A model generated the notes under the pieces. The model worked only from the letters and a program-made list of their open reading frames with translations, did not search any database and was not told the DNA's origin. From an uncultured Halobacteriovorax sp. (GTDB lineage: Bacteria; Bdellovibrionota; Bacteriovoracia; Bacteriovoracales; Bacteriovoracaceae): DNA of 64,000 bases. The stretch is taken from contig CAYGRY010000005.1 of NCBI GenBank assembly GCA_964352405.1, forward strand, positions 4,659 to 68,658, in the 5' to 3' direction. Below, piece by piece: positions 1 through 64,000 of this stretch (its first letter is position 1; the number at the start of each line of letters is the position of its first letter). Both the position numbers and the translations under genes were made by a program.

Positions 1-3
1 AAA

Positions 4-714
4 GTGGAAGACTTGGAAAGAAGAGCAAACAAGGATTTTATCACCATGACGACTAATATAAGAATTCTAATCTCAAGAGATCACCACTTCTTCCCTATTC
101 TTGAAAGTTCAGGACGATCTGACGTGACTATTTTGTCTCGTGGCGCCGATATAGAAAAGCTAGAGCTTAAAGAAGATCTTATTTTAGATTTAACAGCTTG
201 GGGGCGCGAGAAAAAATCAGATTTACTTGAGCGTCTTTGTGAATCAACAACTAAGCCTGTCATTAGCGATTTAAGTCTTGTTTGGGGCGAAGCTTTCCTA
301 AAGAGATACAGCTTTATTGCAGGTGCTGTAGCAACGGTGTTTCATTCACCAACAGCAACTTATGAGTCATTTGTTCGTCCAGAACACAAACCTCTCTTAG
401 AAAAAGCTTTTGAATCCCTTGGTATTAGCCTTCATCAAGTTGAAGAAGTTGGAATCGGTTTTACCTTTCCAAGAATTAGCTCCATGGTTATTAACGAAGC
501 CTATTTCGCCCTTGAAGATGGTCTAGCTTCTAGTGAAGATATTGATACGGCAATGAAGTTTGGTGTTAACTACCCATTAGGTCCAATCGATTGGGCACAA
601 AGAACTGGTTCTCAGCATATTGCAACTTTATTAGATGAACTCTACAACGTTACGGGCGATCCACGTTATCGTGCCTGCCCTCGTCTAAGACTTGAGCACC
701 CAACATTTTCATAA
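4..714 (+). CDS. 3-hydroxyacyl-CoA dehydrogenase family protein; frame is open to the window edge, so the 5' end may be truncated
   Basis: C-terminal block FPRISSMVINEAYFALEDGLASSEDIDTAMKFGVNYPLGPIDWAQRTG is typical of the 3HCDH C-terminal domain; a thiolase gene follows directly. Confidence 0.6.
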   Translation: MEDLERRANKDFITMTTNIRILISRDHHFFPILESSGRSDVTILSRGADIEKLELKEDLILDLTAWGREKKSDLLERLCESTTKPVISDLSLVWGEAFLKRYSFIAGAVATVFHSPTATYESFVRPEHKPLLEKAFESLGISLHQVEEVGIGFTFPRISSMVINEAYFALEDGLASSEDIDTAMKFGVNYPLGPIDWAQRTGSQHIATLLDELYNVTGDPRYRACPRLRLEHPTFS

Positions 715-723
715 GGATTAAGA

Positions 724-1923
724 TTGAAATCAGTATATATAGTCCATGTTAAAAGAACACCCATTGGCCGCTTAGGTGGTGGGCTTGCTCCAGTAAGATC
801 AGATGATCTTATGGCCTTAGTTTTTGCCAATCATCTTGAGAATCTTTCTTACGATGCCAAAGAAATTGATGATGTTCTTGTCGGTTGTGCCAATCAAGCC
901 GGTGAAGATAACCGAAATGTTGCTAGAATGGCGGCTGTGCTTGCGGGAATACCTTATGAAGTTCCAGCTGTTACATTAAACCGTTTATGCGGAAGTTCTT
1001 TAGATGCGGTAGCGGATGCTTATGCTCGCATTGCAAGTGGAATCGCCGATTGTATTTGGGTTGGCGGCGTTGAGAGTATGACTCGTGGACCTTATGTTTT
1101 GTCTAAAGCTGAAGGACCTTTTGGACGTGATCAAAAAATGTACGACACAACTTTTGGTTGGCGTTTTCCTAATCCAAAAATGGAAGCCATGTTTCCCCTT
1201 TTTTCCATGGGCGAAACAGCAGAAGAAGTCGCAAGAGACTTTAAGGTTTCAAGAGAAGATCAAGATGCCTTTGCCTTAGCTTCACATCAAAAAGCAATTA
1301 AAGCTTGGGAGAATGGATCATTTAACGATGAAGTCATTCCAGTAAAAGTTCAGCTTAAGAAAAAAGAGTATAGTGTTGATCAAGACGAAAATCCGAGAGC
1401 GGATACTTCAATCGAAGCACTCACCAAACTTCGTCCTGTCTTTAGAAAAGATGGATCAGTCACTGCTGGAAATGCCAGCAGTATGAATGATGGTGCGGCG
1501 ATGGCCGTCGTTGTTTCTGAAGAGTTTTTAAAACGACATAATCTAACTCCGATAGCTCGTATCACTGGAGCAGGAGTTAGAGGAGTTCATCCTAACGTCA
1601 TGGGGATTGGTCCCATTGAAGCTGTTAAAACTCTATGTACACGCTTTAACAAAAAAGTTAGTGACTTTGACGTTGTTGAGCTGAATGAAGCTTTTGCGGC
1701 CCAAGCTCTAGCCTGCTTAAGAGAGCTAGAGATTGATCCAGCCATTACAAATAATAATGGTGGAGCCATAGCACTTGGACATCCTCTAGGAGCTTCAGGT
1801 GTTCGTATTCTTGGAACTTTAATTAATCAAATGAAAAATAATTCAAAGCTTAAACAAGGTCTTGCCAGTATGTGTATTGGTGTAGGTCAAGGTGTTGCTT
1901 TGAGTGTAGAAAATTGTAAATAG
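724..1923 (+). CDS. acetyl-CoA C-acetyltransferase (thiolase)
   Basis: Thiolase signatures LNRLCGSSL (active-site Cys), NEAFAAQ, GGAIALGHPLGASG, CIGVGQG; TTG start. Confidence 0.9.
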   Translation: MKSVYIVHVKRTPIGRLGGGLAPVRSDDLMALVFANHLENLSYDAKEIDDVLVGCANQAGEDNRNVARMAAVLAGIPYEVPAVTLNRLCGSSLDAVADAYARIASGIADCIWVGGVESMTRGPYVLSKAEGPFGRDQKMYDTTFGWRFPNPKMEAMFPLFSMGETAEEVARDFKVSREDQDAFALASHQKAIKAWENGSFNDEVIPVKVQLKKKEYSVDQDENPRADTSIEALTKLRPVFRKDGSVTAGNASSMNDGAAMAVVVSEEFLKRHNLTPIARITGAGVRGVHPNVMGIGPIEAVKTLCTRFNKKVSDFDVVELNEAFAAQALACLRELEIDPAITNNNGGAIALGHPLGASGVRILGTLINQMKNNSKLKQGLASMCIGVGQGVALSVENCK

Positions 1924-1931
1924 GATTTAAA

Positions 1932-3422
1932 ATGAAAGAAATTAAGCTTTTTATTGATGGTAAATTTGTTCCTTCAAGTGATGGAAAAACATTTAACTCC
2001 ATTAGCTCTTCAACAGGTGAAGCTATTGCAACTTGCCACTTACCTAGTTCAAAAGATCTTGATATGGCCGTTGATGCTGCTGAAAAGGCTTTTTATAATA
2101 AAGAATGGAGCGAAATGCCCCAATCAAAACGTGCTGAAATACTTTTAACCATTTCAGATAAAATTAAAGAACGTAGCAAAGAACTAGTAGAGCTTGAAGT
2201 ACATGACTCTGGCTCCACTATTAGAAAAGCAAAGGCAGACGTTCATAACACAGCGTCTTTTTTTAAAGTCATGTCAAAAGTTGCAGCAAGTTTTAAGTTT
2301 GAAGAACAAGATGAAGGTGCCACACGAGCCGGTTTTTCTAAAAATTTTAGAAAGTATTCACCTATTGGTGTTTGCGCCCAAATCATTCCATGGAATTTCC
2401 CTCTTGTGATGGCCGGTTGGAAGATTGGACCTGTTTTAGCAACAGGCTGTACCACCGTCTTAAAGTCAGCGATGGAAACTCCTGTGTCAGCTGGAGTTCT
2501 TGCCGAAATTTTAGCCGAGAGCGGTGTACCTGCAGGAGTTATTAATATTGTTACAGGTGGTGCAACTGAAGGTAAACATCTTGTCTCTCATCCAAAAGTT
2601 AATAAGGTCGCCTTTACTGGTTCAACCATGGTTGGCTCACAAATCTTAAAAGACTGCGCACCAACTATTAAAAATACGACAATGGAGCTTGGAGGGAAAT
2701 CTGCCAATATCGTACTCAATGATGCAGACCTAGATATTGCTGTTGACGGTGCTCTATATGCATTTCTTTATCATCAAGGCCAAGCCTGTGACTCAGGCAC
2801 ACGCCTTCTAGTTCAAGAAGGTATCTATGATACATTTCTCGAAAGATTTTTAACAAGAATTAAAGATATCAAAGCAGGAAACCCTGAAGACAAAGCAACT
2901 GGTTACGGACCAGTTATCAATGAAAAGCAATTCAATACCATCATGGCCTTTATTGAAAAATCCAAAAAAGAAAATGCAAAGCTTTTAAGTGGTGGTAATC
3001 GTATTACTGGCGGCGATTTTGATAAAGGTTATTATATTGAACCTACCGCCTTTGAAATTACCCCTGATCATACAATTTTCCATGAAGAAATCTTTGGCCC
3101 AGTTGTAGGCATTACAAAATTCAAGACAGAAGATGAAGCTATTTCTTTAGCGAATAATTCGAAATATGGTCTTGCCGGCGCTGTTTGGAGTAAAGATTCT
3201 GCAAAAGCAAAAACTCTTGCTTCAAAAATTGAAACAGGCACAGTTTGGATTAATGAATACCACTTACTCAATCCAGGAATGCCTTTTGGTGGATTTAAGC
3301 AATCCGGACTTGGACGCGAAATGGGAGTTGAAGGAATGAAAGCCTATTTAGAGGTTCAACACCTTTGGGTTTCCGACTGCGACGCTCGAGATCAAAAACC
3401 ATGGCTCGATGCCATTTTTTAA
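1932..3422 (+). CDS. NAD(P)-dependent aldehyde dehydrogenase
   Basis: ALDH motifs IIPWNFPL, FTGST, MELGGKS, GQACDSGTR, EEIFGPV, PFGGFKQSG. Confidence 0.9.
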   Translation: MKEIKLFIDGKFVPSSDGKTFNSISSSTGEAIATCHLPSSKDLDMAVDAAEKAFYNKEWSEMPQSKRAEILLTISDKIKERSKELVELEVHDSGSTIRKAKADVHNTASFFKVMSKVAASFKFEEQDEGATRAGFSKNFRKYSPIGVCAQIIPWNFPLVMAGWKIGPVLATGCTTVLKSAMETPVSAGVLAEILAESGVPAGVINIVTGGATEGKHLVSHPKVNKVAFTGSTMVGSQILKDCAPTIKNTTMELGGKSANIVLNDADLDIAVDGALYAFLYHQGQACDSGTRLLVQEGIYDTFLERFLTRIKDIKAGNPEDKATGYGPVINEKQFNTIMAFIEKSKKENAKLLSGGNRITGGDFDKGYYIEPTAFEITPDHTIFHEEIFGPVVGITKFKTEDEAISLANNSKYGLAGAVWSKDSAKAKTLASKIETGTVWINEYHLLNPGMPFGGFKQSGLGREMGVEGMKAYLEVQHLWVSDCDARDQKPWLDAIF

Positions 3423-3431
3423 ATCAATCGA

Positions 3432-4970
3432 TTGAAAAAATACCTCAATCAATTTCATTTCTATCTCATCATTGTTTTGGGGGCTTATCTCTTCATAGAG
3501 ATTTATCAAACGGTTCTACCATTTAATCTTATGCATCTTCGCTATGGCGATGATTTAATGTTTCATAATTACTTGTCACAGTTATATGTGAATTTTAAGA
3601 AGCAAGGTATTGTCGACTTCATCTCATCATTGAAACCAGAGTATGCATACTCCTCTTTTTTCTGGATAATAAATTTCTTTTTTTATTATATGTTCTCATT
3701 TTTTCAGTCTGAAAGTATTATTACTTTAGTTCCTTTTATTATTTCACTTACTTTCTTTCTTTTATCCTTATTTAATATATTTAAAATTTACGAGCAATAC
3801 TTTAACAACCAACTGACTTCCCAAATAGCTTTGTTATTGTTTGTTATGTTGCCTATGTCGACACACTCAGCAGTAAGATTTCACAACTATAGCTTAACTC
3901 TTTATCTGAGCTCACTTTTGTTTTATTTAGTAAAGAAGTGGAATACATTAGACAATCGAAGAGTTATCTCTTTATCGCTACTTTGTTCAATGCTTATTTC
4001 GACAAAGCTTAACGGAGCTTTTATTGGGATTGCATGCTTAGGTTTAATATTCTCAAAAAAAGAGTTCTTAAAATGCTTTAATATGTCCAAAGCTCTTACT
4101 TTCTCTGTAATCTTTTTCATTTCATACTTATTATTTATGCAGCCTAATTTACTTTTTCACATTTTGACTTGGAACACTGATGTTGTGACGAGTTCAACCT
4201 TTGAATATATAAGAATGATTAAAGAGGCTTTAAGAGATAATAAGATAAACTACTTTTCAAACGTCTTATCACTAAAAGATCACTATTTATCATTATACTC
4301 ATTCCTTCTTTTTTCACTTGGGTATTTCATTTGGTTTATTAGAGTACAAAAAGAGAGGGTGGAAAGTTTCATGATCGTAGCATGCTTAGGCATTTTTTCT
4401 TCCTATATAGTTTTAGCTGGGCGAATTTGGCATAGTTCAACGTACCTCATTGGAATATCATTTTTATTACCTTTATCAATCAAGGGATTTGAACAAATCA
4501 AGCAAAGATTTATAAAAAATGGACTCTTTGCTATAGTAATATCATTCTCTTTATATCATTTTATCGATAGATATCACATTATGCATGCCAGAGATTTATA
4601 TATATCCAAAGGTTCCCCAAATTATCATTTACTAAAGGCTGATCAAGAGATTTTCCTAAGACTATTTCCTAAACCAGATAATTATCGATCAAGCTTGCGA
4701 ATTAACTGTTTTATTTATAGCTTTTGTCCATGGGTTCAACCTCTTTTACCAATGGACCTTTCTATTGTTTATGAGCCAAGTGAGGATTTCTTAAGAAATA
4801 GTGATTATATTTTTATTAATGATAAACGCTGGCCGGATCAAACAAAGTTTTATCTTGATCAATATGAATTTGAATTTATAGAGAATCTTCTATCTTCACT
4901 TAAAATTGGTGAAGATGAATATAATATGATTTATAAAAGTGAATATATAAAGGTTTTAAAGAAGAAATAA
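3432..4970 (+). CDS. polytopic membrane protein, possibly a GT-C-type glycosyltransferase (function uncertain)
   Basis: 512 aa with more than 10 hydrophobic segments and a GDD in the first predicted loop; very AT-rich with F/I/L/Y-rich codon usage; TTG start. Confidence 0.55.
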   Translation: MKKYLNQFHFYLIIVLGAYLFIEIYQTVLPFNLMHLRYGDDLMFHNYLSQLYVNFKKQGIVDFISSLKPEYAYSSFFWIINFFFYYMFSFFQSESIITLVPFIISLTFFLLSLFNIFKIYEQYFNNQLTSQIALLLFVMLPMSTHSAVRFHNYSLTLYLSSLLFYLVKKWNTLDNRRVISLSLLCSMLISTKLNGAFIGIACLGLIFSKKEFLKCFNMSKALTFSVIFFISYLLFMQPNLLFHILTWNTDVVTSSTFEYIRMIKEALRDNKINYFSNVLSLKDHYLSLYSFLLFSLGYFIWFIRVQKERVESFMIVACLGIFSSYIVLAGRIWHSSTYLIGISFLLPLSIKGFEQIKQRFIKNGLFAIVISFSLYHFIDRYHIMHARDLYISKGSPNYHLLKADQEIFLRLFPKPDNYRSSLRINCFIYSFCPWVQPLLPMDLSIVYEPSEDFLRNSDYIFINDKRWPDQTKFYLDQYEFEFIENLLSSLKIGEDEYNMIYKSEYIKVLKKK

Positions 4971-4995
4971 AAAAGCCCCCCATTCGGGGGGATTT
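4971..4995. terminator. bidirectional rho-independent terminator between the membrane-protein gene and flagellin
   Basis: AAAAAG-CCCCCC-ATTC-GGGGGG-ATTT; on the minus strand the stem is followed by CTTTTTT. Confidence 0.6.
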
Positions 4996-5031
4996 GTATA
5001 CCTATCTCTCTTCTAATTCGAAAGGTCGTTA

Positions 5032-5865
5032 TTAGCCGATAAGCTTAAGAGCCGCTTGGCCTTGAGCATTCGACTGAGCAAGAACTGAAGAACCAGCATT
5101 AGTTAAGATGTTTAACTTAGTGTTCTTAGCAGTTTCTGAAGCATAGTCTGTATCACGGATACGAGAGTTTGCAGCAGACAAGTTCTCTGTAGAAACTTGC
5201 AAGTTACTTACTGTTGATGATAGACGGTTTTGCTTAGCACCTAGTTCAGCGCGCTGACCAGATACTTTTTGGATCGCTTCATCAAGAGTTTCAAGGCTAG
5301 ACTGAGCTCCTTCCTTAGAACTAACAGCGATGCCATCAACTCCTAAATTCCCGATTGAAGAATTTAGAACTGCTGTATCGAATTTAATTCTATCTTGGAA
5401 ATCATCATTATGAATTCCGATTTGGAAGTCATAAGACTCACCGTCACCGTTTAACAGTTTTTTACCGTTAAATTCAGTCACTTGTGAAATACGCTCAATT
5501 TCTTGTTTTAGGTTTTGATATTCAAGATCTGTAAAAGATCTCTCTTTATCACCTACAGTATCAGATGCTGACTGAACTGAAAGTTCTCTCATACGAATCA
5601 AGATATTACCTACTTCTTGCAAGCCACCTTCAGCGACTTGAATCATAGAAATACCGTCATTCGCATTTCGTTCAGCTTGTTGTAAACCGCGTACATTGGC
5701 CTTCAATTTCTCAGAAATTGCGAGACCCGCAGCATCGTCAGATGCTTTCGTAATTCTTGTACCAGATGACAACTTGTTCAGGGTACTAGCCTGTTCCATG
5801 TTGTTCTGGCCGAGAGTACGTTGAGCGGCTAGAGACGTAACGTTAGTGTTAATACGCAAACCCAT
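5032..5865 (-). CDS. fliC: flagellin
   Basis: N-terminus MGLRINTNVTSLAAQRTL and C-terminus NILTNAGSSVLAQSNAQGQAALKLIG are canonical flagellin; AGGAGG lies 6 nt upstream of the ATG at 5865; the longer ORF-track start at 5961 is rejected. Confidence 0.92.
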   Translation of the reverse strand: MGLRINTNVTSLAAQRTLGQNNMEQASTLNKLSSGTRITKASDDAAGLAISEKLKANVRGLQQAERNANDGISMIQVAEGGLQEVGNILIRMRELSVQSASDTVGDKERSFTDLEYQNLKQEIERISQVTEFNGKKLLNGDGESYDFQIGIHNDDFQDRIKFDTAVLNSSIGNLGVDGIAVSSKEGAQSSLETLDEAIQKVSGQRAELGAKQNRLSSTVSNLQVSTENLSAANSRIRDTDYASETAKNTKLNILTNAGSSVLAQSNAQGQAALKLIG

Positions 5866-5986
5866 TGGCTTCCTCCTTGGTTCTACTGTCCCTTCTGAGA
5901 CTAAATCCCCGCCTTGAGGACCAATGAGCATACTGCTCGAGTGGTTTTGTTTTTTGTTCACACTGTTGTGAACCTTTCAATGAATC

Positions 5987-6012
5987 TTCTCGGTGCAATT
6001 TTCTAAACATTA
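5987..6012 (-). promoter_or_regulatory. putative sigma-28 (FliA) promoter of flagellin
   Basis: Minus strand reads TAATGTTT-N10-ACCGAGAA, compared with consensus TAAAGTTT-N11-GCCGATAA; implies a 5' UTR of about 110 nt. Confidence 0.4.
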
Positions 6013-6091
6013 AGAAATATTTTCCTATTATTTCAATGTTTTAGACTGACAAAAACAGTCAGATACCAAAAATAAAACTTCCTATATAAGT

Positions 6092-6118
6092 TAAAAAGAG
6101 TCGCTATAAAGACGATAA
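6092..6118 (+). promoter_or_regulatory. putative sigma-28 (FliA) promoter of the 6125-10293 operon
   Basis: TAAAAAGA-N11-GACGATAA; the -10 box ends 6 nt before the ATG at 6125 and there is no Shine-Dalgarno sequence. Confidence 0.45.
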
Positions 6119-6124
6119 GAATGA

Positions 6125-8782
6125 ATGGACGGCGGTAAACCACTTATATTCATCAAACCTTATTCAAAGACTTTAGAAAAGCTTGTGGAGGTTTTAAAAG
6201 AATCTTCTGAAGATCAAGGTACAGAAATTTATGAAATTGAAGATGTAAAAGAAGCCATTCAGATTATTCCACAACTCGGCCAATCATTAATTATTGCTGC
6301 TCACCCTAGAAAAACAGCGCAAATACTTCAAGCAGCAGGGAAGCTCATAAGAAAAATTCAATCAAAAGTTCTTCTGCTAACTCCAAAGCCAATACCAAGA
6401 AAAACAATTGATAAGTTTATGAAGGTTGGTCTGACAGAGTGTATTATTGAGCCTATCGCACCTAAAACACTTCAATACAAAGTTAATCTTCTTCTAAGAT
6501 CTATTGTTATAAAAAAAGAAGAAAGTGATTACGAACAAAACTTTGATTCAAACAATGAATCAATCAGTGATGATGAGCTTGCTCGAAAACAACTCAGCGC
6601 CAATATAAAAGAAGAAGACAAAAAGGAAGAAGTTGATGGCAGTGACCTATATGCAACTGAGGATAAAGTTGAAAAGAAAAAATCGACCTATAAAGAAGAA
6701 GCAATTGCAGGATATTACAAAGGTGCTTCAAAAAAGAAAGAGAACGCCATTGATGAAGAAGATGATGATGATACAGATAAAAATAACAGCGAAATAATTG
6801 AAAGCTATTATAAAAACAAAGTCGCGAAACGAGAAGAAGATGTTGAGGAAGAGAGCGAAAAGAAGGCTAAGAAGAGAGAGCTAGAACCTGATGATTTTGA
6901 AGAACTTTCAAAGTCTGCCAGTCTGCTTTTAGAAGACGATGAAGTTGAAGATGAAGAAAAAGCTGTAAAGCAAGAAGTAGAAAAAGAGAAAAGAAACTCC
7001 CTTACTTTTTTAGAATTAGAAGAAGAAAAAAAGAAAAAGGAATCAAAGCCAAAAGCTGAAGACATTGATGAAGCAGATGATGTCGCTAGCCATCATCTAG
7101 ACCTAATCAATGATCTTGAAGATAAAAAAGAAGAAGAAACTTCAGAGCAAGAAAAAGCTATCTCAACAAAGAAGCCTACGACAGTTCTTAACCTTGAAGA
7201 AGAACAACTTGAGGATGAAGACGAAACTTTAAATCCTGAAAAAGAAGAAAAAACTAAGAAATCAAAAACTCTGCTCCAGCTTGAAGCTGAAGAGTTAAAG
7301 ACAGAGGAAGCGCCAAAACCCGAGTCAGATAAGAACAAAGAAAAGCGAAGTGATGCAAAAAAATTAAATCTTGAAGATGAAGAGTTGCCTGATGAAGGAC
7401 TTGAAGATGTTGCAGAACAATTAGATGCTTTAAACTTAGCATCTAAGACCATTTTAGAGCTTGAAACAGATGAAGAAGAAGCTAATGAAGATGCTTTTGA
7501 AGAAGACATTAAAAAAGATGAAAAGAAGAAAGCAGCAAAACTAGATCTAGAAGAAGATCTGAAACCTAAAAAAGAAAAAGATGAGATTTTAGAAGAAGAG
7601 CAAATCTACGGCAAGAAGAAATCTAAACAACTAGCCTTGGAAACAGAAGAAGATTTAGATTACGGCAAGAAAAAACGCGAAGAGAAGCAAAAGCATCAAG
7701 TCGAACGTGAAATTCAAGAACGAGATGAAAACAAGCGCAAAGCTGAGCGAGAAAACCAGGGATATACCGAACGGGAAATGAATAATAAAAGCTCTGGTTA
7801 TACAGAGAATATTCAAGATCAGGGTGGCAATAAGGCTGATGTTCATTCAGACAAGCTTAAAACTCACTATGATAGTCGTACAGGCTTAAAACACAATGAC
7901 GAAGAATGGCGCGAAGTTGAGCGAGAAAGACGTGCAGACGAAGAGTTTAAAGCTGAAAAGAAGAACGAATTTGCCATGCCTGAAAAAACAGACTGGGGTG
8001 AGCAGACGATTGACTACTCTGATCTCAAGAAACAATTCGAGGAAACTGGCTATAGCTTAGGTAGTAAAAAAGAAGTTGGTCAATTTGAAGATGGAGAATC
8101 ATCTAAATCTGGAATGAAGTACACACAAGCTGTTGGTGCAAGTCCTGTAGCTGAAGATGAAGTACTTGAAGAGATTGTTGAAGAAGCTAAAGAAGAGGAA
8201 GAGAACCAAATTTTTGAAGCTGACTTAAAATCGAGCATCACACTCATTAAGTCACTAAATATGTATTACCAGTATTCAAAAAATCGTGATGATACAGTTA
8301 AAGCTATCTTAGAGATGGTCAGAAATGATTTTGGAGCATTAGCAGCGATCAAATATGGCAAGGGCCCCAAAGATGGGAAACTAAAAATTGAAACAATAGG
8401 CAATTGGCTTGATGATGCTTCAAAAGATTCAATCATTAACACCTACACCGATGCAGCAAGTTGCCCAATTTTACCGAGCTATTCAGATAAAACGTTTGAA
8501 CAAAAAAGAACAATGTTCTTCTACCCTTTTACCGAGGGCATTACCACTTTTGCTTGGGTTCAATGTTTTCTTCCTAACGGGATCAAAGAAAATGAACTTA
8601 AGGGACTGGAAGCTTCTCTAGAGACAATGCGCGGAGCTCTACTAGACGAGTTTTATGAGCTTGGGGGAACTGGTCCTTATGCTGAGATCAAAAAGAAAAC
8701 AAAAGAGAAAGAACAATCATCTTCTGTTGCAAAGATTGGAAGCTTTTTTGGTGGCCTATTTGGCAAAAAGAAGGCGGGCTAA
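6125..8782 (+). CDS. pseudo-receiver domain protein with a long E/K/D-rich low-complexity centre and a globular C-terminal domain
   Basis: N-terminal 125 aa has receiver-like beta-alpha periodicity, but LIIAAHPRK replaces the acceptor-Asp strand and IIEPI replaces the conserved-Lys strand; residues about 130-700 are polyampholyte (KEE/EED runs); the last 190 aa are non-repetitive. Confidence 0.75.
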   Translation: MDGGKPLIFIKPYSKTLEKLVEVLKESSEDQGTEIYEIEDVKEAIQIIPQLGQSLIIAAHPRKTAQILQAAGKLIRKIQSKVLLLTPKPIPRKTIDKFMKVGLTECIIEPIAPKTLQYKVNLLLRSIVIKKEESDYEQNFDSNNESISDDELARKQLSANIKEEDKKEEVDGSDLYATEDKVEKKKSTYKEEAIAGYYKGASKKKENAIDEEDDDDTDKNNSEIIESYYKNKVAKREEDVEEESEKKAKKRELEPDDFEELSKSASLLLEDDEVEDEEKAVKQEVEKEKRNSLTFLELEEEKKKKESKPKAEDIDEADDVASHHLDLINDLEDKKEEETSEQEKAISTKKPTTVLNLEEEQLEDEDETLNPEKEEKTKKSKTLLQLEAEELKTEEAPKPESDKNKEKRSDAKKLNLEDEELPDEGLEDVAEQLDALNLASKTILELETDEEEANEDAFEEDIKKDEKKKAAKLDLEEDLKPKKEKDEILEEEQIYGKKKSKQLALETEEDLDYGKKKREEKQKHQVEREIQERDENKRKAERENQGYTEREMNNKSSGYTENIQDQGGNKADVHSDKLKTHYDSRTGLKHNDEEWREVERERRADEEFKAEKKNEFAMPEKTDWGEQTIDYSDLKKQFEETGYSLGSKKEVGQFEDGESSKSGMKYTQAVGASPVAEDEVLEEIVEEAKEEEENQIFEADLKSSITLIKSLNMYYQYSKNRDDTVKAILEMVRNDFGALAAIKYGKGPKDGKLKIETIGNWLDDASKDSIINTYTDAASCPILPSYSDKTFEQKRTMFFYPFTEGITTFAWVQCFLPNGIKENELKGLEASLETMRGALLDEFYELGGTGPYAEIKKKTKEKEQSSSVAKIGSFFGGLFGKKKAG

Positions 8783-9880
8783 GTGAATAATAATGATAAG
8801 CAATATTTCTTTGTTGATTTAGATCATCTTGGAGAGACTCAATTATTTCCTTTTCATATCCATATCTTTAATCCAGCAAATGGAAAGTATAATCCCTACC
8901 TTTTTGCAAATAGCCCACTAACATCTGCAAAAAAAGAATTATTAGTTGAAATTGTTTCTCGTGGTGGGAAAATAGCTATTCCAATGAAACAAAAACGCAC
9001 TTTTCTTGTTGAACAAGAGGTTAAAGAGGAAGATATTCCTGATTTAGCTCCACAAAAAGTTCATTCACTTGAAAAGCGAAGACAAGAACTTCTTGAAAAG
9101 AATAATGAAGTAACAGAAAATTCATCAGTTAAGGCAAAAAATAATACTGACAGTGAAACTAGTAATGAAGAAAAGTTCCATTTTAAAGAGCAGCTGGCCA
9201 ATGCCGCTTCAAGCAATGATTATTCAGGTCTTATTAATTTTGTAAGAGAAGAAGTTATAACCTTTAGCCCGCGTATATCGATGATGACGACAATGTCTTC
9301 CCTAATTGCAGAAACTGTTCTCTTTGATGATAATTTTACAAATAGAACTGTCGCCTTAAGCTTCCTTCTGGCAAAAGGTTGTGGCATTACCGATCCAGAA
9401 TCACTTGGTGACCTTGTCTGCGCAGCCTACTTTTTTCATTTAGGATATACGCAACTTCCACATTCCTGTATGAACAGAGCTCAAGTTGAGTATTCAGACT
9501 CAACAAAAAAAGAATGGAAAAAACATCCGGGGCTTAGTCTCCACTTATTAAGAAAAGCTCAAATTGAATTATCACCAAGAACAAGAATTATTATTGAGCA
9601 GCACCATGAGCGTTATGATGGTCAGGGCTTTCCTCAAATGAAAAAAGGTTCTCACATTGAGCCTTTGGCACTTGTATTAGGAGCAGCCTCACATATATTA
9701 GAATACACAAGCGGCAAAGTATCTGGCACTCCCACAACGCTTCCATCATTTATATTAAATCTTAAAAATAAAACTTATCTACCTGGTATGGAAGTGGAAT
9801 TTGGTGGTTTAATAGAAGAAAGTTTAGCTCATTTAGTAGACACAATGAATTCAACTGATCAAAATAAGAAAGTAGCCTAA
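8783..9880 (+). CDS. HD-GYP-like domain protein with degenerate metal-binding motifs
   Basis: EQHHERYDGQGFP matches the HHExxDGxGYP signature; the expected LHDIGK block reads FHLGYT; GTG start abuts the upstream stop. Confidence 0.75.
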   Translation: MNNNDKQYFFVDLDHLGETQLFPFHIHIFNPANGKYNPYLFANSPLTSAKKELLVEIVSRGGKIAIPMKQKRTFLVEQEVKEEDIPDLAPQKVHSLEKRRQELLEKNNEVTENSSVKAKNNTDSETSNEEKFHFKEQLANAASSNDYSGLINFVREEVITFSPRISMMTTMSSLIAETVLFDDNFTNRTVALSFLLAKGCGITDPESLGDLVCAAYFFHLGYTQLPHSCMNRAQVEYSDSTKKEWKKHPGLSLHLLRKAQIELSPRTRIIIEQHHERYDGQGFPQMKKGSHIEPLALVLGAASHILEYTSGKVSGTPTTLPSFILNLKNKTYLPGMEVEFGGLIEESLAHLVDTMNSTDQNKKVA

Positions 9881-9894
9881 ATCGGGGATATTTT

Positions 9895-10293
9895 ATGCCA
9901 TTAAAAGCCAGTATGAACATTCTGGTCATTGACACAAATTCGACTATGAGACAAAACGTAAAAAAACTTTTGTCTGATATTGGCTTTAAAAATATTAAAG
10001 AAGCGGCTAATGGCAAGAAAGCTCTAGAAGTCTTAGAAGAAAGTAATGTAATTGAGCAACCTATTGAGTTTATTATTTCCGAACTTGAGCTTGAAAAGAT
10101 GACTGCTATTGAGCTTCTTGTAACAATTAGAAAAGATCCTAAAAATGCTAAAACTAAGTTTTTGTTGATGACTGGTGATAGTGACCAGCAAAAAATGATG
10201 CAAGCAATTCGTGCTGGTGTTAACAATGTTGTAGTTAAACCTTTTTCAGCAGATATGCTAAAAGAGAAAATTGCAAAGATTTATGGTCAGTAG
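9895..10293 (+). CDS. CheY-like single-domain response regulator with acceptor Asp replaced by Glu
   Basis: Aligns by eye along the whole of E. coli CheY: VIDTNSTMR (DD to DT), FIISELELE (D57 to E), LLMTGDS (Thr kept), VVVKPF (Lys kept). Confidence 0.85.
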   Translation: MPLKASMNILVIDTNSTMRQNVKKLLSDIGFKNIKEAANGKKALEVLEESNVIEQPIEFIISELELEKMTAIELLVTIRKDPKNAKTKFLLMTGDSDQQKMMQAIRAGVNNVVVKPFSADMLKEKIAKIYGQ

Positions 10294-10302
10294 CATCTAC
10301 TG

Positions 10303-11466
10303 CTAGTTACCTTGATACTCTTCATAAGGATACTTGTTCACCCCTTCCCAGTTATTCAAAGCTAGCTCAAGATTGGCAAAAGGTGGAAGCCCTGGTTTTA
10401 CTTTCTCTTTTACATCAATCTGAGCATAAGTTAGCTGTCTAGATTCTCGTCCTCTGGCAAAATCAAGATGATACATATTAGTCCACGTGCCTGTATTGAT
10501 AAAGACCTTACCATCGGCATTACTTCTAAAAATAGGTTCGTGAGTATGGCCAACAATAAGGGCTTTAAGGTCTTCTCTTTTATGTAGCATCTCTTGAGTG
10601 ATTTCTTCGTAGTCTTGAAATAGGTGAAGTTCGTTAACAGCGTAAGCGACCGCATTCTTAATACTTTTGTTTTGTCTAAACAAGAAATTAAATCTAACCA
10701 TGATAAAATAATAACAAGTCTGAAATAAAAATCTTAAAATGAATAAAGTATCGTAAATGAGACCATTGATAATAAACTTTTTAATCGGTCTAACAGCGTT
10801 GATATGACCACGCTCTTCTTTAAACTTATTAATGACACGAATAACGTAATAAGAGCCCCAAGGAGGAATAAAATGTTTAATTCCTTTTCCATCTTCAAAA
10901 ACTGAAGCCTTAGGATCGAATTGGTGAGCAATTTCATATTCATGACCATGTTTAATCGCTACTCCGGCCACTGGCATATATTCTTGAGTATTGTCCGTAA
11001 TAATTCGAACTTTCTCACGATCTTTTTCTTCAAAGCATTCTAAAAATCGCTGTTGTAAGCTTTCAAGAATCATTTCTGCATCATGATTACCGATAATATA
11101 AACGATCGTTTTTTTCTTACCAGCTGCAAAATCACTTAAAGCCTGCATCACTTCTCTGTGAGCTTTTAACATCATCTCTAGCTTCGCTAAAGCCGCTGGC
11201 TCACTCCAATACTCATCATCGTAAAAGGGAACAAAGGGAACTGCGAGATGATCAAAAAAATCACCATTAATAACTAATTCAACTTCTCTTTCTTTATATT
11301 CACCGCTGCAATAGTAATGTAGAAACTCCACCATCTGCTCATCGTAATGAAAGTCTTCTAAATAATTGCGCTGGCCCTTCACAATAGCACCGGCTCCCAG
11401 ATGAATATCCGAGATCACAATAATCGTTTTCTTAATGGGATGCTTACCTCTGCGGAGGAATCTCAT
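10303..11466 (-). CDS. calcineurin-like metallophosphoesterase with a hydrophobic segment
   Basis: Motifs VISDIHLG, INGDFFDH, IGNHD, KHGHE, VGHTHEP; the ATG at 11466 with GAAGG upstream is preferred over the TTG at 11481. Confidence 0.8.
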   Translation of the reverse strand: MRFLRRGKHPIKKTIIVISDIHLGAGAIVKGQRNYLEDFHYDEQMVEFLHYYCSGEYKEREVELVINGDFFDHLAVPFVPFYDDEYWSEPAALAKLEMMLKAHREVMQALSDFAAGKKKTIVYIIGNHDAEMILESLQQRFLECFEEKDREKVRIITDNTQEYMPVAGVAIKHGHEYEIAHQFDPKASVFEDGKGIKHFIPPWGSYYVIRVINKFKEERGHINAVRPIKKFIINGLIYDTLFILRFLFQTCYYFIMVRFNFLFRQNKSIKNAVAYAVNELHLFQDYEEITQEMLHKREDLKALIVGHTHEPIFRSNADGKVFINTGTWTNMYHLDFARGRESRQLTYAQIDVKEKVKPGLPPFANLELALNNWEGVNKYPYEEYQGN

Positions 11467-11809
11467 ATGGCCTTCTTCCAAATTCTAATTGAACTTCTTG
11501 AAATGATGGAGACAAAGGTATCAGTGTAGCGCTCTCGCCTTTTTTAAGCTCAAGATCAACAGAGACAAAGGCTCCAGGTTTAATGCTGAATGAAGTTACT
11601 TTACGCTGCTCTTGACCTGCTCTAATTTCACCATAGATTGTCACTAATGTTTTATTTTGCAAGGTCATATTGGTTCCTTGCTTCCAACCAATAGGACCAA
11701 CGACTTTAAAATGATCATCATTGGCGGTAACAACAAAAGACTCTGAGCTCTCCATGGAGAAAACTGAGTTAAAACCGAGCAAAAATGTCAGAAAGATTAA
11801 TTTCCTCAT
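11444..11809 (-). CDS. small secreted hypothetical protein
   Basis: 121 aa with N-terminal signal peptide MRKLIFLTFLLGFNSVFS; overlaps the downstream gene. Confidence 0.55.
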   Translation of the reverse strand: MRKLIFLTFLLGFNSVFSMESSESFVVTANDDHFKVVGPIGWKQGTNMTLQNKTLVTIYGEIRAGQEQRKVTSFSIKPGAFVSVDLELKKGESATLIPLSPSFQEVQLEFGRRPYEIPPQR

Positions 11810-11873
11810 AAGTTATAGTAACTCAATACCTACTACCTTGGCAGGAAGAACTTTCCGCCGCCTCTTAAAACAA

Positions 11874-11900
11874 CCAAGATAATCCCCATTAAGCCGATAA
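11874..11900 (+). promoter_or_regulatory. possible sigma-28-type promoter (good -10, weak -35)
   Basis: CCAAGATA-N11-GCCGATAA, 17 nt upstream of the ATG at 11918, with AGGGGG as Shine-Dalgarno in between. Confidence 0.3.
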
Positions 11901-11917
11901 GTCACTAGGGGGCTTCT

Positions 11918-12454
11918 ATGCTTGATTTTATTCGCTCATTTAAAAAGAAAAAGACTCTAAACAAAGCTGAGCTGATTACTCGCTTTAGCGAACACCCTGA
12001 ACATGAATGGATAAAAAATGATCCTACGATCTCACGTCTTGTTCGCATTCTTTGCGACTCTTGGACAACCGAAGTCTATGAATTTCTAGCCAATGGCAAT
12101 GAGATCTTAATTATTAAGGCGCAAGGCCAACTTGCTAGCGCCATGTCGTCTATTAATAAGACCAACGTTGTCCTTGCCTACCCTGACCTCGTCGCCATTT
12201 TAAGGTCCGCCTCACCTATGCGAGGCGTAGCCATCTTAGCTCATGAAATTGGCCATATCGTTAAAGAACATTCAAAAAGAAAAATCTCAAATTTAGAAGC
12301 ACAGATAGAAGCTGATCGAGTTGCTTTTGAAATGGGTTTTGGTGAAGATCTTGAGCACGTATTGATTGAACATGAACACTCAATTGATTGTCGTGTAAGA
12401 ATAGCTAAGCTAACTCAATATTATTATTCTAGTAAGAATGAAGTATCAGAGTAA
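11918..12454 (+). CDS. putative zinc metallopeptidase (HEXXH)
   Basis: AILAHEIGHIVKEH followed by EADRVAFEMG, resembling M48 or ImmA/IrrE-type HEXXH peptidases. Confidence 0.6.
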   Translation: MLDFIRSFKKKKTLNKAELITRFSEHPEHEWIKNDPTISRLVRILCDSWTTEVYEFLANGNEILIIKAQGQLASAMSSINKTNVVLAYPDLVAILRSASPMRGVAILAHEIGHIVKEHSKRKISNLEAQIEADRVAFEMGFGEDLEHVLIEHEHSIDCRVRIAKLTQYYYSSKNEVSE

Positions 12455-13415
12455 TCCCGGATTTGAAGCTTATTTTGGCTTAATATTTACCCTTGTTGGA
12501 TTCATTATATTAATTGCTGGTCTTCATCCAGACATTGTGTGGTCTGGACAAAGACCCTCAATTTATTTTTTAATTCCATTTTGCTCTATATTTATTTTCG
12601 TTGGATTCATTCCAGTTCTTTTTCGAAGGAATTTTGAAATTGATGAAGTTCAACAAAAAATTGTCTCTTATAAAAAAATAATTAAAAAGTTTGATGTGAA
12701 AGAGTTTTCGTTTAGAGATATTTCAAGTCTAGAGATTGTAGAAAATCATCAAGAAGGTAAAAACTCATATGAATTATTAATTCTAAACTATGATCAAACT
12801 AAAAGTAGTGTCTTGAAAGCCTATTCCAAGCTTCTTCTTTTTTCCTTGCAAAAAGTTATTGAAAGTAAAGTTTTCAAGAATAGTCAGGACAGCGAACTAG
12901 TTCCAGTCTCTCCATCAACTAAAGCGATTCAGTTATATAGAGAAGGAACAAAAACATATATTGAACTTCCTTCAATTGGACTTATAAACCAGCCTTTATT
13001 TTGGATTGCAACATTACCTTTAGCTGGTTTTACTTTTATCAGTACTCTCTTCGTTAAAACACTTGAAAGTGATCCCCCTCTCATTTTTAATCTGGTCTTT
13101 ATCTTTCCATTGATCGTGGTTTTGATTCTACTTGCTTTAAAATTTTGCGTTAAGACGATGCTCATTTTGGATCATAAAAAGCTAAAAATAATTAAATCCT
13201 TTTTATTCTTAAAAAAATCCACAGAAGTAGAACTAGATCATATTGTCGATTTTTCATCTCCTGAGGACAGCACTCAAAGTCGCCGCTTGTTTCAATCAAA
13301 CTTATATTCGTTAAGTATCATTGTAAAAATGCAGGAGATTCATTGTGGCTATTTTAAAAATATTGATGATGTAAAATATGTCACTTATCTTATAAAATCT
13401 AAAAAACAAGCCTAG
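12438..13415 (+). CDS. membrane protein of unknown function
   Basis: 325 aa with two pairs of TM segments; 17-nt overlap with the upstream HEXXH gene suggests translational coupling. Confidence 0.6.
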
Positions 13416-15402
13416 CTTGAGTCAGCTCTTTAATTTCATCGCGAATTTTCGCAGCATCTTCAAAACGTAACTCTTTAGAAGCTACCTTCATTTCATTTTT
13501 AAGTTCTACAATTCGCTTATCAATAGCTGCAAGATCGACATGTTCAATAACCGTTGCGGCTTTTTTACCTTTCTTGGAATTTTTTACGCCTCGTAGAGTT
13601 TCAATGACTCCCCCACTAACAGATTTAATAATAGTAGTCGGAGTAATACCGTGCTTAGTATTAAAATCCTCTTGAATAGTCCGCCTTCTTTTTGTCTCAC
13701 TTATGGCCTTTGCCATACTTTTTGTTTCTTTATAGGCATAAAGAATGACTCGTCCTTCTGAGTTTCTTGCAGCTCGTCCAATTGTTTGAATCAGTGATCT
13801 TTCGGAGCGAAGAAATCCCTCTTTATCAGCATCAAAAATTCCAACCAAAGCGACTTCTGGTAAATCCAAGCCCTCTCTTAAAAGGTTAATACCAACTAAG
13901 ATATCAAACTCTCCAAGCCTTAGATCTCGTAAGATTTCCATTCGCTCCAATGTATCAATGTCGGAGTGAAGGTAGCGAATTCTCATCCCTACACTTTGAT
14001 AATATGAAGTCAGCTCTTCTGCTAATTTTTTTGTAAGCGTTGTCGCTAGTACTCTAAAGCCTTTCTTTATCGAAGCTTTAGCTTCAACTAAAAAATCATC
14101 AACTTGTCCTGAAGCATCTCTAACATCTATAACTGGATCTAAAAGTCCGGTAGGGCGGATAATTTGCTCAACAAACTCTCCCCCAGTTTTTTCTAGTTCA
14201 TAGTTTCCGGGAGTAGCCGATACAAACATAACCTTAGAATATTTCGACTCGAACTCTTGAAAATTTAAAGGTCTATTATCAAGTGCACTTGGAAGCCTAA
14301 AGCCATAATTGACCAAGTTCTCTTTTCTAGCGCGATCCCCTTTATACATGCCACCAACTTGAGAGCAAGTGATATGGGACTCATCAATAATAAAAAGAAA
14401 GTCGTCACCAAAGAAGTCAATTAATGTCGGAGGTGGCTCTCCAGGCTGTGCTCCAGTCATATGGCGAGAGTAGTTTTCAATACCCGAGCAAAAGCCAATC
14501 TCTTCAAGCATCTCAAGATCAAGCATCGTTCTTTGCTCTAGACGCTGACGCTCGACTAACTTCTCTTGTGCCTGCAAATCTTGAAGCGTATGTCTTAATT
14601 CAATTTTAATAGCCTCGATGGCACTCTTAAGTTTTTCTTCACCGACAACATAGTGAGACTTAGGATAAATCGTCACACTCGTTAATGTATCAATGACTTT
14701 TCCTCGAAGCGGATCGACAATCGTAATATTTTCTAATTCATCATCAAAGAATTCGAGACGAATAACATTAGCGTCTTCGTGCGCTGGAAAAACCTCAACT
14801 AAATCTCCCCTGACTCTAAAACGACCACGAGTAAAATCAATATCATTGCGTTCATATTGAATCGCCACAAGCTTTCTTAAAAAATCATCACGATCGAGTC
14901 TGTCCCCTGTGAACAGCTTAAAACGTTGTTCTTTATATTCGTCAGGAGAACCAATACCGTAAATACAAGAAACCGAAGCAATGACGATAACGTCATCTCG
15001 TTCTAATAGTGATCTGGTGGCGGCATGCCTTAGTTTATCGATTTCATCATTAACAGAGGAGTCTTTTTCAATATAAGTATCGGAACCTGGTACATAGGCC
15101 TCGGGCTGATAATAGTCGTAATAAGAAACAAAATATTCCACAGCGTTATGAGGAAAAAACTCTTTAAACTCTGCATAAAGCTGAGCCGCAAGGGTTTTAT
15201 TATGGGCCAAAATTAAAGTTTTTTTACCTAGTCTTTGAATCATATTGGCCATGGTAAATGTCTTACCAGAGCCAGTGACACCTAGAAGTGTTTGAAACTT
15301 CTTACCCTCTTTAAAGCCTTCTTCAAGCAGAGTTATAGCTTGTCCCTGATCTCCAGCTGGGGAGTATTTAGATTCAAGTTTAAAAGGCGTTTCCATCATC
15401 AT
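13399..15402 (-). CDS. uvrB: excinuclease ABC subunit B
   Basis: [12 protein letters not shown] Walker A, DESH box, [19 protein letters not shown]-terminal UVR motif [11 protein letters not shown]. Confidence 0.95.
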
Positions 15403-15442
15403 CCTAGTTTTCGTTTAACAATTCTAAAGGTAGCATGATGCT

Positions 15443-16678
15443 ATGAAAAAAACTGCCCGCGCCCCATTAGAAATGAAATCGTCTATTCTACATTTTGACG
15501 GCAAATCACTGAGTGAAATTGTCAAAAATATAGAAACTCCCTTTTATTTATATAGCGAGAAGGTACTTACTGAGCAGTACCTTTCATTTATCGGTGCGGC
15601 CAAAGACAATAATATTCCTAATCCCCTAGTCTGCTTTGCTCTTAAGGCTAACCCTAACCCATGGCTCGTTAGCACTCTTGCAAGCCTAGGTTCAGGCGCT
15701 GACACAGTCTCAGGGGGAGAAATGAAGCGCGCTCTTGAAAGTGGTATTGATGCTTCAAAAATTGTCTTTTCAGGTGTGGCCAAAAATGAAAAAGAAATTA
15801 GGGCCGCCCTTCAAGCCGGTATTTTATCGATTAATGTTGAAAGTGTAAGTGAAATGGAGATGATCGCTGAATGTGCCCAGGAACTTGGAGTTAAAGCACA
15901 AGTCGCTTTAAGAATTAATCCAAAAGTAAACGTCATCACCCATAAACATATTTCTACTGGAAATAAATCTCATAAATTTGGAATGCTAACTTCAGATGCT
16001 AGAGCTCTCATTAAAGATATGTCACTTTGGGAGCACGTCGATTTAGTTGGTCTTTCGATTCATATTGGAAGTCAGTTAACCGACTTAACCGCAACTTCTC
16101 AAGCTATTAAAGAAATGGTTGGACTGGCCAACGAAGTTCCTCACCCACTTAAGTTTATTGATGTCGGTGGTGGTCTTGGGATCGACTATTCAATTGAAGA
16201 TGAGGATAAAGTTTCTAGCCCGCAAAAATATATGGCGGTGGTTAGCGAAGCTTTATTAGGACTCAAACAAAAAGATAAAATCATGACAGTCTTTGAACCA
16301 GGACGCTTCATTGCTGCTCGCTGTGGAGTACTTGTTTCAAAAATTGTCAGAACCAAGTCTTCAGAAGATTATAACTTTGCTATTCTTGATGCCGGAATGA
16401 ACGATTTTGCTCGTCCTGCCATTTATGAAGCTCACCATGAAATCTACCCACTAGAAATTAAAAACGATAAGACAATGAAATGGGAAGTCGTTGGACCTAT
16501 ATGCGAAACGACAGATTGTTTTGCTAAGCAACGAGAACTTCCAGAACTGAAGGCTAAGGATTATCTCGTCATCGCTGATGCTGGAGCCTACGGTCGCTCC
16601 ATGGCCAGTCACTATAATCTACGCGATATCGCCAAAGAATACTGCTTGGATAAAAATCAAAAGATTAATCTAGTTTAG
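15443..16678 (+). CDS. lysA: diaminopimelate decarboxylase
   Basis: FALKANPN (PLP lysine), HIGSQ, DVGGGLGI, EPGR, CETTD, GAYG motifs. Confidence 0.9.
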   Translation: MKKTARAPLEMKSSILHFDGKSLSEIVKNIETPFYLYSEKVLTEQYLSFIGAAKDNNIPNPLVCFALKANPNPWLVSTLASLGSGADTVSGGEMKRALESGIDASKIVFSGVAKNEKEIRAALQAGILSINVESVSEMEMIAECAQELGVKAQVALRINPKVNVITHKHISTGNKSHKFGMLTSDARALIKDMSLWEHVDLVGLSIHIGSQLTDLTATSQAIKEMVGLANEVPHPLKFIDVGGGLGIDYSIEDEDKVSSPQKYMAVVSEALLGLKQKDKIMTVFEPGRFIAARCGVLVSKIVRTKSSEDYNFAILDAGMNDFARPAIYEAHHEIYPLEIKNDKTMKWEVVGPICETTDCFAKQRELPELKAKDYLVIADAGAYGRSMASHYNLRDIAKEYCLDKNQKINLV

Positions 16679-16679
16679 C

Positions 16680-18125
16680 TTATTCGTATGACCAGCTAAC
16701 TGTTCCATCTGGATTGTCTTTAAGTACAATGCCGGCTGCTTTAAACTGATCGCGAATTTTATCTGCTGTGGCCCAATCTTTATTGGCACGAGCAATTCCT
16801 CGATCTTTAATCAGTTGTTCAATAGCGGCGTCATCAAGAGTGCCGGCCTTACCAGAAAGCTTTCCCTTAGCGGCGTTAACCTTCTCTAAAACGGCATTTG
16901 CATCTTGATGAATAAGACCAGTCGCTAGAGTAAAAAACTCGATAGTTTCTTTAATAATCTTTAAGACTTTCGCTGATGGCTGTTTGCCTTGATACTCACG
17001 ATTCACTGTTTTCATAAAGCTATAAAAAGCTAGCTGCGCCGTAGGTACGTTAAAATCATTAGCGAGTTCATCACGCATTTTAGGCAGACACGCTTCAAGC
17101 TCGCTTAAACCAGATTCATGTTCGCCTACTTTCATTGACGAAACTTCTAAAGCAAAAATATGCAGGCGCTCGACTTCATCAAGTGCTCTTTTTATCAAAT
17201 CATCACTCCAATCCATTTTAGATCTATAATGAACTGAAGCCAGCATATGGCGAAGGATCTCTCCTCCAAACTCTTGAACGAACTTTCTAATTGTCACCAC
17301 ATTGCCGAGGGACTTTGACATCTTTTCACTGCCAAAATTTAAAAATTCATTATGTACCCAACAGCCAGAAAAATTACAGCCATTAGCAGCTTCACTTTGA
17401 GCGATTTCATTTTCATGGTGAGGGAACATCAGATCAATGCCACCATGGTGTAGATCAAAGCTATCGCCTAAAAATTTCTTCGACATGGCCGAACATTCAA
17501 TATGCCAACCCGGACGGCCTTTGCCCCAAGGAGAATCCCATGAAGGCTCCCCTGGCTTGGCAGGCTTCCATAAAACGAAGTCAGATGGGTGCTTTTTCTT
17601 ACCATCAACCTCAACACGAATTCCATGCTGAAGGCTTTCTAGATTAATTTTGGAAAGTTTGCCGTACTCTTTAAACTTAGGAACGCTATAAAGAACCTCG
17701 CCTTCAACTTCATAGGCATACCCTTTTTCAATAAGAGTTTTAACCATTTCGATAATTTCGGGCATGGTTTCACTTACTTTTGGCGTATGGGTTGCTGGCA
17801 ACATGCCAAGACTATCCATATCAGTCAGTACTTCATCGACATATTTCTGGGCGTGTTCTAAAGCTCCAACTTTTAATTCATTAGCGCGCTCAATAATCTT
17901 GTCATCAACGTCGGTAAAATTTCGAACATAAGTGACTTTATAGTCTAGAGCTAGAAAAATTCTGTGAATGAGATCTGCTACAACGAATGAACGACCATTA
18001 CCAACGTGAACAAAGTCATAAGTCGTGGGTCCGCAAGAGTAGAAGCCGACCTTTCCAGGCTGGATAGGTTTAAATGCTTCTTTTGATCTCGATAAATTAT
18101 TAAAGACTTTGATTTCGTGAGCCAC
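16680..18125 (-). CDS. cysS: cysteine--tRNA ligase
   Basis: CGPTTYDFVHVGNGR (HIGH-type), WHIECS, KMSKS, DALR-like C-terminus. Confidence 0.95.
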   Translation of the reverse strand: MAHEIKVFNNLSRSKEAFKPIQPGKVGFYSCGPTTYDFVHVGNGRSFVVADLIHRIFLALDYKVTYVRNFTDVDDKIIERANELKVGALEHAQKYVDEVLTDMDSLGMLPATHTPKVSETMPEIIEMVKTLIEKGYAYEVEGEVLYSVPKFKEYGKLSKINLESLQHGIRVEVDGKKKHPSDFVLWKPAKPGEPSWDSPWGKGRPGWHIECSAMSKKFLGDSFDLHHGGIDLMFPHHENEIAQSEAANGCNFSGCWVHNEFLNFGSEKMSKSLGNVVTIRKFVQEFGGEILRHMLASVHYRSKMDWSDDLIKRALDEVERLHIFALEVSSMKVGEHESGLSELEACLPKMRDELANDFNVPTAQLAFYSFMKTVNREYQGKQPSAKVLKIIKETIEFFTLATGLIHQDANAVLEKVNAAKGKLSGKAGTLDDAAIEQLIKDRGIARANKDWATADKIRDQFKAAGIVLKDNPDGTVSWSYE

Positions 18126-18275
18126 TGGCGCCTCCCTAAGCCTAGTTATTGTAGCTTAAGAAGGAAGAATCTGCATTAAAAGTCGATTATTATCATTGCT
18201 GCTTGGGCGAAACTGACGTTTCGCCAATCATCAAGGAAGACTACGCATCAAAAGCTTTGCTTTTGCTGCATGTCT

Positions 18276-18752
18276 TTAATTAAAAAATGAATCTATATTC
18301 GATTTAACGTTAGTTTTTTCTTCACCTTTAGAAAGTGAGATTTCTTGAGCGATTAGATCTTTACACTGATCCAGCATTTTCTTTTCACCAAAGCTTAGAT
18401 TCTTACGATTTTTAAGCAAGAAAAGAGCGCGTAGAACATCGGCAATCTCTAAAAGAGAGCCTGTTTTTACTTTAAGCATGTATTCACGATGACGTCTGTT
18501 CCAGGTGGAATTATCGACATCTACTTCATGATCATTCAATAACTTATAGACCAAATCGATCTCGTCGCTACCGACTAATCCTCTAATGCCATCAATAGTG
18601 TCGGTTGGAACCATCACTGTCATGCCATTTGAGATAATCTTCACTGAATAATACGTCTTGATTTCACCACCAAGATCGGTCTCTTTCAGGTCAATAACCT
18701 GTCCAACACCATGACCGGGGCAAACCGCGTAATCACCAATATTAAAAGTCAC
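18276..18752 (-). CDS. CarD/CdnL family transcriptional regulator
   Basis: FNIGDYAVCPGHGVGQVIDL ... YYSVKI ... MVP is a CarD N-terminal (TRCF-RID-like) domain; GGAGG lies 5 nt before the GTG at 18752; the longer ORF-track N-terminus is rejected. Confidence 0.85.
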   Translation of the reverse strand: MTFNIGDYAVCPGHGVGQVIDLKETDLGGEIKTYYSVKIISNGMTVMVPTDTIDGIRGLVGSDEIDLVYKLLNDHEVDVDNSTWNRRHREYMLKVKTGSLLEIADVLRALFLLKNRKNLSFGEKKMLDQCKDLIAQEISLSKGEEKTNVKSNIDSFFN

Positions 18753-19040
18753 ATAAACCTCCAAAGGAGTACAATACCGTGTGATAATAGCGCGAAGTGT
18801 CGTTCCCAACAACGCATGTTGTAATAATGACATGGTTCGTAACTCTTTAGGTTAAGCTTTTTAGGCTAACTTATCTGGGTGAAGCACCCAATGACATAAC
18901 AAGCTTTGAGTAAAAAGCATTAATAGCAGCTAAATATGAAATCTTTACACAGATCATAGAAAAGCATGGCTTTCGCTTGTTGCGCATAGCATAATACCCC
19001 TAATAAACAAATCACAACTACCAACTATGTGGAGTTATCT

Positions 19041-19637
19041 ATGAAATGGACAATGCTAGTTTTCTCATTATTAATCCTACCTAAGGCTAACGCTACTTTA
19101 CCAAGTCCATGTGAAGTAAAATGTGAAGCCGTAAAAGCTTACTACAGCTACAGCAACGTTAAACTGCTCCCGTCTGAAGGATCAGATAATTACTGTAAGA
19201 ATACAGGTCAACTCACCATTGGAAGTCTTGAAACTGGTGCAGATCTTCCAAACACAATCAACTTAGCAAGCGATAAATTTATATCTTGGAATAAAAGTGT
19301 TTCTTATATTGTTGCACCTAACTGTCAGGTTCCATCAGAATTACAAGAATACACAATTTCTCAAGATGACTTAAATCAGGCCATTGATGAATTCACTCGA
19401 AAAGCAAAAAAATGCTCAATTATTAGACACTATGAACACACTCAAACGGGAGAATTAAAGACTGAAGTTATTGCTACTTCGCAAGACGATCTGTTTAAAA
19501 CTAAAAACTTAGACCTAACTTCTGGATCCGATATTAGAAAGATCTCAGTTATCAGTGGTCTAAACTCCAAATTAAACGCCGAAACTAAAATTAGAAAAAA
19601 GCATCAATCACTTGTTGATCTTAATGTTTGTAGATAA
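19041..19637 (+). CDS. secreted hypothetical protein
   Basis: Signal peptide MKWTMLVFSLLILPKANA; Cys-containing mature part; ATG at 19041 with GTGGAG upstream. Confidence 0.6.
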   Translation: MKWTMLVFSLLILPKANATLPSPCEVKCEAVKAYYSYSNVKLLPSEGSDNYCKNTGQLTIGSLETGADLPNTINLASDKFISWNKSVSYIVAPNCQVPSELQEYTISQDDLNQAIDEFTRKAKKCSIIRHYEHTQTGELKTEVIATSQDDLFKTKNLDLTSGSDIRKISVISGLNSKLNAETKIRKKHQSLVDLNVCR

Positions 19638-19666
19638 AAAAAACCCCCTATATAAGGGGGCTTTCT
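19638..19666. terminator. bidirectional rho-independent terminator (19041 gene and ndk)
   Basis: AAAAAAA-CCCCC-TATATAA-GGGGG-CTTTCT; a T-run follows the stem on the minus strand. Confidence 0.65.
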
Positions 19667-19689
19667 ACTAAATGCTTTTTATATAGATA

Positions 19690-20112
19690 TTACCAGCGAC
19701 CAATAACTTCATTCTTATCAAAGAAATAGTTAATCTCGCGCTCAGCAGAAGCTGCTGAGTCAGAACCATGAACAGCGTTAGCTTCGATTGATTTAGCGTA
19801 AAGCTTACGAAGTGTACCTTCTTCAGCGTCAGCTGGGTTAGTTGCACCCATGATCTTACGGTTTTTCTCTACAGCGTTTTCACCTTCAAGAACCATAAGT
19901 AGAACTGGGCCTGAAGTCATGAAGCCAACTAGAGATCCAAAGAATGGACGCTCTTTATGTTCAATATAAAAACCTTCAGCTTTCTCTTTTGAAAGGTGAA
20001 CAAGTTTAGCAGCTGCAATACGAAGGCCTTCTTTTTCAAAACGTCCTACGATATTACCAATATTGTTATCTTCTACTGCGTTTGGCTTGATGATACTAAA
20101 TGTCTTTTCCAT
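19690..20112 (-). CDS. ndk: nucleoside-diphosphate kinase
   Basis: [26 protein letters not shown] (active-site His). Confidence 0.95.
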
Positions 20113-20128
20113 TAGATGCTCCTTTCAA

Positions 20129-21010
20129 TTAACCGTTTTTAGCTTTTAATATTTTTTCCATTGTCTCACCAAGTTCAGCTGGTGATCTCGCAACGTTGAT
20201 TCCACATTGCTCAAGAATTCTAAATTTTGCTTCAGCTGTATCATCTCCACCAGAGATAATCGCTCCAGCATGACCCATACGTTTACCGGCAGGAGCAGAT
20301 GCACCAGCGATAAATGAAACTACAGGCTTAGTCATGTTCTTTTGGATCCAACGAGCAGCATCTGTTTCAGCAGATCCACCGATTTCACCAATCATGATCA
20401 CAGCTTCTGTATCTTTGTCTTTTTCAAACAGCTCAAGCATATCAATGAAGTTTGTTCCATTAACTGGGTCTCCACCAATACCAACACAAGTTGATTGACC
20501 AATTTCTCTTTGAGTTAATTGATAAACCGCTTCGTAAGTTAGTGTTCCTGAACGAGAGATAACACCGACTTTACCTGGCATATGAATATGACCTGGCATA
20601 ATACCGATCTTACACTCACCTGGAGTAATGATGCCTGGGCAGTTTGGTCCAATCAAGCGTGAGTTAGATTCCTTAAGAGCTCCCTTTACTTTGATCATAT
20701 CAACGATTGGAATACCTTCTGTGATCGCAATGATCAAAGGGATATTCGCATCAATACATTCAAGAATTGAATCGGCTGCAAAAGGAGGTGGAACAAAAAT
20801 CATAGCTGCGTTAGCACCTGTTTTTTCCACGGCTTCTTTCATTGTGTTAAAAACTGGAAAACCTTCATGAACTGTTCCGCCCTTACCAGGAGTTACGCCA
20901 CCAACAAAGTTAGTACCGTAATCGCGAGATTGAAGAGAATGGAAAGTTCCCTGTTTACCAGTGAAACCAACTGTTACGAGTTTGGTGTCGCGTCCAACTA
21001 AAATGGCCAT
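20129..21010 (-). CDS. sucD: succinate--CoA ligase subunit alpha
   Basis: [26 protein letters not shown] (phospho-His) motifs. Confidence 0.95.
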
Positions 21011-22185
21011 TATGCCCCCTTACCTTGTACAGCATCGACAACCTTTTTCGCCGCATCGGCAAGATCGTCAGCTGCAATGATCGCTAGACCTGATTCATTA
21101 AGAATTTTTTTACCAAGAGCTACGTTAGTACCTTCAAGGCGAACAACCAGAGGAACTTTAACCCCTAATTCTTTCGCAGCACCAACAACACCTTCAGCGA
21201 TAATGTCACATTTCATGATTCCACCAAAGATGTTCACAAGAATGGCTTTAACTTTTTCATCAGAAAGAATAATTGAGAATGCTTTTTGAACAGTCTCTTT
21301 AGTCGCTCCGCCGCCCACGTCTAGGAAGTTGGCAGGCTCTCCGCCATGAAGCTTAATGATGTCCATTGTACCCATAGCAAGGCCAGCACCATTAACAAGA
21401 CAGCCAATATTGCCATCAAGAGAAATATAAGAAAGGCCGTATTTAGCCGCTTCTAATTCTTTTTCACTTTCTTCAGTTGGATCACGCATCTCTTCAATTT
21501 CAGGATGTCTAAACAACGCATTGTCATCAAAGTTTAGTTTTCCATCAAGAGCGATAACGTCACCGTCTTTCGTTGTCACAAGTGGATTGATTTCAGCAAT
21601 CGTACAATCCTTAGCAACATAAAGATTATAAAGACCTTCAAAGAAAGCCGATGCTTTTTTGATGACTTCTTTATCTTTCATACCGATACCGTAAGCAAGC
21701 TTTCTTCCAACGAATGGAGTGAAGCCAACGGCAGGATCGATAGCAACTTTGATAATTTTTTCAGGTGTTTCTTCAGCAACTTTTTCGATTTCTACGCCAC
21801 CTTCAGAAGATGCCATAAAAGTGATCTTGCCAGTTGCACGATCAAGAACAAGTCCTGCGTAGTACTCGTGATCGATGTCACAACCTTCTTCGATAAAAAG
21901 TGTTAATACTTTTTTACCTTCAGGTCCTGTTTGGTGAGTGACTAGAGTTTTACCAAGGATGTCTGTTGCGTGAGTCTTAACTTCATCAAGACTTTTTGCA
22001 AGCTTAACTCCTCCAGCTTTACCTCTTCCACCCGCATGGATTTGTGCTTTCACAACCCATACTTTTGTTTTTAAAGTTCCAGCAACTTTGACTGCTTCAT
22101 CTACAGTCTTAGCAACTTTACCGGCTAGAACCTTGATGCCGAATTGGCGCATAAGTTCTTTGGCTTGGTATTCGTGCACGTTCAT
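21010..22185 (-). CDS. sucC: succinate--CoA ligase subunit beta
   Basis: [43 protein letters not shown] motifs; 1-nt overlap with sucD. Confidence 0.95.
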
Positions 22186-22372
22186 GAATTTCTCCTCGGA
22201 AAATTTCCGTTTGGCAGTTGCACTCAGCGTGTCAGTTTAGATGGGCTCATATTAAGGGGTGGCATCGCATCCTGAAAGGAGCAATGCGCCCAAAACCGTT
22301 GATTTTTATGAGATCTTTGCAGACAAAATGCTTTTTTGCGAGAATGATTGTGGATAACTTGGAGATAACATC

Positions 22373-23260
22373 ATGAGTGTAAAATACCATACTTTAGAGC
22401 CTGCCTATTTTCGTCTCGATGGAGGCGCGATGTATGGGATTATTCCAAAACCTTTGTGGAATAAAGTTCATGAAGCCAACGAATCTAATCGGGTTGATAT
22501 GGCGCTACGTGTTTTAGCGATTGAAACTAAGACGCGCTTCATTATTATTGATACTGGAATTGGCGATTATCACGGCGATAAGTTTGATAGTCGCTTTGAT
22601 GTACGCGGAGAAAAAAATCCTTTAGCCAAAGCTATCGAAGCGATGGGAAGAAAAGCATCCGAAGTGACTGATCTGGTGATCTCTCACCTGCACTTCGATC
22701 ATGTTGGTGGCATTGGCGTCAAGAACGAGCAAGACGAGCTCGAAGCCGTCTTTAAAAATGCAAATCTTCATCTTCACCGTGATCATTGGGCTTATGCTCA
22801 CACACCTACAGAGCGTGATAGCGGCTCTTTTCATGCGCATAACTTTGATCCTATTGTCGATTTTTACCGCACAGGAAATAAGATCGTTTGGCATGAGGGA
22901 GAAAGCGGAACACTTTTAACTTATGATGATGGACAAGAACTTAACTTCAAATGTTCACACGGGCATACACCTTTTTTAATGCACCCGTATGACAATAAAT
23001 TTATTTACCTGGCTGATTTGATTCCTACTTCAAATCACGTTCATATCCCTTGGGTTATGGGTTACGACATTTCTCCAGGTGTTACGACCAAAGATAAGCG
23101 TCAATTTTTAGATTTTATTATCGAGAAAGATCTCACCATTATTTATGAGCACGATCCTAAATATTGGGGTTCTAAGGTTGTCACGGATATAAAAACTGGC
23201 TTCGCCGTAAACCAACCACAAGCAACCACTAAGTCTACGATTCAAAGACTTGAATTATAA
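22373..23260 (+). CDS. MBL-fold metallo-hydrolase
   Basis: ISHLHFDHVGG (HxHxDH) plus downstream His and Asp residues. Confidence 0.8.
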   Translation: MSVKYHTLEPAYFRLDGGAMYGIIPKPLWNKVHEANESNRVDMALRVLAIETKTRFIIIDTGIGDYHGDKFDSRFDVRGEKNPLAKAIEAMGRKASEVTDLVISHLHFDHVGGIGVKNEQDELEAVFKNANLHLHRDHWAYAHTPTERDSGSFHAHNFDPIVDFYRTGNKIVWHEGESGTLLTYDDGQELNFKCSHGHTPFLMHPYDNKFIYLADLIPTSNHVHIPWVMGYDISPGVTTKDKRQFLDFIIEKDLTIIYEHDPKYWGSKVVTDIKTGFAVNQPQATTKSTIQRLEL

Positions 23261-24795
23261 TTGGTTTTAAGTTCTTCAATATCTTTTTTAAGACTAGTTA
23301 GTCGCTGATCAATTTTTAATTTTAGAGGCTCATAAAGTTCTTTAAAGCGTGCTTTCATTTTTGTTTTATCTGCTTTTCTATACTGTTTGATCGCTTTTGA
23401 TTCAGCTGATAATAAGCTTGCCACTTCTCCAAGTTGTTTAGCACTCTCTTCTATCTCACGATATAGCCTTGAAAGCATCGGGCTTTGCTCTTCAAGCTTA
23501 GTCGCCTGATCCATTGAATCTAGAATTAAAGATTGAAGAACCGGTGCAATGTCTTTGGCGTATCCTTGATCATATCTTTTAAAAGCTCGCCAAGTAACAG
23601 CGACATCAAGACGTTGGTGCCATAATTCATCAAGCTTACTGGCCATCTGAGAAAGTGTTTCATATTTTTCAAGTCGATACTGCAACGGCTTTGAAAGTGA
23701 GTCCCAAATCTTTTCTCTAAACTCTTGAAGATCACCGTTAAACTTATTGGCCGAACCTTCATAGAAACTTAATCGTCCTTGAAAGACATAACCACGAGAA
23801 TTAAATTGAACCCAGTCCATTGACTTAAACCATGGGTATGCTGACAGTATTGATGCCAGTCTTGCAGTCGTTCCCTTCGGTTTAACAGCAAGCTCATAAG
23901 TATACTCACCGCGAATCCAGTTCGTAGTTTGAACAAATTCAAATCGCTTAAACGGCACGAGTCCTTGAACCAGCTCCCCTTGAGACATAATTTCGACGGT
24001 GTCTGTTGATAAGATACGTCCAGGTATACTAGCGAGTTTTAAAAAGGCTTCACCTTCTAAGACTCCTGGAACTGCGGCCCAAATGACGTTTGAGTCTTTT
24101 GTCATGCGAACAATATGAGCAGATTTATGATCAATAATGACTTGATTAAATTGCTCGATATCGGCAGCCTCAAGACCAATCAAATCATAAGTTTGCAATC
24201 TGAATTGAGTAAACCAAACAACAGTAGCAAGAAGTGCAAATCCAGCAGCGATACCAGCACCAATTTTAAGCCATGGTCTTGATGTATCATTATCTTCAAT
24301 TATTGAAGATTCAAAATTTATATTGGGGGACGTCTTATCTTCATCAGTATTTATATCATGTTGGTGTTGACGCGGAAGATCTGGTACCTGGGCTTGATGA
24401 GAGGTCTCATCTAGGGACGACTCTAACTGTGAATCGTGGATGGCAACATGATCAATGGCCATTGAAACTTCGTCAGGCAGTGGCGGCAACTCAATATCTA
24501 CATCACTTGCGCTACGCAAAAGAAGATTGTGATCTTGGTCTGTTTCAATTGTTTCTGGAGATGATATTGGAGGCTTTTCTTCTATCTCAGCTTGTTCTTT
24601 GAAAATTAGATCTTTAAAAATTGTTTGATCAGCAAATGGAAGCCACGTTCCACCACCCTCTTTCCACACCAAATCTTTATGACCAATTACCCCAAGCGCG
24701 AAAAGATTAACCATCTCATCGGTTTGGTAAGGTCCACGGTGTTGATCACCTTTAAAAATGAACCACTGTCCATCATGATCTGAATGCTGTTTCAT
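23242..24795 (-). CDS. GYF_2 (DUF4339)-domain single-pass membrane protein
   Basis: N-terminus DGQWFIFKGDQHRGPYQTDEMVNLFALGVIGHKDLVWKEGGGTWLPF, acidic linker, TM segment IGAGIAAGFALLATVVWF, large C-terminal domain; start taken at the ATG at 24795. Confidence 0.65.
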   Translation of the reverse strand: MKQHSDHDGQWFIFKGDQHRGPYQTDEMVNLFALGVIGHKDLVWKEGGGTWLPFADQTIFKDLIFKEQAEIEEKPPISSPETIETDQDHNLLLRSASDVDIELPPLPDEVSMAIDHVAIHDSQLESSLDETSHQAQVPDLPRQHQHDINTDEDKTSPNINFESSIIEDNDTSRPWLKIGAGIAAGFALLATVVWFTQFRLQTYDLIGLEAADIEQFNQVIIDHKSAHIVRMTKDSNVIWAAVPGVLEGEAFLKLASIPGRILSTDTVEIMSQGELVQGLVPFKRFEFVQTTNWIRGEYTYELAVKPKGTTARLASILSAYPWFKSMDWVQFNSRGYVFQGRLSFYEGSANKFNGDLQEFREKIWDSLSKPLQYRLEKYETLSQMASKLDELWHQRLDVAVTWRAFKRYDQGYAKDIAPVLQSLILDSMDQATKLEEQSPMLSRLYREIEESAKQLGEVASLLSAESKAIKQYRKADKTKMKARFKELYEPLKLKIDQRLTSLKKDIEELKTNYNSSL

Positions 24796-24819
24796 AATAA
24801 CTATGTTATCCTGCCATGC

Positions 24820-25737
24820 ATGAAACCCCAAGATAAAAGTCACAAAGAGATTCAAAAGATTTTAAGCCGTCGTGGTGAAGATCAAATCAAATCGTTCATA
24901 AGTGATGATCAATGTGAAAAGATTATTCTCACAGCTGCCAACGATATAGGAGTAATTCGCAATGGTGGTCGGCGTGGAGCGGCTTTTGGCCCAAGCTGTA
25001 TCATCAATGCTTTTAAGAAATTTGCCTCACATTCAAAAGATAATAAAAAAATTCAAATCGTGGAAGTCGCTGGCGGTGAATTAGACTTCAATCAAATGCA
25101 ATCACTAGAAATTAAGAATATTAAAAGTTCTCTCGATCTCTTTAAAAGAACCCACATATGTCACCTTGGTGGAGGTCATGACCATATTTATCCATTAGTC
25201 ATGGCCATGGCACAACATTTCGACAAGAAAATACATATCATCAATATTGATGCTCATCTCGATACTCGTCTCGATGATTTTTTTCATTCAGGCACTCCAT
25301 TTAGACAACTCAAAAATAATTTAAAAAATAATCTTCGAGTGACTCAATTAGGCATTCAAGAAATTTCCAATGTTGAATCAAACTGGAATTCAATTGAAAT
25401 GAATGTTCACCTTCTTAGTAAACTCGAAGAAGAACTTGATTATTTTAATAATCTCGATGCTAATCTGGTTGATAAAATATTAGATATAAAGAACGAAGAG
25501 CTCACCGTTTTTAGTCTCGATCTTGATGCCATCAAAGGTTATGAGTTCAGTGCAGTAAGTGCAGTCAATCCACTTGGACTGCCACTAAACTTCATTCATA
25601 GGCTCTTAAGTCGTTATCTTTCGAAAGTTGATATCAAACTCGTAGGTCTCTATGAGTACAATCCAATGTTTGACGACCTTGCTGCTAAAGATGCAAAGGT
25701 TTGCGCCGAGCTTGTTAAGCAATCACTTCAAGTTTAA
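24820..25737 (+). CDS. arginase-family hydrolase (formimidoylglutamase/agmatinase-like)
   Basis: GGGHDHIYP, INIDAHLDTR and SLDLDA Mn-binding motifs of the ureohydrolase family; start could be 24784 or 24820. Confidence 0.75.
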   Translation: MKPQDKSHKEIQKILSRRGEDQIKSFISDDQCEKIILTAANDIGVIRNGGRRGAAFGPSCIINAFKKFASHSKDNKKIQIVEVAGGELDFNQMQSLEIKNIKSSLDLFKRTHICHLGGGHDHIYPLVMAMAQHFDKKIHIINIDAHLDTRLDDFFHSGTPFRQLKNNLKNNLRVTQLGIQEISNVESNWNSIEMNVHLLSKLEEELDYFNNLDANLVDKILDIKNEELTVFSLDLDAIKGYEFSAVSAVNPLGLPLNFIHRLLSRYLSKVDIKLVGLYEYNPMFDDLAAKDAKVCAELVKQSLQV

Positions 25738-25775
25738 ATATTAAATGAAATTTTTTGGAGCCTAAAAACAAAAAA

Positions 25776-25798
25776 CCCTAGCTTTCACTAGGGTTTTT
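25776..25798 (+). terminator. rho-independent terminator
   Basis: CCCTAG-CTTTCA-CTAGGG followed by TTTTTC. Confidence 0.65.
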
Positions 25799-26003
25799 CG
25801 AGAGACATTTGATGGAGTTTTGAATCAATCCTAGATTCTAGGCTCCTACACACACACACTAATACCTATTGCATAGAGTGTGCCAACTTTTAAAAGTCCT
25901 AATTCTGGAACTAACTATATGATTTTATATAAATCGAACGTTCAAAGGCAGTCATATTTTTGACGAAAGCCAGTTTTTCGCGACGAGCATCTGACGATCT
26001 TAT

Positions 26004-26246
26004 CTAACCTCGGCCAGCTAAAAACTGAGAGAGTCTTTGAACTGCAGTTTGAAGTGCGTCATCAGCCTGCTCTAGTTTGTAGAGCGTGTCTACATGATGC
26101 CAAATCTTTCGAGACTCTTTTTGCACAATATCAATTTCGACGACGAAGCCATCTGAGTGTAAATTAAGCGTAATCCTACCAAGACGATGTTGGTCGCTAT
26201 CGATATTAACAAAAAAGTCTTGTGGGTATTCTGTTTTACTATTCAT
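26004..26246 (-). CDS. 80-aa hypothetical protein (intact copy of a duplicated small gene)
   Basis: Uninterrupted ORF; a degraded paralogue at 26983-27118 shows the sequence was under selection as coding. Confidence 0.55.
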   Translation of the reverse strand: MNSKTEYPQDFFVNIDSDQHRLGRITLNLHSDGFVVEIDIVQKESRKIWHHVDTLYKLEQADDALQTAVQRLSQFLAGRG

Positions 26247-26264
26247 TTTTTAAAGGATTAACAA

Positions 26265-26819
26265 ATGCGCTACTTACTGACTATGCTTTTTATTCTTCCG
26301 CTCACAACTCACGCCTGCCTAGAGCTTCAAAAGGATTCCGTTAAGGTTCAATGGACTGGCTATAAAACCGCTGCAAAAGTTGGAGTGAGTGGCGTTTTCA
26401 CTGATATAAAGCATGAAGGAAAGACAAAGGCTGAAACAATTGACGATTTGATTCATGGAGCTAGCCTAACCATAAATCTTTTAACTCCAAGCAGTGGAAA
26501 TACTGCAAGGGATGCAAACTTAAAGGATAAATTTTTTAAACTCATAGGAAAAGAAGCCTCTGCAAAAGTAAATAAAATAGAAAAAGGTTTGGCTCGTGTA
26601 AGTTTAAAGATGGGAAAAAAATCAGTAGATGTTTCTTTAGTTCCAGATCTTAAAGATGATGTTCTAACTTTGTCAGGTACACTCGATATTTTTGACTTTG
26701 CTATTGAAAGTGCTTTTGCCTCCATTTCAAAAACCTGTCGTGCTCTTCATGAAGGCAAAACTTGGAATGACGTTGCAATAAAAGTTATAGCGAACGTCAC
26801 CCCTTGTAAGGCTCAGTGA
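26265..26819 (+). CDS. YceI-like periplasmic protein
   Basis: Signal peptide; VQWTGYKTAAKVGVSGVF and SSGNTARDANLKDKFF resemble YceI-family motifs. Confidence 0.7.
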   Translation: MRYLLTMLFILPLTTHACLELQKDSVKVQWTGYKTAAKVGVSGVFTDIKHEGKTKAETIDDLIHGASLTINLLTPSSGNTARDANLKDKFFKLIGKEASAKVNKIEKGLARVSLKMGKKSVDVSLVPDLKDDVLTLSGTLDIFDFAIESAFASISKTCRALHEGKTWNDVAIKVIANVTPCKAQ

Positions 26820-26953
26820 TCTAAACCAGATTTTCTGATATGTACTTTTGGCTTAGCCTCACTCTCAAAAACGTTTGAGACTAAGACTTCAGCAGTTGTT
26901 ACAATAAAAAGACCTGATGAAATATGTCCAACTGCTGCTGCGATATCGCTCAT
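26813..26953 (-). pseudogene. internally deleted (in-frame) remnant of a flavin-reductase-like gene, paralogous to 29991-30455
   Basis: The 46-codon ORF MSDIAAAVGHISSGLFIVTT+AEVLVSNVFESEAKPKVHIRKSGLDH matches the first 20 aa and last 26 aa of the 154-aa protein MSDKAQAVGHIPSGLFIVTT...AEVIASDVNETEAKPKVHIRKSGLDY. Confidence 0.75.
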
Positions 26954-26982
26954 AATTTTTTATCTTTGGAAAAATCTCAGTC

Positions 26983-27118
26983 TTACCAAATTTTACGCGA
27001 CTCTTTTTGAACAATATCGATTTCGACTTTGAAAGTTTCACCGTGAAGATTTAGCGTAATTCTTCTGGTTTTCAATATTAACAAAATAGTCTTGAGGATA
27101 TTCAATTCGATGGCTAAT
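26983..27118 (-). pseudogene. frameshifted, start-less remnant of the 80-aa gene (paralogue of 26004-26246)
   Basis: One frame gives EYPQDYFVNIENQ and another gives ITLNLHGETFKVEIDIVQKESRKIW*, against intact EYPQDFFVNIDSDQHRLGRITLNLHSDGFVVEIDIVQKESRKIWHH; the codon aligned to the ATG is ATT. Confidence 0.75.
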
Positions 27119-27162
27119 GATTAACAAATACACATCATGATGACTACGAATATCAATCAAAA

Positions 27163-29829
27163 CTATTGCAGACCACAATTTTTAAGATCTGATAGCTGCA
27201 AGTGAATATTTGAAGAAGCTGCTTCGCCGTAAAGAACATTATCATGATAATCAAAATATGATACTTCATGCATTCTTCTAAAACTCTCAGCAAAATGCTT
27301 ACCAGCATCATATGTATCATCGAACATAGTTTTTGGTTTATAAGGATTTTTATACTCTTGATAAGGAGTTGATTCATAATCCAGTAACTGTTCTAGTTCA
27401 TACTTACTTTTTAATGCTTTTTCACCAACTTCCGCACAAGCACTGAACAAGTTCTTCTTAGTATCAATCTGAGCACAGTCATTATTATAGCCGGCAGCAG
27501 CTAATGAATTACCAATTCCATTTCCAATACCAAAAGTTAAGACACCACAAAGTGTATTTTTACCATTCAGTTCAACATCAAACACATTCACATACTCAGT
27601 ATAGGTTTTTGATAAATTCGGAGTAAATGGAGGTGCCCCCCCCGGCAAGCTTGCACCAACAGAAGCACCAATCGTAAAGCCATGACATTTACCTAGAAAC
27701 CCACCACCTAATCTTCCATTTTCATCTTTTAACATCTGATCCATAAAGACTTTTAATCTGTCATATTGTTCTTCATCGCCTCCGACGGTCTGAACATACT
27801 CGTCAAAAAGTTCATTTAATGGTTGGTGAAAAAATTTGGTCGTTTCACCATCACTTAGAGGAGAATCGTTAATGAGAATACTGTCTAGATTATTTTCTTT
27901 TACTTCTGGATTAAGTTCTTCAATTTGCTTGTTAACTTGTGACTGAAACAACAAAGAACCAATACCTTTAATTCCACGAATCACTTCTTGTTCTGATATA
28001 TATGAAGTTAATGCAACTGCACCTAAAGCATATTTTCTATCTTTGCTTGTTCTATTAATTGCAAACTGAAAAAACTTTTCCATTTGCTCTTTGAATTTTA
28101 CTGAATTTTGACCATTGCCACCAAACTTAGCTTCTCTAAGAGCAATGTTGCCACGGCCTTGATCAATACCAATACCAATGGTAGCACTTAAGGCAGTATC
28201 AACTCCAAGTACTGACCCGCCAAAACCAACCCCAGTATTTTGAAATCCCCCCTCATAATCACCGGCTTGACGACAATCTCCGAAGGTTTGAATTTTTCCT
28301 ACATTTAATGATGCCGAAGCACCAACTCCAAGTCCATAACTCGCGCCCCCGCCTGCGGCACAATAACAGTTCAACTTTAAACTACTCTCATCTATTGCCG
28401 CTTGAATTGGATCTTGTTGTGACAAACACTCAATTCCACCTTCAATCTGTAGAAATTTTCCAGCACCAGCAGTAAGAGCTCCACTAATACCAATGCCGTG
28501 TCTTGAACCACTATGATCACAGCTCTCTGGCGATAATGCTCCCTCTTTACCAGCGGCTAATACTTTCGAGTAACTACTTGGGTCCATGAGTAATTCTGAT
28601 TGCCCTCGCTCACTTCTTCTTTCTTTTAAAACCTCGAGCATTTGAAGTCTTTCTCGATCACGAATATTCTGAATTTCTCTTAATAGAGCATCTCTTGGCA
28701 TGCCATTTGTTAGAGCATTAATGTATTCTTGCTTATTTTCTTCCCAAATCTTTGGATCAACTTCACCTGCGATTGCCTCAATTGAGTCTTTATATTTTTT
28801 ATCACAAAGAGATTTTTGTTCTTTTAAAAGATTTTTATCAGCTTCATCAAAAAATCTTAATGCTTCAAGATGCATGCCTCTTAATGAGTTTGAACATGAA
28901 GATGGATCACTAAGTGGACTGGCCTTGAAGGCTTCAGAAACTGTCTGGTGACCAGTCATTATATTAGCTTTTGCTTGATTATAAATTTGAGATGAAGTTG
29001 GTGCATTACCTCTATCTAAACCTGCTGATTCTTTCCTAAATAATTGCTCTGTCTGAGTCCGTGTCAATCCCAAATTTGGTTGATTAGCTACCAGTTTTGG
29101 TTGTTCAACTTCAACTGTATTTTGTTTCATTTGCGCTCTAAGCTGACTTTGATAAGGTGTTTTATCATTAGCTAATTCATTGTTTAAATGACTACACCAT
29201 CTAGGAATAAACTTGGCCGTTTCAGCTTGAAAATCTGTTTCAGCTCCAAGATTTGCAAATATATTACTCTCATCATTTACTTTTTTACTTTCGGCCTCAT
29301 CTGCAATCGCAATATATGCACCAATGTTATTAACAGTGCTTCTTGCGTTGTTACAGTAATTCTTATTGGAGTAGTAATTGTGAGAATTAGAGCAATGTTT
29401 TTTGTACCAATTCGTAATTTTATCAATAACTGCTTGTTTCGCATAAAAGCGACAAAAACTTGAAGAGCCGCTTTCTTTCATTGCTTGTTCTAATTGGTAC
29501 AGGCCAGTATTATTGTACCAAGAAGAAATATTTCTTTTTACTGGTACCATGACGTTAGGACTGGCTTTATATTCAACATCTCTATTTTCATAACCTTTGC
29601 CACCAGAAGTGTGAATATATTCAAACTTAGTACAATTTTCTTTTCCTTGATTACTACCAATACCAAGAGCACAGTGACTTAGATCATTCTGAAGGTGACT
29701 CTCTTTAAAAAAATTTGGATCAGCTTTACTAATTTCCTCATCACAATTTTTTGCACGCGCAATTTCATAGATATTACCGCTTGCAATATTTGCACTTAGA
29801 GAAAATATGAAAAGAAAGATGATTCTCAT
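27163..29829 (-). CDS. large secreted Cys-rich protein with Gly/Ala/Ser-rich segments, function unknown
   Basis: 888 aa with signal peptide MRIIFLFIFSLSANIASG; about 19 Cys; segments such as GIGISGALTAGAG, AAGGGASYGLGVGASAS, GVGFGGSVLGVDTALSATIGIGIDQG, FGIGNGIGNSLAAAG. Confidence 0.8.
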   Translation of the reverse strand: MRIIFLFIFSLSANIASGNIYEIARAKNCDEEISKADPNFFKESHLQNDLSHCALGIGSNQGKENCTKFEYIHTSGGKGYENRDVEYKASPNVMVPVKRNISSWYNNTGLYQLEQAMKESGSSSFCRFYAKQAVIDKITNWYKKHCSNSHNYYSNKNYCNNARSTVNNIGAYIAIADEAESKKVNDESNIFANLGAETDFQAETAKFIPRWCSHLNNELANDKTPYQSQLRAQMKQNTVEVEQPKLVANQPNLGLTRTQTEQLFRKESAGLDRGNAPTSSQIYNQAKANIMTGHQTVSEAFKASPLSDPSSCSNSLRGMHLEALRFFDEADKNLLKEQKSLCDKKYKDSIEAIAGEVDPKIWEENKQEYINALTNGMPRDALLREIQNIRDRERLQMLEVLKERRSERGQSELLMDPSSYSKVLAAGKEGALSPESCDHSGSRHGIGISGALTAGAGKFLQIEGGIECLSQQDPIQAAIDESSLKLNCYCAAGGGASYGLGVGASASLNVGKIQTFGDCRQAGDYEGGFQNTGVGFGGSVLGVDTALSATIGIGIDQGRGNIALREAKFGGNGQNSVKFKEQMEKFFQFAINRTSKDRKYALGAVALTSYISEQEVIRGIKGIGSLLFQSQVNKQIEELNPEVKENNLDSILINDSPLSDGETTKFFHQPLNELFDEYVQTVGGDEEQYDRLKVFMDQMLKDENGRLGGGFLGKCHGFTIGASVGASLPGGAPPFTPNLSKTYTEYVNVFDVELNGKNTLCGVLTFGIGNGIGNSLAAAGYNNDCAQIDTKKNLFSACAEVGEKALKSKYELEQLLDYESTPYQEYKNPYKPKTMFDDTYDAGKHFAESFRRMHEVSYFDYHDNVLYGEAASSNIHLQLSDLKNCGLQ

Positions 29830-29838
29830 AGACTATTC

Positions 29839-29866
29839 TTATCGGCTAATTTTCTTATAGACTAAA
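29839..29866 (-). promoter_or_regulatory. possible sigma-28-type promoter of the 888-aa gene
   Basis: Minus strand reads TTTAGTCT-N12-GCCGATAA; the -10 ends 9 nt before the ATG at 29829 and there is no Shine-Dalgarno sequence. Confidence 0.35.
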
Positions 29867-29990
29867 GAATACTTAATGAGTCTCAAATCATATAATTTCC
29901 CAGACGTCACCACCTAAGCTATTGAAATCACATAAATTAATAAACTCAATATTTTGGCATTAAGAATAATGCATTCATCAGACAATTATT

Positions 29991-30455
29991 CTAATAATCA
30001 AGACCTGATTTGCGGATATGAACCTTAGGCTTTGCTTCTGTCTCATTCACATCTGAAGCAATTACTTCAGCGAAGACTACTTCATGATCTCCTGGATGAC
30101 TTTTACTGATCATTTTACAAGTAATTGTTGATTTCGCACCTTTGATGACAAGTCCACCTTGGGCATTTATGACGTGATCGATTTCTCCAAAAGGACTAAC
30201 TTCATAACTTTTCCAGAAATGGCGCATATATTGAGTTTCATGCTCACCTACAATATTAATCGCAAACGGTTTACCGGCCATAATATGTTCATAGCCAGGG
30301 CGACCTGCGCGAATTCCAAGTGCAACCACAAGTGGTTTGAAAGAAACTTGCTGAACCCAACTGGCTAGATAGCCATCCTTCTTTTCGCCGTCGGTGGTGG
30401 TTACAATAAAAAGTCCTGATGGAATATGACCAACAGCCTGAGCTTTATCTGACAT
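29991..30455 (-). CDS. flavin reductase-like (FMN-binding split-barrel) domain protein
   Basis: GLFIVTT...GYLASWVQQVSFKPLVVALGI pattern of the Flavin_Reduct family; AAGGAG Shine-Dalgarno sequence. Confidence 0.8.
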   Translation of the reverse strand: MSDKAQAVGHIPSGLFIVTTTDGEKKDGYLASWVQQVSFKPLVVALGIRAGRPGYEHIMAGKPFAINIVGEHETQYMRHFWKSYEVSPFGEIDHVINAQGGLVIKGAKSTITCKMISKSHPGDHEVVFAEVIASDVNETEAKPKVHIRKSGLDY

Positions 30456-30561
30456 CTTTTACTCCTTATTTTAATATTTAAGTTTTTCCAACTACTGGTA
30501 GAATCAAAATGATAACTTTCATTTTGCTATTGTGAAGACTTCACCAAATATTGAAAAGGTT

Positions 30562-31251
30562 TTATTGAAGAGTTTGACTGAACAATTGCTCTAACAGCTC
30601 AGCTGCTTGGCGTTGTGAGCGAGTTAGATTTGTTCTTTGCAAATAAGACTCAATGCTTAAAACACTTCCATCAAGTTTTTTCCTACGAAGAACTAATTGT
30701 TCGAAAAATGCTGGTTTATTATTTTTCCACAGATCTAATAACTTAGATAATGAAAGCATTTGATCACGAGCATAATTAAATCTTGGATGATTGGCGTAAT
30801 CAATATCTCCACCTGTCGCAAAACCAATCTCTTGGTAATATTCCATGGCCGCAGAAAAAACAAAAAGATCCATTTCAATAAAGCGAGGAAGAGATGTTTT
30901 AAAGTCTTTAACGATAATGGCTTGAATATTGTAATCAACAAGTCCGGCCATCACAATCCAAGATAAGTATTCAAATGAAGCTGCACCTAAATTCAGATTA
31001 AAACTAAGTTCTAAATTTCCACCAACCTGGCGAGTAAAAAATGGAGCTGGGGTATTATCGAAAGTCATTAAAGCGTTATTGGTTCGCTCTTCGTATGTTT
31101 GAGCCGCATCTAAACCAATTGACGTTTTTTTGACGGCGTTTTCTTTTGCGATCGTGAGCTTGTGATTCGGGTTTCTATTTTGTGCTTCAACAGGTGAAGA
31201 TAATAAAAGAATTGTTAAAGGGGCTAGCACTCTAATCAATGACATCAACAT
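30562..31251 (-). CDS. secreted hypothetical protein
   Basis: 229 aa with signal peptide LIRVLAPLTILLLSSPVEA; possible TTGACG-N17-CATAAG promoter upstream. Confidence 0.6.
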   Translation of the reverse strand: MLMSLIRVLAPLTILLLSSPVEAQNRNPNHKLTIAKENAVKKTSIGLDAAQTYEERTNNALMTFDNTPAPFFTRQVGGNLELSFNLNLGAASFEYLSWIVMAGLVDYNIQAIIVKDFKTSLPRFIEMDLFVFSAAMEYYQEIGFATGGDIDYANHPRFNYARDQMLSLSKLLDLWKNNKPAFFEQLVLRRKKLDGSVLSIESYLQRTNLTRSQRQAAELLEQLFSQTLQ

Positions 31252-31461
31252 AATAGTTCTCCAATGAGGTTCTTATGCCTTGTGCGCTATGCGCCGTCAA
31301 GAGAAGTTAGATATTTTTAAAACGCGAAGCAAAATAGCTTAGACATACTCTCACTTAACTTAAGAAAATCCTTAACCTACGATATTCTATCGGCTAAGAT
31401 GTTTCTTGTTATCCCTTATGATTTCAAGACTTTCAGACTCTAAGCAAGGAGAGCCTCGCCC

Positions 31462-32154
31462 ATGTCGTCGTCAACGCAAAGCATCTCGCATAACTATTTC
31501 CTATCATCCGTGGTTAAAAAACAAATCATGGCCGTGACTGGACTATTATTATGTGGGTTCTTACTCGGCCACTTAGCCGGAAACACACTTATTATTATTA
31601 GCCCTGATGCCTTTAATCAGTACGGCCATGCACTAGTGAGCAACAAACCATTGTTGTACACAGCTGAAGCAGGACTGATTGTTTTATTTCTTGTGCATCT
31701 CACGATGGCGGCAAAGCTAACGGTAGAAAATAATACAGCAAGACCTGAAAAATATTATATCAAGCAGAAAACTGGTCGAGGCTCAACCTTTGCTTCTTCA
31801 ACGATGCCTTATACTGGAATGATCATTCTTATTTTCTTGGTCACTCACTTAATCAACTTCAAGTATGGCACTGTCTACATGACAACCATTAATGGCGTTG
31901 AGATGAGAGATCTTTATAAAACAGTCATGGAATTTTTCGCTCAACCAATCGGTGCAGCATGGTATGCGTTTGCGATGGTGGCCATGGCGATTCACGTCTC
32001 TCACGGTTTTTGGTCTGCCTTTCATTCTATTGGTATTTTCCATAATCGCTACACCCCACTTCTACGTAAAGCGGGCATTACTTATGCCATTTTTGTCGGC
32101 GCTGGATTTGCGTCACTTGCACTGTATGGTTATATCCAAGGAGTTCAAGCATGA
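31462..32154 (+). CDS. sdhC: succinate dehydrogenase/fumarate reductase cytochrome b subunit (single large 5-TM anchor)
   Basis: 230 aa with five hydrophobic helices carrying conserved His residues; overlaps sdhA by 4 nt; no separate sdhD gene. Confidence 0.8.
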
Positions 32155-34091
32155 GTTCTGAACAACAAGTAAAAAAATTAGACGGTAAAGTTCCTCAAGG
32201 TGATATCAAAACTCTTTGGGAGAATTACAAGTTCGACATGAAACTTGTGAACCCTTCAAATAAAAGAAAGTTTAAAGTCATCGTGGTTGGTACAGGTCTT
32301 GCTGGAGCATCGGCTTCAGCGACACTAGCTGAACTTGGTTATGAAGTTGAAGCTTTCTGTATTTCAGATTCACCAAGACGTGCTCACTCTATTGCTGCTC
32401 AAGGTGGAATTAACGCTGCTAAAAACTATCCAAACGATGGTGACTCTGTTTGGCGTTTATTTTATGACACCGTAAAAGGTGGAGACTTTAGAGCGCGTGA
32501 AGCAAACGTTTATCGTCTAGCTCAAGTTTCAAATAATATTATCGACCAATGTGCTGCTCAAGGTGTGCCTTTTGCCCGTGAATACGGCGGAACACTTTCT
32601 AACAGATCGTTCGGTGGAGCTCAGGTTTCTAGAACTTTCTATGCTAGAGGACAAACAGGTCAGCAACTTTTACTAGGTGCTTATTCTGCGTTGATGAAAG
32701 AGTCTTCAAAAGGCAAAGTTAAAATCCATACACGTAGTGAAATGGTTGAACTTGTGATGGTTAACGGTAAAGCTCGTGGGATTATCACAAGAAATATCGT
32801 CACTGGTGAGTTCGCTAAACATAGCGCCGATGCGGTTCTTCTTTGTACAGGTGGTTACGGTAACGTTTTCTTCCTTTCAACAAATGCCATGAACTCAAAT
32901 GGTTCAGCGGCATGGAAGGCTTATAAGAAAGGCGCATACTTCGCTAATCCTTGTTACACACAAATTCACCCAACATGTATTCCAGTTCACGGCGAGAATC
33001 AGTCGAAGCTAACACTTATGTCTGAGTCTTTAAGAAACGATGGACGAGTTTGGGCACCAAAAAAACAAGGCGACAAACGTCCTGCCAATGAAATTCCAGA
33101 AGATGAAAGAGATTACTACCTAGAAAGAGTTTATCCTTCGTTTGGTAACCTAGCTCCTCGTGACGTTTCATCAAGACAAGCCAAGTACAGAGTTGATGAA
33201 GGCAAGGGCGTTGGTAAAACAGGTGTTGCCGTTTATCTAGATTTTCGTGATGCGATTAAGCGTGATGGTTACGAAGTCATTAAAGATCGTTACGGTAACC
33301 TCTTTGATATGTACCAACGTATTACTGATGAAAACCCGTATGAAGTTCCAATGCGCATCTACCCTGCAGTTCACTATACTATGGGTGGATTATGGGTTGA
33401 TTACAATCTTATGACTGGTGCTAAGGGTTGTTTTGCTCTTGGTGAAGCCAACTTCTCTGACCACGGCGCTAACCGTCTTGGAGCTTCTGCTCTTATGCAA
33501 GGTTTAGCTGATGGCTATTTCGTGATTCCATATACACTTGGAAATTACTTAGCCAGCGAAAAGCCAAATGAAGAAAAAGTAACTGTCGATAACCCTGAGT
33601 TCGATCAAGCCTTGAAAGATGCTAAAGGTCGCTTCTCAAAACTTCTAAGCATTAATGGCAAACGCTCAGTGGATTCATTCCATAAAGCCCTTGGTCACAT
33701 TATGTGGGAAAACGTCGGTATGGGTCGTACAGAGAAAGGACTCAATAGCGCAATCAAAGAAATCCAAGCCCTAAGAAAAGAATTTTGGAAGGATGTTAAA
33801 GTCACTGGTAGTGATTCTGGGATTAATGTTGAGCTTGAAAAAGCCAACCGCGTTGCTGACTTTATTGAACTTGGCGAGCTCATGGCACGTGACGCTCTTA
33901 CCAGACATGAAAGTTGCGGCGGACATTTTAGAGAAGAAATGCAAACTGCTGATGGTGAAGCAAAACGTGACGATGAGAATTTCTGTCATGTTGCTGCTTG
34001 GGAATGGACCGGTGAAGACGGCGAGCCGATTCGAAATATCGAAGAGCTAAGCTTTGAAAATGTTCACCTTGCAACTAGATCATACAAATAA
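32151..34091 (+). CDS. sdhA: succinate dehydrogenase flavoprotein subunit
   Basis: [15 protein letters not shown] fold, [14 protein letters not shown] (FAD-linking His), [14 protein letters not shown]. Confidence 0.95.
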
Positions 34092-34100
34092 GAGGTAGAG

Positions 34101-34871
34101 ATGAGTGATTCAAATAATATGACCCTCAATCTGAAAATTTGGCGTCAATCAACAACAAAAGATAAAGGCCAAATCGTCGATTACGTTCTTGAAGGTGTAT
34201 CTCCTGATATGTCATTTCTTGAAATGATCGACATGCTTAATGAGCAGCTTGTTGCTAAAAATGACGACCCAATTGCTTTTGATCACGATTGCCGCGAAGG
34301 AATTTGTGGCATGTGTTCAATGATGATTAACGGTCAAGCTCATGGACCAGAAAAAGCAACGACGACTTGTCAGCTTCATATGAGAAGCTTCAAAGACGGA
34401 GACACAATTGTCATCGAGCCATGGCGTGCTAGAGCATTCCCCGTCCTAAAGGACTTAATGGTTGATCGCTCTGCCTTTGACAGGATTATAGAAGCTGGTG
34501 GTTTTGTTAACGTTAATACTGGTAACGCCGGTGACGCTAACGAAATTCTTATTCCAAAAGAAGCCGCTGACCTTGCCATGGATGCAGCCGCTTGTATTGG
34601 TTGTGGAGCTTGTGTAGCTAGCTGTAAAAATGCTTCTGCTATGCTTTTTGTTTCAGCTAAAATTTCTCAACTTGCTCTTCTTCCACAAGGTGAAGTTGAA
34701 GCTGATCAGCGTGCTCTTGCTATGGTTGAGAAGATGGATGAACTTGGCTTTGGTAACTGTACTAACGAAGCAGAATGTGAAGCCAGCTGTCCAAAAGACA
34801 TTAGCATCAGCAATATCGCCCGTATGAATAGAGGCTTTTTAAAAGCAGCTATTACATCTAAAACGAAATAA
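34101..34871 (+). CDS. sdhB: succinate dehydrogenase iron-sulfur subunit
   Basis: [22 protein letters not shown] and CEASCP cluster motifs. Confidence 0.95.
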
Positions 34872-34873
34872 CA

Positions 34874-35965
34874 TTGGAAGTTTTTGGCCCAACGATTGAG
34901 ATTTTCCTGCGTCGTGTACGAACCATGGCAAGGGAAATTTTATCTCAGGAAGTGGGCCTTAAACTTCATCGCACTCGCTTTGAGTGGAATCAAAAACTCT
35001 ACCCTCTTCATCTTGTTATTTTCGATCACTCTTCTAAACTTGGGGAGTATGATCCTAGTCAATGGCGTCTTGGATTATCTTCACGTTTGATGAAAGAGGC
35101 CAAGGACGCCGTTATCCGTGACATTCTTCGCCACGAAATCGCCCATATGATGACTCATCTTCACTTCGGTGAAAATATCCAAGCCCACGGCAGTGAGTTT
35201 AAAAATATCTGCTCTCGCTATGGCTTCGATCATGAGATTTCTAAAGCGACCCTTGATCTGGCTATGGCCAATGATCATTATGAAGGCGATCTTCAAACTG
35301 AAAAACTTTTATCTCGCTTAAAAAAATTAATGGCCTTAAGTGAATCCGATAATACTCACGAAGCCGAACTTGCCATGAGTAAGGCTAATGAACTTTTAAT
35401 CAAACATAATCTTGATCGCCTCGAAATAGATCATGATGATGAACTGGTTTATGTCCTACCGGTCATGTTTAGCCCAAAATCAAATGCTAAGATGCACGCG
35501 GTGTATGAAATTTTAAAAACATTTTTTGTCGCTCCTGTTTTTACCAAACGCCAAGGTCAAGTAGCCCTTGATGTGGTCGGTGATCAGGCCAGTGTTAAAA
35601 TAGCAGAATATGTTAGTGCATTTTTACAAGATGAATTAGAGCGTCTTTGGGGCAAGGCAAAAAAAACCAACAATCTCAAAGGGCTTCGCGCCAAGAATTC
35701 ATTCTTCTCCGGTGTTGCTCGTGGTTACGTTGAAAAAATTCAAACGACTCAAAAAGAATTCCACCAAAGTGCTCTTATGAAAGTGCAAAGTTCTTCCCAG
35801 AAGATGTTGGCAAGAGTTTACGGCAGACTTTCTTCAACCAGTTCAAGCTCTAAGGCTGATAGCAATGCTTTACATGCAGGAAGCTTGGCCGGAAAACAGA
35901 TGAACATAAGAACTGGAATCGAGAAAAGTGGTAATCAAGGGAGACTTTTAAGTTATGACTCCTAA
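34874..35965 (+). CDS. SprT-like zinc-peptidase motif protein with a DUF2786-like segment
   Basis: ILRHEIAHMMTHLHFG...HGSEFK (SprT-like HExxH) and LKKLMALSESDNTHEAELAMSKANELLIKHNL (DUF2786-like); start uncertain (TTG 34874 or ATG 34925). Confidence 0.6.
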   Translation: MEVFGPTIEIFLRRVRTMAREILSQEVGLKLHRTRFEWNQKLYPLHLVIFDHSSKLGEYDPSQWRLGLSSRLMKEAKDAVIRDILRHEIAHMMTHLHFGENIQAHGSEFKNICSRYGFDHEISKATLDLAMANDHYEGDLQTEKLLSRLKKLMALSESDNTHEAELAMSKANELLIKHNLDRLEIDHDDELVYVLPVMFSPKSNAKMHAVYEILKTFFVAPVFTKRQGQVALDVVGDQASVKIAEYVSAFLQDELERLWGKAKKTNNLKGLRAKNSFFSGVARGYVEKIQTTQKEFHQSALMKVQSSSQKMLARVYGRLSSTSSSSKADSNALHAGSLAGKQMNIRTGIEKSGNQGRLLSYDS

Positions 35966-36395
35966 AGAATTAGAAATTGTTTTTAGAAAAATCTGTCGCT
36001 TCGATAAAACTCTCGCTATAGATTTTACCGTACCGAAGCCTGGAACTTCTCATTACAAGTTCACTGTTGATGAAAGACACCTTGCTAGTCCAACACAATG
36101 TCACGGTGGCGTTTTGGCCGCTGTCATGGATGCGACCATGGGTGTAGCAGTTCTAACTGAAGCTGTTCAAAGTGGAAATCTATGTTCGACTGTTGAATTT
36201 AAAATTAATTATCTTAATCGCGCCATCCTCGGTGATCATTTAGATGCCTACGGTGAAGTTGAATTTATTGGTAATCGCTTGATTGTTGCCAATGCTGTTA
36301 TTAAATGTGGTGAAAAACTCATTGCTAAGGCGATGGGTACATTCTCATTATACCCTGCGGATAAAACGCAAATTGCCAATTGGGCCAAAGGATAA
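35955..36395 (+). CDS. PaaI-family hotdog-fold thioesterase
   Basis: CHGGVLAAVMDATMG motif and 146 aa length. Confidence 0.8.
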   Translation: MTPKELEIVFRKICRFDKTLAIDFTVPKPGTSHYKFTVDERHLASPTQCHGGVLAAVMDATMGVAVLTEAVQSGNLCSTVEFKINYLNRAILGDHLDAYGEVEFIGNRLIVANAVIKCGEKLIAKAMGTFSLYPADKTQIANWAKG

Positions 36396-36398
36396 ATC

Positions 36399-36791
36399 AT
36401 GCCTGAAAATGTGAAGTTTACTCTTTTAGGATTCACTGCCTTAATGGCCGCAGTAGGATTTGGAGCTTTTGGAGCCCATGGACTAGAACAATCTTTGTCG
36501 GCTAAACAACTCGCTACTTATCAAACCGGTATTGAATATCTTTTCTACCATGGTCTTGGAGCCCTCGCCTTAGCCAGTCTGAGCCAAAACCTAAACTTAG
36601 AGTTTAAGCGATCTAGATGGGCCATGACTCTAGGAATGCTGATTTTTAGCGGCGGCTGTATGCTTTACGCCGTAACTAGCCAAAAGTTCATCGCCATGGC
36701 GATTCCTCTAGGCGGACTTGGCTATCTTTTTTGTTGGGCCCTCGCCATCAAGGACTTAGCAGCTAAATTTAAAAACCCTTTAAAGTCCTAA
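36399..36791 (+). CDS. DUF423 (YgdD-like) small membrane protein
   Basis: 130 aa, four TM segments, FGAFGAHGL motif. Confidence 0.75.
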   Translation: MPENVKFTLLGFTALMAAVGFGAFGAHGLEQSLSAKQLATYQTGIEYLFYHGLGALALASLSQNLNLEFKRSRWAMTLGMLIFSGGCMLYAVTSQKFIAMAIPLGGLGYLFCWALAIKDLAAKFKNPLKS

Positions 36792-36842
36792 AAACCTGCA
36801 CTTTTAGACTCTTAAAAAAATCTAATTAATCGCAAGATTTAC

Positions 36843-36869
36843 TCAAGTTTTAAAGCAAAGAGCCGATAA
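36843..36869 (+). promoter_or_regulatory. sigma-28 (FliA)-type promoter, best consensus match in the window
   Basis: TCAAGTTT-N11-GCCGATAA (7/8 plus 8/8 against TAAAGTTT-N11-GCCGATAA), 32 nt upstream of the ATG at 36902. Confidence 0.55.
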
Positions 36870-36901
36870 AGAAATATCATTGATTACGGGTGAGGTTAGC
36901 C

Positions 36902-37279
36902 ATGTCTAATTTGGTCAAAAATTTTGTTACTTCATGTACTTTAACGTTTAAAGCGTTTGAGCATGAAGTGATTATTTCGAAGAACCAAAGTACGATGTGG
37001 AACTTTATGGCCGTCAATAAAAGACGCGATAAGGTCTACGCTGTTTACTGTGCTCCAAGACTTAACTCTGCCAAAGCACTTATTAAAGTTGCGCTTAAAA
37101 AAGTCCCTGCCGATACAAGACTCGTTGTTGTAACTTCCTCATATACAGATGAAGAATATGAACAAGCCAACAAAGATGGTTACTCTTTAGTAACGCTCTC
37201 GATGCTATCTAAGTACGGAACGGAAATGTTAGAGATTAAGCAAAAAGAAGAAGCTAACTCACTTTCAAAAGCCGCCTAA
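36902..37279 (+). CDS. hypothetical cytoplasmic protein
   Basis: 125 aa; GGTGAGG lies 6 nt upstream of the ATG at 36902, preferred over the GTG at 36890. Confidence 0.6.
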   Translation: MSNLVKNFVTSCTLTFKAFEHEVIISKNQSTMWNFMAVNKRRDKVYAVYCAPRLNSAKALIKVALKKVPADTRLVVVTSSYTDEEYEQANKDGYSLVTLSMLSKYGTEMLEIKQKEEANSLSKAA

Positions 37280-37996
37280 TTAAACTTTTTTCTTTTCAGA
37301 ACCATGCAAGATTTTATGTTGCTGAGTGATCACGCGAAAGCCTTGTGCTTCGTCTTCATTCCAAGCAATAACATCTAAGACTCTCTCAAACGGCATTGAC
37401 TCTCCAAGATTAAAGGCAGGAGTTAAAACCCAAGGAAATGTTGTATCGACACTAGAATGAGCGAGCATTGAATGAAGTTCATTCTTAGCTTGGACGACAT
37501 CATCAAAATCAATACGTGATTCGATTACACTTTTTATTTGAAATTTATTTGGAAACTGAGTTGCAAGCTTTGCAACAAGAGACAAGTTCGTCTTTACTTT
37601 GGTGCATGGAGTTTTGTAATCAAAGCTTACAAAGTCGATAGCATCAAAGAGCTCACTCACAACTCTTGTCCCAGCTGCCTCAACGTTAACCCAATAGCCT
37701 TTTTTCTTTAAGACGGACACAAGCTCTAAAACTTGTGGCAAAATTTTTGGATGAAGTGGATCACCACCAGTAATTGAAACTCGCTTAAACTTATCTCCAC
37801 CTTGCTCGATGACCTGAGCTAGGACTTGATCTAGAGTTAATCTTTCTCCAGCGTTAAAATCCCAAGTATCGATTGAATCGCAGTTTACACAGCCGATATT
37901 ACAGCCTTGAAAACGCACAAAAACCTGAGGTGTTCCAATATGAACGCCTTCACCCTCTGAGGCCTTATAAATGGCATTAATCGCAAATAAAGACAA
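37280..37996 (-). CDS. queE: 7-carboxy-7-deazaguanine synthase (radical SAM)
   Basis: VFVRFQGCNIGCVNCDS cluster motif and ITGGDPL; TTG start. Confidence 0.85.
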   Translation of the reverse strand: MSLFAINAIYKASEGEGVHIGTPQVFVRFQGCNIGCVNCDSIDTWDFNAGERLTLDQVLAQVIEQGGDKFKRVSITGGDPLHPKILPQVLELVSVLKKKGYWVNVEAAGTRVVSELFDAIDFVSFDYKTPCTKVKTNLSLVAKLATQFPNKFQIKSVIESRIDFDDVVQAKNELHSMLAHSSVDTTFPWVLTPAFNLGESMPFERVLDVIAWNEDEAQGFRVITQQHKILHGSEKKKV

Positions 37997-38077
37997 AGCT
38001 ACCCCGGATTAGTCTTAAAACGGGGTTGTAACATGCCAGAGGGGTCTATGCCAGTATGAATACGTAATTATTACAGG

Positions 38078-38809
38078 TTAGAAGCTAGCGATGAGGCCAG
38101 TTGTGTAAGTGTAATCGAATTTTCGGGCACCTGTGACGGCAGGTAGATTTCTATACTCTCCCTTAAAACCAACCTTTAATGAAAAAATTGAAGAAAGAGT
38201 TGAACTCACTGAAGGGCCAAAGTTGAATTCCCAAGCGTCTCCGATCTCAATATCTTTTAGGTATTCCGAGAAGAACTTGAAAGAGACGTTTTTATTTAGC
38301 TTCTGATCATAATCCCCATAAAGTCTTAATTGATTATTATGAGAGTATGAATGATCTGTTTTTTCCTCGACCACATAACGATAACCAGCTTCAATATTAG
38401 ATTTCTTGTCGTCTAGATTGAAAAGTTTGTAGACGCTACCAATATCTGTGAAATAGCGTTTTTCATAACCTTTAAAACGATCCCCTGCAATTTTTTGTGC
38501 GACAAAAACCGCCCAATGTTCAGCATATGTGTATTCATCTTTTAATCTTGCCGACCAATTTCTTGCATCAATCGTGCTATCTGCTTCGCCTAAAGTGTAG
38601 TGACCATCAAGGCTGACTGCATGCTTACCCAAATCAACACTCGTTTCAGATTTTACGTTGTAAACTGAGACATCAGTATTTCCACCAGACTTTAAAATAT
38701 TCACTTCAGAAGTATTTTTCCAATCGGCTAGAGAAGACAAAGAAATTCCCATAAGGGAGACAATAAGAACTAAGTTGATTTTTTTCATGGGTGAAACTAT
38801 AAGCCGCAA
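38078..38809 (-). CDS. outer-membrane beta-barrel protein (DUF481-like)
   Basis: Signal peptide, alternating-hydrophobicity strands, C-terminal aromatic ...GLIASF. Confidence 0.55.
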   Translation of the reverse strand: MRLIVSPMKKINLVLIVSLMGISLSSLADWKNTSEVNILKSGGNTDVSVYNVKSETSVDLGKHAVSLDGHYTLGEADSTIDARNWSARLKDEYTYAEHWAVFVAQKIAGDRFKGYEKRYFTDIGSVYKLFNLDDKKSNIEAGYRYVVEEKTDHSYSHNNQLRLYGDYDQKLNKNVSFKFFSEYLKDIEIGDAWEFNFGPSVSSTLSSIFSLKVGFKGEYRNLPAVTGARKFDYTYTTGLIASF

Positions 38810-39201
38810 AATTCAATTAGCAAAGAATATTTTCGCTGCAAAGCTTCAATAGGTGCGTCAGGATCAGCTTTTTGCAATAAGCCAGCAATCATAATTTTTT
38901 CTTCATCGCTGGCATCAAATTCTTTTAATACGAAAAAATCTCTCCACTCTGGAGAATCATAAATCTTTGAAAATTCATCAGGCGAGAGCTTGTCACTTTC
39001 TATAAGACGATTCAAATCGATAACCTCATCAACAAAAGCTTGAGGCGAGGAGCTCTGATTAGATCTCGAATAAATCTCTCGCATGGCCAAGTGGCAAGGG
39101 TCTTCACTGCTAATTGAAGCTGGGGCACGAACAATTCGCTTCGAGGATGATGTATATCCTATGGCTAGAACTAAAATAAATATATTGAGAAACCTCATCA
39201 T
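38797..39201 (-). CDS. small secreted hypothetical protein
   Basis: Signal peptide MMRFLNIFILVLAIGYTSS; 13-nt overlap with the downstream OMP gene. Confidence 0.6.
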   Translation of the reverse strand: MMRFLNIFILVLAIGYTSSSKRIVRAPASISSEDPCHLAMREIYSRSNQSSSPQAFVDEVIDLNRLIESDKLSPDEFSKIYDSPEWRDFFVLKEFDASDEEKIMIAGLLQKADPDAPIEALQRKYSLLIEFCGL

Positions 39202-39207
39202 ACAGCT

Positions 39208-39235
39208 TTATCGGTTCGTAATACTGGACACTTAA
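39208..39235 (-). promoter_or_regulatory. possible sigma-28-type promoter (leaderless geometry)
   Basis: Minus strand reads TTAAGTGT-N12-ACCGATAA; the -10 ends 6 nt before the ATG at 39201 and there is no Shine-Dalgarno sequence. Confidence 0.4.
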
Positions 39236-39257
39236 GTCTTTTAGATGATTTTTCTGA

Positions 39258-39285
39258 TCAAGTTTTCTCTCAGTATTTACGATAA
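39258..39285 (+). promoter_or_regulatory. possible sigma-28-type promoter (leaderless geometry)
   Basis: TCAAGTTT-N12-TACGATAA; the -10 ends 8 nt before the ATG at 39294 and there is no Shine-Dalgarno sequence. Confidence 0.45.
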
Positions 39286-39293
39286 GTTAGTTC

Positions 39294-40658
39294 ATGAATC
39301 ATGTGATCATGGGGCTCGTTGTCCTACTCCATTCCTTCTTTATCTATGCGCAAGATCTTAGTGACCTCGCGGCTCGTGAACAGCTTATTGGTACTGCTCA
39401 ACTTGAGCGAGAGCTTATTTCTGATATGGAGCTTCGACTAAAACTCAATTCACTAATCTTAGAAGTCGCAACACAAATTGATCGAGACCATCCAGGTCTT
39501 AGTCCTTGGAATGATGGTGGCCAATTAACAAAAATTTTCAAAGAAAAGAGCGAACGCTTTTCAGAATTTTATCTCGAACGAATGGATTCTCTTGGCCCAG
39601 AACAAAAATCATTATTTAAAAAAGCGTGGCAACTTATTCAATGGGAAAATCTAGTTGATGTCTTTAAAAGGTCTAGTCTTGGTATCCAAACAATGTTTAA
39701 GCGTAAAGGCTTTGGTATTGTGATTGCGATTTTCATGGGCTTTGTTTCTGATTATACAATCCCAATTATTTTATCGAATTTAGGTCTACCTTGGTTGATT
39801 CCCATTTCAGCAGTCACCCCGTATCAAGTGATTTATTCAACTTTACCTCAAAAAATAACTGACCTTAAAATTCGTTTAAAAGTAAAAAAGAGTCTTGGTG
39901 GAGACCAGGCTTATCAGGCTTATATGCGACAAGAACAAGTTACTCGTGAGGCATTAAAAGCCATGCGTGATGACAATATTCTAATTCCACTTGTCGATGA
40001 AGGTTCTTCTCAGGTTAGTGCATTAAGTTTAAGGCAGAATAATTGGTTTAAAAGCTTTCTGACTAGAATGGGATTTCATAAAGACGCTTTTTCATTTACA
40101 ACACTTCGAAAGTTTATCGAAAAAGAAAATCTTAGTGATGACTATATTGCAAAGATTATGAATCACCCAAGACTTAAGCGTTGGCAGAAAGCTTCACTAA
40201 TGGCGACACATCTTCATGAAACGATGAGTGAAGACAATCGTATTTTATTCAAGCAACGATTTGATAAGAACTTCATTCAGATTCACTCTTTTAATCCTTG
40301 GGATGGTTTTGAGGATTGGACAAAAAAGTTACTGAAGGCAAAATCGGTCGAAGAGATCAACTCTTTAATGTTTGAAGTGCCAAGAGGAACACCTACTCGT
40401 CTTGTTCTCGAAATTTGGCAAGATATTATACTTCCGCATTACTCAACTAAGACAAATTTAAATTACTTCAATTACAGAAAGCTCATTGAAGAGTTCGCTA
40501 GTACTCGTGCAACTCTATTAGCCAATTCTCAAGAAGCATGGTCACTAGGTACTCATCAAGTTCTTATTCGATATGTTTCTGAGTCTCTTGGAAATAAGGC
40601 GTTTTCGAACTGTGAAAATTCTGGTCAGACAATTTTAAGATTTCTTTTATCAAACTAA
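39294..40658 (+). CDS. hypothetical membrane-associated protein
   Basis: 454 aa with an N-terminal signal/anchor and internal hydrophobic pair GFGIVIAIFMGFVSDYTIPIILSNLGLPWLIPI. Confidence 0.65.
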   Translation: MNHVIMGLVVLLHSFFIYAQDLSDLAAREQLIGTAQLERELISDMELRLKLNSLILEVATQIDRDHPGLSPWNDGGQLTKIFKEKSERFSEFYLERMDSLGPEQKSLFKKAWQLIQWENLVDVFKRSSLGIQTMFKRKGFGIVIAIFMGFVSDYTIPIILSNLGLPWLIPISAVTPYQVIYSTLPQKITDLKIRLKVKKSLGGDQAYQAYMRQEQVTREALKAMRDDNILIPLVDEGSSQVSALSLRQNNWFKSFLTRMGFHKDAFSFTTLRKFIEKENLSDDYIAKIMNHPRLKRWQKASLMATHLHETMSEDNRILFKQRFDKNFIQIHSFNPWDGFEDWTKKLLKAKSVEEINSLMFEVPRGTPTRLVLEIWQDIILPHYSTKTNLNYFNYRKLIEEFASTRATLLANSQEAWSLGTHQVLIRYVSESLGNKAFSNCENSGQTILRFLLSN

Positions 40659-41078
40659 TTATTTTTTAGCTTTTTTAAGCTCAGCAATTTGATCTTTTGA
40701 TAACTGAAGAAGCTGAGTCACGCGTACTTCTTCAGTATCTTCGTCAGTTGACTCCTTGGCCTTCTCCTCTTCATTTCTTAAACGTTCAATTTCTTCAACG
40801 TCGATTTCTAATTGAACGTCGGAGACTGACAATTCTGGAGAGCTAAAGTCATCATTGGAGTTAGACTCTTGACCATGACCCGAAATCTGGGGCTTTGCTT
40901 TGGGAGCTGAACTTTTTGCTCGCATTTGTGCTAATTCTTGAGGAGTAAAAAGCTCTGCCCCAGGTTCTCCCCTAGCTCTTCTTTTATCTCGCTCTTTGTG
41001 CAACTGCTCTAGAATCTTATTATATTTTTGAATCTGCTTGAGTAGCTGAATATTTGTAATTTCACTTACCTTAACCAT
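40659..41078 (-). CDS. hypothetical acidic coiled-coil protein
   Basis: 139 aa, K/E-rich, no signal peptide; stop abuts the convergent gene's stop. Confidence 0.55.
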   Translation of the reverse strand: MVKVSEITNIQLLKQIQKYNKILEQLHKERDKRRARGEPGAELFTPQELAQMRAKSSAPKAKPQISGHGQESNSNDDFSSPELSVSDVQLEIDVEEIERLRNEEEKAKESTDEDTEEVRVTQLLQLSKDQIAELKKAKK

Positions 41079-41084
41079 GCAGAT

Positions 41085-41113
41085 ATTATACGAGATTTAG
41101 TCTAATGCCCCAA
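41085..41113 (-). promoter_or_regulatory. possible sigma-70 promoter with leaderless geometry
   Basis: Minus strand reads TTGGGG-N17-TATAAT, then 6 nt, then the ATG at 41078; no Shine-Dalgarno sequence. Confidence 0.4.
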
Positions 41114-41130
41114 CTCTTTATTGATAGACT

Positions 41131-41703
41131 TTGAAATGGCATAATAAACCTATGATTGAATCAAAAGAATTTGATAAAATTTATGGGGAATTAATCAATC
41201 GTCTAGAAAAAGACGAGAGACCTCATCTCGAGCTTTCTGAAGGTGTTTTGAATCAAATAAAAACTCTTTGGACACATTCTTTAGAATCTCTTGATAACCA
41301 ACGAATAAACTCCATCATGTGTGTTTTAGATCATACACGTCATTGCTATGATCTATTTGACGATCATTTTTATCAAAGCTTAGAGTCAAATCTCGAAGAC
41401 ACAACCTTGGTTTTTACGCTTGGGGCTTCGTGGAAACATATGCTCGGCAGATGGTCTCGCTCAGGTGATCGAATCACAACTCGGTATATTGAAATCTTAC
41501 GAAAATTTTTGAACTCAAAAAATCATGAGCTTGTTGAATGGTCACTTAGAACGATTGACCAAATTGGCCCCCAAGGCAGGCTCTTACAAAAAGAAATCTC
41601 TCAAAATAAAATGAAGTTAAAATCTTTTATTAATCCAAGAGCAAAAGCCATTACTCAATTGGTAGAGATGTTCGAAAAAAGATGGAGTCATCATGGCCGG
41701 TGA
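41131..41703 (+). CDS. hypothetical protein
   Basis: 190-aa ORF (TTG 41131; alternative ATG 41152); helical composition. Confidence 0.55.
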   Translation: MKWHNKPMIESKEFDKIYGELINRLEKDERPHLELSEGVLNQIKTLWTHSLESLDNQRINSIMCVLDHTRHCYDLFDDHFYQSLESNLEDTTLVFTLGASWKHMLGRWSRSGDRITTRYIEILRKFLNSKNHELVEWSLRTIDQIGPQGRLLQKEISQNKMKLKSFINPRAKAITQLVEMFEKRWSHHGR

Positions 41704-42058
41704 TTTTAATTTTAAAGATCAAGAAGAGCTTGAAAGAAGGCTACTACAGTTGAAGTTAGCCACCAATGCTGGTGGCAAAGAGCATTTTAATGCTCAGCAA
41801 GCCGTCGATATAAAAGTGAATTTGAGACCAGATAAAAACGTTAAACCTGCAATGTTTATCCCTGACCCGCTTTTACCTGGTTGTTATAAGGCGCACCCCA
41901 TCACAATCGCAGCGCTACGCAAAAATATTTTCGCAGCAGGTAATGAATTATTTGAAGACCTAGAAGATTTAGTAACTTGTGATGGTTGCCAACAACAAAT
42001 TGATCGTCAATTTTGGTATTTCTGTCCTTTTTGTGAAGCTAAATTCAAGAATTTATGA
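41693..42058 (+). CDS. hypothetical protein with C-terminal zinc-ribbon
   Basis: CDGCQQQIDRQFWYFCPFCEAKF (CxxC-N12-CxxC); 11-nt overlap with the upstream ORF. Confidence 0.55.
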   Translation: MAGDFNFKDQEELERRLLQLKLATNAGGKEHFNAQQAVDIKVNLRPDKNVKPAMFIPDPLLPGCYKAHPITIAALRKNIFAAGNELFEDLEDLVTCDGCQQQIDRQFWYFCPFCEAKFKNL

Positions 42059-42254
42059 GTTTTTAAGCGCTTAGAAGTCACCAATTGTAAGACTTTATCC
42101 TTTGTCTATTATCCGCCTAAAATCGTATCTTACCTCTGTCCATAGTTTTGAATTTTTTACACACCCGCATGATGCGGTCACAGAGAGTTCAAAGTTTGTT
42201 GGTAAGGCTTGAGACACGGACGCACACACCGTCCTCTTAACAGGAGTAGACTCG

Positions 42255-42683
42255 ATGGCCAGAGAAAATGCATATTTGATTGAGAAACAGATTGTTCAAC
42301 TTAAAGACTTATTAATGTCTGAAAAAGAGAACATTCTTAACGACCGCAAAGATGTCGAGAATTATTCTCTCGATAAGAATGAACTTGCTGATCCTTTAGA
42401 TGAAGCAAGTGTAAACATTCAAACATCTCAAGAGCTTCGCTTTAGAAATCGTAAAATGTTTTATTTGAAAAAAATCAATAAAGCGCTACGTAAAGTTGAA
42501 GAAGGCATCTATGGTCTTTGCCAAGACTGTGATGTTGAAATTGGTTTTGAGCGTCTTATGGCCCGTCCTACAGCTGATCTTTGTATCGGATGTAAAGAAG
42601 AGTCTGAGATGAATGAGCGTAATAACTTCCATATGAAGCGCTCTAAGTCTCTTGGTCAATCGCTACAAGATCTTTCAAAATAA
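42255..42683 (+). CDS. dksA: DksA/TraR-family RNA polymerase-binding zinc-finger protein
   Basis: Coiled-coil N-terminus with DPLDEAS and C4 finger CQDCDVEIGFERLMARPTADLCIGCK. Confidence 0.9.
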   Translation: MARENAYLIEKQIVQLKDLLMSEKENILNDRKDVENYSLDKNELADPLDEASVNIQTSQELRFRNRKMFYLKKINKALRKVEEGIYGLCQDCDVEIGFERLMARPTADLCIGCKEESEMNERNNFHMKRSKSLGQSLQDLSK

Positions 42684-42696
42684 TTAAGTTAAAATT

Positions 42697-42723
42697 GAGC
42701 CTCACGAATGAGGCTCTTTTTTT
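42697..42723 (+). terminator. rho-independent terminator of dksA
   Basis: GAGCCTC-ACGAAT-GAGGCTC followed by TTTTTTT; the T-run abuts the next ATG at 42724. Confidence 0.7.
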
Positions 42724-43110
42724 ATGAATCCAACAATTGAAAAAATCGTTACAGATTTTTACACTTTAGCTACGACTGATGTCATGATCGGTTATCACTT
42801 TAGAAAAATCGCAACATCAGAGGGTATTCATCCTCTCAAACCGCCAATTGATGCTTTTGCTAGTCATATACCAAGAATTGTTAACTTTTGGGAAATCCAG
42901 CTCGAAGCCAAGCCGATTCAAGCTGATTCGTTTGATTTGATCAAGGTCCATAAAGCGCTTGGTATCTTACCTGGAGAGCTAGGTCGTTGGATCAAGTTGT
43001 TTAAAGATATCTTAAACAATTATGATCAGAGCCATGAATTGATAATAAAGTGGAATGAAAAAATTAATCTCTTTGAAAAAATCTTTAAAAAAAGCTTATT
43101 CAGCAATTAA
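42724..43110 (+). CDS. possible truncated-haemoglobin-like (group III) globin-fold protein
   Basis: Length and pattern IEKIVTDFYTLATTDVMIGYHF...VNFWEIQL...HKALGILPGELGRWIKLF resemble Ctb-type trHb layout by eye; weak. Confidence 0.4.
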   Translation: MNPTIEKIVTDFYTLATTDVMIGYHFRKIATSEGIHPLKPPIDAFASHIPRIVNFWEIQLEAKPIQADSFDLIKVHKALGILPGELGRWIKLFKDILNNYDQSHELIIKWNEKINLFEKIFKKSLFSN

Positions 43111-43497
43111 AGCCGGTCTTTTTGCTTCAAAGACTTTTTGCACAAAGCTCTCTAAGACTGGTTCATTAGTTACATCATCAAAAATCCAGTCTCCCGCATA
43201 CCATTGATCAAGCTGAAAAGCTGCAGCTCTCGCCTGCTGGACGGTTTCATATTGCATTGTAATGAGTTCAACCTTGGAAACAAGAATCCTTTTTCCACTG
43301 CCTTGAATACATCCATCTGTCGGATAATTTTCACATAGAACTCTTTTTTCAGGATCTGTAATAGGAACTAAAATAATAGTTGGATCAGCCTTTTGAGCAA
43401 TAAACCACATTTCTGTTGGGGAGTAGGTTCTCTCCTCTTTTGAGCAAGAACAACCAGTTACGATGACAAGGACGATAAAACATAAAAATATTTTCAT
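43096..43497 (-). CDS. lipoprotein, unknown function
   Basis: Lipobox VIVTGCS after a signal peptide. Confidence 0.6.
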   Translation of the reverse strand: MKIFLCFIVLVIVTGCSCSKEERTYSPTEMWFIAQKADPTIILVPITDPEKRVLCENYPTDGCIQGSGKRILVSKVELITMQYETVQQARAAAFQLDQWYAGDWIFDDVTNEPVLESFVQKVFEAKRPALIAE

Positions 43498-43608
43498 AGC
43501 TTTATTCTAGCATGGAGTTTTTATGGGATGTAAGTCTTTCATGGTGTAGGGCCAAAGAATTTTTTATTTAATATATGTAGCCCACTATCAATAACTTTGG
43601 GGGAATCC

Positions 43609-44286
43609 ATGAAGATGATGACTTTTCTTGCACTACTAATGAGCTTTTCTGTAATGGCTCAGCCAGTTCAAAACCGCGCCAATCTTGAAGCTGAAGCTAA
43701 AAAGCTTTCTCTTCAAATGAAAATCTTGGTTGATCGTAATGTTGATCGTCTTGATGAGCGTGACCTGACTCAACTTGTGAGGTCTCTAGAGCGTTCAAAA
43801 GATATCTTATTAGGTCAAAGACCAGGACCAGGACCAGGCCCAATTCCACCAATTCCTGCTCCAAGATATACATGTGATCGTGCGAGTGCATCTGAATATC
43901 AATCAACTTTTGTTAAAGTTAAAAACTTTGCTTATTCAAGCTCAGGTTTAGATATGAGCAGTGCTGCAGCTACTAATTTTGCTCAAGATTGGTCAACAAG
44001 ATACGCTTGCGCTGATGCTGATCAATTCATCTCAATTTTTGGTCGTCTAAAGAATTTTGCTTATTCAACTTCAGGATTAGATATGAGCGCTGCTGCTTCA
44101 ATCGATTTTGCTCAACAAGGTGTTAATAGCCTTTGTGAAAACTATAATTTTGAAGCTGAGTTTAAAAACCTTTATAACTTTGCTTACTCAACTTCAGGAT
44201 TAGATCTTTCAGCTCCTGCAGCGAAAGATTATGCAAGACAAAGAGTTGAACCACAAATGTTCCAGTGTCGTCCGTTTAATTTCTAA
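43609..44286 (+). CDS. secreted protein with PGPGPGPIPPIP linker and three tandem 41-43-aa repeats
   Basis: Signal peptide MKMMTFLALLMSFSVMA; GGGGGA Shine-Dalgarno 4 nt upstream; repeat core NFAYS(S/T)SGLD(M/L)S..AA..(F/Y)A(Q/R). Confidence 0.7.
   Translation: MKMMTFLALLMSFSVMAQPVQNRANLEAEAKKLSLQMKILVDRNVDRLDERDLTQLVRSLERSKDILLGQRPGPGPGPIPPIPAPRYTCDRASASEYQSTFVKVKNFAYSSSGLDMSSAAATNFAQDWSTRYACADADQFISIFGRLKNFAYSTSGLDMSAAASIDFAQQGVNSLCENYNFEAEFKNLYNFAYSTSGLDLSAPAAKDYARQRVEPQMFQCRPFNF
43924..44250 (+). repeat. three in-frame tandem coding repeats (cores start at 43924, 44053 and 44176)
   Basis: aactttgcttattcaagctcaggtttagatatgagc / aattttgcttattcaacttcaggattagatatgagc / aactttgcttactcaacttcaggattagatctttca; spacings 129 and 123 nt. 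Confidence 0.8.
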
Positions 44287-44312
44287 TTTAAATCGATACA
44301 GATAGAAAAAAT

Positions 44313-44339
44313 GAAGCCCCGAATATCGGGGCTTTTTTT
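44313..44339. terminator. bidirectional rho-independent terminator
   Basis: AAGCCCCG-AATAT-CGGGGCTT followed by TTTTTT; an A-run upstream serves the minus strand. Confidence 0.7.
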
Positions 44340-45642
44340 ATTTCTTTTTTTGCTGCTGTTTTTTGTATCTGGGCGTTTTCTTTGTAGTTTTTACGACATA
44401 TTTCTTTTTTTCTGGAACCTTTTTAGCATCAGCTTTCTTTTTAATCTGAGTTGCTTTCTTTTTTACTGCAATCTTCGCTCTAGTCTTGTCACCCGCAATA
44501 GGGTCAAGTTGTAGTAGAGTTTGTTCACTAATTGATTTATTAATTTTTGAAATCAGGCCTTGATCTCTTGAATTCACAAAGTTGAAAACACGACCAGGAA
44601 CCCCTGAGCGACCAGTACGACCACAACGGTGTAGATAATAGACTGATTCAAACGGAAGGTCGTAGTTTAAAACCCAGACCACGCCTTTAACATCAATACC
44701 TCGGGCCGCAATATCACTGGCAACAAGAGTAACGTTCTTATCTCTAAACTCAGCATTTTGCTTTTCACGATCCTTTTTATCCATATCACCATGAAGCTTG
44801 GCAAAAGCGCGCTTAGGAAATTTTTCAATAAGAAGGTTATGAACTTCTTCTACTGATTCTTTGCGATTGACGAAGATAATTCCTTTCATCCCACCTTGCT
44901 CTTTTAAAAAGAGCTCAAGCATATAAGGTTTCTCTCCTTGAGAGCAGGTAATATTAAAGGTTTCGATATTAAGTTTTACCCCGTGGGCGCCTTCGATAAC
45001 TAAATCAACCAACGGAGCCCCGTCAAAGACATCCATCGCAATCTGATTAAGATCGGCCGGTCTTGTTGCTGTAAAGAGTGCTAGCTGGCAAGGTCCTTCA
45101 ATTTTTTCGTAGATTTTTTTAAGCTCTTTAGCAAAACCAAGATCAAGCATTTGATCGGCTTCATCGATATAAAGCATTTTAACTTGCTTCATATTAAGGT
45201 CACCCTTATCGATAGCCTGTCTGACTCGTGAAGGAGCTGCAACTAGCACATCAAGGCCAGTTCTCATTTGAGTGGTCTTGGCAGATGAGTCTCCTCCAGA
45301 TAGAAGCCTGACTCTAAATTTTGCAAAGTGAGAAATCCTTTTAAGAATACCAAAAACTTGGGAAGCAAGTTCACGAGTAGGACAAAGAATAATCGCAGCA
45401 GGTGCTGAGGCCAAAGACGGATCAAATGTTTTGTCCGCTTCTGCTTTTTTTAAAAGTTGAACTAGAGGAAGAACGTAAGCGAGAGTCTTGCCGGTCCCTG
45501 TTTGGGCGGTACAGACAATCGACTCTCCTTTAAGAAGTTCAGGGATCGCTTTATTTTGAACATCAGTAGGCTCTTTAAAACCTTCTTCTTTTATATATTC
45601 TTGTAAGGCTTTTAATTGAATAAGTTGATCAAAGCGTGCCAT
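44338..45642 (-). CDS. DEAD-box ATP-dependent RNA helicase with Lys-rich C-terminal tail
   Basis: Q motif, AQTGTGKT, PTRELA, DEAD, SAT, HRCGRTGR; the tail is KKKATQIKKKADAKK... Confidence 0.9.
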   Translation of the reverse strand: MARFDQLIQLKALQEYIKEEGFKEPTDVQNKAIPELLKGESIVCTAQTGTGKTLAYVLPLVQLLKKAEADKTFDPSLASAPAAIILCPTRELASQVFGILKRISHFAKFRVRLLSGGDSSAKTTQMRTGLDVLVAAPSRVRQAIDKGDLNMKQVKMLYIDEADQMLDLGFAKELKKIYEKIEGPCQLALFTATRPADLNQIAMDVFDGAPLVDLVIEGAHGVKLNIETFNITCSQGEKPYMLELFLKEQGGMKGIIFVNRKESVEEVHNLLIEKFPKRAFAKLHGDMDKKDREKQNAEFRDKNVTLVASDIAARGIDVKGVVWVLNYDLPFESVYYLHRCGRTGRSGVPGRVFNFVNSRDQGLISKINKSISEQTLLQLDPIAGDKTRAKIAVKKKATQIKKKADAKKVPEKKKYVVKTTKKTPRYKKQQQKKK

Positions 45643-45663
45643 CAGGCGGTCTCCACGAAATAG

Positions 45664-45689
45664 GAAAAAAAAAGGGGGCCATTGCCCCC
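45664..45689 (-). terminator. rho-independent terminator of the 45713-46990 gene
   Basis: Minus strand reads GGGGGC-AATG-GCCCCC followed by TTTTTTTTT. Confidence 0.7.
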
Positions 45690-45712
45690 GCTTCTAACTA
45701 TCACGCTTTGAG

Positions 45713-46990
45713 TTAAAAGAACAATCTGAAGTTTAACGAATGCAGTGTAGAGACCTTAGTATCATTAATTTTAGACTTAAGTGGCTGCTTAAGGCTGTAC
45801 TCGAGCTGCATTAACCATAGTTTTACACGAGGAGCCAAAGTTAAATGCTCTTCATCGACCATACCTCGCACCTGAACCCCAATTCTATCGTCCCAGACAA
45901 ACGTCCCAAATTCGACCCCACCGTAGGGCTGAGCATCTTGTCCATAGCCTGATCTTTTATAAGCTCCGGCAAACGGTCTTAAAGTGAAGACCGAAAAATC
46001 ATATTTATAATCTGCATGGAGTCTAATTAGTGGCTTGATAGCGTATCTTAAGTCTCCTGCTTTTTCTTTATTATCTGAAATGGTAGCAAGTTTTAATTCT
46101 TCGACTGATGCCATTCCTCGAAGATTTCCATTTTTATAACCAAGCTCGTAGTCGGCGACGGCCGCGATATTGGTATTGAGTTCTTCACCAAAATCGATGG
46201 CATCAGAGCCTTTTGATAGGGAGTCTGCAGTGACAATAACTTGTGTATCAGCTCTACCCATTGCATAGAGATTAAAGCTACCAAAAAAATGGTCATCAAC
46301 TTCATATAGGTTATAAAAACCGACTTTAGCATCGGCCTTAGCGTAAGTCAGAACGTCTGGAGTTGATGTATCACTAGGATAGAAATATTTATTAAGATAT
46401 GGAACTGCCTCAGCTTGAACTGCGGGTGATTCACCAGCAATTGCTTTCGCGATAATATCGTCTCCACCAGTCATTGAGGCAAACTTAGAAACAATAAGGT
46501 TTTTAAGTTCAGTAGAGAGATCCTGACCAACATAATCAAGAATTGTTTGAGCTGATAAATTAGTCGCTCTAACACCAATATTGACCATTAAATTGACGCC
46601 TACTCTCAAGTTGGGAACAAATTTAACATCAAAAGCACTAAAGCTAGGAAGTGGGGCTCCCAAATTCAAACCGAAACGAATAGTTTGTTCTGTATCACGA
46701 TATTTTCTTAAGAATGCTTGTCCTGCCGCCAGTTTTTCCGAGTCAGAACCTTGAGTCTTAGAAACATCATTCGCATCGTTATAGAAATCTAGAGCATTGG
46801 TATTTAAGCCTGCAGTAATATCTATGATGAAGTCATGCCCATAAGGTCTCAGGAGTTCTTCTGTTTTAAATCGATCATCAAGAGTGATCGCTCTTTCTTT
46901 GACGTCGTAGGCTGCTTGAGCCTTTGCAAGAAAAGCCACTGCCATGACTAGTGCCGATAATTTAACAAATGAACTGAGCTTGTGTTTCAT
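45713..46990 (-). CDS. outer-membrane beta-barrel protein, unknown family
   Basis: Signal peptide ...AFLAKAQA, amphipathic strands, C-terminal ...LNFRLFF. Confidence 0.65.
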   Translation of the reverse strand: MKHKLSSFVKLSALVMAVAFLAKAQAAYDVKERAITLDDRFKTEELLRPYGHDFIIDITAGLNTNALDFYNDANDVSKTQGSDSEKLAAGQAFLRKYRDTEQTIRFGLNLGAPLPSFSAFDVKFVPNLRVGVNLMVNIGVRATNLSAQTILDYVGQDLSTELKNLIVSKFASMTGGDDIIAKAIAGESPAVQAEAVPYLNKYFYPSDTSTPDVLTYAKADAKVGFYNLYEVDDHFFGSFNLYAMGRADTQVIVTADSLSKGSDAIDFGEELNTNIAAVADYELGYKNGNLRGMASVEELKLATISDNKEKAGDLRYAIKPLIRLHADYKYDFSVFTLRPFAGAYKRSGYGQDAQPYGGVEFGTFVWDDRIGVQVRGMVDEEHLTLAPRVKLWLMQLEYSLKQPLKSKINDTKVSTLHSLNFRLFF

Positions 46991-47155
46991 CTTTCCCTCT
47001 CAACAACATCAATAGAAATAAATTTTGATTGATTAAAGAATAACCGCAGATAAAAAATTCGCAATAGCATCGCAAAGATTGCCAAAAACGACATAGAAAG
47101 GGACAATACTAGTAGGATTTCAATAGATTACGATTAAGTTTGGGAGTGACTACAC

Positions 47156-49414
47156 TTGAGCGAAAAAGTCAGCGTTTATTATCTAGAACTGCACCATCCT
47201 CGAGATGGTAAAAATAGATACAAGATAGATGGTCAAATCACTGTTGGAAGTGCTTCAAGCAACAATGTATATCTCACTGATTTAGATCTTGCCCCAAGAC
47301 ATTGTATCTTTCGAGTCCATCAAGAAATTCTCACCATTTTCCAAGTTGCTGAAACAGGCACTTCTAAAATTGGCTCTCAAGCACTAGAAAATAGTCGGAT
47401 GTATATTCTTGAAAAAGGCGACAAGGTTTTTTTACAAGATATTAAGTGCATCATCCGTGTTGAAAAAGAAGTTGTAGAGGAAGATGAAGAAGACGATGAA
47501 GTTGAAGAACTAGAAGAACAGACAATTGATGAAGACAAAACTGATGAAGGTTTTGAAGTTCCAAACCTTGACGAAGAATTCGATGATGATGAAGAAGCTG
47601 AAAAGGTTTCCTTCTTTTCAAAGTTAAAATCTAAGTTATTTAGAAAGAAAGTAATCATCGTAGATGATGATGATGACGACGAAGACAATGAAGAAGAGGA
47701 GGCTGAAGAAGAGGTCTCCCAAGAAGAGAAGATGAAAAGCTCAATCTATATTCCAAAAGCTACCGTCGACACTGAAGACGAGAAGCCAGAAAAAAAGAAA
47801 AAGAAGAAAAAAGAAAAGATCGATAGAAGCTCTATGCCTGCCTTTTTTGCAAGAGTTCTGGCATTTGTTTGTGAAATTATCATCGCCTTTGCTTTTGTTT
47901 CAAATGTTGTTCCTATCTTGGACCTCTCCTCTATTTATGAGCAATTATTTTTAGATGTCTCCCCACTTATAACTCGAGGGCTAGATTATATCTCTCCCTA
48001 CCTTGAAGATAAAATTTCTCTTTTATCTTTTATCAATACATTTAACTTCATTGCTATTTTTTCAACTTGGTTAGTACTTAACTTAATGAGCAATCTCATA
48101 CTAAGTGTTAATTACGGACTGGCTTTAGTTTTTGTCAGAACAGAGGGAAGCTTTGTAACAGCTAGAATCAAGGGACTGGCTCGTTTTATTTTAAGTTTAA
48201 TCACATCTCCACTCCTTATTTTTGATGCACCAGCATTGATCAAAAAAAGAACACTTAAAGAAGTTTTAACCGGTAGTGAGTTATCTTACCGTCATGGGCT
48301 ACTTAAAATTTTTGGCAATCTCATTGTCTTACCGGCTTTTACCATCGCGATCGTTTTATTACCTGTAGTGATTGAGCCTCAACTCTTAGAAGGTCCGATT
48401 CTTAATCAAGACCTAGCGATCAAAGAACAAAAATCTGATATGGTCCTTCAGACTCATCCCCTTCGCAGTCTACATGTAGCTATTAGTTACGATCAAAACA
48501 TTAAGAATGATTGGGCGTACTCTCCTTTCATCAATGGCAAAAAGAATCAACTTATTAGTGGAATGAGATTTATCAGATCTGTAGGTGAACGTGTAGATGT
48601 AGTTTCGATTGGACCGCTTTCGAAAGTCCTTTTACCAACGAATCTGATTAAAACGATTGCAAAACTTGACCCATTTTTTAAGAATAAATATCCATCTCTT
48701 ATAGAGAATATTGATAAACCAGAATTTAATAAAGAAAAAGATAGTGATTCGATAGCGCTTTTCATTGATACCTTAGGTTTAAATCAAGATACTTTGCCTC
48801 GTTTTTTAAGTGAGCGTGGGCCGACATTAACTCCCTACTTTGAGTTGAAAAAGTATTTAATGAGCCAATTAAATATACAAAGTACTAATGAAGTTAGCGC
48901 TAAATTCTTTGGCAATAAAAAAGTGATCGTGATTTATCCATCGAATATTCGATCTACGATGACTTTTATTCGCGCAGGAGAGCTCGTCACTTTAACAATC
49001 TCATCAAGACAAGGGGCTAGGCCTGCTATAGAAAAGTTTGTACGAACATTCTTTTCAAATGTCTCTCCACTTCTTGATAATGCCTCCATAAGCCCAGACC
49101 AAGCAGGCAAGTGGACGGCTTTTGACTTCTATGATTATTTCAACTCAAAAAGCCCAAAGCCCTTGAGTCCTAACTCAGAAGCTGCATTAAGGAATTTTAT
49201 GAACGATATCCTTTTACAGCGTCAAAATCACCTTTGGGCTACGCAAACCATTGAGCTTGACTACAGAAAATCAATGGAAACTTTACAAGAAATAGTCCAG
49301 CCAGGCCAAGACCCATGGGCAAGTACTATCTTTAATGCTATGAACGTGGACCAAGCTTTATGGCAAACACCTCCGAGCACAGAGACTCCTGATGCTCAAA
49401 ATGAATCTAACTAA
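47156..49414 (+). CDS. FHA-domain membrane protein with acidic and poly-Lys low-complexity linker
   Basis: N-terminal FHA pattern (ITVGSASSNNVYLTD...RHC...GTSKIGSQAL...L.KGDKVFL), D/E runs, KKKKKKKEK, then several TM helices and a roughly 350-aa C-terminal domain; TTG start with GGGAG Shine-Dalgarno. Confidence 0.75.
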   Translation: MSEKVSVYYLELHHPRDGKNRYKIDGQITVGSASSNNVYLTDLDLAPRHCIFRVHQEILTIFQVAETGTSKIGSQALENSRMYILEKGDKVFLQDIKCIIRVEKEVVEEDEEDDEVEELEEQTIDEDKTDEGFEVPNLDEEFDDDEEAEKVSFFSKLKSKLFRKKVIIVDDDDDDEDNEEEEAEEEVSQEEKMKSSIYIPKATVDTEDEKPEKKKKKKKEKIDRSSMPAFFARVLAFVCEIIIAFAFVSNVVPILDLSSIYEQLFLDVSPLITRGLDYISPYLEDKISLLSFINTFNFIAIFSTWLVLNLMSNLILSVNYGLALVFVRTEGSFVTARIKGLARFILSLITSPLLIFDAPALIKKRTLKEVLTGSELSYRHGLLKIFGNLIVLPAFTIAIVLLPVVIEPQLLEGPILNQDLAIKEQKSDMVLQTHPLRSLHVAISYDQNIKNDWAYSPFINGKKNQLISGMRFIRSVGERVDVVSIGPLSKVLLPTNLIKTIAKLDPFFKNKYPSLIENIDKPEFNKEKDSDSIALFIDTLGLNQDTLPRFLSERGPTLTPYFELKKYLMSQLNIQSTNEVSAKFFGNKKVIVIYPSNIRSTMTFIRAGELVTLTISSRQGARPAIEKFVRTFFSNVSPLLDNASISPDQAGKWTAFDFYDYFNSKSPKPLSPNSEAALRNFMNDILLQRQNHLWATQTIELDYRKSMETLQEIVQPGQDPWASTIFNAMNVDQALWQTPPSTETPDAQNESN

Positions 49415-49423
49415 AGAAAACTT

Positions 49424-50563
49424 ATGAAAATTCAAGATCAGGTCAAAGAACATTTTAAATTTAAAGTCGTCCATGAGGATAAGAACTCAGGCGCCAGAGC
49501 CGGTGTAATATCGACTCCTCATGGAGATATTCCAACTCCAGTCTTTATGCCTGTTGGTACCCACGGTGCAATTAAAGCTCTACAAATGAAAGAAATGGTA
49601 GAGATGGACGTCAAAGTCCTACTCTCTAATACATACCATCTTCATTTAACTCCAGGATCAGATCTTGTTGCTAAGGCTGGTGGCCTTCACAAATGGATGG
49701 CTTGGGATCGCCCGATCCTTACTGACTCAGGCGGATTTCAAGTTTTCAGTCTACAAAAAAAGAGTATCAAAGAAGAGGGAGCAGAGTTTCGTGATCAAGA
49801 TGGAAAAACAGTCTTGCTCACTCCAGAAACCTCAATTGGAATTCAACAAAATTTAGGCTCAGATATCATGATGGCTTTTGACGAGTGCATCCCTTATCCA
49901 GCAACTCGTCAGTACGTTAAAACTTCCATTGATAGGACTCACCGTTGGCTTGATCGTTGTATCAATGCCTGGACCAACCCAAAGCAAGCCCTGTTTGGTA
50001 TTATCCAAGGCTCCGAATTTGATGATTACCGTAAAGAATGCCTAGAAGAGCTTGTGGCCCGTGATCTTCCTGGTTACGCCATTGGTGGAGTATCTGTTGG
50101 CGAAGGCCCTGAGGTCATGGAGAAGGTTGTAAAGTACACCGCTCCACTCATGCCAAAGGATAAACCTCGCTATGTTATGGGCGTTGGTAATCCTGAAGAT
50201 TTATTTATGCTATGGGAACACGGCGTAGATATGAGTGACTGTATCATTCCGACCAAGTTTGCTCGTGGTGGAACACTATTCACTAACCGCGGCAAGATCA
50301 GAATTAAACACAGAAATTACCGCCGTGACTTCTATCCAGTTGAGCCAAATTGCTCATGCTATGGATGTCAAAACTTAACTCGCAGTTATATTAAACATCT
50401 CTTTGATTCAAACGAGATTTTAGGCGCCATTCTAGCAACAGCTCACAATATTGCTTTTTACAAATCCCTTGCCGATCGTGCTCGTGAAGCCATTTTGCAA
50501 GATCGCTATTTAGATTTTAAAAAGGAATTTCTTGAGCAGTACTTAAAAGAAGGGCATAACTAA
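49424..50563 (+). CDS. tgt: tRNA-guanine transglycosylase
   Basis: TPVFMPVGT, LTDSGGFQV, MAFDEC, zinc site CSCYGC...H. Confidence 0.95.
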   Translation: MKIQDQVKEHFKFKVVHEDKNSGARAGVISTPHGDIPTPVFMPVGTHGAIKALQMKEMVEMDVKVLLSNTYHLHLTPGSDLVAKAGGLHKWMAWDRPILTDSGGFQVFSLQKKSIKEEGAEFRDQDGKTVLLTPETSIGIQQNLGSDIMMAFDECIPYPATRQYVKTSIDRTHRWLDRCINAWTNPKQALFGIIQGSEFDDYRKECLEELVARDLPGYAIGGVSVGEGPEVMEKVVKYTAPLMPKDKPRYVMGVGNPEDLFMLWEHGVDMSDCIIPTKFARGGTLFTNRGKIRIKHRNYRRDFYPVEPNCSCYGCQNLTRSYIKHLFDSNEILGAILATAHNIAFYKSLADRAREAILQDRYLDFKKEFLEQYLKEGHN

Positions 50564-50583
50564 TTTAGTTATGCCCGGAAATC

Positions 50584-51702
50584 TTAGAGTTTTGATTCGA
50601 TAGCGAGAGATAAGATCTTCGTTAACTTTTCCAAATCATTTTTCGAAATATTATGAAAAAGTGCAATTCTAAATTGGTTACGGCCAAGCTTTCTGTAAGC
50701 ATCAATTCCGTACACAATCTTATCTTTTTCTAATTTATCAATAAGTGGATTGACATCAACTTTATCGTCAACATCAATAGTTGCGACTGCAGTTGAGCGA
50801 TATTTCTCTTCTTGAATAAAGCATGAAAGATAAGACTTCTCACTCGCCCAACCGTACAAGAGGTCGGCTTTTTCTTGAGCTTGTTTTTGAACAGTTTCAT
50901 AACCTAGCTTATTCATGAGCTTAACTTGCTCGTTAAGAATAAAGATCGTGCTAATCGCAGGTGTATTATAAGTTTGGGCCTTGTCAGAGTTATCAATGCA
51001 AAGATCCCATCTCATAATGTCTGGAATATAGCGTGACTTATCTGCAGCAATTTTTAAGGCGCGCGCTCTAGCTTTTGGGGAAAGGATCGCAACAAAGAAT
51101 CCGCCATCGCTGGCAAAAACTTTTTGAGGTGAAAAGAAGTACACATCTGTTTTAGAGACATCACATGGAACTTGTCCACCACCTGAAGTCGCATCAACCA
51201 TTAAGAGTTGATCTGCTCCGACAGTTGGAAAACTATCAATCTGTACACCTGTAGAAGTCTCATTAAGAGTACAAGCGATAACATCGGCACCGGCCACTGC
51301 TGTTGGAGTGATCCCCTGTCCTGCAGCGACTTCGACTTTTTCAGTTTCAATCCATGGAACTTTTTTAGAGGCTTTAAACCATTTATCTGAAAACTCACCA
51401 CATACAAAATGAACTGCTTTCTTTTCAACCATTCCAAGAGCTAGCATATCAAAAAGAAAAGTTGCTCCGCCATTACCAATGGCAACGGTAAAGTCTTTTG
51501 GTAATTTGAAGTACTGGCGAAGTCCTTCTTGCATCTCGCCAACAACATCTCTTACGGCTTTTTTACGGTGACTGGTCCCCATAAGATGAGCACCAGTTTT
51601 TGCCAAAGACTCCAAAAACTCCACAGGTACAAGAGATGGACCTGAGCCGAAACGTGGGTCAGATGGAATGAGATCACTTGGAACTTTGAAATCTTCAAAC
51701 AT
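50584..51702 (-). CDS. serC: phosphoserine aminotransferase (about 370-aa type)
   Basis: Class-V aminotransferase layout; FFSPQKVFASDGG carries the PLP lysine. Confidence 0.85.
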   Translation of the reverse strand: MFEDFKVPSDLIPSDPRFGSGPSLVPVEFLESLAKTGAHLMGTSHRKKAVRDVVGEMQEGLRQYFKLPKDFTVAIGNGGATFLFDMLALGMVEKKAVHFVCGEFSDKWFKASKKVPWIETEKVEVAAGQGITPTAVAGADVIACTLNETSTGVQIDSFPTVGADQLLMVDATSGGGQVPCDVSKTDVYFFSPQKVFASDGGFFVAILSPKARARALKIAADKSRYIPDIMRWDLCIDNSDKAQTYNTPAISTIFILNEQVKLMNKLGYETVQKQAQEKADLLYGWASEKSYLSCFIQEEKYRSTAVATIDVDDKVDVNPLIDKLEKDKIVYGIDAYRKLGRNQFRIALFHNISKNDLEKLTKILSLAIESKL

Positions 51703-51855
51703 GGCATTTCCTTTAAAGCGTTATGAAGTGTCGGTTGCCAATATCGTAACTCTTCAAAAAGAAACCGTACACAGGCAATCTCGTGCGTTTTGTGCTCGAC
51801 ACCTGCATTTATGCTTGTTTCAATAGATTTTTGAAAGACAATTCAAAGGATAATT

Positions 51856-52449
51856 ATGAATGCCCGATTATTTTGCACAGTTATCGGCTTATTTTTTTGC
51901 ACCTCGCTTCATGCTTTTGTCCAAGGCTGGTCGGATTTTGTCATGGGTGCGGGTAACTTAACTCACCAAGCTGGAAAGTATGCAAGTGATGTTGGAAGTG
52001 TAAGTTACTTTGAATTTAGACCGCTTTTAACGGCCAGTTATCGCTATGAGTTCTCCCCAGAATTAAGTTTTATACCTGAAGTTGGTATTACGCTTCCTGA
52101 AACGAGTGATGATGAAACATCATCTACTTTGTATTCTTTTCTCAATGCACCTATTGCTTATCATTACGGCGATTGGACCTTTCGTTTTGGTCCGGGTTTT
52201 TTCTTTACCCGTATTAGTGGAAACGGCGGAACCCTTCGCCTTCAAAATGGTAACTCAACAGACGAGTTTCCTGTTCCAAATGGATCTGCAACCACAAGAA
52301 ATTTAACTTGGAACTTAGGTGCACAGACGAATTTCGATAAGGACTGGAGTGCAAGGTTTGATATCTCTATTTTAAAATTATTTGATAGTGAAAAAAGAGC
52401 AATGAATCACGTTCTGACGTTGAATTATCATTTTGGGTCAATCTTATGA
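51856..52449 (+). CDS. small outer-membrane beta-barrel protein
   Basis: Signal peptide ...CTSLHA, alternating strands, C-terminal aromatic region NYHFGSIL. Confidence 0.55.
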
Positions 52450-53225
52450 AAAAATTTCTTTTTGCATTTCTTTTTTTAAGTCTCTCAGCATATTCATTCA
52501 CCTTGAATAATGGTGCTGGTGCCGCCTTTAAAAAAGATGTGATCAAAGTCAACGTTGCTGCCCACACTTGCACGAATATTGGTGTCACAAATAGTGAACT
52601 TCTCTCTATTGCCGAAGAAGCTGTTAATTTATTTTGGAACCGTGTTGCGACTTCAAAACTTGAAATGGCTGGCGGATCTATCGTTACAGTGGCGTCTGAT
52701 TTTCAAACTGGTCAAGTTTGTACCGGTTCAACGTCAAACTGCTCTCCTACTCCTGCCTTAGTTGTATCTAGTGATATTTTAATTTCATGTAATACAAATG
52801 CAACAAACTATTCTGGATCGAATGAAGTGCTTGGAGTAACAGTTCCAAATAATATTTCTGGCGCTGAAATCAAAGGAGCATTGGTGCTCGTTAATGATCA
52901 GGCCGGAAATAATTTTCAAAACAAATCTCATGCGGCCAAGGTTTCAATTATCGCGCACGAAATTGGTCACGCCTTGGGACTAGGTCACTCACCCTTTAGA
53001 GAGGCCTTAATGTACGCGCAATTTGTAGAAGGTCGTGATCGTCTTGCAAGGGATGACATGAATGGTATTACCTGGCTCTATCCTGAGGAAGAACCAGATT
53101 TAGGAATATGTGGAACAGTTGATCTGCATGGTCATGGACAAGGTTCACCCTTATCAATGTTAACAGGTCTTTTTATTGGCTTTGTTCTTATTGTTTATGG
53201 ACGAAAGCTTCTACCACGCTTTTGA
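52446..53225 (+). CDS. matrixin-like (M10) zinc metalloprotease with C-terminal TM anchor
   Basis: [12 protein letters not shown] with Met-turn [14 protein letters not shown]; signal peptide; C-terminal [14 protein letters not shown]. Confidence 0.8.
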
Positions 53226-54877
53226 CATTCAGCTTCGTATTCCATGAACCATTGAATCTCCTCTTGGTTCATAAGCGTCTTCTCAATTAAGTCGAGATCA
53301 AAACCTATCCATACTAGTGGTCTAAATCTTAGCATTCCCTTAAACGTTGGATGCTTTTCTACGACGGCGATATTTTCAAGTCGTACTCCACCAAAACCAG
53401 GAATATAAATACCAGGCTCAATAGAACCTACACGACCGGCATAGAGTGGAACTTGTGATAATGGAGTCACTGAATAACCGGCTTCGTGAACATTAATTCC
53501 AACGCCGTGACCAGTTCCATGAGCAAAGTCGTATCCCATTCTTCTCATTGGTGCACGGGCCAAAGAATCGATAGCTTGTCCTCTAGTTCCTTCTGGAAAG
53601 ACAGCATTTTGAGCTTGAAGAAGTCCCTTTAAAACTAAAGTATAAACTTCTTTATGCTTGGCTGTTGTCTGACCCATAGGAAGTATCGTTCGAGTCGTAT
53701 CTGTAGCTAGTCCACCTTCAAAAAAAGCTCCTGAATCTAAAAGAGCGAACTCTCCTTCTTCCCAATTTTTTTCTTTTGATGGAGTTCCATAGTGCATAAT
53801 TGATGAATTCGCACCAAAGCCTGAAATTGTTCTAAAACTTTGAGAGATGGCTCCCATTTCATTATAAAAAGTCGATGTTTGATCATTCCATTCTTTTTCT
53901 GTGACTTGGCGTTGTTTGACCGTATCTTTTAGCCAGCACAAAGTTTTGAAAATCGCTTGATCACCTAGATCAAAGGACTTCTCCATCACTTTGATTTCAG
54001 TATCGTTTTTCTTCGCTTGCTCTAAGATTAAACTTCCCTCGCGTTCTACTATCTCAAGGTTAAAGCTTAGAATCGTTTCATAATCTGCAACGTTGGTAAC
54101 ACTTGGGTAAATAATTACTTTTCTAATAATTGATGAATCAACACCTGTTAAATCTTTTAAAACAGTAAACTTCTTTTTAACTTGATCACTCAATTTAGCA
54201 TCACGATCAGGGATAAGATTGAGGTGAGTATGAGTAGCAAAAGCTTGAACTCTTGAAGTCGATTGGAATGGAAGTTGGTAGCCTCTTGTATTTGAAATCC
54301 AAGAAACACTATCAAGAGTAGAAATGAAGAGTCCTTCACCTGGCTTACAAAGACGTTGAAGCTTACTTTGAACACTTTCACCGCATAGTTTATCATCGAT
54401 GAGGTTCATCTCTCCCATCACTGGAGCACTTCCGAATTCAACTTCTTTTAAATCGGCTGCGCTTAAAACTGTAACATCACAAATTTTTTGTAGCTCTCTC
54501 CAAGGACCAACGCCGAAACGCTCCCCTTCGATCGCTATCTTTTTAAAACCACTTTGAACGATGAAATCTTTTAAGGCTTGAAAATTTGAGACGCCATAGG
54601 GACATTTTTCGACATCGACGATATCAAGATGGCATTGCTTGTCGGCTTGTTCGTGATAGCGCCCATCGACAAATAATCTAGCTTTTCCCTTAAGAGGTAA
54701 AATGGAGTCTGCAACTGAACCTTTAAATCCAGTGATGTCGTGACGATGGCAATCTTCTAAAGGAACATACTCATTGAGGTGACGATCAAAGGAAGTCACA
54801 ACAATGGCCTCAAGCTGTTTTTGCTCTAATACGCGACGTAATTGGGACTGAATTTTTTCAACTTGAGCCTTTTCCAT
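53195..54877 (-). CDS. pepP: Xaa-Pro aminopeptidase (M24B)
   Basis: [13 protein letters not shown] and VRLEN motifs; start taken at MEKAQVEK (54877) rather than the ORF-track start at 54997. Confidence 0.85.
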
Positions 54878-54980
54878 ACTGAACCTCAATTTATTTTCGT
54901 GAAATGTACCAAAATCCTCAAGTCTTAGGCAAAAGTATCCGATATTAGGTTGCGGTATCAATAAAAAGGAGTCTAGAGAC

Positions 54981-55112
54981 ATGAAAATCAGTCTCAAAGT
55001 GGTTGTTTTTGCAATTTTAGCTGTTTTTGTGGTGAAAATCTCTGTGGCAGACTCATGGAATGCTAAAAAGCCGGGGAAATCAACTCAACGAAGTCTATCG
55101 AGCATCTACTAG
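54981..55112 (+). CDS. candidate 43-aa small membrane/secreted peptide (unverified)
   Basis: AAGGAG lies 9 nt upstream of the ATG; MKISLKVVVFAILAVFVVKISVA hydrophobic N-terminus; its 3' end overlaps the convergent murD stop region. Confidence 0.25.
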   Translation: MKISLKVVVFAILAVFVVKISVADSWNAKKPGKSTQRSLSSIY

Positions 55113-56450
55113 TTTTTTGAATCGATCCCCTCGTTCACTATAGCTTTTAAAGCTATCAAAAGACGGGAACGCTGGCGAAAACAGAAGAACACCTTCTGCA
55201 TCCCAAGCTTTCAGTATCAAGTCGAAGTTTTCAGCCACCCTCAAGTTTGAAAAAATCTCTGTCATTGGTTCCTTGAACTTTACTGCAAATTCTCCAAACA
55301 AAATTATTTCAACTTTATAATGCTTAAGCCTATCAATCGTATCTGTATCTGGCAGATCATTTTCACCACGACACTTACCACCAGCAACGAGAGTAATTTT
55401 TTTTGTCGACCACTTCTCATCACTACGCACCGATTTAATCGCCATCAATGTACTGGCCCAGTTCGTACTTTTCGAATCATTTAAAATTAAGCTCGATTCA
55501 TCTTCGAAGATTTTCTCAAGGCGGTGGTGAACTCCTTCGAACGATTCAATGACTTTTTGTATGGCCGCAGTTTCTACACCTGCCGCATGAGCTAGACGAG
55601 TGGCAAAAGCTAAGTTGACTAAGTTATGGTGACCAAAAGGCTTAAAATTAGAAATAATTAAATCGTCAAAGTGTAGGCTATCAGGATCAATTCTCTCCCA
55701 AAACCATGCTCCCTTCTTCACGACTTTTTCTGTCCATGTATCATTTTCTAAGCTTAAGAAAAGATCGCCAGCACCAAGTCGATTAACAATATTTCCCTTT
55801 GCTTGGGCGTAATCACGGATCTTCATATAGCGCTCACCATGGCTTGGGCTAATATTTAAAATAGCACATGCATGGGGTCTAAATTGCTCTAAACTTTCAA
55901 GCTGAAAACTAGAGAGTTCTAATATAATTGTTTTTGGAAAAGACTCGTTGCTAAAGCGTCCCTTAACAAAATCAAGGGCCAAATCACTTAAGGGTGTTCC
56001 TATATTGCCACCAACAAAATAAGGACGCCCGTCGCTTTCAAGCATTTGAGCAACCATAGTCACAGTAGTTGTTTTTCCATTCGTTCCAGTAATGGCCAAC
56101 CATTTGGTAGAAACAAAAACGCGACTTAAAAGTCTAAAACTCAGCTCTATTTCATTCCATATTGGAGTTTGATTTTGATTGGCCTGTAATAAAACTTGAT
56201 GATCCCTAGGAATACCTGGGCTTAATAAAATGAGATCACACCCAGCTAATGCACTTGACGCGCTTACGTCTGACTGTTCGAAGAAGACGTAATCTCCTTC
56301 AAGTTCTTCCTTCGCTTGATTAACAACACAGATCTTACAACCCAAAGCCTGGGCCAATTTAAAGGCAGAACGCCCTGATACTCCAAGACCAAAAATTCCA
56401 ATTTTTGCTCCTCTTAGACTATCTAGACTGGCGAAATCGATGCCCTTCAC
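55095..56450 (-). CDS. murD: UDP-N-acetylmuramoyl-L-alanine--D-glutamate ligase
   Basis: GLGVSGRS Rossmann fold, ITGTNGKTTT P-loop, Mur ligase middle and C-terminal domains. Confidence 0.9.
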   Translation of the reverse strand: MKGIDFASLDSLRGAKIGIFGLGVSGRSAFKLAQALGCKICVVNQAKEELEGDYVFFEQSDVSASSALAGCDLILLSPGIPRDHQVLLQANQNQTPIWNEIELSFRLLSRVFVSTKWLAITGTNGKTTTVTMVAQMLESDGRPYFVGGNIGTPLSDLALDFVKGRFSNESFPKTIILELSSFQLESLEQFRPHACAILNISPSHGERYMKIRDYAQAKGNIVNRLGAGDLFLSLENDTWTEKVVKKGAWFWERIDPDSLHFDDLIISNFKPFGHHNLVNLAFATRLAHAAGVETAAIQKVIESFEGVHHRLEKIFEDESSLILNDSKSTNWASTLMAIKSVRSDEKWSTKKITLVAGGKCRGENDLPDTDTIDRLKHYKVEIILFGEFAVKFKEPMTEIFSNLRVAENFDLILKAWDAEGVLLFSPAFPSFDSFKSYSERGDRFKKLVDAR

Positions 56451-57702
56451 TTATAAACTCCCCATGGCAATAAGCTTACAAGACCATTATAACGAATTAT
56501 TAGAGATTTTGCGCGACAATCGTCACTGTTGGGAGCAAGAAGTCTTAAATTTCTACCCTGCTTCTATTGAATCCGCTCCTATGGAATGGATGGAAGCCCT
56601 ATCTGGATTGAGTCTTGATCAATTATGGCTCATGGACTCTAAACAGGATTTTAGTTTTTTAACAGTTACAAAAATGCGTCAATGCTTTGAAAAACTAGAA
56701 CTCTTAACCGCCCTACCTTCAAAAGTAATTCCTTTTTCACCTGAGTTTAACCAGGCCGATGCTTTTTTTGGTGTTAAAGAAAAAAAACGTCATGAAATTC
56801 AACGAATAGCTCCAGTGATCAAAGATTTAAAAAATCAAATTAAGTTCAAGCGCATGATTGATATTGGTGGAGGTCAGGGACACCTTGGTAGAGTTGTATC
56901 AAAACATTTCGGTGTCGAAACGTTGAGTGTCGATCGTGACCCACAGCTTTTACAGCAGGGTCGAAAAAATGTCGATCGCTTAAAACATAGAATCATGCCA
57001 GCTGATGCAGCTTCTATGGAGTTTGCGCAAATCAATATTCAAGAGAATGAACCTGCTCCTGACTGCTTTAATCATGAATCTTTTATTCTAGGCCTTCATA
57101 CATGCGGCGATTTGGCTTGGCATCTTATGGACTACACTGATCAAGCAAAATCAAGAGGACTTTTAAGTTTTGGCTGTTGTTATAACAAAATGAAAGTTTC
57201 AAAAGATGGATTCGCTCATTTTGGTCCGGCTGAGCTTCCGCTAGACCAACATACTTTAACACTTGCAACTCGCGGTCATAGAAGTGCTTCAAGAAGTGCT
57301 TTTGATCTTAAACTTCAAGTCAAACGCCACCGCTATGCTCTTCATTTATTTCACTATCATGAAAGGAATATAAAAAGATTTTATCCCATGGGTGAAACTC
57401 ATCCCAGAGAGTATCAAGGTGCCTTTAGTGAATATGCTTTGCCACGATTAGAAGCCTATCAAATAAATGCGACTAAAGATGAACTTGAAGAGTTTTATGA
57501 AAAAGATTGGGTGGTCGCTCTTTATAAGAAGATGCTTTGTGCGAATCTTATACGTTGGCAGTTTGGTCGAGCGTTAGAAATGTTTATCCTCTTAGATAGA
57601 GCAATCAAACTGTCCCAAATGGGTTTAGAAGTTGAGCTAGCAACCTATTTTGATGAAAATCTGTCTCCAAGAAATATTGGTATTCTTGCCATTCGAAAAT
57701 AA
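56440..57702 (+). CDS. SAM-dependent methyltransferase-domain protein
   Basis: MIDIGGGQGHLGR (motif I) and LHTCGDL; start could be 56440 or 56464. Confidence 0.7.
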   Translation: MPFTYKLPMAISLQDHYNELLEILRDNRHCWEQEVLNFYPASIESAPMEWMEALSGLSLDQLWLMDSKQDFSFLTVTKMRQCFEKLELLTALPSKVIPFSPEFNQADAFFGVKEKKRHEIQRIAPVIKDLKNQIKFKRMIDIGGGQGHLGRVVSKHFGVETLSVDRDPQLLQQGRKNVDRLKHRIMPADAASMEFAQINIQENEPAPDCFNHESFILGLHTCGDLAWHLMDYTDQAKSRGLLSFGCCYNKMKVSKDGFAHFGPAELPLDQHTLTLATRGHRSASRSAFDLKLQVKRHRYALHLFHYHERNIKRFYPMGETHPREYQGAFSEYALPRLEAYQINATKDELEEFYEKDWVVALYKKMLCANLIRWQFGRALEMFILLDRAIKLSQMGLEVELATYFDENLSPRNIGILAIRK

Positions 57703-57892
57703 TTTGCCGTGATGCTTCCTCAGTGCTCAAGCAGTGTCAGGCTGACACTAAGAAACAGCTATTTAGCGCCAATTTCTTAAAAGACAATACAATCCCCGCC
57801 AATTTCACTCACCGTGAATTATTTATAATGCCATTGTCAGATTGTTTAGGCATTCATAGATTGCTGCAATCAATCTTAAGGGGATAGGAACA

Positions 57893-58942
57893 ATGAAAAT
57901 TTCTGCACTGGTATTTGGAATAATGACTTTGGCTGGTTCATCAGCGTATGCACAGACTTGTGCCGTTGATATGGTACGCTATGGTAGCGTTATCGAAACC
58001 TTTTATGCTCAACTTGATCAAAACGGCCGTTGTCGTGATGCTTTAAGAGACTGCGCAAGAGCACGTACTCAACAAGGTGCTGGCACTGAAACAATTTGTG
58101 AGCCATCTACTGTTAGACCAAATCCTAACCCGAATCCAAATCCATACCCACCAAATCCGAATCCTCAACCACAGCCACCAAGATATGATGTATATAGACC
58201 TCTTCCAGGTCCATCAATTCGCGTTGGTGAGTTAGTGATGGAATCTTATAATACTCGTTCAATTCAAACTGTTCGTGCTAAGGCTGATGGCAAATTCTTA
58301 CTTGAAGATGGTCAGTGGTACAGCGCAAGCTATGTTAACAAATTACAAGAATTCTCTAACGGCCTTACTCTTGGTGAAGACGTTATGGAAGACTACAACA
58401 CAAGAAGTATCGTCTACATCAAAGCGATGGCAGCTGATCTTTTCCTTCTTTCAGATGAGCAGTGGTATAGCGCGAGTTATGTGAATCGTTTAGAAAGATC
58501 ATATAATGGTATCAGTGTTGGTGAGCGAGTGATGGAGTCATACAACACAAGAAGCATTGCTGTTGTAAAAGCAATTGCTGGTGGTCTTTTCCTTTTAGAT
58601 GACGATCAATGGTATAGCGCAAGTTATATTACTAGAATCGACAATAGCTCAAACGGCATCTTTATCGGTGACCAAGTGATGGAAGACTACAACACACGTT
58701 CAATCTCACGTGTTGTTGCGATCAGCGGTGGTCTATTCCTTCTTGATGACGGTCAGTGGTATAGCGCTAGCTATATAAATGCACTGGTTGAATCACAAAA
58801 TGGTTTTCGTGTAGGTCAAAGAGTAATGGAAGCTTACAATACTCGCTCGATCCAAAGAATCGTCGCGATGGCAGGTGGATTATTCCTACTTGAAGACGGA
58901 CAATGGTATAGCTCAGGCTATATCAATAGATTACAAAACTAA
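57893..58942 (+). CDS. secreted protein with 4-Cys N-domain, PNPNPNPNPYPPNPNPQPQPP linker and five 49-aa tandem repeats
   Basis: Signal peptide MKISALVFGIMTLAGSSAYA; repeat consensus VG(E/D).VME.YNTRSI..V.A.AGGLFLL.D.QWYSASY.N.L. Confidence 0.75.
   Translation: MKISALVFGIMTLAGSSAYAQTCAVDMVRYGSVIETFYAQLDQNGRCRDALRDCARARTQQGAGTETICEPSTVRPNPNPNPNPYPPNPNPQPQPPRYDVYRPLPGPSIRVGELVMESYNTRSIQTVRAKADGKFLLEDGQWYSASYVNKLQEFSNGLTLGEDVMEDYNTRSIVYIKAMAADLFLLSDEQWYSASYVNRLERSYNGISVGERVMESYNTRSIAVVKAIAGGLFLLDDDQWYSASYITRIDNSSNGIFIGDQVMEDYNTRSISRVVAISGGLFLLDDGQWYSASYINALVESQNGFRVGQRVMEAYNTRSIQRIVAMAGGLFLLEDGQWYSSGYINRLQN
58223..58939 (+). repeat. five in-frame 147-bp tandem coding repeats (last one shortened)
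   Basis: Recurring gtgatggaa...tacaacac(a/t)cg(t/c)tc...cagtggtatagcgc(a/g)ag(c/t)tat blocks at 147-nt period. Confidence 0.85.
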
Positions 58943-58950
58943 TAAAACTT

Positions 58951-58975
58951 GGGCCTTTCGGGGCCCTTTTTTTTT
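58951..58975 (+). terminator. rho-independent terminator
   Basis: GGGCC-TTTCG-GGGCCC followed by a T9 run. Confidence 0.7.
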
Positions 58976-59130
58976 GGAGTTGCAGGGGATCTTTGCGGTG
59001 TGAAAGAAAAGACCCGCTCCAAAACTTAAATGTTCTTGAAGATATTCATCCCCAATTACTATTAAATTCTAAAACGGGTCTTCTTCTTTACTGTCAAAAA
59101 ATTGTTAAGTGATAGTTAAAGCTTATTAAC

Positions 59131-59814
59131 TTAACCGTTAAATCTTAAACGATATCCAACGCCGCGCACCGTTTCGATAAGATCATCTCTTGTTTTTTGG
59201 CGTAGTTGAAGCACATGGGTATCAACAGTTCTAGTGGTTGGGTAGTGCTCATATCCCCAGACTTTATTTAAAATTTCATCACGAGAAAAGGCGCGATTTG
59301 GATGCTCTGCTAATAATGTAATGAAATCAAATTCCATCTTCGTCATCTCTACAGCTTTACCACCAAAGAAAACTTCACGTTGATTTTTATCAATCATCAG
59401 TTCTGCTACTTCAACTTTACCATCACTTTCTTTTTCACCGCCGCCACTGGCATTTGATAAACGGAGTTGCGCTCTTATTCTAGCGACAAGTTCACGTGGC
59501 TCAAATGGTTTCGTGACATAGTCATTGGCACCACTTTCAAGCCCGATCACTTTATCGATCAGTTCTGTTCTAGCGGTTAACATAATAACAGGAATAGCAT
59601 TAGTTTTTGCTCTTACTTCTTTTAGGTAATCAACGCCCTGACCATCTGGTAGCATCCAATCAAGAATCATAAGATCGTAATCATCGATTTTCTTTGTTCT
59701 CGCCTCTTCTAGATTTTTGGCAAGGTCGACTTGGTATCCTTCATCCTGAATAAACTTTTTAAGTGACGTTCCAAGATTCTCGTCATCTTCTAAAAGCATG
59801 ATTTTTTCACTCAT
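59131..59814 (-). CDS. OmpR-family DNA-binding response regulator (canonical acceptor Asp)
   Basis: LLEDD, LMILDWMLPDG, MLTA and KPF motifs, winged-helix C-terminus VGYRL; GAGGAG lies 6 nt upstream of the ATG at 59814. Confidence 0.9.
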   Translation of the reverse strand: MSEKIMLLEDDENLGTSLKKFIQDEGYQVDLAKNLEEARTKKIDDYDLMILDWMLPDGQGVDYLKEVRAKTNAIPVIMLTARTELIDKVIGLESGANDYVTKPFEPRELVARIRAQLRLSNASGGGEKESDGKVEVAELMIDKNQREVFFGGKAVEMTKMEFDFITLLAEHPNRAFSRDEILNKVWGYEHYPTTRTVDTHVLQLRQKTRDDLIETVRGVGYRLRFNG

Positions 59815-59828
59815 CCTATTCTCCTCGA

Positions 59829-61418
59829 TCAAGCCTGAACTGATTTCAAATCCAAAGCTATGGTAAATGTCGTTGGTTTTTTACTTAAGATTAACTCGCC
59901 TTTCATTTCATCGATGACTTTTCTAACAATATTTAAGCCAAGACCAGAGCCTTGCGACTTAGTTCCTTTAACAAACTCGCTGGTCAGATGATCTAAAGTA
60001 ATATCATCCGCTAACTCGCCTTTATCACTTATTTCTAGGGAAAGTTTTTTCTCATTTAAAGAAACGTTAACCTGAACCGGAAATACACCATGAAAACACG
60101 CGTTCTCGATGAGATTCTTTAAACAGATTCCTAGCCAATAGGTATCTATTTTGGCGGCAATATCATTGGGTAACAGATTGATAATAAGATTTTCTTCGCC
60201 GTACATTTCAATATAGGTATCTGCAATTTGCATGACAAAATCATTAATAGACTCACAGCCTTCATTTTTAAGTTCGATCAAATTATTGCTGTTTTTAACT
60301 TTAAGATAGTTTCTCGACATTTCAGTTAAACGCTGTAAACGGTAAACATCAGCAGAGAGTCTTAAAATATCATCTTGCTCGTCTTCCTGGAATTTATGTA
60401 GGCGCTTAGAAAGACTTTCAATAATTAAAAGCATGGAAGCAATTGGAGTTCTAAATTCATGAGAGAGAACTTTTAAAGCCAGACGTCTTCTTTCATCTTC
60501 TTGTCGATCACTTTTAAGACGACCAATTAAAGAGAAAATAAGACTTCCAACAACGGCTAAAAGTCCTAAGAAAAAGACTACTGTTGATTTATTAGCAATA
60601 CTAAAAATATGGCGAAAACTATAATTCCAACACAACTCTCCATCGCGGTAAAAACAGCTTCGACCTTCCTTATAATTTTGTAATGTATAAGAAGAATCTT
60701 TTAAGAATTCTTCCAGCGCATCCCTAGCATAAATTCTGTACTCTAAAATACTCAGCATGCGCGGATATTTTAATCTGGCAAAAAGGTAGTCATTGGTGAG
60801 TACGGTTCCTACACCTTGAATAATACCTGTGAGTGTTTTCTCATCGAGATTGGCCAAGATACTAAAGACTCCACCAAGCTCTCCTACTTCCCTTCTAACA
60901 GAATGAAGCTCTTTAACGTGAAAATATTGAAGATGAGATAAAACCCAAGACTTAGCTTGAAAACCTCTGGCCGAAGAAAAAGCTAGGTAAGCGTAACTAA
61001 AACCAGATGGATGAACATAAGGAGGTTCGACAAAAAACCCTCTGGGAAGACTCGTTCGTTTATTACATCTAAATTCTTCCCAAATAAGAATCTTTTCATA
61101 GTTGGCGGCATTGACGACCGTTTTTAAATTTTTAAAACAGCCTTCATCTGAGCTATAGCGGATATCGGTATCAGTTCCCGATTCAGGAATTGAAAATAAT
61201 GGATTTAATAATTGAAATTGATCTCTTGAAAAGTACAAACTATTAAAGTTTACAATCGATAGAGGCTTAACCTTGTATTGAAAGTCATTCTTGAGATCGT
61301 TAATTTCTAAAATATCACCTTGGGAGGCGGTAAAAGGACGCTGTAGTAACAAAGAAACATAGCCCGTCGCAAAAGCCATGGTTACAACGGTAAATATTAG
61401 AATCAAGTTAAGACGCAT
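59829..61418 (-). CDS. sensor histidine kinase with a large periplasmic domain
   Basis: Two TM segments flank a roughly 250-aa domain; H-box LSHEFRTPIASM, N-box NLIENACFH, G-box GSGLGLNIV. Confidence 0.85.
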   Translation of the reverse strand: MRLNLILIFTVVTMAFATGYVSLLLQRPFTASQGDILEINDLKNDFQYKVKPLSIVNFNSLYFSRDQFQLLNPLFSIPESGTDTDIRYSSDEGCFKNLKTVVNAANYEKILIWEEFRCNKRTSLPRGFFVEPPYVHPSGFSYAYLAFSSARGFQAKSWVLSHLQYFHVKELHSVRREVGELGGVFSILANLDEKTLTGIIQGVGTVLTNDYLFARLKYPRMLSILEYRIYARDALEEFLKDSSYTLQNYKEGRSCFYRDGELCWNYSFRHIFSIANKSTVVFFLGLLAVVGSLIFSLIGRLKSDRQEDERRRLALKVLSHEFRTPIASMLLIIESLSKRLHKFQEDEQDDILRLSADVYRLQRLTEMSRNYLKVKNSNNLIELKNEGCESINDFVMQIADTYIEMYGEENLIINLLPNDIAAKIDTYWLGICLKNLIENACFHGVFPVQVNVSLNEKKLSLEISDKGELADDITLDHLTSEFVKGTKSQGSGLGLNIVRKVIDEMKGELILSKKPTTFTIALDLKSVQA

Positions 61419-61523
61419 AAATTATCCTACTCGAAAGTGTCATTGTTTCGAGTCAGGCCGTTGTCAAAACAAGGCCAAATCTGTACACCAATATAACCTT
61501 TGAATAACATCCCAGGAAACGCT

Positions 61524-62357
61524 ATGCGCAATGATCTCAAGGCTTTACAAGGTGATAACACCAAAAAAGAGAACAAAACTTCTCGTTTTGTTTTAGGTCT
61601 AGATCTCGAAGGGATCAATGAAAATTTAGTTGAAAACGGAGTCAACCTCGATCTCGACCGCGTTACAGAGATTGGTGCTGTTTTATGGGACGTTCAGCGC
61701 TGCCAACCTATTAAAATCCTATCTGAACTTATTGATGAACCCGATCATCTTCCGTTAGACGAAGACACTACTGAACTCACAGGCATAGATGATGCAATGC
61801 TAGAGCAATGGGGAGCTAAGGGTAAAGATATTAAAATCATTTTAGAAAAATTAGTTTCAATGATTGGTCAGGCTGAAGCGATTGTGGCGCATAATGGTGG
61901 AAACTACGACCGCCCGATGATTGAGGCCATGGCCCAACGCTTTGGGGTTCAATTTCCTGATAAGCTTTGGATTGATACTGGTCGTGACATTGAATTTCCA
62001 AAGAAAATGCATATGCGTTCTATGGCGGCTCTTGAGCATGCCCACGGATTTGTTAACCCGTTTCCTCATCGCGCCGTCACTGATGTTCTTTCGATGATGA
62101 AGATTTTTTCAACCTACCCATATGAAAGAATTCACGCGTTGGCGAGCTCTCCCGTTGTCAAAATTGTGGCCGACTTAAAAGCTCCTAATTGGAAAGATCA
62201 ATCCGCCGTGTCTGAATTTAACCGTGTTAAAAATAAAGTCGCCAAAGCTCGTTTTCGTTGGAACCCATCTGACAAAACTTGGTCAAAAGATATTCACCAA
62301 ATTCTCATCGATGAGGGTAAGATTAACTTCGAATTTGACTGGTCAGTAAGGGCATAA
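61524..62357 (+). CDS. DEDDh-type 3'-5' exonuclease domain protein
   Basis: LGLDLEG (Exo I), VAHNGGNYDRPM (Exo II), HRAVTDV (Exo III); AGGAAA Shine-Dalgarno before the ATG at 61524. Confidence 0.75.
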   Translation: MRNDLKALQGDNTKKENKTSRFVLGLDLEGINENLVENGVNLDLDRVTEIGAVLWDVQRCQPIKILSELIDEPDHLPLDEDTTELTGIDDAMLEQWGAKGKDIKIILEKLVSMIGQAEAIVAHNGGNYDRPMIEAMAQRFGVQFPDKLWIDTGRDIEFPKKMHMRSMAALEHAHGFVNPFPHRAVTDVLSMMKIFSTYPYERIHALASSPVVKIVADLKAPNWKDQSAVSEFNRVKNKVAKARFRWNPSDKTWSKDIHQILIDEGKINFEFDWSVRA

Positions 62358-62366
62358 ACGGCGGCT

Positions 62367-63050
62367 ATGGAAAAGAAGAAGAAAAAAGACAACGCTCTCA
62401 TCAACATTCTAGTGAACGTGGTTATTCCATCGGTCATTATGTCTAAATACTCGACTCCAGAAACACTTGGAGAAGTTAAAGGCCTTATCGTCGCTTTGGC
62501 CTTCCCATTATTTTACGGTATTTGGGATTTTATCCGTCAAAGAAAACTCAATCTCTTTTCTGCACTTGGACTTATTAGTGTCCTTTTAACTGGTGGGATT
62601 GGTTTATTACAACTTGATCGTCGCTGGATGATTGCCAAAGAAACAGCGATTCCATTACTTATGGGTATCTTTGTTCTTTCAACTCTAAAAGCTAAGAAGC
62701 CTTTGCTATCAGCTTTTTTTGGAGAAGTGCTTGATCTTGAAAAACTTGAGGCTGCTTACAGTGAAACTGGTCATACAGGTGAATTTGAATTGCAAATAAG
62801 ATCAAGTTCTAAACTTTTGGGCTTTAGTTTCTTTTTCTCTGCTCTTTTGAATTTTGTTTTGGCCGTCGTTGTTTTAGAGGGTGAACCTGGCTCACAAGCT
62901 TTCACAGAAAGTCTTGGTCGCATGACGGCGCTTAGTTTTCCGGCCATCACCGTGCCGATGATGTTAGTTGTTGGTTATATTTTATGGAAGCTCTTTCACC
63001 AAATTAAGTTAAGAACAAATCAAGATATCGAAGAATTTATTCGTAAATAA
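62367..63050 (+). CDS. inner-membrane protein, unknown function
   Basis: 227 aa with a Lys-rich N-terminus and 5-6 TM segments. Confidence 0.6.
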   Translation: MEKKKKKDNALINILVNVVIPSVIMSKYSTPETLGEVKGLIVALAFPLFYGIWDFIRQRKLNLFSALGLISVLLTGGIGLLQLDRRWMIAKETAIPLLMGIFVLSTLKAKKPLLSAFFGEVLDLEKLEAAYSETGHTGEFELQIRSSSKLLGFSFFFSALLNFVLAVVVLEGEPGSQAFTESLGRMTALSFPAITVPMMLVVGYILWKLFHQIKLRTNQDIEEFIRK

Positions 63051-63064
63051 TATCTGAGGTCTGC

Positions 63065-64000
63065 ATGGAACTTCGTCCACTTGGTCACAGTGACATTAAG
63101 GTAAGTAAGATTTGTCTTGGAACCATGACTTGGGGTGAACAAAACACTCAAGAAGAGGCTCATGACCAACTCGATTTAGCTCTTGATTTTGGTATTAACT
63201 TTATTGATACAGCAGAAATGTATCCCGTCCCTCCAATGAAAGAGACCTGTCATGCGACAGAACAAATTATTGGTCTATGGAAAACACTTCACTCTAAGCG
63301 CGATCAAATTATTCTTGCCACTAAAGTTGTTGGACCTGGATTCGAATGGATTCGTGGTGGCCCAAGACTTACTCGTGGCCAAGTTCGAAAAGCTTTAGAG
63401 GATTCTCTAAAAAGACTACAAACTGATTATATCGATCTCTATCAGGTTCATTGGCCAGATCGCCATACTAATTTTTTTGGTTCACGTGGATTTACTCCTC
63501 CTGAAGGTGAAGAGCAATCAACTCCGATTCAAGAAACTTTAAGTGAGTTAGCAGCTCTTCAAAAAGAAGGAAAGATCAGAGAATTTGGTCTTTCCAATGA
63601 AACAGCTTGGGGGGTGCACGAATGGTTGAGACTCGCAGATAATGGCGTTGGCCCAAGACCCGTCTCGATTCAAAATCCTTACTCACTGTTAAATCGTCTT
63701 TTTGAAGTTGGACTTGCTGAGTTTAGTTACCGAGAAAAAATTGGTCTACTGGCTTACTCACCTCTAGCTTTTGGTATGTTAACTGGAAAATATGACAACG
63801 GTGCAAAACCAAAAAACGCTAGGCTAACTCTATTTGATCGCTTCACTCGTTATAATAATGAAAAAGCGAAAGAGGCTGCTAAGTCCTATAATGATCTAGC
63901 AAAATCTGTAAGTTTAACACCGGCTCAGATGGCTTTGGCCTTTGTGACGTCGAGGCATTTCACCACTTCAAATATCATCGGTGCGACGACGATGGCCCAG
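63065..64000 (+). CDS. aldo-keto reductase (Tas-like), 3' end beyond the window
   Basis: MELRPLGHSDIKVSKICLGTMTWG, INFIDTAEMYPVP, DLYQVHWPD; the frame stays open to position 64000; absent from the ORF track because no stop codon lies in the window. Confidence 0.85.
   Translation, partial: MELRPLGHSDIKVSKICLGTMTWGEQNTQEEAHDQLDLALDFGINFIDTAEMYPVPPMKETCHATEQIIGLWKTLHSKRDQIILATKVVGPGFEWIRGGPRLTRGQVRKALEDSLKRLQTDYIDLYQVHWPDRHTNFFGSRGFTPPEGEEQSTPIQETLSELAALQKEGKIREFGLSNETAWGVHEWLRLADNGVGPRPVSIQNPYSLLNRLFEVGLAEFSYREKIGLLAYSPLAFGMLTGKYDNGAKPKNARLTLFDRFTRYNNEKAKEAAKSYNDLAKSVSLTPAQMALAFVTSRHFTTSNIIGATTMAQ

What the first reader, a model, noticed from the sequence alone, without database searches (positions are those of the whole stretch)
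26004..30455. Two tandem units of flavin-reductase / cargo / 80-aa gene with reciprocal decay
Seen on the minus strand, reading from high to low coordinates: intact flavin-reductase-like gene (30455-29991), the 888-aa secreted protein gene, a frameshifted copy of the 80-aa gene (27118-26983), an internally deleted flavin-reductase copy (26953-26813), a YceI-like gene on the opposite strand, then the intact 80-aa gene (26246-26004). Homologous stretches are roughly 70 percent identical at nucleotide level by eye. Inference: an ancestral two-gene pair was duplicated with different inserts between the partners. Each unit then lost the complementary member, so the surviving flavin reductase and 80-aa gene now sit 3.7 kb apart. 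The two flanking genes may be functionally linked, and the slot between them may be a cargo insertion site.
Basis: partly seen in the sequence, partly recalled or inferred. Interest (0 to 1): 0.68.

Follow-up and report, generated by a model that had tools for sequence, protein, structure and literature searches.

The report
Foreign gene block spliced into flavin-reductase gene
The two "tandem units" are real, but the second unit is not a home-made duplicate: a block from a divergent sister lineage of this predatory bacterium, carrying a rare secreted-protein gene, recombined into the resident flavin-reductase gene and left chimeric genes and dead fragments. This is an instructive but ordinary kind of recombination scar.

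Summary
Fragments of the 80-aa gene (S80) and of the flavin reductase (FR) lie at the stated coordinates and match the intact genes significantly. Eight to ten related Halobacteriovorax-like loci show a single-copy ancestral order: sdhCAB / h229 / MBL hydrolase / FR / YceI (opposite strand) / S80. No other of 82 fetched loci has a second copy.

In the window, the middle block is closest to a different lineage (contigs L075 and L076). This block is the FR 3' end, the 888-aa gene, psiS80 and the psiFR 5' end. The flanks match the nearest relative, L002.

The "intact" FR is a chimera of resident nt 1-270 and foreign nt 276-465 (permutation p = 1e-4). psiFR is the reciprocal chimera (Fisher p = 1e-8). 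psiS80 ends at nt 147 at a microhomology junction, so it was truncated when the block formed rather than decaying from a full-length gene.

The foreign lineage already carries a same-strand secreted-protein gene between FR and S80 in place of YceI (a trypsin-like protease in L076). An FR-S80 functional pairing is not supported. The best model is a single reciprocal crossover with a circular or tandemly duplicated foreign segment, followed by deletions. Interest is modest.

The parts
30478..30522 (-). psiMBL. The start of the MBL-fold hydrolase gene is fused in frame to its last codons (14-aa mini-ORF MKVIILILPVVGKT). About 935 nt were deleted between two copies of ATCATTTTG.
   Evidence: One search aligns the window with L002 7900-8000 and 8880-8985. 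One search shows L002 7980-8913 absent from the window. The MBL gene is present in L002, L004, L036, L039, L041, L072 and L080.
30186..30455 (-). FR1 nt 1-270, the resident (L002-type) part of the intact flavin-reductase gene.
   Evidence: Nt 1-260 are 86.2% identical to L002 and 76.5% to L075. Informative sites are 41 resident to 12 donor.
29991..30180 (-). FR1 nt 276-465, the foreign (L075-type) part of the intact flavin-reductase gene. The crossover lies between nt 270 and 276 (window 30186-30180).
   Evidence: Nt 261-465 are 83.4% identical to L075 and 73.7% to L002. Informative sites are 9 resident to 33 donor. Max-chi2 is 29.4 with permutation p = 1e-4, and Fisher p = 5e-8. At protein level, residues 90-154 differ from P0039 at one position.
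29978..29993 (-). FR stop codon plus a short spacer (TAGAATAATTGTCTGA) shared with the foreign lineage. This is the left edge of the cargo.
   Evidence: One search aligns it with L075, L076 and L077. Similarity ends about 15 nt after the stop.
27163..29829 (-). Cargo: the 888-aa predicted secreted protein, with a hydrophobic N-terminus (signal-peptide-like by eye), no Pfam domain and GC3 of 0.22.
   Evidence: There is no homologue among 5.8e9 clustered proteins. An exhaustive HMMER search of 1.8e9 representatives gives only 6 distant hits of 27-35% identity, each covering part of residues 297-841.
27116..27148 (+). psiYceI. About the first 20 nt of a second YceI gene (ATG mutated to ATA) plus the YceI-S80 intergenic spacer. 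This is the right edge of the cargo.
   Evidence: alignment and D7 (74% over 31 nt, in register with 26253-26283). The same stump, with the same CGTAGTCA variant, precedes S80 in L076.
26986..27118 (-). psiS80. A foreign-type copy of S80 nt 1-147 with no start codon and a 14-nt deletion. It ends at junction J1.
   Evidence: Identity is 81% to L044, 79% to L036, 73% to the window's own S80 and 71% to L002.
26980..26994 (-). J1, the junction of S80 nt 147 to position -37 upstream of FR (AAAATTTGG|TAAGAC). Both parents carry a similar motif: AAGATTTGG in S80, and AAATTTTGG (L041) or GAGTTTGG (L075) upstream of FR.
26895..26990 (-). Foreign-type FR upstream region (37 nt, RBS degraded from GGAG to GATA) plus psiFR nt 1-59.
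   Evidence: The coding part is 89.8% identical to L075, 71.2% to L002 and 76.3% to FR1. Informative sites are 12 donor to 1 resident. The peptide MSDIAAAVGHISSGLFIVTT differs from P0039 at one residue.
26813..26894 (-). psiFR nt 384-465, the resident FR 3' end in its original position abutting YceI. J2 (nt 59|384, ACAACTG|CTGAAGTC) is at 26885-26899.
   Evidence: It is 91.5% identical to L002 and L072 and 63.4% to L075. Informative sites are 0 donor to 23 resident. It is collinear with L002 through YceI, S80 and the arginase-family gene in one 1.9-kb alignment.
26265..26819 (+). Resident YceI-like gene.
   Evidence: It is 81.8% identical at nucleotide level to L002. The Pfam YceI match is weak.
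26004..26246 (-). Resident intact 80-aa gene (S80), a member of a conserved Bacteriovoracaceae small-protein family.
   Evidence: There are 31 cluster representatives and 35 genome plus 28 metagenome loci. It is 87.6% identical at nucleotide level to L002. The AF2 model has mean pLDDT 88.6.

Best explanation
The window is from a Halobacteriovorax-like member of the Bacteriovoracaceae. Its resident locus was sdhCAB / h229 / MBL hydrolase / FR / YceI (opposite strand) / S80 / arginase-family gene.

A segment of about 3.5 kb from a divergent sister lineage ('D type', sampled by metagenome contigs L075 and L076) entered this locus. In that lineage the YceI gene between FR and S80 had already been replaced by a same-strand secreted-protein gene.

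The segment runs from 37 nt upstream of FR_D, through FR_D, the 888-aa gene and a YceI 5' stump, to nt 147 of S80_D. Its two ends are joined to each other at a short microhomology (J1). The molecule was therefore either a circle or one repeat of a tandem duplication.

One reciprocal homologous crossover with the resident FR at nt 270-276 inserted it. This produced FR1 (resident 5' part plus foreign 3' part, full length and presumably functional), then the 888 gene, then the truncated S80_D, then FR2 (foreign 5' part plus resident 3' part), then the untouched resident YceI and S80.

FR2 later lost nt 60-383 (J2) and its ribosome-binding site. psiS80 lost its start codon and 14 nt. The upstream MBL gene was deleted between 9-nt repeats.

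Shown directly:
- The single-copy ancestral order.
- The foreign affinity of the middle block.
- The two reciprocal chimeras and the breakpoint.
- The junction sequences.
- The cargo variability in the D lineage.

Inferred:
- The circular or tandem form of the donor DNA.
- That the 888 gene arrived with the block rather than later.
- The order of the deletions.
- The route of DNA entry.
For: 1. Eight to ten related loci keep a single FR-YceI-S80 unit (L002/L042, L004, L036-38, L039, L041, L072, L074, L079). None of 82 fetched loci has a second FR or S80 copy.
2. Both flanks are collinear with L002, including psiFR nt 384-465 (91.5%).
3. FR1 switches from L002-like to L075-like between nt 270 and 276. 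Informative sites are 41:12 on the left and 9:33 on the right (permutation p = 1e-4, Fisher p = 5e-8). psiFR shows the reverse pattern, 12:1 then 0:23 (Fisher p = 1e-8). The same trend appeared earlier with L041 and L039 as donor proxies.
4. Protein P0039 (contig L075) differs from FR1 at only one position over residues 90-154, and from psiFR at one residue over 1-20.
5. I concatenated the middle-block pieces. They group with L036+L041 in 83% of NJ bootstraps. They share 8 of the 9 decidable diagnostic sites (11 in all) with that group. They share 0 of the 6 decidable sites (7 in all) that unite the resident copy with L002.
6. psiS80 is least like the window's own S80 and L002 (71-73%) and most like L044 and L036 (79-81%).
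7. L076, of the D lineage, has FR_D, then a 367-aa trypsin-like secreted protein, then a YceI 5' stump, then S80_D. Its cargo edges match the window's.
8. J1 lies in an 8-of-9-nt microhomology, and the MBL deletion lies between 9-nt repeats.
Against: - The true donor is unsampled. L075 is only 83-90% identical to the foreign pieces, and no sequence anywhere carries the 888 gene next to a D-type FR. Arrival of 888 with the block is therefore an inference from shared cargo edges.
- The pieces are short (59-205 nt), and two of them are pseudogenes on long branches.
- A circular intermediate is not observed.
- The same end product could come from importing a pre-formed tandem duplication.
- Natural transformation or any other DNA-uptake route is not documented here for this organism.
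- I could not check read support for the junctions.
Confidence: 0.65

Rival explanations
1. An FR/80-aa unit duplicated in tandem within this lineage, different genes were later inserted between the partners, and each unit then lost the complementary member by random decay.
For: The head-to-tail order FR-x-S80'-FR'-x-S80 and the microhomology at J1 are what a tandem duplication would give. Pseudogenes diverge fast, so about 70% identity alone does not exclude it.
Against: - The middle-block pieces carry none of the 6 decidable substitutions shared by the resident copy and L002, and 8 of the 9 decidable sites diagnostic of the L036/L041 group.
- FR1 is under selection, yet its 3' 190 nt are 83% identical to L075 and 74% to L002. 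Its 5' 260 nt show the reverse.
- psiFR nt 1-59 is 90% identical to L075 and 76% to FR1.
- No relative has the duplication.
- psiS80 is cut exactly at the block's end junction (J1) rather than at an internal lesion. It was never complete in this genome.
Confidence: 0.08
2. The origin is the same foreign lineage but the path differs. The tandem duplication (J1), and perhaps the FR2 deletion (J2), arose in the donor lineage. A linear fragment spanning FR 3' end, 888, S80' and FR 5' end was then imported. Import was either by two homologous crossovers in FR or by homology-facilitated illegitimate recombination (HFIR). In the HFIR version the homologous anchor is in FR and the illegitimate join is at J2.
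For: Both sides of J1 are D type, so J1 formed between D-type sequences. J2 joins D-type nt 59 to resident nt 384 with only 1-2 nt of microhomology, as illegitimate joins do. HFIR is documented in naturally transformable bacteria and has been proposed for displaced-gene arrays (PMC3240628 abstract; PMC5361080).
Against: It needs an unobserved duplicated donor. The data cannot separate it from the circle model because the end products are identical.
Confidence: 0.2
3. The structure is an assembly artefact, a contig that mixes reads from two co-occurring strains (resident type and D type).
For: The closest relatives are all metagenome-assembled. The switch inside FR1 lies in a conserved stretch where an assembler could jump between strains.
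Against: - J1 and J2 have at most 9 nt and at most 2 nt of shared sequence, far below assembler k-mers.
- psiS80 carries a 9-nt and a 14-nt deletion and is at most 81% identical to any known S80.
- psiFR has a degraded RBS.
- These are marks of evolutionary decay and would not arise from mixing two intact strains.
- No D-type relative holds the 888 gene.
Confidence: 0.04
4. The remnants are independent functional small genes, for example a 46-aa peptide from 26813-26953.
For: The psiFR deletion and the psiMBL deletion are both in frame and keep the start and stop codons.
Against: - The GGAG ribosome-binding site is degraded to GATA.
- The 46-aa product lacks the whole Flavin_Reduct core.
- There is no such mini-gene in any of 82 related loci.
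- psiS80 has no start codon and a frameshift.
- Two in-frame deletions have a chance probability of about 1 in 9.
Confidence: 0.03

Closest known systems
Campbell-type (single reciprocal crossover) integration of a circular DNA carrying a homologous segment, as with suicide plasmids or circles popped out of tandem duplications (general knowledge, not tested experimentally here)
   Same: The product has two reciprocal hybrid copies of the homologous gene flanking the inserted DNA. That is exactly the FR1/psiFR pattern. The inserted DNA is a circular permutation of a contiguous donor segment, closed at J1.
   Different: No vector, replication or integrase functions are present. The circle would be a bare chromosomal fragment from a related lineage. 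One hybrid copy was later gutted by a deletion.
Homology-facilitated illegitimate recombination (HFIR). It is described for Acinetobacter, Pseudomonas stutzeri and Streptococcus pneumoniae, and for E. coli conjugation (PMC3240628). It has also been proposed for displaced effector/immunity and Rhs 'orphan' arrays (PMC5361080).
   Same: Foreign DNA is anchored by one homologous stretch (FR) and carries non-homologous cargo. There are illegitimate joins with 1-9 nt of microhomology. Displaced gene stumps are left behind downstream, like orphan 3' fragments in Rhs/T6SS arrays.
   Different: Here the foreign block includes a 5' copy of the anchor gene as well, so a plain linear one-anchor event does not suffice. 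No toxin/immunity logic is evident.
Strain-variable gene slots flanked by conserved core genes, such as the regions of gene-content difference between Halobacteriovorax marinus strains attributed to horizontal transfer (PMC5760749)
   Same: Conserved flanks (FR on one side, S80 on the other) hold different, mostly secreted, proteins in different lineages: YceI, the 888-aa protein, and a trypsin-like protease. A PKD giant lies downstream of FR in L082.
   Different: The slot is much smaller, a single gene. No mobile-element genes are present. The window shows an addition beside the resident allele rather than a replacement of it.
Tandem duplication with reciprocal (complementary) gene loss
   Same: The layout is head-to-tail, with complementary survivors.
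   Different: The copies are not each other's closest relatives. The survivors are explained by where the crossover and the block ends fell, not by random complementary decay.

Membership tests
Flavin_Reduct (Pfam PF01613) for the intact gene 29991-30455 | Significant full-length match to the family HMM above the gathering score | tested here: met
   E 1.3e-21 and 77.7 bits against a cutoff of 27, covering residues 9-147 of 154. There are 446 homologues with E <= 1e-40, several named flavin reductase/RutF-like by their sources.
YceI-like (Pfam PF04264) for 26265-26819 | Match above the Pfam gathering score | tested here: inconclusive
   18.3 bits against a cutoff of 23.7, E 0.003. Orthologues are flagged YceI 'weak', and one (L041) is unmarked.
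In-situ tandem duplication with reciprocal decay | The two copies are each other's closest relatives, or share the lineage-specific substitutions of the host genome | tested here: not met
   The middle block shares 0 of the 6 decidable window+L002 sites (7 in all) and 8 of the 9 decidable L036/L041-group sites (11 in all). NJ bootstrap support for grouping with L036+L041 is 83%. psiFR_N is 90% identical to L075 and 76% to FR1.
In-situ tandem duplication with reciprocal decay | Both members of each unit were once complete in this genome and were inactivated independently | tested here: not met
   psiS80 homology ends at nt 147, exactly at the junction with the FR upstream region (J1), so it was never complete here. 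FR1 is intact because the crossover was homologous and in register.
Single-crossover (Campbell-type) integration of foreign homologous DNA | Two reciprocal hybrid copies of the homologous gene flank the insert, switching parentage at the same position | tested here: met
   FR1 is resident then donor, switching at nt 270-276. psiFR is donor (nt 1-59) then resident (nt 384-465). The switch point itself lies inside psiFR's deleted segment, so the position can only be bracketed to nt 60-383.
Single-crossover (Campbell-type) integration of foreign homologous DNA | The inserted DNA is a circular permutation of a contiguous donor segment | tested here: met
   The order is FR_D 3' end, cargo, S80_D nt 1-147, J1, position -37 upstream, FR_D 5' end. 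The contiguous donor order FR_D, cargo, S80_D is seen in L076.
Single-crossover (Campbell-type) integration of foreign homologous DNA | Existence of a circular or tandem donor molecule and a DNA-uptake route | not testable with these tools
   There are no reads and no experiments.
Homology-facilitated illegitimate recombination | One homologous anchor plus an illegitimate join at short microhomology | tested here: inconclusive
   The anchor in FR is met. J1 (8 of 9 nt) and J2 (1-2 nt) are illegitimate joins. J1 joins two donor sequences, so a single linear HFIR event is not sufficient.
Mobile element or genomic island (IS, integron, integrative element) | Transposase or integrase gene, terminal inverted or direct repeats, or a tRNA/att target | tested here: not met
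   The window has no tRNA and no Rfam hit. There are no flanking repeats beyond the homologous gene pieces. The only long ORFs in the block are FR and the 888-aa gene, which has no Pfam match.
Conserved FR/80-aa functional gene pair | Co-occurrence and adjacency across the family's range | tested here: not met
   FR lies within -3.5 to +1.8 kb of S80 in 2 of 35 genome loci, plus close relatives of those two. In the other loci S80 follows YceI (16 loci) or a Zn_protease+RimK pair (15-17 loci).

The most novel reading that the evidence does not exclude
The FR-to-S80 interval may be a dedicated, recombination-driven slot through which Halobacteriovorax lineages exchange secreted (possibly predation-related) protein genes. 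The conserved FR and S80 genes would act as homology arms. On this reading the window caught a swap that added the incoming allele (888) beside the resident one (YceI) instead of replacing it, which exposes the mechanism.
Probability: 0.3. Interest if true: 0.5.

Novelty: new member of a known kind. Interest (0 to 1): 0.33.

Why it matters
This is a clean natural example in which the path of a gene acquisition can be read base by base. It shows reciprocal chimeric genes, a breakpoint bracketed to about 7 nt, and microhomology junctions. The donor lineage is identified in metagenomes.

It shows how an almost family-less secreted-protein gene entered the core sdh-proximal region of a predatory bacterium without any mobile-element machinery. 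It also flags the FR|YceI|S80 interval as a small hotspot of variation in this clade.

It corrects a tempting but wrong "duplication and reciprocal decay" reading. It also removes the suggested functional link between the flavin reductase and the 80-aa protein. It does not reveal a new kind of system.

Tried and rejected
- A global MAFFT alignment of whole units misaligned the psi pieces. I replaced it with in-register, ungapped coding alignments.
- First breakpoint estimates used L041 or L039 as donor proxy and placed the switch at nt 402-416. This made J2 look coincident with the crossover and suggested a one-step HFIR insertion. The better donor proxy L075 moved the switch to nt 270-276, so I dropped that idea.
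- Ungapped comparison of the FR upstream regions is unreliable because of 1-2-nt indels. Only the by-eye, gap-aware comparison is used for the 37 nt upstream of psiFR.
- I looked for a YceI 3' remnant between the FR1 stop and the 888 start (29990-29830) and found none.
- The 888 protein was compared with L001's 730-aa protein, L076's protease and every fetched locus. No similarity was found.
- A fold search with the S80 model gave only weak PUR/PC4/Whirly-like hits (E >= 0.14, TM <= 0.47). I treat this as a lead only.
- The promoter/terminator scan found no more sites than in shuffled sequence.
Full report
**1. Observation**

On the minus strand the window reads, from high to low coordinates:
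- the h229 gene (31251-30562);
- an intact 154-aa Flavin_Reduct gene, FR1 (30455-29991; Pfam E 1.3e-21);
- an 888-aa ORF with a hydrophobic, signal-peptide-like N-terminus (judged by eye) (29829-27163);
- a fragment of the 80-aa gene, psiS80 (27118-26986);
- a 46-aa ORF made of the first 20 and last 26 residues of FR, psiFR (26953-26813);
- a YceI-like gene on the plus strand (26265-26819);
- the intact 80-aa gene, S80 (26246-26004).

Self-blastn gives exactly three significant internal matches. These are S80/psiS80 (70.5% over 132 nt, E 4e-13), FR/psiFR 5' (87.8% over 41 nt, E 9e-9) and FR/psiFR 3' (70.7% over 75 nt, E 2e-4). Everything else is at noise level.

**2. Ancestral state**

S80 is a real, conserved small-protein family restricted to Bacteriovoracaceae. 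It has 31 cluster representatives, 35 loci in species-representative genomes and 28 in metagenomes.

I mapped the window's genes onto these loci and used the gene calls of further contigs. All close relatives keep one copy of each gene in the order sdhBAC(-) / h229 / MBL-fold hydrolase / FR / YceI(-) / S80 / arginase-family(-) / GYF protein. This holds for L002/L042, L004, L036-38, L039, L041 and L072. L074 and L079 show the same order over the parts they cover.

FR's stop abuts or overlaps YceI's stop, just as psiFR does in the window. None of the 82 loci has a second FR or S80 copy. None has the 888 gene. The window aligns with its nearest relative L002 in one piece from psiFR nt 384 through YceI, S80 and the arginase gene (82%, 1.9 kb). 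It aligns in another piece through sdhC-h229 (92%). The resident unit is therefore psiFR(3')-YceI-S80, and the extra material is FR1(part)-888-psiS80-psiFR(5').

**3. The extra block is foreign**

Nearest neighbours differ piece by piece.
- FR1 nt 1-392 and psiFR nt 384-465 are closest to L002, L072 and L074. psiFR 3' is 90-92% identical to these three and only 64-67% to FR1's own 3' end.
- FR1's 3' end, psiFR's 5' end and psiS80 are closest to the more distant L041/L039/L036/L044 group.

I concatenated the three odd pieces and compared them with the orthologous resident pieces.
- The block groups with L036+L041 in 83% of NJ bootstraps.
- It carries 8 of the 9 decidable sites diagnostic for that group (11 sites in all).
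- It carries none of the 6 decidable sites shared by the resident copy and L002 (7 sites in all).

An in-situ duplication after the split from L002 is therefore excluded. An older duplication would require independent loss in every sampled relative.

**4. The donor lineage**

A protein search with FR1 returned P0039, which lies on a 613-nt contig (L075). Its sequence differs from FR1 at only one position over residues 90-154. Its first 20 residues match psiFR with one difference. FR1's first 88 residues are of L002 type.

I counted informative nucleotide sites using L002 as the resident proxy and L075 as the donor proxy.
- FR1 has 41 resident to 12 donor sites before nt 270, and 9 resident to 33 donor sites after nt 276. 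Max chi-square is 29.4, permutation p = 1e-4 and Fisher p = 5e-8.
- psiFR has 12 donor to 1 resident sites in nt 1-59, and 0 donor to 23 resident sites in nt 384-465. Fisher p = 1e-8.

FR1 and psiFR are therefore reciprocal chimeras of a resident and a foreign FR. That is the signature of a single reciprocal crossover.

**5. The junctions**

J1 (26994-26980) joins S80 nt 147 (...AAAATTTGG) to position -37 upstream of FR. Relatives there read AAATTTTGG (L041) or GAGTTTGG (L075). Both sides of J1 are of foreign type. The foreign DNA is therefore a circular permutation of a contiguous donor stretch [-37 ... FR ... cargo ... S80 nt 147], closed at a microhomology.

J2 (26899-26885) joins psiFR nt 59 to nt 384, in frame, with 1-2 nt of overlap. 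It removes the crossover point, so it is most simply a later deletion in the second hybrid copy. That copy's Shine-Dalgarno sequence is also degraded, from GGAG to GATA.

psiS80 has additionally lost its ATG (9-nt deletion) and 14 internal nt.

Upstream, the MBL gene present in all close relatives was deleted between two ATCATTTTG repeats. This left a 14-codon in-frame stub at 30522-30478.

**6. The cargo**

Right after the 888 stop codon, about 30 nt reproduce the YceI start region and the YceI-S80 spacer, with the ATG mutated (27148-27116; D7). Unit 1 therefore once held a YceI gene too.

A second D-type contig, L076, reads: MBL 3' end, FR_D, a 367-aa trypsin-like secreted protein on the same strand, the same YceI stump (sharing the CGTAGTCA variant), then S80_D. 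The window and L075/L076/L077 share about 15 nt after the FR stop and then diverge. The cargo edges coincide, but the cargos (888 vs protease) are unrelated.

Another D-class FR (L082) is followed by a terminator, a 2393-aa PKD-repeat protein, two further secreted proteins and a HigBA-like pair. In close resident-type relatives, the DNA on the other side of YceI also varies. L001 has a 730-aa ORF and L070/71 an ABC-like gene instead of h229-MBL-FR.

The FR|YceI|S80 neighbourhood is thus a small hotspot of variation.

The 888-aa protein has no Pfam domain. It has no homologue in the 5.8-billion-protein index. An exhaustive search gave only six distant partial relatives of 27-35% identity. Its GC3 (0.22) is the lowest in the region.

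**7. No FR/S80 functional pair**

Within -3.5 to +1.8 kb of S80, FR is found in only 2 of 35 genome loci, both in the Halobacteriovorax-like subclade. In the remaining loci S80 is divergently adjacent to YceI (16 loci), or follows a Zn_protease (RimB-like) plus RimK pair on the same strand (15-17 loci).

An AlphaFold model of S80 is confident (mean pLDDT 88.6) and shows four strands followed by a helix. PDB fold matches are weak and point only loosely to PUR/PC4/Whirly-type nucleic-acid binders (E >= 0.14). I treat this as a lead, not a result.

**8. Mechanism and alternatives**

The simplest path is as follows. A 3.5-kb circle of D-type DNA, or one repeat of a D-type tandem duplication, recombined once with the resident FR at nt 270-276. 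The redundant hybrid FR2, psiS80 and MBL then decayed by deletions.

A variant cannot be excluded. In it, a pre-formed duplication is imported, or homology-facilitated illegitimate recombination uses J2 as the illegitimate join. HFIR and the "orphan" stumps it leaves are described in PMC3240628 and discussed for T6SS/Rhs arrays in PMC5361080.

An assembly chimera is unlikely. J1 and J2 share far fewer bases than any assembler k-mer, and the remnants carry decay marks absent from both parental types. I could not inspect reads, however.

There is no transposase, integrase, tRNA, Rfam element or terminal repeat.

**9. Verdict**

The feature is a recombination scar, with a chimeric functional FR, a captured near-orphan secreted-protein gene and four gene stumps. 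It sits in a locally variable interval of a Halobacteriovorax-like genome. It is a new, well-resolved instance of known processes, not a new kind of system. Horizontal acquisition in otherwise syntenic Halobacteriovorax genomes has been reported before (PMC5760749).

Noticed in passing
The MBL-fold hydrolase gene (about 335 aa in all close relatives) is reduced to a 14-codon in-frame stub by a deletion of about 935 nt between two ATCATTTTG repeats. Both internal deletions in this locus (psiMBL and psiFR) keep the start, stop and frame. That could preserve translational coupling to the next gene, or it could be chance (about 1 in 9).
   Followed up: partly
window 26004-26246; alignment A1; loci L009-L033: The 80-aa protein family has no Pfam domain and is restricted to Bacteriovoracaceae. 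Its confident AF2 model has four strands plus a C-terminal helix, with weak PUR/PC4/Whirly-like fold hits. In the Bacteriovorax clade it always follows a Zn_protease (RimB-like) plus RimK ATP-grasp pair on the same strand. This suggests a role unrelated to flavin reduction.
   Followed up: partly
window 27163-29829; proteins P0033-P0038: The 888-aa secreted protein belongs to a very rare family. Only six distant relatives were found among 1.8 billion representatives. They share a Gly/Cys-rich core with motifs such as CYCAGG..G, QTFG.C, DY.GGF and GGFLG.CH. P0033 and P0034 look like two halves of one orthologue.
   Followed up: no
L082 5499-14543 (Logan SRR14005102 contig): In another lineage the FR gene is followed by a 2393-aa PKD-repeat protein, two small secreted proteins and a HigA/HigB-like pair instead of YceI-S80. 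This is a larger insertion at the same boundary.
   Followed up: partly
L001 2585-9414; L070 4451-5657: Close relatives with S80 90-91% identical lack h229-MBL-FR upstream of YceI. L001 has a 1320-aa acetyl-CoA hydrolase/alpha-beta hydrolase fusion, a 182-aa ORF and a 730-aa ORF without Pfam domains. L070 has a 208-aa ORF and an ABC_tran-like 195-aa ORF. The YceI 3' boundary is rearranged repeatedly.
   Followed up: partly
L079 2776-4169; L078 189-2110: h229 and/or the MBL gene are absent between sdhC and FR in some lineages (L079: sdhC-FR; L078: sdhC-MBL-FR). The left side of FR is therefore variable too.
   Followed up: no
window 22373-23260 (plus strand) and orthologues in L039/L041/L079: The 295-aa Lactamase_B protein next to the GYF-domain gene carries a weak or faint precomputed hit to Anti-Pycsar_Apyc1 (PF23023) in its orthologues. 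This is probably just MBL-fold similarity.
   Followed up: no
window 23242-24855 (minus) and 24784-25737 (plus): The longest ORFs of the GYF-domain protein (TTG start) and the arginase-family protein overlap head-to-head by 72 nt. The true starts are probably further in.
   Followed up: no
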